From assembly GCA_963665785.1 (NCBI GenBank), contig OY762456.1, positions 1,168,308-1,200,307 of the forward strand: 32,000 nt of DNA. The letters run 5' to 3'. The stretch comes from Pseudomonadales bacterium. GTDB lineage: Bacteria > Pseudomonadota > Gammaproteobacteria > Pseudomonadales > Azotimanducaceae. A program made the position numbers and the translations under genes. Positions within the stretch are counted from its first letter, which is position 1, and each line of letters opens with the position of its first letter. Below, piece after piece: positions 1 through 32,000 of the stretch. The notes below the pieces were generated by a model. That model saw only the letters and a list, made by a program, of their open reading frames with translations, made no database searches and had not been told where the DNA came from.

Positions 1-56
1 AACAAGGGTCGAAACCTGATTGTTGGCGTTCGATACAACTTCTGAGAGAGTAGTTA

Positions 57-830
57 TCAACCCATCACGTGGTATCCACCGTCCACGAAGTGAATGCCAC
101 CGGTCATTCCTCTGGAATTGGGTCCGACCAGAAACGCCAAGAGTTCGCCGACTTCAAGGGGAGTACTCAATCGTCCCAGAGGGGCTCTTTCTCTTGTGGT
201 CTTGAGCAGGTTATCAAAATTCTGAATGCCTGCTGCCGCCCTCGTCAGGATTGCACCTGCGGATATGGCGTGAACCCGGATATCATGCGGCCCCAATTCA
301 TCCGCCAGATAGCGCACACAGGATTCCAGAGCGGCTTTCATGGGACCCATGAAGTGATAATTACCCATTACCCGCTGTGCGCCAAGGTAGGTCATGGTAA
401 CCAAAGAACCGTTTGTTTTTTTCAGTAACGGTTCACTGAGTTTTGCCACCACCAGAAAGGAGTGGCAGGACACCTGCATGGCAAAGTTGAAATCCTGGAG
501 TGGTATATCGATGAGCCTGCTGGTCGTCATGGCTTTGGTGGCAGATGCCATGGCATGCATCACAAAGTCGACCTGTCCCCAGGTCCGGGTAATCGTTTCA
601 AACACCATTTCCACTTCACCTTCTCTGGTGATATCGAAAGGCATTACCAACTCATCCTGAACGCCGAGATCTTTGGCCAGGGGTTTGACGAATGGCAACG
701 CCTTGTCATTGAGATAGGTCACAGCGAGTTCGGCTCCCTGATCCCGGCACACCTGGGCACAGCCGTAAGCAATGCTCTTGTCGTTGGCGATACCGATGAT
801 CAGCCCTTTCTTCCCGGATAGTGGTTTCAC
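57..830 (-). CDS. fabI: Enoyl-[acyl-carrier-protein] reductase (NADH), FabI type
   Basis: 257-aa ORF. N-terminal dinucleotide-binding signature GKKGLIIGIANDKSIAYG and a Tyr-x6-Lys pair (YHFMGPMK), both typical of FabI-class SDR enzymes. Confidence 0.9.
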   Translation of the reverse strand: MKPLSGKKGLIIGIANDKSIAYGCAQVCRDQGAELAVTYLNDKALPFVKPLAKDLGVQDELVMPFDITREGEVEMVFETITRTWGQVDFVMHAMASATKAMTTSRLIDIPLQDFNFAMQVSCHSFLVVAKLSEPLLKKTNGSLVTMTYLGAQRVMGNYHFMGPMKAALESCVRYLADELGPHDIRVHAISAGAILTRAAAGIQNFDNLLKTTRERAPLGRLSTPLEVGELLAFLVGPNSRGMTGGIHFVDGGYHVMG

Positions 831-983
831 AGTTTCTTCATGACCAAATCAGTTATCGAGTATTCGAGCGGAGAGTGTCTGGGATACCCGATATATCACA
901 AACAAGCCTTGTAGTACAACACACAGGGAGTCTTGACGGCCACGCGAACAACATCTGTATAGCAAAGAAATCAGGCTGGAGGA

Positions 984-1907
984 CTAATCTGATTTTTTGA
1001 CGAGATTGTCCATTCCCAGGTTATCCACCCAGCCAGTAAACTGCGCGATATTGGACGGCAATATGATCCTGGAATTTTCCAGGGAGTTGAGAGTGTCGAT
1101 ATAGCGCTCACTGATCTGCATTCTGAGCGCTTCGCTGCCCCCATTCATGGTAATCACGGCTGCGATCTTTTCGATAGACTCGGCGGTAGCCGCGGCAATC
1201 GACAGGATTTCTTCAGATCGTCCTTCCGCTTCGTTGATCCGCCGCTGCTTTTCACCTTCAGATATATTGATCATCTCGGTTTTTAATCCTTCGGAACGAT
1301 TGATCCTGCTTTGCTTGTCACCCTCGCTGGTAGCCATTATCGCCCGGCGTTCCCGCTCCGCCCGCACCTGTTTCTCCATTGCGTTGCGCACTGTTCCTGG
1401 CGGTGTGAGGTTTTTGATTTCATAGCGATGCACCCGGATTCCCCAGCTAGCTCCAGCTTCATCAAGAACTTCAACCACTTTGGCGCTGATAACATCACGC
1501 TCCTCAAAGGTTCGATCAAGATCCAGCGTACCGATGACCGAACGCGTTGTGGTTTTGGCTAACTGTACTGCCGCGAATCGATAATCTGTAATGCCGTAAC
1601 TCGCCTTCACAGGGTCGATAACAGACATGTAAATGACTCCATCGACTGAAACCTGAACCTCGTCTCTTGTGAAACATTCCTGTGGTGGAACATCAATGGC
1701 TTCCTCACGCAGGTCCTGGACAAAGGTGACCTTGTCCATGAATGGAATCAGTGCATGAAACCCGGCGTCCAGCGTTTTGTTATAACGCCCCAAACGCTCG
1801 ACAATATGGGAGGTCTGGGTCGACACCAGCCGTATGGACTGGAAAAATTTGAAAATCAGGAGCAGGAAAAAGATACCCCAGATTACCATAACGATAATAT
1901 CCATCAT
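984..1907 (-). CDS. SPFH/band-7 (stomatin/paraslipin-like) membrane protein
   Basis: 307-aa ORF with an N-terminal TM helix (IIVMVIWGIFFLLLIF). SPFH core motifs IVERLGRY, GFHALIPF and QVSVDGVIY. C-terminal coiled-coil repeats (INISEGEKQRRINEAEG). An AGGAGG RBS lies inside the 3' end of the upstream SPFH gene. Confidence 0.85.
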   Translation of the reverse strand: MMDIIVMVIWGIFFLLLIFKFFQSIRLVSTQTSHIVERLGRYNKTLDAGFHALIPFMDKVTFVQDLREEAIDVPPQECFTRDEVQVSVDGVIYMSVIDPVKASYGITDYRFAAVQLAKTTTRSVIGTLDLDRTFEERDVISAKVVEVLDEAGASWGIRVHRYEIKNLTPPGTVRNAMEKQVRAERERRAIMATSEGDKQSRINRSEGLKTEMINISEGEKQRRINEAEGRSEEILSIAAATAESIEKIAAVITMNGGSEALRMQISERYIDTLNSLENSRIILPSNIAQFTGWVDNLGMDNLVKKSD

Positions 1908-1909
1908 TG

Positions 1910-2767
1910 TCAGGATCCTCCTTTCCCAGGTGTTTGAATTGTATGCGATACCTGGTCTATACCAGCAAAGAAGCTCTCCATTTGCGCCATTTCTTTTGGC
2001 ACGATGGCAACATCCGCATCTTTAAAGAGTTCTCCCAGACGGTCGACATATTGCTCGACAAGTTTCAGGTTCATTGCGCCCTGTCCACCCGGTTTACTGA
2101 TAGCATCGGCAATCAATTGACTGCCGGTTGCCGTTGCCGCTGCAAGAATTGAAATTTCCCGGGCACGGCCCTGTGCTTCGTTAATTCTCTTCTGGCGTTC
2201 GCCTTCGGACAGATTGATGGCCTCCTGTCGTTCACCTTCAGACAGATTGATGGTTGAGTCCTTTGCGGCATTAGCCAGTGTAATGTCCGCCCGCTTGGCA
2301 CGTTCGGCTTCCATTTGCTTTTCCAATGTCTCAATAACATTGAGGGAGGGTGTGATATTCATGACTTCGTAACGCAGTACTTTAATGCCCCAGGGTTCCG
2401 ATGCCTGGTCGATTTCGGTCACGATGGTTTCGTTCAGACGTTCCCGTTCGGAAAAGGTCTCACTGAGTCTCAATTTACCAACCTCGGAACGGACGGTTGT
2501 CTGCGCCAGATTCACCGCTGCCACCAGGTAGTCTTCGATACCGTAACTTGCTTTATAGGCATCCATGATCTTGATATAGAGCAAGCCATCGACGGCAACC
2601 TGAATGTTGTCGCGGCTTATACAGCTTTGATCCGGGATGTTCAGGCACTGCTCACGTGTTTCGTGTTTGTAGGCAACACGGTCGAAGAAAGGGATGAGAA
2701 AGTGAAGCCCGGGATCCAGGACCGCACGGAATTTTCCTAGACGTTCGATGACGGCCTGGGAGCGCAT
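1910..2767 (-). CDS. SPFH/band-7 domain protein, second paralog; N-terminal TM segment appears to lie in another frame (possible frameshift)
   Basis: 285-aa ORF with VIERLGKF, GLHFLIPF, QVAVDGLLY and repeated INLSEGERQ. The ATG at 2767 has no RBS. A GTG at 2838 preceded by AGGAGG encodes a TM helix (VLSYLTFFLIVVGIILYKLILIIP) in a different frame; see finding. Confidence 0.8.
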   Translation of the reverse strand: MRSQAVIERLGKFRAVLDPGLHFLIPFFDRVAYKHETREQCLNIPDQSCISRDNIQVAVDGLLYIKIMDAYKASYGIEDYLVAAVNLAQTTVRSEVGKLRLSETFSERERLNETIVTEIDQASEPWGIKVLRYEVMNITPSLNVIETLEKQMEAERAKRADITLANAAKDSTINLSEGERQEAINLSEGERQKRINEAQGRAREISILAAATATGSQLIADAISKPGGQGAMNLKLVEQYVDRLGELFKDADVAIVPKEMAQMESFFAGIDQVSHTIQTPGKGGS

Positions 2768-2851
2768 GGAATGATGAGAATCAATTTATACAGAATGATT
2801 CCCACCACAATGAGGAAAAAAGTCAGGTAAGAGAGCACGGCTGTCCTCCTT

Positions 2852-3373
2852 TCAAGTATCACTCTCCGGTAAAGTCTTTTTTATGGAGTCGACAGGTTTA
2901 ACGAGCAGAGTGATATTCTCTCGCGAAACAATTCTGGCAGTGCTGCCGATGGCAATCTCCTGTCCATCACCCAGTGCTTTCCATTGGGTGCCTTTGAATT
3001 TTACCATTCCTGCCTTGTCGGCAGGACCGATGGTTTTGATGACTTCGACAAATTCGTCCAGATCGTCCAGAAGCTCCTCCGTGTTGGCAACGGTGGAATC
3101 TCCTTCTATGAAGCGGCTGATAAACGATCTCAGAATGATCACCAGACCCAGGGATGAAATAAAGAACAGGGTCAGGGCGCCGCTCCATGTGGATACCAGA
3201 CCAATATAGATCGCGCCCGCAACAATGACGCAGGCAGCGCCGAGAAAGACTACGATGCCACCGGGAATGATCAGTTCCAGTAACATGACCACTACGCCTA
3301 CGACCAACCAACCCAGGGGATTCAGTAATATGTCCATACGGATGATTGGATATGTTTCGACATAATATGTCAA
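2852..3373 (-). CDS. NfeD-family membrane protein (partner of SPFH proteins)
   Basis: 173-aa ORF with several N-terminal TM helices and a C-terminal OB-like soluble domain (GMVKFKGTQWKALGDGQEIAIGSTARIV). It sits immediately upstream of two SPFH genes, the classic NfeD-SPFH operon. An alternative start is the Met at 3337. Confidence 0.8.
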   Translation of the reverse strand: MTYYVETYPIIRMDILLNPLGWLVVGVVVMLLELIIPGGIVVFLGAACVIVAGAIYIGLVSTWSGALTLFFISSLGLVIILRSFISRFIEGDSTVANTEELLDDLDEFVEVIKTIGPADKAGMVKFKGTQWKALGDGQEIAIGSTARIVSRENITLLVKPVDSIKKTLPESDT

Positions 3374-3465
3374 GCTTTATTCTAATGAATTCTATGGTGC
3401 TGGTATCTTCATGTTTCTGATTCCCGTGACCATCATGTCACTGGCAACGCAGGAGAGACGGCGGA

Positions 3466-4200
3466 TCAGTATTCTTCTACAGTATTTTCGAATACAAAGC
3501 CGTCCTCGGCCATCACCAGCCGGTGTCGGTCTCCTGCCGCTTCAGGATTGGTTTCTTTATATCCGGCATCCCCAGTCCACATCGCTACTCGTGTTCCATC
3601 ACTTCGCATACCGATCCTGGTCCTGTAGACCTTGTGCGGATTGGACCTGAACCGGGAAATAATGTCCGCCACCGAGTCGTACAGAGTCAATTGATGCAGG
3701 GTGACCCAGGTGGGTGGCACAAGATCAATTTCACCCCTGGCGTGTCTGTCCAGTGCAGCCGAAGGTTGTATCCACTCATGGTCCTGGATTTCGTGGCCAT
3801 CCACGTTAACCGGTTCAAAGGACTTAACCGATGTGGCAAAGAACCATGTGGCGTATCTTACGGGTGATGTGGATGGCGGGGTCCAATGGGAAAACTGGAT
3901 CAGATCGTCCGTGTGAACCTGCAGATTGGCTTCCTCCATGGTTTCCCTTGCTGCTGCTCTCCTGGCCGTCTGATTGATATCACCATCTTCGGCATGATCC
4001 TCCGGGTCTATCCTGCCGCCTGGGAAAACCCACATACCGCCAAAATGGACTTTGGATGTCCTGTGCAGCATCAGGACTTCCACTCCGCTATCCCCGTCTT
4101 TAAGGATGACCACCGTTGCCGCGGGAATCGCCGGTACGCCTTCCCCCTCTGGCTTCTGTTCGAGATTGCCATAGATGTCATTGCGATGTTTGTTGCTCAT
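3466..4200 (-). CDS. NUDIX-family hydrolase
   Basis: 244-aa ORF with a Nudix box, GGRIDPEDHAEDGDINQTARRAAARETMEEANL (G-x5-E-x7-REUxEExGU pattern). Confidence 0.85.
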   Translation of the reverse strand: MSNKHRNDIYGNLEQKPEGEGVPAIPAATVVILKDGDSGVEVLMLHRTSKVHFGGMWVFPGGRIDPEDHAEDGDINQTARRAAARETMEEANLQVHTDDLIQFSHWTPPSTSPVRYATWFFATSVKSFEPVNVDGHEIQDHEWIQPSAALDRHARGEIDLVPPTWVTLHQLTLYDSVADIISRFRSNPHKVYRTRIGMRSDGTRVAMWTGDAGYKETNPEAAGDRHRLVMAEDGFVFENTVEEY

Positions 4201-4357
4201 AAGTTATCCGTGTTACAGCGAAGCCTTTAGCCCATGTTGCCTTTTAATGGGTAATTGATCCAGTGCAACCTGTTCATGTGTATTGACCTTCCGTGTCTAT
4301 CGATCGTCCCGGGTTGGCCGTAGTTAAACTAAAAGTCACGCTGAACTCCCAAATGCA

Positions 4358-4421
4358 TCACGTGATGGGTTGGTGTCCGTGGATTGGTTACTTCATCAAC
4401 CCCAAACACGTCACGTGATGG
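4358..4421. promoter_or_regulatory. Two identical TCACGTGATGG motifs (CACGTG-core palindromes) 53 bp apart in a divergent intergenic region
   Basis: tcacgtgatgg occurs at 4358-4368 and 4411-4421, between the divergently transcribed NUDIX and VOC genes. The core TCACGTGA is a perfect palindrome. Confidence 0.4.
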
Positions 4422-4581
4422 ATCACAGCCCACCGGCTGGTACACCAGCACTACAATAAGAATCCTTTTGCCGGTGTCAGTCTACCGGTGCGCCACCTGC
4501 TATACTGAGTTTCGTGGCGCCGGTATCTGATTTCAGATTGCGAGTGATGCCACTATGATCCGCGCTGACAAGGAGTTCCAA

Positions 4582-5010
4582 ATGGATAACAATAATCTTT
4601 CATTCGACCATATACACATCATCAGCCCTGACCCCGATGCTGCAGCCAGATGGTATGAGGATATATTGGGCGCAAGGATTGCCTCGAACCATGAGGTACG
4701 TGGCGCAGCGCAGATTAACGTGCGCCTGGCCGGGATGTCATTGCTGATTAGAGGGCAACGGCCTGGTGAAACCCCTGGTTCGGTCAGCCCCATGCAGCAG
4801 TTTTCCGATTACGCCAGCCATAATAACTGGGGAACCGATCATTTTGGATACACATACAAAGGTGATCTATATGCCTGGTGCGAAAAACTCAAAACCCGGG
4901 GCGCCACATTCTCCGTAGAACCGTACGAATTCAATCCGGGTACCGTGATCTGTTATCTCGCCGCCCCGGATGGTGTCAGTATTGAAATCGTGCAGGCCAG
5001 GGACACATAG
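4582..5010 (+). CDS. VOC-family (glyoxalase/bleomycin-resistance/dioxygenase fold) protein
   Basis: The ORF track gives 4555..5010. The internal ATG at 4582 is preceded by AAGGAG with 6-nt spacing. The N-terminal LSFDHIHIISPDPDAAARWYEDILGA is the typical VOC beta-alpha-beta-beta-beta opening. Confidence 0.8.
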   Translation: MDNNNLSFDHIHIISPDPDAAARWYEDILGARIASNHEVRGAAQINVRLAGMSLLIRGQRPGETPGSVSPMQQFSDYASHNNWGTDHFGYTYKGDLYAWCEKLKTRGATFSVEPYEFNPGTVICYLAAPDGVSIEIVQARDT

Positions 5011-5047
5011 CACCCGGAATGATGTCGGCACTATCAAGTAACCAACT

Positions 5048-5758
5048 CTAAGCTTCTTTGACCAGTGATGATCTGGCAAAAAGAAGAAATAAAATGGCGG
5101 AAAAACCACCTGCCGTGAACAGCATGCACATCACCATAATCTGGTAGCGGGAAGCAATAAACGGATCTACACCGGACAGTATCTGGCCGGTCATCATTCC
5201 AGGCAGGGATACCAGACCGACAGCGAACAAGGTATTGATATTGGGGATGAGCGCGGCATTCAAGGCTATGCTCTTTGCCTGTTTATAGAGGACACCGCGT
5301 TCCAGTTCAGAGGTCAGACGCTCCAGGGCAAGACTGACGCAGTTCATGGAAGTGGCGAAGATCATACCGGCGAGTGGCACGACAGTATGGGGCGAATACC
5401 ATGAGGGCATATCCAGCACCAGTTGAGTCACCAGCAACAATGTGGCGCCGCCGGCAATGGTAATGGAGACGATAGAATGACCGATCAGACGTGTTCGCTG
5501 TTCCGGCACATTGCCAAGGGCAATCCAACTGGCGGCGCAAACCATGACAACCAATACTCCGAGAATGATGCCCGCATGATTCGCATCGAAAATAAATGCC
5601 AGCAGATACCCTATCAGCAGTAATTGAACCAGCATGCGCAACACACCATACAGGGCATGCAACGCATTCAGGGACCAGTAATAAAAAACAAGCAGCAATC
5701 CGGCGACAGGAATAAAAGTGATGGCCAGATTAATCAGAGGAATGGCGCTCAGGGACAT
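5048..5758 (-). CDS. UPF0014/FetB (YbbM)-type ABC-transporter-like permease
   Basis: Polytopic membrane ORF (LINLAITFIPVAGLLLVFYYW..., LLIGYLLAFIF...). The start is chosen at ATG 5756-5758, which is preceded by AAGGA. No cognate ATPase gene is adjacent. Confidence 0.7.
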   Translation of the reverse strand: MSLSAIPLINLAITFIPVAGLLLVFYYWSLNALHALYGVLRMLVQLLLIGYLLAFIFDANHAGIILGVLVVMVCAASWIALGNVPEQRTRLIGHSIVSITIAGGATLLLVTQLVLDMPSWYSPHTVVPLAGMIFATSMNCVSLALERLTSELERGVLYKQAKSIALNAALIPNINTLFAVGLVSLPGMMTGQILSGVDPFIASRYQIMVMCMLFTAGGFSAILFLLFARSSLVKEA

Positions 5759-6067
5759 GCTGCATCCTTTTGATGGACGTGACTGTTGAGCATAGCAACA
5801 AATCCACTCTGCTGAACAACAACTCATTATCACGACAATGCCTGCATTGGTCCATGGGAGATCGCCATGAAGGAGATGGAACGATAGTTTTCATCTCCTT
5901 CAAGAAAGTCCAGGTTGCAGGAATTGATTCCTGGGCAGAAGCGATTGACCGGGAATTTTACACAGTTGTCAGTTCCGTGGTTGACTCCCTTACATACCTT
6001 GGGTTTAATTGCCGCCTCACAAGAATGACCATTCAGCGCTTCAAGTAATTTGGGCTTAATCAAAAAT

Positions 6068-6143
6068 GGCCAGATAGCTCAGTCGGTAGAGCAGGGGACT
6101 GAAAATCCCCGTGTCGGTGGTTCGATTCCACCTCTGGCCACCA
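6068..6143 (+). tRNA. tRNA-Phe (anticodon GAA), CCA encoded
   Basis: A 76-nt cloverleaf read by hand. Acceptor stem GGCCAGA/TCTGGCC, D arm AGCTCAGTCGGTAGAGC, anticodon stem GGGGA/TCCCC with loop CTGAAAA, T arm GGTGG-TTCGATT-CCACC, discriminator A and 3' CCA. Confidence 0.95.
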
Positions 6144-6340
6144 AATTGCGGCTTTTGCCTTCGGCGAAAACGCAATGAAGCCCCGCAGAAAAGGGAGAAG
6201 CTTAGCCAAACGCGCTCAACTGGCCTCTTCCAGGGCCTGCTCGAACCGGCGAACAATCACGCATGGCACCTCGCCAGCGCTCGGGTTGATGCAACTTCTT
6301 ACCTACCAGGCGATTGTGGACTAGTGATGTGTTTTCAGTT

Positions 6341-7423
6341 TCACTCCGACCCCAGGCGCCAATGTCGATCGTGAAACTGCAGCAGTTCCACCCCGCGCGC
6401 CGCATAGAAGGCATTTGGATTGTGATCGACACCGGGAGCGACCAACCGTTCCACTGGAATGCCCAGCGCATACAGGAAGCCAAGATACTCGAGCGTCGCC
6501 TCGTAGTTGAATCCTTTGTTGCCGACCCAGATCATGATATTGAGCGGCGGTTGTGCAGGATGCTTCGCGTATTCCCGGGCGCGACTGAAGGCATCGTTGC
6601 CTTTGCCGAAGTCGAGCGCAGAGGCGCTTTCGAAACGTCTATCCTCTTCCACACCGTCGTTTTCGAAAACCTGCTTTTCGACGGCATAGCCCGGTCCACC
6701 CGGTGCCGCGGAAATAAACAGCTCCGGATACTCGAACATGATCCGAGTAGCGCCGCGGCCACCCTGGGAGAACCCCTGTAGGGCTCGCCCGCCACGTTTC
6801 GCAACGGTTCTATAAGTGCGGTCGATATGGGGAATCAGCTCCTTTACGAAGACACTCTCTCCGTTCGAATCGCCGTAGTCGTAGTGGCTGACCTCGCCCC
6901 CGTTCACCCAGACGACAATCATCGGTCGCACGGCGCCGGTCATGATGGCGTCATGGATGGGTTCTGCAAGTCCGATACCGCGCGTTTCGTTCCCGGGCCG
7001 ACCGCCGTGCAGGTAATAAACCACCGGGTATCGAACGTTGGGGTTCGCAGAATCGTCGTAACCGGGCGGCAGGTAAATATTGTAGCCCACCGGAATCTTC
7101 ATGGAAGCGCTCTTGAACGTGGCGTGGTGCAATCCCGGCTGGGCCTGGTCCAGCGACGGCGGGTTAACCCAGCTGAACGCCCTTCTGGCCCCCGCCTTTT
7201 CGGCCAATGCCTCCAGCTCGGAGCGATCGACGCGACCGTTACCGTCGGCATCAAGCAATGAAAACATCCCCGGCATCACTTCATCCTCGGTCAACACCCC
7301 ATCACCGTTACGATCGCCTTTTATGAAGTTCGCGACCTTGGGTGCTTCGCTGGCGAGTACGGTCAGCGAAAAAGTGGCGGCAAATACTGACGCTGCGAGA
7401 GTTGGGAGTCGGTATCGATTCAT
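6341..7423 (-). CDS. Secreted alpha/beta-hydrolase (putative esterase family) with an N-terminal EF-hand/dockerin-like Ca-binding pair
   Basis: 360-aa ORF with a signal peptide (MNRYRLPTLAASVFAATFSLTVLASEA). Two DxDxDG loops (DRNGDGVLTEDE, DADGNGRVDRSE), VVYYLHGG and the nucleophile elbow GFSQGG. Confidence 0.8.
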   Translation of the reverse strand: MNRYRLPTLAASVFAATFSLTVLASEAPKVANFIKGDRNGDGVLTEDEVMPGMFSLLDADGNGRVDRSELEALAEKAGARRAFSWVNPPSLDQAQPGLHHATFKSASMKIPVGYNIYLPPGYDDSANPNVRYPVVYYLHGGRPGNETRGIGLAEPIHDAIMTGAVRPMIVVWVNGGEVSHYDYGDSNGESVFVKELIPHIDRTYRTVAKRGGRALQGFSQGGRGATRIMFEYPELFISAAPGGPGYAVEKQVFENDGVEEDRRFESASALDFGKGNDAFSRAREYAKHPAQPPLNIMIWVGNKGFNYEATLEYLGFLYALGIPVERLVAPGVDHNPNAFYAARGVELLQFHDRHWRLGSE

Positions 7424-7668
7424 GGTCGTTTTACTCCGGTCTGTTTGTCATCCATGCGAATAACCGATTCGGCGTTAGCCAGGAGCATGCGCCATAGGAC
7501 GATTTTCGTCTGGACGAATGATCCGAGACCGTGGGAATTTCGTCTTGACGACGGTCGTGCCGGATATTGGAATGGGAAACCACCGTTCGGCGTCCCCGAG
7601 GGGCGTGATTCGGTCCCCGGTCGGCTCCATGGCGGTGCCGAATCGCCATCATCGGACCCCCATCACCG

Positions 7669-7797
7669 TCACGCGGTCGCCTCAAGCCCTTGCATCCGCT
7701 TGACGTTCAACGCCAGGCACACCAAGTCCCATTCGCCCTGGAACTTGTTCAGGCCCCGCACGCTGAAACGTCGGCATCTCAGCCTCCTTAACTATTC
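7669..7797 (-). pseudogene. C-terminal remnant of an IS1182/IS5-superfamily DDE transposase
   Basis: The minus-strand frame reads ...RRFSVRGLNKFQGEWDLVCLALNVKRMQGLEATA*. This matches the conserved extreme C-terminus (R-G-L-x-K-V-x-x-E-W-x-L-x-x-x-A-x-N-L) of these transposases. An in-frame stop lies just upstream and no DDE domain is present. Confidence 0.5.
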
Positions 7798-8217
7798 AGT
7801 GCCTGTATTATCCCATACGGGTTCCTACGGCGCACGCTCCTAGCTCAACGCTACCCTGCGTAGTCTATAACAAACTAAGAAACAGCTGGCAATTCGTTGC
7901 GCTTTCACTGTTTGACCGCAAAGGGTCCCTTTCTGACATCTGCATACGTTGATGGGGAGTCTCTTGCGTCCGGGTCCCGGGAATGCCAGGTAAAGTGGAT
8001 CCTTCATTGACGATTGAGCTTTCGGGCCTCCAAAGAGACAAACACCTTGAAAGGAATGAATTCCGTTCTACGACTCGTGCCTGGGTGCTGACATTGACGG
8101 CCGCCACGGCTCGGGCCCGCCTTCTTTGCGACGCAAAAATTTTGCGTCCACATCCTGGTACCACTTGTATTGGTCAGCAAATACACACACTACACACGAT
8201 TCATTGTATAGTACCAA

Positions 8218-8406
8218 TTGAAGAGCGAAGACGTGATCATGCTGCTCTGCAAAGATGGCTGTTAACTCCATCATGTGCGAGAGTTGCGCCAGCAGTTCAA
8301 ACACCCGGACAGGTCGGGCCGGGTCACGGCGCCACACCCAAAGAAAGATCTACCTGTTGGCACGATACGCTCCATCGAGAAACAGTCCGGCGTGAAAATG
8401 AGGTAG
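8218..8406 (+). pseudogene. hicA: hicA toxin pseudogene (in-frame TAA, catalytic GSH motif lost)
   Basis: The frame reads LKSEDVIMLLCKDGC*LHHVRELRQQFKHPDRSGRVTVAPHPKKDLPVGTIRSIEKQSGVKMR*. It is collinear with the HicA consensus (..DVIKLLEKDGW...GSHRQFKHP..GRVTVP.HP.KDL..GTLRSI.KQAG). A stop lies at 8263-8265, and ELR replaces GSH. The start would be TTG, with no RBS. Confidence 0.7.
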
Positions 8407-8860
8407 GAGGATTACGTTATGCAAGCCTATCCAGTTGTGGTCTACAAAGACCCAGACTCGGACTACGGTACCGAAGTACCGGACCTGCCCGGGTGCTATT
8501 CAGCAGGCACGACGGTATCTGAAGCATTGCAGCAGGCCAGGGAAGCCATCTATGCACACCTCGAAGGCATGGCAAAAGATGCAGAAGTCGCACCCCAAGC
8601 TTCTGATCTGTCTGATATACGGGAGTTGGACAACTACGACGACGCGTTCACTTTTGCCGCGGTTGAGATCGATGTCAGTAAGGTATCAGTGGAGACAGCG
8701 CGGGTTAACATCATGCTCCCGAAGTGGCTGATCTCGAGCATCGATGCCACCGAGCCAAATCTCTCACGTTTTCTGGAGGAAAGCGCGATTAAGGCGCTGC
8801 AGGAAAAACAGCGCAAGGATGTAGCGTATTAAGATAGTGTGCAATCACTCGTGGTGCTGC
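8382..8860. repeat. Copy A of a ~480-bp direct repeat (last codons of hicA, hicB and ~28 bp downstream)
   Basis: Aligned by eye with 13451-13930. Identity is well above 90%. Boundaries are at acagtccggcgtg... and ...gtggtgctgc. Confidence 0.85.
8419..8832 (+). CDS. hicB: HicB-family antitoxin (N-terminal HicB fold plus C-terminal ribbon-helix-helix), copy 1
   Basis: 137-aa ORF with a GGAGG RBS 8 nt upstream. YPVVVYKDPDSDYGTEVPDLPGCYSAG is the hallmark HicB N-terminus. The C-terminal RVNIMLPKWLISSID...FLEESAIKAL is RHH-like. Confidence 0.85.
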   Translation: MQAYPVVVYKDPDSDYGTEVPDLPGCYSAGTTVSEALQQAREAIYAHLEGMAKDAEVAPQASDLSDIRELDNYDDAFTFAAVEIDVSKVSVETARVNIMLPKWLISSIDATEPNLSRFLEESAIKALQEKQRKDVAY

Positions 8861-9298
8861 ACTGACATCTTCGGCGGCGAGTTACAGACCGAGTCGGCCG
8901 TGTCGCATAATCCGGGAACCGTGGCCGCGAAACCCATGCACAGTCTTTTAGCGGCCTGGTGCGCGAACTCTGAACCTGACTCCCCCTCCGGTCATTACCG
9001 GCGCTTGTACCCAATCCTCGATAACTAACGTCAAAGACAGGCTCTGATTGGGGATCCAGTAAAGGAAAGGATCCAGGGGTTTTTGCTTTTCCTGCAAGTT
9101 GCGAGGAGAACGGCACTGGATCCTCTTGTTCGCAAGGATGACAAATGAGGACTATTTTCATACCAATGATGTAAGGGGGTTATGAACATATCAATGACGC
9201 CGCGACACACGCAAGAGAAACGAGAATGAACCGTTTCAGTTCGACGTATCTGAGGGATATACTTTGGCAATTCATCTCGTCATGTGAGGAGAAAGGCG

Positions 9299-9547
9299 AT
9301 GGTGACCAAGGTTCAGAAATGGGGAAACAGTCAGGGACTCTGGATCACGAAGAAATTGCTGGACGAAGCCCGGATGAACATTGGTGACGAAGTAAAGATC
9401 TCTGTCCGGGAGGGGCGGATTATCGTTGAACCCGTGACCAAAGTGCGGGGGAGACATGATCTGATGGTGTTGGTATCCAAAATGCCGAAAAAGTATCAGA
9501 CTGAAGAACAAGACTGGGGACCACCTGTCGGAAAGGAAGTGTGGTAG
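9299..9547 (+). CDS. mazE: MazE/PemI-type antitoxin (AbrB/SpoVT fold)
   Basis: MVTKVQKWGNSQGLWITKKLLDEARMNIGDEVKISVREGRIIVEPV is a typical SpoVT-AbrB swapped-hairpin motif. The ATG at 9299 is preceded by GAGGAG, whereas the ORF track starts at 9284. Confidence 0.85.
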   Translation: MVTKVQKWGNSQGLWITKKLLDEARMNIGDEVKISVREGRIIVEPVTKVRGRHDLMVLVSKMPKKYQTEEQDWGPPVGKEVW

Positions 9548-9889
9548 ATGCCCAAATACGTCCCTGAAAAGGGGATTTGATGATCTTGTCCTTCGACCCG
9601 CAGGCCGGACGTGAGCAAAGAGGGCGTCGCCCGGCACTGGTTGGCAGTAACAACCTTTTCAACCGCCATACGGAGCTTGCCATGGTGTGCCCCATCACCA
9701 GGACATTCACCCTTTCATGTGGCAATCCCCGACGAGTCGTCCCTGACGGGGTACATAATGGTCGAACAGATCAAGTCCGTTGATGCTGCAAGGCGACGGG
9801 TGAAGTTTGTTGAAAAAGCACCTGGAGTAGTTCTTGACGAGGTTCTGAGCATCTTGGATGCATGTCTCTATGAGCCTGATCAAGAATAA
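9548..9889 (+). pseudogene. mazF: mazF/pemK-type toxin pseudogene with two frameshifts
   Basis: The ATG lies directly after the mazE stop. MazF-like sequence is spread over frames 2, 1 and 2. These read MPKYVPEKG(stop), then DLMILSFDPQAGREQRGRRPALVGSNNLFNRHTELAMVCPIT, then PFHVAIPDESSLTGYIMVEQIKSVDAARRRVKFVEKAP. Confidence 0.8.
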
Positions 9890-9993
9890 GTTTCCCTTGC
9901 CCCGTAGGGGACGACCCCCCGTAACGAGTATGTTTTCCAGGTAGAAAGGAAACCGGAAAATACTTATGGATTCCCAATACTCGACAGACTTCG

Positions 9994-10026
9994 TTTTGCG
10001 GTTCCAGTGTCCCTTTGGCTACTTAG
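9994..10026. repeat. Left copy of a 33-nt imperfect direct repeat bracketing the IS
   Basis: ttttgcggttccagtgtccctttggctacttag matches 11942-11974 at 30 of 33 positions. Confidence 0.8.
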
Positions 10027-10052
10027 GACCCGCGCAAGAATAAGTTCCGGTA

Positions 10053-10967
10053 TTAAGCGTGCTGGATGGTGTAGTTCCATCGGGGGAGGTCCTTGTCCTT
10101 GGTGACTTTCAGTTGCTTCATTTGGGCATCGGTAATTTTAATGCCCTTGGGGTAGGCCTTGCACACCTGTTCGGCACGAACGCGCAGACCGGTGGCAGTG
10201 GTGGTCGTACGGATGTAGTTGAGGATAGTTTCAAGGCTGTCGAGCGGCTGTCCAGCCCAGTGCTTGCTGATTTCGCTGAACAGTCGATGTTCAATCGGAT
10301 TCCACTTTGAAGCACCGGTCGGATAGTGAGCGACGGTAACGGTGAGGCCATGCCGATTACAGAGCTGGTGTTGTAGACCGTACTTCCAAGCGCGACAAAC
10401 GCAACCGTTGCTGCCACCACCGTCAGCGAGGATCGTCAGGTGCCTGGCATCGGCATAACGCTGACAACCCTCGGTGCGCCACCACGTCTCGACACAGTCG
10501 ACGGCGAACCCGGGGGTGTCGTGGGAGGTACCCACGAACACCGTGCCCAGGTTAGCCTGAACATCGTAGATGCCATACGGCACGGCGCGGGCATCGGCAT
10601 CAGAGCGGAAGTCGTGGTCGTTAACGCGCACCGGTTCGCGGTCCCACTTGGCGCCGGGGTTTTTGAATGCACCGACCAACTCCTTTTTCTTGGTATCGAT
10701 GCTGATGATGGGGCTGCCTTGTGTGGCACAACGTTCGCGCAATGCGGAGATACGCTCAAATTGGGCGTCGCGGTTGGGGTGTGGCGTCCCGCAACAACGC
10801 TGCTTGTGGTTGACCCGAAGCGAGAAGTCCATTTGTTTGAGTAGCCGGGCAACGCTACGAGCGCAGATCTCGATACCCAGCGCACGCAACTCAGTGGCAA
10901 TGCGCTCGGTAGTGCGCCGGGTCCACTTCAGGCCGCTGATGGGATCCCCCGCGGTCTCATGCGCCAT
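10053..10967 (-). CDS. ISAzo13-family transposase, DDE catalytic part (orfB)
   Basis: 304 aa with GDPISGLKWTRRT, AVPYGIYDV, LADGGGSNG, HYPTGASKWNPIEHRLFSEIS and PRWNYTI. These are the hallmark blocks of the DDE_Tnp_ISAZ013 (Rhodopirellula transposase) family. Confidence 0.9.
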   Translation of the reverse strand: MAHETAGDPISGLKWTRRTTERIATELRALGIEICARSVARLLKQMDFSLRVNHKQRCCGTPHPNRDAQFERISALRERCATQGSPIISIDTKKKELVGAFKNPGAKWDREPVRVNDHDFRSDADARAVPYGIYDVQANLGTVFVGTSHDTPGFAVDCVETWWRTEGCQRYADARHLTILADGGGSNGCVCRAWKYGLQHQLCNRHGLTVTVAHYPTGASKWNPIEHRLFSEISKHWAGQPLDSLETILNYIRTTTTATGLRVRAEQVCKAYPKGIKITDAQMKQLKVTKDKDLPRWNYTIQHA

Positions 10968-11752
10968 CAGCGCCTGGATTTTGGCGATGACTTCCGGCGT
11001 TTTTTTTCCACCGACGGACGTCCACCACCCGCCCGGCGCACCCGATCAAACGCCACATCCTGTGCCAACAACTCACGCCGTCCGCGGGCGATGGTGCCCC
11101 TATCGAGTCCGATGAGGTCGGCCATGCGTTGGTCGCCACCACGCCCGCTCTTCAACGACTCAAGCCCCGCATAGAGACGGCGCTGCTGCTCGTCGAGTAA
11201 GCTGACAAACAACACCAGCGCCGCGCTGAGTTCATCCGGGATCACGTCTGCACCGGGGAACGCCTTGGCGATACCCGGTTCGGCCAGCAGCGCGCGGCGA
11301 CGCCGCAACTGCTGTGTTTTACGCCCCGGCGCAGCGGCACAATACAGGAATTGCCCGGTGAGTTGCTCCCGTGTCAGGCGTACGTCAAGAACCAGTTTGC
11401 GCAACACGTCTTTGGTCCCGACATGGAGCACGTTGTCCAGTTCGTCGACAAAATAGCCAGCGTCCGACGCTTGCACCATCTCGGCGGCGGTCGTCAGCAA
11501 GGTGTCATGGCTCGAAAACCAAACATCCTGGTAGGACCACAGACCGAGCGCATCGAAGTGGGTTAACTCATCGAGTGTGTAATAGCGGCCACGATGCGAA
11601 TAACTGCTACGGTAAGCCAGCGTCCTGAGTTTACGAAACACGGTTCGTTTGGCATCGGTACCCAGCGCCGCCATCAACTCGGGCAGGGTTGCGATAGTTT
11701 GTCGACGCAACAAGGTGGTGAGGTGATCGGTAGAGAATTCGGCTGGACGCAT
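10967..11752 (-). CDS. ISAzo13-family transposase, N-terminal HTH part (orfA)
   Basis: 261 aa. The C-terminal portion (LDEQQRRLYAGLESLKSGRGGDQRMADLIGLDRGTIARGRRELL...RVRRAGGGRPSVEKK) matches the usual N-terminal DNA-binding region of ISAzo13 transposases. It ends shortly after the A8 run. Confidence 0.85.
   Translation of the reverse strand: MRPAEFSTDHLTTLLRRQTIATLPELMAALGTDAKRTVFRKLRTLAYRSSYSHRGRYYTLDELTHFDALGLWSYQDVWFSSHDTLLTTAAEMVQASDAGYFVDELDNVLHVGTKDVLRKLVLDVRLTREQLTGQFLYCAAAPGRKTQQLRRRRALLAEPGIAKAFPGADVIPDELSAALVLFVSLLDEQQRRLYAGLESLKSGRGGDQRMADLIGLDRGTIARGRRELLAQDVAFDRVRRAGGGRPSVEKKRRKSSPKSRR
11000..11007 (-). other. A8 run (T8 on the plus strand) at the orfA/orfB junction; candidate -1 frameshift or transcriptional slippage site
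   Basis: The minus strand reads GTG GAA AAA AAA CGC. Shifting -1 on A AAA AAA gives ...VEKK-TPEVIAKIQALMAHETAGDP..., joining orfA and orfB into one ~566-aa protein. Confidence 0.6.
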
Positions 11753-11757
11753 ATGAT

Positions 11758-11792
11758 GTCACCATTACGATTATAATAAGCGTAATGGTGAC
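11758..11792 (-). promoter_or_regulatory. Perfect 12-bp-stem hairpin just upstream of the transposase ATG, with TATAAT in the loop
   Basis: gtcaccattacg / attataataag / cgtaatggtgac. On the minus strand the loop reads cttatTATAAT. The 3' arm contains GGTGA 6 nt before the ATG at 11752. Confidence 0.5.
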
Positions 11793-11941
11793 ATAATTAT
11801 GATGACTTAACAATGGATCAGCATCAAAAAGACGCTAAATAGCGCAAAAGGCAACTCCAAGGACAATCTCAAAATATCCCTGATGCGGCAGTATTAAGAC
11901 GTTTTAGAGGATGTTATTTTTGCGTCGACCCTTAGTGGTTA

Positions 11942-11974
11942 TTTTGCGGTTCCAGTGTCCCATGGGCTACTCAG
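11942..11974. repeat. Right copy of the 33-nt imperfect direct repeat bracketing the IS
   Basis: ttttgcggttccagtgtcccatgggctactcag overlaps the stop codon and last codons of the esterase gene 11967..13136. Confidence 0.8.
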
Positions 11975-13136
11975 TGGTTATGGCGATTTCTATTTTTTCG
12001 TCTGCCCGAATTTCCACCACCAGCGGCTCCGTAGATCCGGGACTCGACTTTGTATAGTGCTCGGGACCATCCATTGAGTACTTGCCCTTGGTCATGTCCG
12101 TGAGATTTTTGGAAAGGATATGAACTTCGATGCGATGCAGGCCGGGAACAGGACCGTTGGCAGCATCAATGTTGAACTTTCCTGAAGAAAAAACCCATGT
12201 ACCTGGGGCGTTTGGGTCTACGGGTATGAAGGTGATTCCACCCCAGGTCAAGGGCTTACCATCAACGGTGACGACACCACTTACTGCAATACGTTTCTTA
12301 TTGGTGAGAAACCCGGAGGTTTTAAGCCAGTTTGCAAGCAGATTTGACCATTGACCCATGGATGGATCACCTGGCGCAAGGCCGGCGCCATGTTTACCGC
12401 TTGCGAACACGTGCATCTCTGCAGGAACGCCGTTGTCCAGTAACGCCTCATAGAAAGGCAGGTTACTTTTGATGCGTGGCGCCAAGTCTTCATGGGTTGC
12501 CACCAAAAATGCAGGTGGTGATTCCGGCGTGACAAGTTTTGCAAGTCCTTCAGCGATCACCGGATATATGGGTACCGTGAAGTCTGGTCGACTGCTCACA
12601 CGGTCAACAGGATCTGTGGCATCGGGATTGCCTGCGTCGTACCTGATCGCCGCTCCTGTTGCCAGGTGTCCGCCTGCAGAGAAGCCCAGTATACCGATGC
12701 GGCCGGGATCAATTTCGAATGAGCTGGCGTTGTGCCGGGTGTAGCGAATGGCGCGCTGCACGTCGAGCAGAGCGATGGTGGGTTCATAGTTTGGTCGTAG
12801 CCGGTAACGCAACACAAAAGCTGCTACACCGATGGAATTCAGCCATCGCGCGACATGGAGACCCTCATTGTCTGAAGCGAGCTTTGAGAATCCTCCACCA
12901 GGAAAAATAACAATGGCTGCCCCCGTTGCCTTGTCTTCCGCAGGCAGATGGATCGTCAGCCTCGGTCGGTCAATTTCCTCAGTTCCTGTGGACTGGGGTG
13001 CTCCCTCTGGCCACAGCAATACGGAGGAATCGTGAAGCTTTTCATTTCCCATCATTGACATAGATGTCAGCATCAAACAGAGAATATACAAGATTCTCAT
13101 CATCATACTCCACTGGCCATAGCAACCGCGTTGCAC
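11967..13136 (-). CDS. Secreted alpha/beta-hydrolase (esterase/lipase, fold-3/BD-FAE-like) with a C-terminal carboxypeptidase-regulatory-like beta domain
   Basis: 389-aa ORF with a signal-like N-terminus (MMMRILYILCLMLTSMSMM). The oxyanion region is IVIFPGGGF and the nucleophile elbow is GFSAGGHLA. The C-terminal VSGVVTVDGKPLTWGGITFIP is typical of a CarboxypepD_reg-like domain. Confidence 0.8.
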   Translation of the reverse strand: MQRGCYGQWSMMMRILYILCLMLTSMSMMGNEKLHDSSVLLWPEGAPQSTGTEEIDRPRLTIHLPAEDKATGAAIVIFPGGGFSKLASDNEGLHVARWLNSIGVAAFVLRYRLRPNYEPTIALLDVQRAIRYTRHNASSFEIDPGRIGILGFSAGGHLATGAAIRYDAGNPDATDPVDRVSSRPDFTVPIYPVIAEGLAKLVTPESPPAFLVATHEDLAPRIKSNLPFYEALLDNGVPAEMHVFASGKHGAGLAPGDPSMGQWSNLLANWLKTSGFLTNKKRIAVSGVVTVDGKPLTWGGITFIPVDPNAPGTWVFSSGKFNIDAANGPVPGLHRIEVHILSKNLTDMTKGKYSMDGPEHYTKSSPGSTEPLVVEIRADEKIEIAITTE

Positions 13137-13450
13137 GTTTCCGCAGTATTGCCCAACTTCTCAAACATAGCGAGCGCTGAACCTGAAAACTGTGACCCTT
13201 TTATGGACCCATGGCATAATCTGTGGTCCAAGCCACTCGCGGTCTATCTTTACATGGATGAGTTGGAACAACGTATTGCAGATAAAGAAACCTGGACCTT
13301 CAGGGAATGTGTAGGTTTGGCCGCCGAATTCAATGTGAAGACGCGCATGGTGGTCCTCATGGTGTACCAGCTTGGAAAAACCTACATCGATAGTGACAGG
13401 GACGACTCATCCAACAAATGACCCTTCGCAACGGCCGGCCGGGGTAGAAG

Positions 13451-13930
13451 ACAGTCCGGCGTGAAAATGAGGTAGGAGGATTACGTTATGCAAGTCTATC
13501 CAGTTGTGGTCTACAAAGACCCAGACTCGGACTACGGTATCGAAGTACCGGACCTGCCCGGGTGCTATTCAGCAGGCGCGACGCTATCTGAAGCATTGCA
13601 TCAGACCAGGGAAGCCATCTATGCACACCTCGAAGGCATGGCAAAAGATGCAGAAGTCGCACCTGAAGCTTCTGACCTGTCTGACATACGGGAGTTGGAC
13701 AACTGCACCGACGCGTTCGCTTTTGCCGCGGTTGAGATCGATGTCAGTAAGGTATCAGTGGAGACAGCGCGGGTTAACATCATGCTCCCGAAATGGCTGA
13801 TCTCGAGCATCGATGCCACCGAGCCAAATCGCTCACGTTTTCTGGAGGAAAGCGCGATTAAGGCGCTGCAGGAAAAACAACGCAAGGATGTAGCGTAGTA
13901 AGATAGTGTGCAATCACCGCGTGGTGCTGC
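13451..13930. repeat. Copy B of the ~480-bp direct repeat (hicB region)
   Basis: It aligns with 8382-8860. Only the last ~8 codons of hicA (..QSGVKMR*) are retained upstream of hicB here. Confidence 0.85.
13488..13898 (+). CDS. hicB: HicB-family antitoxin, copy 2 (no hicA partner)
   Basis: 136-aa ORF. It is 125/136 identical to copy 1, with the same GGAGG RBS. Confidence 0.85.
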   Translation: MQVYPVVVYKDPDSDYGIEVPDLPGCYSAGATLSEALHQTREAIYAHLEGMAKDAEVAPEASDLSDIRELDNCTDAFAFAAVEIDVSKVSVETARVNIMLPKWLISSIDATEPNRSRFLEESAIKALQEKQRKDVA

Positions 13931-13949
13931 CAGGACACTGCTCAAGATT

Positions 13950-14360
13950 TTACAAAGTCATCCGAGGGATAAGGAGAATAAACCAGTGCGTCGTGAAGGT
14001 GTCATCACTCAGTGTGTGAAATTCCCACCCGTTAACTGTCGTTCCGTGCCTGATTACTGTGTTCCTGGAAGAGCTCTGTCCACAAACCATGCGGCCGTTG
14101 GTTAGTTGCACAAGTGCGGCAAACTCCTGGATGATGGCACCCGGCGTTCTCGAGAATACATTGAGAATCTCCGTGCCGATCTGAATGCCTTCGGTCTGCA
14201 TGGCCAGGAACGTCATCCACGGGATCAATGATGGGCTCCAGGATTCACCGGTAGTGACCAGCTCGCATCCGAGCGATTCTGCAATCTGTACCTTTTCCAG
14301 CGATGTTCGCCAATCGTTGCCTGCACCCACCGATACACCTTTTCTCATGATCGTACCCAT
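13950..14360 (-). pseudogene. LLM-class (luciferase-like) flavin-dependent oxidoreductase, 5' fragment only
   Basis: MRKGVSVGAGNDWRTSLEKVQIAESLGCELVTTGESWSPSLIPWMTFLAMQTEGIQIGTEILNVFSRTPGAIIQEFAALVQLTNGRMV.G matches the first ~130 aa of LLM oxidoreductases, which are ~330 aa. Similarity is lost before the ORF ends, next to repeat copy B. Confidence 0.6.
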
Positions 14361-14373
14361 GTTGTATTCAGAT

Positions 14374-14640
14374 TCAATCCGGCAAGCCCAGAACGCGTTT
14401 GGCGATAATATTGAGCTGTACTTCCGAACTGCCACAGGCAATGAGATATCTCTTGCTCAGCAACATCTTGCGCGTTGCCGTTAGTTCGTCTTCACGAAAG
14501 GTGTTACCTTGCCACCCCATATCCTGTGCGCCCATCAGCGCAACGGTGGCGTCCAGGCCAGCACTTTCCAGCCTGGTTGACAGGCATTTGAAGGTCGATG
14601 TTGCAATTGTTGCGGTGCCGCGTGTTTCTTTTTCCGCTGC
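14374..14640 (-). pseudogene. Acyl-CoA dehydrogenase, C-terminal fragment only
   Basis: The minus-strand frame ends ...ALMGAQDMGWQGNTFREDELTATRKMLLSKRYLIACGSSEVQLNIIAKRVLGLPD*. This matches the ACAD C-terminal signature (..IyGGTsEiQrNIIaerVLGLP). No N-terminal or middle domain is present. The upstream limit is approximate. Confidence 0.55.
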
Positions 14641-15076
14641 AGCGCGTTGCTGGGGAGATCAAGTCCTTGACTCGATTACAGGTGAATCCTGAGAAACGCA
14701 CTGTTCATCTTATGGAAACCAAGAATGGATCGGTTCGGACTGTTCCACTCACTCGACAGGCGACAGAGGTCTTCTACACGGCATTAAACTATCCTGAGCG
14801 ACGGACCTCATCTTCTTGGGTGAGCTTGGGCAGGACGGTATCCGCCGCCCATACGAGTTCCGACCTGCTTGGCACGGTACCCTAAAGAAAGTCGGCATCG
14901 AAGGCCTGCGTATCCATTATCTTCGCCATGAAGCGGTCTCGCTCCTGGTCGAGGCAGGTCTATGGGACCAGGAGGTGTCTGCGATCTCCGGGCACAAGTC
15001 CATGCAGATGCTCAATTGTTACTCCCATCTGTGTGCAGAGGACTTGGTGGAACGTTTGGACGGGTCATTGGATTAG
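14637..15076 (+). pseudogene. Tyrosine recombinase (phage-type integrase), N-terminally truncated and frameshifted
   Basis: Two overlapping frames carry the homology. These read GEIKSLTRLQVNPEKRTVHLMETKNGSVRTVPLTRQATEVF and then GQDGIRRPYEFRPAWHGTLKKVGIEGLRIHYLRHEAVSLLVEAGLWDQEVSAISGHKSMQMLNCYSHL. HxLRH, GH and the catalytic Tyr are recognisable. The SAM-like and arm-binding N-terminal half is absent. Confidence 0.75.
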
Positions 15077-15171
15077 TTGGGTAAGTTAACAAGTTCTCCG
15101 AAATATAGGCAAGTGATTAACAAAGGAGGCCCAGCACGATTGTTTGATTTTAAATTCGGTTTAACTATTTA

Positions 15172-15203
15172 CAGTGCTATTCAGTACTGCTATGCTCAGT
15201 ACT
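15172..15203 (+). promoter_or_regulatory. Three CAGTRCT repeats (two with an AGTACT palindrome core) in an AT-rich leader
   Basis: cagtgct at 15172-15178, cagtact at 15182-15188 and cagtact at 15197-15203. These lie 20-50 nt upstream of the ATG at 15225. Confidence 0.35.
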
Positions 15204-15224
15204 TAATAGTTTAGGGAAACTGTC

Positions 15225-15728
15225 ATGACCCAATCTATCAAACCAACGGATTACATCTATGTGCCGCTCCATGTCGAGCTCTATGCCGATCTCGTCCAAC
15301 GTTCCGGCGATGCGGATGTAACACACTTAATCGCTCATTCTGTGGAGAGTTTCCTGGAACGTACTGAAGGCGACCCAAGCATTTGGTCAGCCGAGTACAT
15401 CGAGAAGCTCGTTGATGAGGAAGACGAAGCGTTTAGGGATAAATACGGCGATCCTGGTCGAGGTTATCAATGGGGAACCGTTTTCTTGCCAAACGGCACC
15501 CAGGTTCGGATGTCGTACAAAGGCCAGGATGAATATGCAGAGATTTGTCACTTGAGGTTTTGCTATGGCGAGGAGAGCATGTCCCCTTCGCAATTTGCCA
15601 GCTGCGTTGCTGAGAATACCAGCCGCAATGCATGGCGTGACCTCTATATAAAATTTCCGGGTGAAGCGTCGTGGAAGCTTGCGGACAGCCTGCGCCGCCA
15701 GATAGGTTTCAAGTTGTCAGATTTCTGA
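15225..15728 (+). CDS. Hypothetical protein; the N-terminus looks ribbon-helix-helix-like, the C-terminal domain is unassigned
   Basis: 167-aa ORF with an AT-rich promoter-like leader. YIYVPLHVELYADLVQRSGDADVTHLIAHSVESFLER has a beta-strand/helix/helix pattern typical of Arc/MetJ/CopG folds. The rest (YQWGTVFLPNGTQVRMSYKG...SRNAWRDLYIKFPG) was not recognised. Confidence 0.6.
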   Translation: MTQSIKPTDYIYVPLHVELYADLVQRSGDADVTHLIAHSVESFLERTEGDPSIWSAEYIEKLVDEEDEAFRDKYGDPGRGYQWGTVFLPNGTQVRMSYKGQDEYAEICHLRFCYGEESMSPSQFASCVAENTSRNAWRDLYIKFPGEASWKLADSLRRQIGFKLSDF

Positions 15729-16015
15729 TATCCCACACACATGGCAATGAGGAATTGGTTGCCATACTACATCAGTTCGTGTCCGGGTGGCTGATCATGT
15801 TTGCGATTGGCGTAGACACTGATACGTGCAACCATTCGAACCGCTTCACCCAGCAGGGTTGGCGCTTTTGCATTATTTTTTTGCCGTTTCACCGTTAACT
15901 ACATTCGACCCCGGACCTTGCCGTCAGGCAGTCGGTCGAACAGTTGCTCGGTCTTGCTGAGTTGCGGAAGTCTGGCTAACGGCGGTCTTCAGTCGTTCGC
16001 TGGTATAACGAGCCA
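15722..16015 (-). pseudogene. IS4-family (Tn5/IS50-like) transposase, C-terminal remnant with three in-frame stops
   Basis: A single minus-strand frame reads WLVIPAND*RPPLARLPQLSKTEQLFDRLPDGKVRGRM*LTVKRQKNNAKAPTLLGEAVRMVARISVYANRKHDQPPGHELM*YGNQFLIAMCVGYQK. It is collinear with the Tn5-like C-terminus (..L.wA...IARLGGF...K..G......LW.GW..L......G). Confidence 0.5.
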
Positions 16016-16061
16016 TTTAGAGTGTGTTCTGATGTCCAAGGCATTCACGTCCCATCCCTGA

Positions 16062-16820
16062 TTAGTTGCCCTTCAACTTTAACAGTTCGTCGTCTAGCCC
16101 ATAGCGAACCACGTCGATCCGGTCGCTGCGTTGGGATACAAAGTCACCAGTCATCGCTGGGAGATGGAATGGGAAAAATGTCGGATTGTTCAGGAGCAGC
16201 ACCAATGGTCCTTTGGCCTCCGGGGTGGCCAGGAGTGCGGACTCGAACATCAGGAGAGCCAAATTTGCATCGGCAATGCTCACCGGAGCGGCTTTCTCAT
16301 AGCAGCCTTTGGCCTCGGAATCCTTCAGTGCCCCCCAAGCAACAAAGGAACGGATAACATATCGCGCATAGCGGCTGACAGTCTGACGGTCGCCGTACTG
16401 TTCCTTCAGGCGGTAGATGATTTGCGTCTGGGTTGCCTGATCCTGCAAGGCCAACAATCGGCCAGTTTGTCGAGCCACATTGAACCAGAACGGATAGACC
16501 GCCGAGATCATCCCCCAGTGAACGGCCAGGGCCATCGAAGGGTGCTCTCGTAAAATCGCCAACGAGGCATCCCGAAATGCATTCAGCTCTGGGTCTGGAG
16601 ACACCCAGATGTTCATTAGATTGTTGACGACAAAGGTTCGCGTTTGATCGCTTCTCTCACCTTCAGCGCCATTGCCTTTTCTGTCCGTGAGGAACTCATG
16701 CAGCTCTTGGCGGATGGTTTTTGCGTCAAGTCCAGCCAACACCAGATTGGCTGCCTTTTGCATCCACTCAAAACGGATCGCCTGCTTGACGCCGATAGCT
16801 TCGTGCCTTTTGCCCATCAC
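16062..16820 (-). CDS. brxA: BrxA-like protein (assigned by position at the end of a type 3 BREX operon)
   Basis: 252-aa ORF whose ATG overlaps the pglZ stop (ATGA). It is alpha-helical and soluble-looking. It occupies the terminal slot that brxA (DUF1819) holds in type 3 BREX. The DUF1819 assignment could not be verified by eye. Confidence 0.5.
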   Translation of the reverse strand: MMGKRHEAIGVKQAIRFEWMQKAANLVLAGLDAKTIRQELHEFLTDRKGNGAEGERSDQTRTFVVNNLMNIWVSPDPELNAFRDASLAILREHPSMALAVHWGMISAVYPFWFNVARQTGRLLALQDQATQTQIIYRLKEQYGDRQTVSRYARYVIRSFVAWGALKDSEAKGCYEKAAPVSIADANLALLMFESALLATPEAKGPLVLLLNNPTFFPFHLPAMTGDFVSQRSDRIDVVRYGLDDELLKLKGN

Positions 16821-18811
16821 CGTGTCCTCCTTTCAAACTTCACAAGGGGCACGATTACTTCTTCGATGGCTATACCACCGTGACCTACGATTGCCTCTCC
16901 AGGATTTACGAATGCGTCGCGGCCACCGGCCACCAAGGGGAAATAGTCAGCTGGCAATCCGATTGGTTGCCACTCGTGGGCAAACGGGAAGGACCCAGCG
17001 ACCTGTAACCGGAGTTCCGGCGTTGGGTACACACGAACCCGCTCGCCGCGAGTTTCGGCAATCACACCTTCAGACGGGCGGCCTTTGCCTTCGCATTGGA
17101 TGTTGCCGTGATCGGCCGTCAGCCAGACCTCATAGCCGTAATCCAGCAGTTGGCCGACCATCGCGGAAAGAAATCCTGCATGGCACCACTGCTTGATCTG
17201 GTTGTGCATTCCGGCCGAGCCGAGTTGCATGCCGTGCATTATCTTGTCGACCTTGTCCACAACCAGCCCCACCACCTTGGTCTTTTCGGGATGGATTGCG
17301 GAGTCGAGTACGCTGGATGCATCGCCGTCGCCGAGGCCGCGCTGGTAAGCGACATCCAGCCGGGACAAGCCATGACCTTCCCAAAACTGCTTCCAAAGTT
17401 TCTCTTCGCTATTGGTCGAGTTGATGGATGTCGGGAAATAGAGCGGCGGCTTGCCTGAGAAGATCGATTGCCGCGATACCGAGGTCAGCGTCGGAATCCA
17501 GGCGAAGGTCGCGGATTCGCGCATGACCAGATTGGCATCCTGCTTTTGCAGAAGCTGGCGAATGGTCACCCACTGATCCAGGGCCAAGCCGTCAACCACA
17601 ATCAACGCGGCACGGCTGCTACCGGTGTCCTCAATATCCCGAGCCAGGCGGCGCGGCACATGGTGCAGCATGACCGGATTGGTCGGCGGCAAGTTGATCA
17701 GACTGGAGTAGTGGTCATTCAGCCAACCGACAAAGGTCGAGTTCAGTGCATCGCCGATTTCCTTGAGCCGGGGCTGATGCTCGGTGCTGTTGCCACAGTG
17801 AACCAGCGAAGAAATTTCGGCCCATTTCTGCGCGAATGCGATCCAATCAGAGTAACGCGCTTCCGCAGTGGGCAGCTCCTTCTCGACAAGGCCAAACAGG
17901 CGAGAGATCCGCAGCTCGTCATCGTCCACGCCGGACGTGGCGATACCGCTTCGAACCCAGGACTCGGCATCCACTTCAATGCCTTTGGCCTCGACCGGGG
18001 TGAGTTTCCCCTCAAGGAACAGGTTGTCGATGTAGACCTTGATATCCTGATGGTCGAACGACAGGCGATCAGGGCCGGGATACTTGAGGCCGTATTCCGG
18101 TGAATCTTCCAGCACCTGATATGCGCTACCCAGCCGGGAAAGAAAGAGCGGCCAGCGTTCCTGCAAAAAGGCGAAGAAGGCCTCATCGTCCGGAACGATC
18201 TCGGAAAGTGGCCAGGCTTTGAATCCATCATGGCCTTTGAGAACCTGGATGAGTCGCTCGGCCAGCATCAGCGGGATTTGGAGCTTGCCGTAGTGCAGGC
18301 GCAGCAAGGTGCGAAGCAGCTCCACCACGTTGGCGATCAGTTCCGCCGCAATGCCGAACACATGACGGAGAATGAAATCCTTGGTGGCGTTGTCGCCCAT
18401 GCGATCCGGCGGCGACTTGCGCATGGCCTCGAATAGCGCGTCCAGCAGGCTCCGGTCGAGCTTCTCGATGACCGGATAGCTCAGGTTGGGAAAAAGATCC
18501 CCCAAGTTGAATGAAAGCTTGCGGCCCGCCTTGAGCAGGTCGTAAGGCAAGGATTCCAGCTCCGCATCCTGCAAGCGGAGGACTACCACCAGATCGGGGT
18601 GCTCACCCCGGTCCCAGATCGAACGGTACTTTGACTCATAGGCATATCTGAATTCGACCGGATCACTGAACTCGATCAGGTCGAACCCGCGCCCATGGAG
18701 CTCCAATGCCAGCTTCTCCTCGGTCAGCAGACAATCCGGGTCCGCTACCAAGGTCAGCTTGCTGACGTTGGGCACGAAGTCGTTCAGGATGGCGTCTCTC
18801 CAACTATTCAT
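16817..18811 (-). CDS. pglZ: BREX alkaline-phosphatase-superfamily protein PglZ
   Basis: 664-aa ORF. The N-terminus (LTLVADPDCLLTEEKLALELHGRGFDLIEFSDPVEFRYAYE) and the C-terminal metal-binding region (ALIVVDGLALDQW ... TSVSRQSIFSG ... LTADHGN) are typical of PglZ. Confidence 0.85.
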   Translation of the reverse strand: MNSWRDAILNDFVPNVSKLTLVADPDCLLTEEKLALELHGRGFDLIEFSDPVEFRYAYESKYRSIWDRGEHPDLVVVLRLQDAELESLPYDLLKAGRKLSFNLGDLFPNLSYPVIEKLDRSLLDALFEAMRKSPPDRMGDNATKDFILRHVFGIAAELIANVVELLRTLLRLHYGKLQIPLMLAERLIQVLKGHDGFKAWPLSEIVPDDEAFFAFLQERWPLFLSRLGSAYQVLEDSPEYGLKYPGPDRLSFDHQDIKVYIDNLFLEGKLTPVEAKGIEVDAESWVRSGIATSGVDDDELRISRLFGLVEKELPTAEARYSDWIAFAQKWAEISSLVHCGNSTEHQPRLKEIGDALNSTFVGWLNDHYSSLINLPPTNPVMLHHVPRRLARDIEDTGSSRAALIVVDGLALDQWVTIRQLLQKQDANLVMRESATFAWIPTLTSVSRQSIFSGKPPLYFPTSINSTNSEEKLWKQFWEGHGLSRLDVAYQRGLGDGDASSVLDSAIHPEKTKVVGLVVDKVDKIMHGMQLGSAGMHNQIKQWCHAGFLSAMVGQLLDYGYEVWLTADHGNIQCEGKGRPSEGVIAETRGERVRVYPTPELRLQVAGSFPFAHEWQPIGLPADYFPLVAGGRDAFVNPGEAIVGHGGIAIEEVIVPLVKFERRTR

Positions 18812-19017
18812 TGAGCGCTTCTCTTGATGATCCGCAGCATCAGCAGCGACCAGATTTCCGGTACGATCTGCCGCGCTGATTGCAGCTCATGCCGCCATTT
18901 GGGTTCGTCCGCATTGCAACGGGACAGTCTGAATTGCCGCACCTCCGGCAGCCCAACCCGTTCGATGACCTTGCAGACGCTATTATGAACGGTGCTGTAT
19001 TGCCAAAGCGACTCCAT
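18808..19017 (-). CDS. Small hypothetical protein (69 aa) between the S8 peptidase gene and pglZ
   Basis: Its stop overlaps the pglZ ATG (ATGA at 18808-18811). Its start lies 13 nt after the S8 stop, with a weak AAGG upstream. No family was recognised. Confidence 0.4.
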   Translation of the reverse strand: MESLWQYSTVHNSVCKVIERVGLPEVRQFRLSRCNADEPKWRHELQSARQIVPEIWSLLMLRIIKRSAQ

Positions 19018-19030
19018 CCGCTAATTACCT

Positions 19031-21610
19031 TCAAACTTGATCTGTTGCCTGCTGAATTTGAATCGCAGGTGCAATGCGAGTTCTGATTTCGTTGTAAACA
19101 GCGATATCGAGGCCCTCGGCTACCTCCAGCGACACGGCCAATCCATACGCAATAGGGATCTGGATTTTCCCGGCGTCTTCACGGCAGTTCACTTTGATTT
19201 CGATAACTTCCCCGTCGATGAACGGCTCCGCTTTCTGGCCTTCGAACACTTCGTGTTGGACTGTTCCGCGCCGCACTGCTTGCCAATCGGCATCACTTCT
19301 AGTTGGAGCTAAGCCGTTGTTGTTCATTTCAAACCAAAGGCTTGCAGTGCGATATTTTTGAGTGCTTGCCGATATTGGGGACAACCAAGCCAAGGTAACG
19401 GTCAGGCGTCGCCACTCAGGGCGCGATCCCAGCGATGGAGGTAAAGGCAGGCTGAAAACGTGAGCTTTGCCATTGGAAAGCTGCCCGAAGCCCAAGACTG
19501 TTGCCCGCTGTTCTGTGCAATCCAGAACACGATCCACCACCGGTATGCCATAACCGATCCACCGGCTAATCAGCCCTCTGAGTTGACGGCCGTTTTCAGG
19601 GGTATGTAGCACCTCGGAAATTTGTGAACCTATATCGCCCCACGAGCAACCATGGACCAACATCGCCTTTAACAGGGGAACTTCATAATTCGATGGATCG
19701 ACTTCAGCCGCTTGCTCATTGAAGATTTGCTGCAGAGAGTCGTAACAAATACCAGCGGCTCTGCTGATCAAAGCAGTCGCATTGCTCGTTCCACAACTGT
19801 AGGATGTGGCGTTTAGTTCACCAGCTAGGCTTCCGGGTGAGGCGACTTTGTTTCCAGGGGGTGTGCGAAAAATCGCGGGCTCAATGGTTACGGGGTTGGT
19901 TGGCTGTAAAGACAACCGGTACCACTGTCTTCCGCCGTAGAAGATAACGTCAGGTTTTATTGCACGTCGATAGCCGCTGCCAAATGCTGATATGGGACTG
20001 GGTAACGGACGCCCAAATGGGTCTATCCTATTTCCCTGGTAGTCAACCTGTGCCTCATCAAGATGTACTGCCCCAACGCTGATGCCGTTAATCGTTTCGG
20101 CTGGCGAAAGAAGTTTCCTGTGCCGGGCGTCCCTGTACAGGGCTTTGATCGTTGCCGCTTCAAATTCGTCAGTCTGAAATGAGTCGAATTCTTCCCGAGA
20201 TACGCCCAAGGAAATTGTTGTTGAATGATTCCCGGCACTGACGACAAACAGCACGCCATACTTCACGCTCAACCAGTCCAGCAATCTGGCAATCGGGCTC
20301 ATAGACTGTGTGAATTGGCGGGCTCGGTCACCGATTGACAAGTTGATTACTTTAATTTGAGGAGCTGCCGGTCCTTCCCCCTGATCACCCTCGAATAATC
20401 GCTTAACCGCTCTGTGGATAAGATCGACCGCTAGGCAATTTTCAGGAATCCCCTCTGGTAGAGGTGTGTCGAGCCAGTTCAGCGGCTTCATGATAGGCCG
20501 AACGTAAACTGGCCTGGATATAGAGGGCTGTGGCTGATTCAGGTCGCCATGGACAATGAGCGATGCCATTGAGCTGCCATGGACCCGCTCCGAGGCCGCG
20601 TAATCAGCTTCCCAGTTATCTGGATCGTCAACAATCAAACGGCCAGCCAACAAGTGGTGATTGGCCAGCGGAACCCCATCAAAAAGAGCCACAACGGGAT
20701 CGCCAGTAGGCAGTGGCATCTCTTCAATCTGGGTGATTTCCACATCACCCTCTGGAGATTTGTCTCCGACCACCATTTGCCCAACAGGCATGAAGAACAT
20801 GACGTTTTCACATTTGACCAGTTCGGTTGTTGGGTTCTCCACGATAGATCGAATGGCATGAGCCGGTAGTTCGGCCAGGAGCCCATGGTAGGCGATGTCC
20901 TCAATCACTGACTGGCTTAGTATTCGGCCGCCCGCTTGTTGGACAAGGTTTGTGACGTGGCTTGCGCCCGTTGCTCGAAGCTCGTCACCCCCACGAAACC
21001 AAAGCTCAGCCTCAAATGTAATGATCCGATCACCGTCGTATTCAAGATCCTCTTGCCAGGTATCAATCACGCCGGTTTCAAGAAGTCTGTCCTGTACATC
21101 CCACCGACGGATGCTCTTCAGGTGTAGGAACACGTCGCGAAACTTTGTGAGTCCGTACTCGAATTCCATGGCGGAATTTTCTTGGTAACGTCGCCACAAC
21201 GACAGCATCTGCTCAAGCGCTTGCTGGTTGGTCATGACGAGATATAGTCGCCCACTCAGATCCTTGTCAGGTTTGGTTTCATCGTAAAATTCTTCATCCG
21301 GGGTGATTTCATCAATTTCAATTTCACCCATCCATTCTAGACCATCAATACGCTTAACCGCATTGGCAAACTTATCGATGCTGCCAATGGTCTCAAATAC
21401 TAGAACCTGCTCTGGAGTTATGCCTGAAGCATTTTGTTGTATTTCTACTCGCCTAAGCTCAAAAGCAGCCTGAAGTTGGCTAAATACAGGAGAAAGTCGA
21501 TCCCATTGTTGCTGTGGTGTTGGTCTTCTTACACGGCCTCCACCACCTCCAAGCGTTGAACGAGAAGCCGTTTCAGGCGTCGGGAAAAGAAGTAGTGGAC
21601 GTTCAGGCAT
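19031..21610 (-). CDS. S8-family (subtilisin-like) serine peptidase with a ~300-aa unassigned N-terminal region; IetS-like
   Basis: 859-aa ORF. Subtilase blocks are present in order: VALFDGVP (Asp), ERVHGSSMASLIVHGD (His), LFVVSAGNH (oxyanion Asn) and SCGTSNATALISRAAG (Ser). Its start overlaps the upstream ATPase stop by 8 nt. Confidence 0.85.
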   Translation of the reverse strand: MPERPLLLFPTPETASRSTLGGGGGRVRRPTPQQQWDRLSPVFSQLQAAFELRRVEIQQNASGITPEQVLVFETIGSIDKFANAVKRIDGLEWMGEIEIDEITPDEEFYDETKPDKDLSGRLYLVMTNQQALEQMLSLWRRYQENSAMEFEYGLTKFRDVFLHLKSIRRWDVQDRLLETGVIDTWQEDLEYDGDRIITFEAELWFRGGDELRATGASHVTNLVQQAGGRILSQSVIEDIAYHGLLAELPAHAIRSIVENPTTELVKCENVMFFMPVGQMVVGDKSPEGDVEITQIEEMPLPTGDPVVALFDGVPLANHHLLAGRLIVDDPDNWEADYAASERVHGSSMASLIVHGDLNQPQPSISRPVYVRPIMKPLNWLDTPLPEGIPENCLAVDLIHRAVKRLFEGDQGEGPAAPQIKVINLSIGDRARQFTQSMSPIARLLDWLSVKYGVLFVVSAGNHSTTISLGVSREEFDSFQTDEFEAATIKALYRDARHRKLLSPAETINGISVGAVHLDEAQVDYQGNRIDPFGRPLPSPISAFGSGYRRAIKPDVIFYGGRQWYRLSLQPTNPVTIEPAIFRTPPGNKVASPGSLAGELNATSYSCGTSNATALISRAAGICYDSLQQIFNEQAAEVDPSNYEVPLLKAMLVHGCSWGDIGSQISEVLHTPENGRQLRGLISRWIGYGIPVVDRVLDCTEQRATVLGFGQLSNGKAHVFSLPLPPSLGSRPEWRRLTVTLAWLSPISASTQKYRTASLWFEMNNNGLAPTRSDADWQAVRRGTVQHEVFEGQKAEPFIDGEVIEIKVNCREDAGKIQIPIAYGLAVSLEVAEGLDIAVYNEIRTRIAPAIQIQQATDQV

Positions 21611-22610
21611 CCTTCACCTCCGGTTCGTCCTGTTGCGCTACGGTGACGGATCTGGCGGACCAGCTCTGAAGGGTTTTGTATACGATATCCTTCATGTCGG
21701 CGTTCGGTTGTTCGAGCACATACTGGCGGAACACGGTCGTGCCGAACTCTTCGACTTCGGCGAAATTGGAGCCTTGGAGACGTTTTGCCAAAGTGCCCGC
21801 AGCATATCCCAGGGGAATATTGATCCGGCGCTCGAATTTTTCGAACCACTCTGTCAGGCGAGCGCGGGTCGGGCCGGGTAAAGTCATGCGAACCTGGAAG
21901 CGTCGCCAAACAGCACGATCCAGTAGTTCGGCATGATTGGTTGCCCCAATGACCATGACATGGCTCGGCAGGTTGTCGATCTGCATGAGCAGCGAACTCA
22001 CCACGCGCTTGATCTCACCAGTCTCGTGCAGATCACCACGCTCCTTGCCGAGGGTTTCAAACTCGTCGAAAAAGAGCACGCATTTCCGAGTGGAGGCATA
22101 CTCAAACAGTTTCTTCAGGCGGACGGCGGTCTCGCCTAGGTATGTACCGACGACGCTCTCGTAACGAACCACAAGCAGCGGGACCACCAGTGCTTCTGCA
22201 ATGGTCTCGGCCAACGACGTCTTGCCATTGCCCGGCGGTCCGATGAGGAGCAAGCGGTTGCGGGGCTCCAGGTTGTATGACCTGAGCAGGTCGGTCCGGT
22301 GCTGTTCCTGAATCAGGCTCTGGCAAATCTGCAGCACCTCATCCGGCAGGATGAGATCGGATAGCTTTCGCTGGGGCATAACCTCATGGAACAGGTTGCC
22401 CATGCGCTGATCCAGCATAGGACCACCGCCATTGGTAACGGGGCGTTCAACCGGCCCGGCGTTGAGTAACTCCTCGAGTTTCTCGGCCAGCACCTTGTGC
22501 TGCTTGGTTCGTTCTTCGGCGATGATCGCCTCGACGACCTTTCTAAAGCTGGCCTTGTCGCCCCGTATGCCGGATTGGACAAGGCGAATTAGTAAATCCG
22601 CTCTTGCCAT
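21603..22610 (-). CDS. AAA+ ATPase (classic AAA clade); IetA-like
   Basis: Walker A is LLLIGPPGNGKTS, Walker B is VLFFDEFE, and the sensor/Arg-finger region is IGATNHAELLDRAVWRRF. The start is placed at ATG 22608-22610 (MARADLLIRL...), preceded by GGGAGG and overlapping the pglXI TAA by 1 nt. The longer track ORF to 22883 overlaps pglXI out of frame. Confidence 0.85.
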   Translation of the reverse strand: MARADLLIRLVQSGIRGDKASFRKVVEAIIAEERTKQHKVLAEKLEELLNAGPVERPVTNGGGPMLDQRMGNLFHEVMPQRKLSDLILPDEVLQICQSLIQEQHRTDLLRSYNLEPRNRLLLIGPPGNGKTSLAETIAEALVVPLLVVRYESVVGTYLGETAVRLKKLFEYASTRKCVLFFDEFETLGKERGDLHETGEIKRVVSSLLMQIDNLPSHVMVIGATNHAELLDRAVWRRFQVRMTLPGPTRARLTEWFEKFERRINIPLGYAAGTLAKRLQGSNFAEVEEFGTTVFRQYVLEQPNADMKDIVYKTLQSWSARSVTVAQQDEPEVKDA

Positions 22611-25411
22611 TATTCGCCTCCCATTCTTGTTACTGCCTGATCGAACCACATGAGCAGTTTGGGGTCTTCTTCCAGGACGTTGTTGGGGATCTTGTCGGCC
22701 ACGACGACGATGACGGCGTAGTCGCGTTCCTGCCAGGCTTTCTTGAATCCGGCGCGGACAGCTTCCAGGCGGAAGACCTTGAGTTTCTTTTTGACCTCTT
22801 TGTATTCTTCGAACTCCTTGAGCAGAGCCTTCTCGCGCAGCTTCTCCAAGTCGCCCGCTTTGTTGGGATCGGGCACATACCAACGATCACGAGCTTTGGT
22901 CACCAGCGCCGGGTCATCCTTGGGTAGGTTGCGCAGCTCTTTCCAGTTGGTGGAAAGGTAGGCGTGGATCTGCTCGGGCACCGGGCCTTTGCCGTCGTAC
23001 ATAAAAAAGTTTTGTTCAAGCAATTCATCCAATTCGAGAAGCTTTTCTGTTTTCAGCCATCCTCCTATTTCTTGCATAAACTGGGGCTTGAGTTCCCCTG
23101 ATGTCTGTGTCCTCCTGACGAGCTGCTGTCGTAACCATTGGATGGCAGTATTTTCGTCAGTAATGAACAACTGTAACTGCAATACCTCGCGAACAGTCAT
23201 TCTCTTCCTGTCATATTCGGCAATTTCATCCAGAAGGAAATACATACCGTCTCGCTCGGAAAAGCGCTGACTAAGTCCATGATAGAATTCGACTGCAGAT
23301 AAAGGAACTGCAATACCCCTTTGAACGTGAAAAGCTACCATTCGGTCAAACAAAAGGAAGTTTTGTCGCTCTGTAATCGTCTCCCCCTTACCATCTTTTG
23401 TAACAAAAACTGGGAGTTGCTTGAGGTGGGCTCTAATAAATTCCCAGACGACATCTTCTGTGCCTGCCCCAAGTTCAAGCTTATTTTCCAGCCCGTCAGT
23501 TGGCTTGTAGGCTGAAATAACCAAGTCTTGATCAATTGCTCCAGCTCTATTAACCGCATTAAAAGAACGTTGTTGCTTATTGAGTACACGAACATCCGCC
23601 ACGACGAGTCCAGCGGATTCAATTGCCTGTTGAATTGCGCTCCATACTGCATTCTGGCTATTGTGAAACTCGATAGTTATCCATCGTCCAGGCTTCAAAA
23701 CACGAGAATAGGTTTTGAATGCTCTCAGCATCATATTTGAATAGAATGCTAGATCCTTCTTGTGGACATAGTTCAGGACACAATCGTTGTCGACGGACGT
23801 TCTGATCTTTAGCCAAGCCTCAACAAACATATTCAACTCGGCATATTGCAATGATTCTCCAAAAGGAGGGTCAGTGAATATGTAATCTATGGAACTATCA
23901 GGAATATCTCTAAGGTCGACAACGCTTTGGGTGGATACCCTTGCAGCCTTATGTGTTCCAATTGAAAGTGACTTTAGTTTTTTGATTTTCCTCTTAAGAA
24001 CATCAAATACATTTCGCTCAAGATGAAGAGACGGTGTAAACAATGTCCCAGAAACACCACCGCCTCCACCGAAGTAGCCCTGTTTTCGGGAAATGTAGTT
24101 GTTAATCGCAGTTAGGCAGAACCTAAAAAGAGCAGTATTTCTGTGTGAAGAGAGCTTTCCCCCCCATAAGTGACCGTATGCAAATAGAGCCCGTTTTGTG
24201 TACATGTGAACAATATGCGATAGCCCAGAGCCATTAATGAGCTTGTTGGTCTGACGCCCCGGGAAAAACTCATCTAACGGAATGCTTGGCCAGCCTCGAC
24301 CTTCAAATTTCAGATCGAATTCCTTGCGATATTCTAATGTAACCTTACACGTCTTTCTTGCCGTCCCTTGCTTTACTGTTTGCTCAACTAGAGCAAATTT
24401 TGGCGTGCTTACCATTTTGCCAAGAATAGGATCGAACTCTGTGGTGAATGGTCGATCCAGCTTTACAGCGCCGGAGGATTTCGAGGCAGCTTTTCCTACA
24501 ATCGTTCCACAATCAGGGCACGGAAATGACCTTTCCATTTTTCCATCTTTTAATGCTGCCTCTGAGAATATGAATTCATGTGAGCAGTTTGGGCAAAGAA
24601 ATACATCTGACCAAACGGCACTAAGAACAAGTCCGTTTTCCTGGGCCTGATAAAGCCATTTCAGTTCTTTCTCTGCAATCTCAACAAGCTTTAACGCCTC
24701 CCTAGCAAGAGAGGATAGATCGCAAAGGTCTGAATAGTTACTCGAAATAAATGTAGCAGCAGGTGAAAGATCGTTCAGCAGTGCTTTTCTCTCGCCTATG
24801 CATGAAAACGGTATCCATACCTTTTCCCCATTGATATCGATCTCTTCCTGTAATATTGTGCCATCAGGCTTGATCTGATACCCAAGGGAAAAAACTACAT
24901 TCTTACTTCCACACATCTGCGCCGCTACACCGGTCATGCCGGTTCCGCAGAAGCCGTCGAACACGATATCCCCCGGCTGCGTGTAATGGAGGATGTAACG
25001 CATGATGGCTTTATGCGGCACTTTGGTGTGGTAAGAGTGCGCGTTGTAAATTGGGTCGTTTTTACCCTCGCTCACATCGGTCGCAAATGGCTCACGGTGA
25101 TAGTGATAGACTTCAGGCTGTTTCGGCTTCTGCGCCTCCCATTCAGCTATGAAGTCTGCAATCCATGGGTTCGGGCAGGCGGTGTAATACGGCGGATCGC
25201 TCAGGTTCAGAATGTCCTCGTCGCTGCCGATGGGAAAGCCTTCTATCTTGCGGAACTCCGGGTCCTGCAGCTTTTTGCGCAGCTCCTCGGTAAAGTGGGC
25301 GCGGCGGGCCTCATCGTTCTCGAACGTCATGCCGAGACAAGGCACCGGGCCGGAGGGCTTCTGCGGCTCTTCAAGCAGCGAGTCGAACAAACTGGTTTCT
25401 TTCATCTTCAT
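22610..25411 (-). CDS. pglX: BREX type 3 adenine-specific DNA methyltransferase PglXI-like (N6_N4_Mtase type)
   Basis: 933-aa ORF with N-terminal LSDPPYYTACPNPW, SAM-binding motif I FDGFCGTGMTGVAA, a CxxC...CxxC zinc ribbon (CPNCSHEF...CPDCG) and catalytic motif IV FTDPPFG. Confidence 0.85.
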   Translation of the reverse strand: MKMKETSLFDSLLEEPQKPSGPVPCLGMTFENDEARRAHFTEELRKKLQDPEFRKIEGFPIGSDEDILNLSDPPYYTACPNPWIADFIAEWEAQKPKQPEVYHYHREPFATDVSEGKNDPIYNAHSYHTKVPHKAIMRYILHYTQPGDIVFDGFCGTGMTGVAAQMCGSKNVVFSLGYQIKPDGTILQEEIDINGEKVWIPFSCIGERKALLNDLSPAATFISSNYSDLCDLSSLAREALKLVEIAEKELKWLYQAQENGLVLSAVWSDVFLCPNCSHEFIFSEAALKDGKMERSFPCPDCGTIVGKAASKSSGAVKLDRPFTTEFDPILGKMVSTPKFALVEQTVKQGTARKTCKVTLEYRKEFDLKFEGRGWPSIPLDEFFPGRQTNKLINGSGLSHIVHMYTKRALFAYGHLWGGKLSSHRNTALFRFCLTAINNYISRKQGYFGGGGGVSGTLFTPSLHLERNVFDVLKRKIKKLKSLSIGTHKAARVSTQSVVDLRDIPDSSIDYIFTDPPFGESLQYAELNMFVEAWLKIRTSVDNDCVLNYVHKKDLAFYSNMMLRAFKTYSRVLKPGRWITIEFHNSQNAVWSAIQQAIESAGLVVADVRVLNKQQRSFNAVNRAGAIDQDLVISAYKPTDGLENKLELGAGTEDVVWEFIRAHLKQLPVFVTKDGKGETITERQNFLLFDRMVAFHVQRGIAVPLSAVEFYHGLSQRFSERDGMYFLLDEIAEYDRKRMTVREVLQLQLFITDENTAIQWLRQQLVRRTQTSGELKPQFMQEIGGWLKTEKLLELDELLEQNFFMYDGKGPVPEQIHAYLSTNWKELRNLPKDDPALVTKARDRWYVPDPNKAGDLEKLREKALLKEFEEYKEVKKKLKVFRLEAVRAGFKKAWQERDYAVIVVVADKIPNNVLEEDPKLLMWFDQAVTRMGGE

Positions 25412-25462
25412 AATCCTTGGCTTTCGTCTTGTTTCTCAGCTTGGTTACTCGCTTAGGCACTC

Positions 25463-29706
<4,244 letters not shown>

Positions 29707-29715
29707 GGTCGCTCC

Positions 29716-29928
29716 TTACTGCTCGGTGTCCGGCTTATCGGTTTTGTCAGCCGCACCGCCAGCTTTCACCCACTCGTCTACCACGTCTTTCTTGAACTTC
29801 CAAAGACGGCCCATTCGGTGGGCAGACATGCCATGCTTGTCGATCCACTTGTACACGGTGTCATTACTGACCCCGAGGTATTTGCATATCTCGGTGATTG
29901 AAAGCCAGCGGTCTTCCATCTCAACCAT
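29716..29928 (-). CDS. Excisionase-family (MerR-like, HTH_17) DNA-binding protein
   Basis: 70-aa ORF. LSITEICKYLGVSNDTVYKWIDKHGMSAHRMGRLWKFKKDVVDEWV fits the excisionase/AlpA-type winged HTH. It ends 9 nt before the brxF start on the same strand. Confidence 0.75.
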   Translation of the reverse strand: MVEMEDRWLSITEICKYLGVSNDTVYKWIDKHGMSAHRMGRLWKFKKDVVDEWVKAGGAADKTDKPDTEQ

Positions 29929-29986
29929 TCCTCAGATTCCTCGTGAATGATGAGTCAAAACGTCATAGGCCTGGTAGATAGGTAAT

Positions 29987-30286
29987 TTAAACCACATTTT
30001 CACGATAACGTAGAAGTATACACGGCGGGTAGTATTGAGAGAACTTCGTGTTGTGAGTAGCGGAGATATATTTCCTCGACAGCTTCGGGGTCCACTGTTC
30101 TCCTTTTCTGCGCTCGAAACGCCTACGTTGTAGCTCTTTGATGATCTCGCTAAATGGTTGTCCATTTTCGATCATGTAAGCAATCACGGGGTAGCACAAG
30201 TGGCCGTCGACAATGACGGTAACCGTATACTCGAAGCCGGGCAGGTGCAGCGTGGCCCGGTAATCCTCGTCACACGCATCCAGCAT
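29987..30286 (-). pseudogene. Possible fragment of a serine recombinase (recombinase-domain-like segment only)
   Basis: 99-aa ORF. PVIAYMIENGQPFSEIIKELQRRRFERRKGEQWTPKLSRKYISATHN resembles the (IF.l...G.s...IA..LN..gi....G..W....V..IL.N) block that follows the resolvase domain in large serine recombinases. No catalytic resolvase domain is present. Confidence 0.3.
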
Positions 30287-30550
30287 TTTTTATATTTCGG
30301 TTTTCATCGCTGTCGCGGGTGTATGTCTCTTTTCAGTGACGGTCCAGTCGTGATTATGTAGATGAAACAGGTAACGGGCGACCTCGAATAAAGGTAACTC
30401 CTCCTCCAAGAGCTACCATCGTTCAACGTAAACGGGTCCGGCAAAACTTCATCCCCACTCATGAGTGACCAGGCATTGCACCGGCTCCGCCAGAAACCAA
30501 TCTTCGAGCAACCCGGCGTAGTTTAACAGCTCAGTGATATAATCTAAGGC

Positions 30551-32000
30551 TCACTTACGATTATAAAATTTATTAAGCACCGCTACGATCCGATCAAGGA
30601 GTGGATCAAATCCGGAAAAATCGATTTTGTGTGAGTTGGGTTTTACAACTGACTTTGCAAATACTTCTTTTCCATATTCAGTCTGCGGGTCGATCTTATT
30701 CTTGGGGTTGAATCGCTTTGTATCAAGGCGATGGTTCTTCCATTCATCCGGGAACAAGTCCTCAATGCAGCTTTCTCCATTAGGTTCGGGTGTCTTGATT
30801 AGGTAAAGATTTTTGGTTATGAAATAAAAATTTTCCGTCGAAGCCATCGTGATCGTCACATCGAAGTTTTTTTTCACCGTGCCAGCAATGGGCTTAAGGC
30901 CATCGTCATTATCGAGAAGAAGGATCACCGGATGGGCCATGGGTATGAATTTGAAAGGCTTTCTATTCTGTCTTGTCGCATCAAGATTACGCAGATAGTC
31001 CAGCGGAATTGACTTCAAGTCAACTGCACCTCCTCCAAGGCCCATAATTTTATGCGCCTGCCCGTCATAATTAAAGAACCGTATCTTAAACCTAAAACCA
31101 TTTTTTCCTGGCTCTCCTAGTTGAGGATGATAGATATCACGGCATCTAATCGCTTCACGGAGATATATCGGATCGGTCTTCCCTTCGGTGACTATGAGTG
31201 GCGCATCCAGTGCGATGCAGTACTTGTAGAACAGGAAGCGCCTGTAGAGCTTCCTGATTGCTCTTGGTTTAACACGCTGTTCCGTATCCTCCCTACAGTC
31301 CTCGCTCTGCGTGACTGCATAAATATGGCTCAGAATACCTTCGAGTGGATTGAGATTAAACATCAGGTCAGGCTGCGGATCCTCGCCGGGATTGCTAGGG
31401 GGCCTGAAGGACCGAAAATAGGTTCCCGATTGAAAGAGTGAGTCACACATGGCCCTCGCCTTGCGATAGTACTCACTCCTTATGTTGACTTTCTCATTGA
31501 CAACCAGTCCGGTGACCATCTGGCGGCTGCCCCTGCAATGCATGCGGGTCTTAGCTGGATTAACCCTGAAGCCTGCACGCTTAATTTCCTGAAGCAGACC
31601 CTCACCTACCGTCCACACAGACTGATCGTCCGAGTCTTGTATCGCTAAAGCCTCAGGAAAATCTCTCTGACTTGTAGAAAATGTAATGTCGTCAGCATAT
31701 CGCGAATACCGTACGCCATGTTTCTTCGCGAGTCTCAGCAAACGTATATCCAGAATCTGCCCGATTAACTCCGAAATAACTGGAGAGCACGGGCTTCCTT
31801 GAGGCAATGCCGCTCCGTCACAAGCAATTTGGGCAATCGTGGTGGCAACTTGTTCTTCAAGCTCGAACGCCCTGTCTTTGAGAAAGAAGCCACGCACACG
31901 GCCGAAATTAAACGAAGGAAAATAATCCTCCAGATCGAGATTTAGCACATAACGGCGGCGTTTGTGATTCTTGGCATTGGCCGCGATCGTTTGTTTCTTC
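30551..32000 (-). CDS. Retron-type reverse transcriptase fused to a C-terminal TOPRIM/OLD-like domain (5' end outside the window)
   Basis: The reading frame is open to the window edge (..KKQTIAANAKNHKRRRYVLNLDLEDYFPS). RT motifs present are LPQGSPCSP, YSRYADDITFS and RQMVTGLVVN, the last being the VTG block typical of retron RTs. The C-terminal half has TOPRIM signatures: LIVTEGKTD (Glu) and VILLLDNDDG (DxD). Confidence 0.8.
   Translation of the reverse strand, partial: KKQTIAANAKNHKRRRYVLNLDLEDYFPSFNFGRVRGFFLKDRAFELEEQVATTIAQIACDGAALPQGSPCSPVISELIGQILDIRLLRLAKKHGVRYSRYADDITFSTSQRDFPEALAIQDSDDQSVWTVGEGLLQEIKRAGFRVNPAKTRMHCRGSRQMVTGLVVNEKVNIRSEYYRKARAMCDSLFQSGTYFRSFRPPSNPGEDPQPDLMFNLNPLEGILSHIYAVTQSEDCREDTEQRVKPRAIRKLYRRFLFYKYCIALDAPLIVTEGKTDPIYLREAIRCRDIYHPQLGEPGKNGFRFKIRFFNYDGQAHKIMGLGGGAVDLKSIPLDYLRNLDATRQNRKPFKFIPMAHPVILLLDNDDGLKPIAGTVKKNFDVTITMASTENFYFITKNLYLIKTPEPNGESCIEDLFPDEWKNHRLDTKRFNPKNKIDPQTEYGKEVFAKSVVKPNSHKIDFSGFDPLLDRIVAVLNKFYNRK

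Follow-up and report, generated by a model that had tools for sequence, protein, structure and literature searches.

The window, which is the whole 32,000-nucleotide stretch of DNA analysed, contains a type 3 BREX operon of the order BrxF-BrxC-PglXI-[pair]-PglZ-BrxA, in which the pair is an AAA+ ATPase gene followed by an S8 subtilase gene. The surroundings of the pair form a defence island and adjoin a retron-type RT. The features under discussion, in operon order, are:

29191-29706, minus strand: BrxF (PADLOC BrxF, 206 bits)
25463-29194, minus strand: BrxC (PADLOC BrxC, 2128 bits)
22610-25411, minus strand: PglXI methyltransferase, directly upstream of the ATPase gene (PADLOC PglX/PglXI, 1259.5 bits, full length)
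21603-22610, minus strand: IetA-like AAA+ ATPase, 335 aa, ATG start, ribosome-binding site GGGAGG
19031-21610, minus strand: IetS-like S8 subtilase, 859 aa, catalytic D311, H344 and S609, oxyanion N461
20786-21610, minus strand: N-terminal region of the protease, residues 1-275, subfamily-specific, containing the recombinant low-GC part
19541-20695, minus strand: S8 catalytic core of the protease, residues ~306-690, placed by Pfam extent, Foldseek subtilase matches and hhalign
19106-19513, minus strand: C-terminal beta-sandwich domain of the protease, residues ~700-835, all-beta in the AF2 model and common to canonical IetS
18808-19017, minus strand: brxHII remnant, a 69-codon in-frame ORF with codons 1-19 fused to codons ~916-967 of ~970
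16817-18811, minus strand: PglZ, directly downstream of the brxHII remnant (PADLOC PglZ, 1117.6 bits, full length)
16062-16820, minus strand: BrxA, the last gene of the operon (PADLOC BrxA, 398 bits)

The two ORFs of the pair, which an earlier note on this DNA had placed correctly, are packed tightly into the operon. A 1-nt overlap joins the PglX stop codon to the ATPase start, an 8-nt overlap joins the ATPase stop to the protease start, and 13 nt separate the protease gene from the brxHII remnant. Inside the operon we found no promoter or terminator signal above chance. The arrangement of the pair is shared by its relatives: the ATPase gene lies directly 5' of the protease gene in every locus in which this is visible on the contig (76 of 76, from 80 loci), and most often the two genes overlap by 8 nt or 1 nt.

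Five of the six core genes of BREX type 3 (brxF-brxC-pglXI-brxHII-pglZ-brxA) are present at full length and in canonical order. The operon departs from the canonical system in that an IetAS-type pair is inserted after pglXI and brxHII is reduced to a remnant. Relatives carry an intact brxHII (929-975 aa; 1648 bits against the PADLOC BrxHI/BrxHII model) at the same position, and BrxHII occurs in 77% of type 3 systems according to a 2026 survey (PMC12839542). A tblastn search with the BrxHII of relative L004 matches 19017-18961 (89%) and 18972-18817 (81%) in one frame, and the deletion junction lies at a shared CATCGAA microhomology. The upstream PglXI is just 50-57% identical to its relatives; its last ~130-160 codons are conserved in DNA.

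The ATPase has the Walker A, Walker B and Arg-finger elements that had been read from its translation, and all are conserved in 73 homologues. Walker A (GPPGNGKT) spans residues 124-131, Walker B lies inside VLFFDEFE at 178-185 (D182-E183), and the SRH/Arg-finger stretch GATNHAELLDRAVWRRF, nearly invariant among those homologues, accompanies sensor-1 N224 and Arg fingers R235/R236. A conserved pore-loop-1 motif, Y157-L-G-E, had escaped the earlier note. Pfam AAA matches residues 120-245 (104.8 bits, E 6e-30), and the best PDB sequence matches are the D2 domains of p97/Cdc48/NVL. The ATPase belongs to the classical AAA clade, and a conserved aromatic pore loop such as it has marks hexameric protein unfoldases or remodellers. 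The PADLOC IetA model PDLC04232 scores 499.9 bits over model positions 1-326 of 330, and an older IetA model reaches 264.6 bits over residues 4-326. Matches to almost the entire ATPase also come from NCBIfam IteA, PHROG families and the older IetA models. The ATPase is 31-37% identical, with full-length homology, to IetA/IteA relatives carried on plasmids (those of Agrobacterium Ti plasmids, and Acidovorax IteA).

In the protease, the hand-counted D311, H344, N461 and S609 proved correct; they are invariant in alignments of 18 and 95 sequences, the catalytic residues are not disrupted, and in a profile-profile alignment the four fall in register with their counterparts in canonical IetS. Pfam Peptidase_S8 covers residues 306-653 (60.6 bits), and the PADLOC IetS model PDLC04233 scores 1139.8 bits over positions 1-854 of 855. 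Alignment with Ti-plasmid-type IetS by hhalign (probability 99.5%, E 3e-23) extends over residues 298-851 and so runs through the C-terminal domain, although identity to canonical IetS is 22-27% and is confined to part of the catalytic core. The protease is cytoplasmic; inspection by eye noticed no signal-peptide-like N-terminus. The dN/dS ratio is 0.03-0.10 for the ATPase gene and 0.09-0.21 for the protease gene, both genes being under purifying selection. With intact active sites and dN/dS of 0.03-0.21, both enzymes look active, as the earlier note had proposed.

The AF2 model of the protease (pTM 0.83) resembles subtilase zymogens. Pro-forms of subtilases lead the Foldseek ranking for the whole protein, with ProN-Tk-SP (E 1.4e-15), PCSK9 and Pro-Tk-subtilisin, and top fold matches such as Tk-SP and furin/Kex2 bear C-terminal jelly-roll or P-domains. 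Over 600-700 alignment columns these zymogens (Tk-SP, PCSK9, furin/Kex2) are the best structural matches of the protease, which shares their layout: the S8 core is directly preceded by a ferredoxin-like module and followed by a beta-sandwich. However, identity is only 10-16%, no PDB sequence match emerges even by profile, and the protease differs in being cytoplasmic and in having additional N-terminal modules.

The first ~300 residues of the protease had been described as matching nothing recognisable, with two peptides quoted that are indeed present in the translation. This description holds for sequence: there is no Pfam or PDB match, including by profile search of the PDB, and the N-terminal ~275-300 aa cannot be aligned with canonical IetS by hhalign. 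Proteins that carry the region fall into 1321 clusters at 50% identity; among the best 150 clusters it is always the N-terminus of ~860-aa proteins or of truncated fragments. The N-terminal ~275 aa really have no sequence homologue beyond this protease architecture. The structure prediction and fold search that the earlier note had suggested yield ferredoxin-like beta-alpha-beta modules, and the isolated N-terminal model (pLDDT 63) gives weak matches to tandem ACT-like domains (E 2e-4, TM ~0.2). We infer that the last module (~196-275) may occupy a propeptide-like position, an assignment drawn from the Foldseek ranking, taken without residue-level alignment, and from the weak matches of the isolated model. 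Residues 1-20 are modelled confidently only together with the catalytic part (pLDDT 81/75, against 31/37 without it). A regulatory or inhibitory role of the N-terminal region is plausible.

Taken together, the two proteins form a divergent IetAS subfamily that is not an equivalog of the tested IetAS. This placement follows from end-to-end PADLOC matches combined with missed NCBIfam cut-offs and partial IetS homology. IteA and IteS, the NCBI spellings of IetA and IetS, are the best NCBIfam matches of the two proteins, and both equivalog cut-offs are missed widely (220 bits against 510 for IteA; 77 against 900 for IteS). The full-length PADLOC matches, at 500 and 1140 bits, are not due to chance. 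Homology to IetA and IetS, which the earlier note had left undecided, is now shown by HMM comparison, and its IetAS-like reading gains support from the PADLOC matches and from the 99.5% hhalign probability. IetAS, a pair of AAA-ATPase and S8 protease, was reportedly introduced as a TA system of the Ti plasmid (Yamamoto et al. 2009) and later reported to act against phages (Gao et al. 2020). The pair shares with it the ATPase-then-protease order with overlapping ORFs, intact Walker motifs and catalytic triad, full-length ATPase homology, and a homologous S8 core and C-terminal domain; it differs in its low protease identity, its unalignable N-terminal region and its frequent embedding in BREX-3, type I R-M and BREX-related operons. 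The literature that we searched contained no experimental test of any member of this subfamily.

The earlier note had also reported GC of about 57% in the ATPase gene and 43% in the protease gene. Recalculation confirms both values (56.7% at 22141-22200, 43.3% at 21241-21300), and the genes as a whole also differ (57.0% and 51.4%; GC3 0.69 and 0.50). The suggestion that the two genes have separate histories does not stand, as the break lies inside the protease. Relative to L004, dS is 0.13-0.17 for the ATPase and for the C-terminal two-thirds of the protease, and 0.93 for the N-terminal third, where identity is mosaic. The first two have a common history, whereas the N-terminal third has been recombined in from another lineage; IetS is therefore an intragenic recombinant, and this accounts for the GC dip.

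We compared the genomic contexts of 81 loci. Fifteen belong to BREX-3, another 20 to type I R-M and a further 4 to BREX-related or methylase-helicase operons. The BREX-3 share is inflated, because from 465 confirmed relatives the 80 loci with the best scores were taken. The pair therefore sits inside methylation-based defence operons at 39 of 81 loci, with very tight junctions (-1 to about +37 nt); there it follows the methylase or specificity gene and precedes the helicase or nuclease gene. This frequency is more than simple autonomy of the pair predicts. The remaining 42 loci are without BREX or R-M genes, and most look stand-alone, with adjoining genes that are mostly heterogeneous housekeeping genes. 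The same intra-operon slots are filled elsewhere by RhuM-Fic, SLFN/AlbA_2, AbiU or a 23S-IVS protein.

Copies of the pair in two type I R-M operons (L003 and L008) are 90.5% identical to the window in DNA, and only over 22617/22610-19054. Because this similarity covers just the two ORFs, the pair is a mobile cassette. The ORFs move together as a precise unit, either stand-alone or inserted in operon register into operons of type I R-M, of BREX type 3 or related to BREX. Protease similarity interleaves the contexts, the type I R-M protein of L003 being 95.8% identical to the BREX-3 protein of L001. Searches of E. coli genomes found no DNA similarity to the pair.

A comparable arrangement is that of PrrC in EcoprrI, a suicide effector encoded in a type I R-M operon between the modification/specificity and restriction genes; other abortive-infection genes also reside in such operons. 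Twenty relatives of the pair are inserted likewise in type I R-M operons. Unlike PrrC, the effector of the pair is an ATPase-controlled protease and not an anticodon nuclease, and the same cassette also occurs stand-alone; there is no evidence that the R-M complex masks it. A second comparison is with ietHAS (Liu-DS4), in which ietAS is joined by an essential DrmD-like SNF2 helicase (PMC13069673). BrxHII, itself a DrmD-like SNF2 helicase, adjoins the pair in intact BREX-3 relatives, mostly 7-13 nt downstream, and brxHII, intact or split, was detected downstream of the pair in 11 of 14 BREX-3 relatives; in the other three, the contig ends just past the pair (L001), the upstream flank is missing (L067) or the helicase gene is upstream (L073). 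L023, L049 and L073 show the H-A-S order, with an SNF2 gene directly upstream of the pair, whereas in L027 another gene lies between the two. In contrast to ietHAS, the helicase of the window is deleted while the pair is intact, and many loci are without a helicase.

We consider it likely that the pair is a two-gene TA or abortive-infection module of the IetAS family, in which IetA, the AAA+ ATPase, keeps in check a latent cytoplasmic subtilase, IetS. In ietAS the protease acts as toxin, countered by the ATPase as antitoxin, and the system was first described as plasmid-stabilising (PMC13069673; PMC8562856). Abortive infection in the family is set off by a phage protein (bioRxiv 10.1101/2022.08.27.505566), and tested members lose phage protection when catalytic residues are mutated (PMC13069673; bioRxiv 10.1101/2022.08.27.505566). 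By transfer from such homologues, which are 22-36% identical, IetA would spend ATP holding IetS inactive in the uninfected cell; a phage-encoded trigger would lift this restraint; and freed IetS would cut host or phage proteins, leading to cell death or growth stop before phage maturation. The propeptide-like module and the conserved N-terminal tail might add to protease latency. In the window the cassette sits between pglXI and the brxHII position, and a microhomology-mediated in-frame deletion later removed brxHII. The cassette is probably an autonomous second line of defence that is transcribed together with BREX.

The same observations could also arise if the cassette guards methylation-based immunity. 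It would then be coupled to the host BREX, type I R-M or BREX-related system and, in the manner of PrrC/EcoprrI, fire once a phage has put this system out of action, be it by a DNA mimic, a SAM-degrading enzyme or other means. The frequency and consistent position of the pair within such operons, its tight junctions there and in the window, and the lack of above-chance internal promoter or terminator signals agree with this idea, as do the non-random co-localisation of RM III and ietAS in E. coli (bioRxiv 10.1101/2022.08.21.504612) and the need of one ietAS variant for a DrmD-like SNF2 helicase (PMC13069673), given the DrmD-like BrxHII 7-13 nt past IetS in most intact BREX-3 relatives. We nevertheless hold such coupling to be unlikely, although it is the most serious alternative. 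About half of the loci lie outside such operons, proteins that are 94-96% identical serve in type I R-M and BREX-3 and therefore show no context-specific adaptation of an interaction surface, the pair stays intact here despite BrxHII loss, and the use of the same slots by unrelated accessory genes suggests that these may be permissive insertion sites. Considerably less probable is a selfish addiction module that stabilises its defence island or operon, as ietAS does for the Ti plasmid, with little phage defence. Its appeal lies in the plasmid-stabilising origin of ietAS (PMC13069673; PMC8562856), the 610 plasmid records with IetA relatives (394 on plasmids typed as conjugative), the high mobility and precise boundaries of the cassette, and its persistence in an operon decaying by brxHII loss. 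However, tested family members give catalysis-dependent phage protection, the association with defence operons is strong, and addiction and defence roles are not mutually exclusive.

That the pair is an integral BREX component, a split BrxL analogue serving as restriction motor in place of BrxHII, has hardly any probability, even though it occupies the slot between pglXI and pglZ that is normally that of brxHII, and BrxL too joins an AAA+ module to a Lon-like, protease-like domain (PMC12839542). Most BREX-3 relatives keep brxHII downstream of the pair, the cassette recurs in type I R-M operons and stand-alone, IetA belongs to the protein-remodelling AAA clade whereas BrxL is of the MCM clade, and the 2026 BREX survey lists no such component (PMC12839542). 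Because the window retains a brxHII deletion remnant, the helicase was lost rather than replaced, and context largely refutes this reading. Equally improbable is that the pair serves protein quality control as a housekeeping chaperone and protease, a reading that the earlier note had set against IetAS similarity. The ATPase is generically similar to FtsH, proteasomal ATPases and Cdc48, but the specific IetA and IetS models are ahead by hundreds of bits, and this significant similarity refutes the housekeeping reading; moreover, subtilases are not chambered proteases, the pair lies within BREX beside a retron-type RT, and its relatives are distributed patchily across many phyla at 70-92% identity, by horizontal transfer.

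The IetAS module that we favour is thus a useful but not fundamentally new example of a known family. As the N-terminal third of its protease has no detectable homology to canonical IetS, triggering and regulation in this subfamily may differ from those of the tested members.

The ATPase and protease genes lie on the minus strand within a BREX type 3 operon, placed as in the earlier note, which had been made from the sequence alone. The five recognisable BREX genes follow the canonical order brxF-brxC-pglXI-brxHII-pglZ-brxA (PMC12839542), with the pair between pglXI and a remnant of brxHII. The operon and the pair comprise the following genes.

Genes of the BREX type 3 operon and the embedded pair, in order of transcription
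29191-29706, minus strand, BrxF (PADLOC, full length)
25463-29194, minus strand, BrxC (PADLOC, full length)
22610-25411, minus strand, PglXI (PADLOC, full length)
22610 to 21603, minus strand, ATPase gene (335 aa; ATG start after GGGAGG)
21610 to 19031, minus strand, protease gene (859 aa)
18808-19017, minus strand, brxHII remnant (69-codon in-frame ORF)
16817-18811, minus strand, PglZ (PADLOC, full length)
16062-16820, minus strand, BrxA (PADLOC, full length)

The two genes are co-oriented, with the ATPase first; its start codon shares one base with the stop codon of pglXI, and its stop and the protease start lie in an 8-nt overlap of the two ORFs. Pfam assigns an AAA domain to the ATPase (E 6e-30) and a Peptidase_S8 domain to protease residues 306-653 (E 2e-16), and gives zero matches across the first 300 protease residues. 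Alignment of 73 ATPase homologues bore out the Walker A, Walker B and Arg-finger region read from the sequence: Walker A (124-131), Walker B (D182-E183), the sensor-1/Arg-finger stretch and a pore-loop-1 motif beginning at Y157 (Y-L-G-E) are all conserved. The hand-counted catalytic residues of the protease, D311, H344, N461 and S609, were also right and are invariant in alignments of 18 and of 95 homologues. Thus the Walker motifs and the Asp-His-Ser triad, which tested IetAS members need for defence, are intact in the pair.

We assessed kinship to IetAS with profile models and by direct comparison with IetA and IetS references, using canonical pairs taken from plasmids. The PADLOC IetA model PDLC04232 matches the ATPase at 499.9 bits over model positions 1-326 of 330, and the IetS model PDLC04233 matches the protease at 1139.8 bits over positions 1-854 of 855. 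Older IetA models score 264.6 bits (nearly full length) and 222.3 bits against the ATPase; older IetS models reach 52-80 bits and cover the protease core only. IteA and IteS are the best NCBIfam matches, at 220.4 bits for the ATPase against an equivalog cut-off of 510 bits and at 76.7 bits for the protease against one of 900 bits; these thresholds, which mark the same function as the tested proteins, are not reached. Pairwise identity of the window IetS is 22% over 219 residues to a Ti-plasmid protease, 27% over 277 residues to an Acidovorax protease annotated as IteS, and 32% to a Rhizobium phaseoli plasmid protease (residues 55-853). When a profile of 95 relatives was aligned by hhalign with a profile of four canonical, Ti-plasmid-type IetS sequences, residues 298-851 aligned at 99.5% probability (E 3e-23), with the D, H, N and S of the two profiles in register. 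The N-terminal ~300 residues did not align with this canonical profile, which at four sequences leaves room for very remote kinship, and BLASTP against the Ti-plasmid and Acidovorax proteases found nothing in the first 300 residues.

The full-length model matches and the profile alignment show that the pair is a true homologue of IetAS, and NCBIfam scores far under the equivalog cut-offs place it in a different, divergent subfamily with an N-terminal region of its own. The earlier note had proposed an IetAS-like pair and had named a lack of significant similarity to IetA or IetS, coupled with similarity to a housekeeping protease/chaperone pair, as telling against it; the similarity to IetA and IetS is significant and the proposal holds. 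The kind of system is already known, as PADLOC recognises the pair as IetAS. Both proteins also match PHROG families of unknown function. A tblastn search of 50,697 phage genomes with the protease returned no match at E <= 1e-10, and neither megablast nor blastn found a DNA match to the pair or to the ATPase gene in 5,426 E. coli genomes.

The subfamily is widespread. There are more than 4000 protease homologues, of which the closest 120 clusters, from many phyla, are 71-100% identical, and a genome scan confirmed 465 relatives, whose best 80 loci encode full-length proteins 44-91% identical to that of the window. The ATPase gene is directly upstream of the protease gene in 76 of these 80 loci; the other four end at contig edges. 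We assigned genomic contexts by clustering neighbouring ORFs and annotating the cluster representatives.

Genomic contexts of the pair at 81 loci (the window and the best 80 of 465 relatives; choosing top-scoring loci inflates the BREX type 3 share)
BREX type 3: 15 of 81 loci, pair between pglXI and brxHII
Type I R-M: 20 of 81 loci, mostly hsdM-hsdS-pair-hsdR or hsdM-pair-hsdS-hsdR
BREX-related, or methylase-SNF2 (locus L023): 4 of 81 loci, pair in or beside the operon
Other: 42 of 81 loci, neighbours mostly heterogeneous and often housekeeping

The BREX-related loci carry a DUF1156 methylase and a HEPN-DUF499 ATPase, with an SNF2 helicase in two of the three. The pair mostly lies close against the defence genes on either side, with junctions of -1 to about +37 nt. 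We considered whether all loci might be cryptically R-M associated and dropped the idea, as the 141 neighbours at the 42 other loci show no dominant Pfam family.

Two Halieaceae loci in which the pair sits in a type I R-M operon (L003 and L008) have 90.5% DNA identity to the window, restricted to positions 22617/22610 to 19054, that is, to just the two ORFs. Contexts are also interleaved by protease similarity: the protease of type I R-M locus L003 is 95.8% identical to that of BREX type 3 locus L001, and that of BREX-related locus L027 is 84.4% identical to type I copy L024. DNA identity confined to the two ORFs, together with this interleaving, shows that the pair moves between operons as a self-contained cassette and that it markedly prefers methylation-based systems.

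The related loci also carry other accessory genes in slots within their operons: a 23S-rRNA-IVS four-helix protein (L004:5754-6179), an SLFN/AlbA_2-Fic-like protein (L022:4298-6199), an AbiU-like protein (L025:13076-14740) and a RhuM-Fic protein (L003:12639-13643). Slots of this kind in BREX type 3 and type I R-M operons seem to take up accessory defence genes in general. A further locus, L073:90-15594, encodes in order a 1997-aa protein whose only Pfam match is to a sacsin domain, a BrxHII-like helicase, an IetAS-type pair, PglZ and BrxA, with no recognisable BrxC or PglX upstream.

The window operon lacks an intact BrxHII SNF2 helicase. In the BREX type 3 relatives, a 929-975-aa SNF2 helicase (1648 bits against the PADLOC BrxHI|BrxHII model) is encoded between the protease gene and pglZ, where the window has only the remnant, an ORF that fuses codons 1-19 to codons ~916-967. 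The deletion junction falls at a CATCGAA microhomology that is found at both sites in intact genes. The pair is therefore no replacement for BrxHII, which was lost by deletion after the pair was in place. At L009, an Aminicenantes BREX type 3 locus, brxHII is broken into two ORFs, of 361 aa and 572 aa (L009:12612-15382), beside an intact IetAS-type pair; this is a second, independent disruption of brxHII.

A promoter and terminator scan across the window operon gave no signal above chance. Several features flank the operon. Directly upstream of brxF, at 30551-32000 on the minus strand, is an RT-Toprim retron-type reverse transcriptase gene (PADLOC RT-Toprim_I-C, 551 bits), whose frame is still open at the window edge, so that only the window truncates the gene; the msr/msd RNA would fall beyond that edge. 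About 4 kb downstream of the operon lies an ISAzo13-family DDE transposase gene (10053-11752, minus strand; Pfam DDE_Tnp_ISAZ013, E 1.6e-112). An ORF of 261 aa without a Pfam match precedes it, and this may be a split or frameshifted transposase. Between the operon and the transposase, a 163-aa ORF (13950-14441, minus strand) matches only positions 10-116 of a 314-position luciferase-like monooxygenase model and is probably a truncated gene.

Both genes of the pair are under purifying selection, with dN/dS of 0.03-0.10 for IetA and 0.09-0.21 for IetS. On clustering at 90% identity, IetA falls in a cluster of 394 members and the window IetS is a singleton. One member of the IetA cluster (P0248) is 965 aa long against 335 for the window protein, and could be a fusion or a miscalled ORF. 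The protease is uneven along its length: compared with L001, L004 and L003, identity is 60-80% over residues 1-150 and 94-100% over the remainder, a pattern that is reversed against L022. Relative to L004, dS is 0.93 for the first 300 IetS codons, 0.13 for the remainder and 0.17 for IetA. This pattern marks the window IetS as a recombinant with its breakpoint inside the protease gene.

The GC contrast that the earlier note had sampled was exact (56.7% at 22141-22200 against 43.3% at 21241-21300) and extends to whole genes (57.0% for the ATPase and 51.4% for the protease; GC3 0.69 and 0.50). Its reading as a hint of separate histories for the two genes did not survive: the contrast arises from the breakpoint inside the protease gene, the low-GC line (residues ~104-123) lying within the imported IetS segment, and the dS of IetA is close to that of the rest of IetS. 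Other genes of the operon are also uneven. PglXI is 50-57% identical to its BREX type 3 relatives, with DNA-level conservation confined to the last ~130-160 codons, and BrxC, IetA and PglZ reach ~95% (against loci L001-L038); from these comparisons PglXI looks like a swapped methylase/specificity module. BrxA is a mosaic as well, 58% identical to L004 and 91-92% to L018 and L022.

Among AAA proteins the ATPase falls in the classical clade, and a sequence search of the PDB matches it best to the D2 rings of p97, Cdc48 and NVL. An aromatic-hydrophobic-Gly pore loop is a hallmark of hexamers that thread polypeptides, and by this analogy the window IetA would be a polypeptide-threading hexamer. 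In AAA+ protease machines such as ClpXP, Lon, FtsH and the PAN-proteasome, a self-compartmentalised peptidase receives its substrates from a hexameric unfoldase whose pore loops are aromatic. The window ATPase is of the classical AAA clade and has the conserved YLGE pore loop; its partner peptidase is predicted by Foldseek comparison of the model to have a monomer-type subtilase fold that is not chambered.

Searches of all PDB sequences with the protease (phmmer and profile hmmsearch) gave no match even at E <= 1, and we therefore rely on an AlphaFold2 (AF2) model built from 95 sequences (pTM 0.83, mean pLDDT 77.7).

Parts of the protease in the AF2 model
Residues 1-275, N-terminal alpha/beta region of strand-helix-strand units
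Residues 276-305, linker, disordered and poorly conserved
Residues ~306-690, S8 core
Residues ~700-835, C-terminal domain, all-beta

Foldseek against the PDB ranked subtilase pro-forms at the top, led by ProN-Tk-SP (E 1.4e-15 over 678 alignment columns) and followed by PCSK9 with its prodomain, Pro-Tk-subtilisin, site-1 protease, and furin/Kex2 with P-domains. Subtilase zymogens carry, ahead of the catalytic domain, an I9-like beta-alpha-beta-beta-alpha-beta propeptide that sits in the active site. The model places a beta-alpha-beta-beta-alpha module at residues 196-258, where Pfam detects no Inhibitor_I9 domain, and in this predicted layout the protease looks like a locked zymogen.

The first ~300 residues, which the earlier note could match to nothing it recognised, indeed have no Pfam, PDB-sequence or canonical-IetS match. 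The fold prediction and Foldseek search that the note had proposed for this region yielded, from a model of the region alone (pLDDT 63), weak matches to tandem ACT/ferredoxin-like domains (E 2e-4, TM about 0.2), which we take to indicate a probable fold class and not homology. Residues 1-20 carry a conserved PLLxFP motif, and their modelling is confident only if the catalytic part is included (pLDDT 81/75 for the full model versus 31/37 for the N-terminal-only model), which suggests that this tail docks on the protease body. A search of 1.84 billion representatives with the N-terminal 275 residues returned 1321 clusters at 50% identity, and among the best 150 matches the region is always the N-terminus of ~850-880-aa proteins or of truncated fragments. 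This constant position argues that the region belongs to this architecture alone, rather than being a sensor module shuffled among proteins.

Functional statements on toxicity, neutralisation and phage protection are carried over from distant homologues. In these, the toxin is the protease and the antitoxin is the ATPase, whose mutation is not tolerated, and defence requires protease activity (PMC13069673; PMC8562856). [quoted passage not shown] We propose, as the most likely mode of action, that an IetA hexamer would use ATP to hold IetS latent, for example by preserving or restoring an autoinhibited state in which the propeptide-like module and the N-terminal tail take part. A phage factor that blocks or diverts IetA, or engages the IetS N-terminal region, could then release IetS, which would cleave essential proteins and abort the infection. 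Co-transcription with BREX would make the pair a second layer of defence.

The main alternative, which we consider unlikely, is that the cassette is a dedicated guardian of methylation-based immunity and detects when the host R-M or BREX system is inhibited. Its cue would be phage anti-restriction factors, such as DNA mimics or enzymes that deplete SAM, or else a stalled SNF2/HsdR motor, and failure of the first line would trigger proteolytic abortive infection through an AAA+ unfoldase that resets or releases a propeptide-locked subtilase. Such a role would fit the repeated, precise capture of the pair between methylase/specificity and motor/nuclease genes of type I R-M, BREX type 3 and BREX-related operons, and its tight embedding at 15, 20 and 4 of the 81 loci (BREX type 3, type I R-M and BREX-related or methylase-SNF2, respectively). 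It would also fit the published co-localisation of RM III and ietAS in E. coli (bioRxiv 10.1101/2022.08.21.504612) and the helicase dependence of the ietHAS variant (PMC13069673), BrxHII likewise being a DrmD-like SNF2 helicase. However, 42 of the 81 loci are outside methylation-based operons, near-identical proteins serve different host systems, and the pair survives in the window without BrxHII. Moreover, unrelated accessory genes (RhuM-Fic, SLFN/AlbA_2 and AbiU) use the same slots.

We regard a purely selfish addiction module as very improbable, although an addiction role does not exclude defence. Genomic context ruled out both a BrxL-like integral BREX component and a housekeeping protease/chaperone pair.

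A 2026 survey of BREX (PMC12839542) makes no mention of a subtilase or of IetAS. In the literature searched we did not find the recurrent, register-perfect embedding of an IetAS subfamily in BREX type 3, type I R-M and BREX-related operons, the precise boundaries of an IetAS-type cassette, a subfamily-specific N-terminal region with a pro-subtilase-like layout, or a natural brxHII deletion allele. With the remaining BREX type 3 genes intact, the window provides such an allele and is useful to BREX biology. The register-perfect insertions into operons offer a natural test of whether physical coupling or only co-transcription links layered defences. The pair represents no new category of system and is a good experimental entry to the IetAS mechanism: the subfamily is very large (more than 1300 clusters at 50% identity) and its ATPase extremely conserved, and the unfoldase pore loop and zymogen-like protease suggest a testable model in which the unfoldase controls protease latency.
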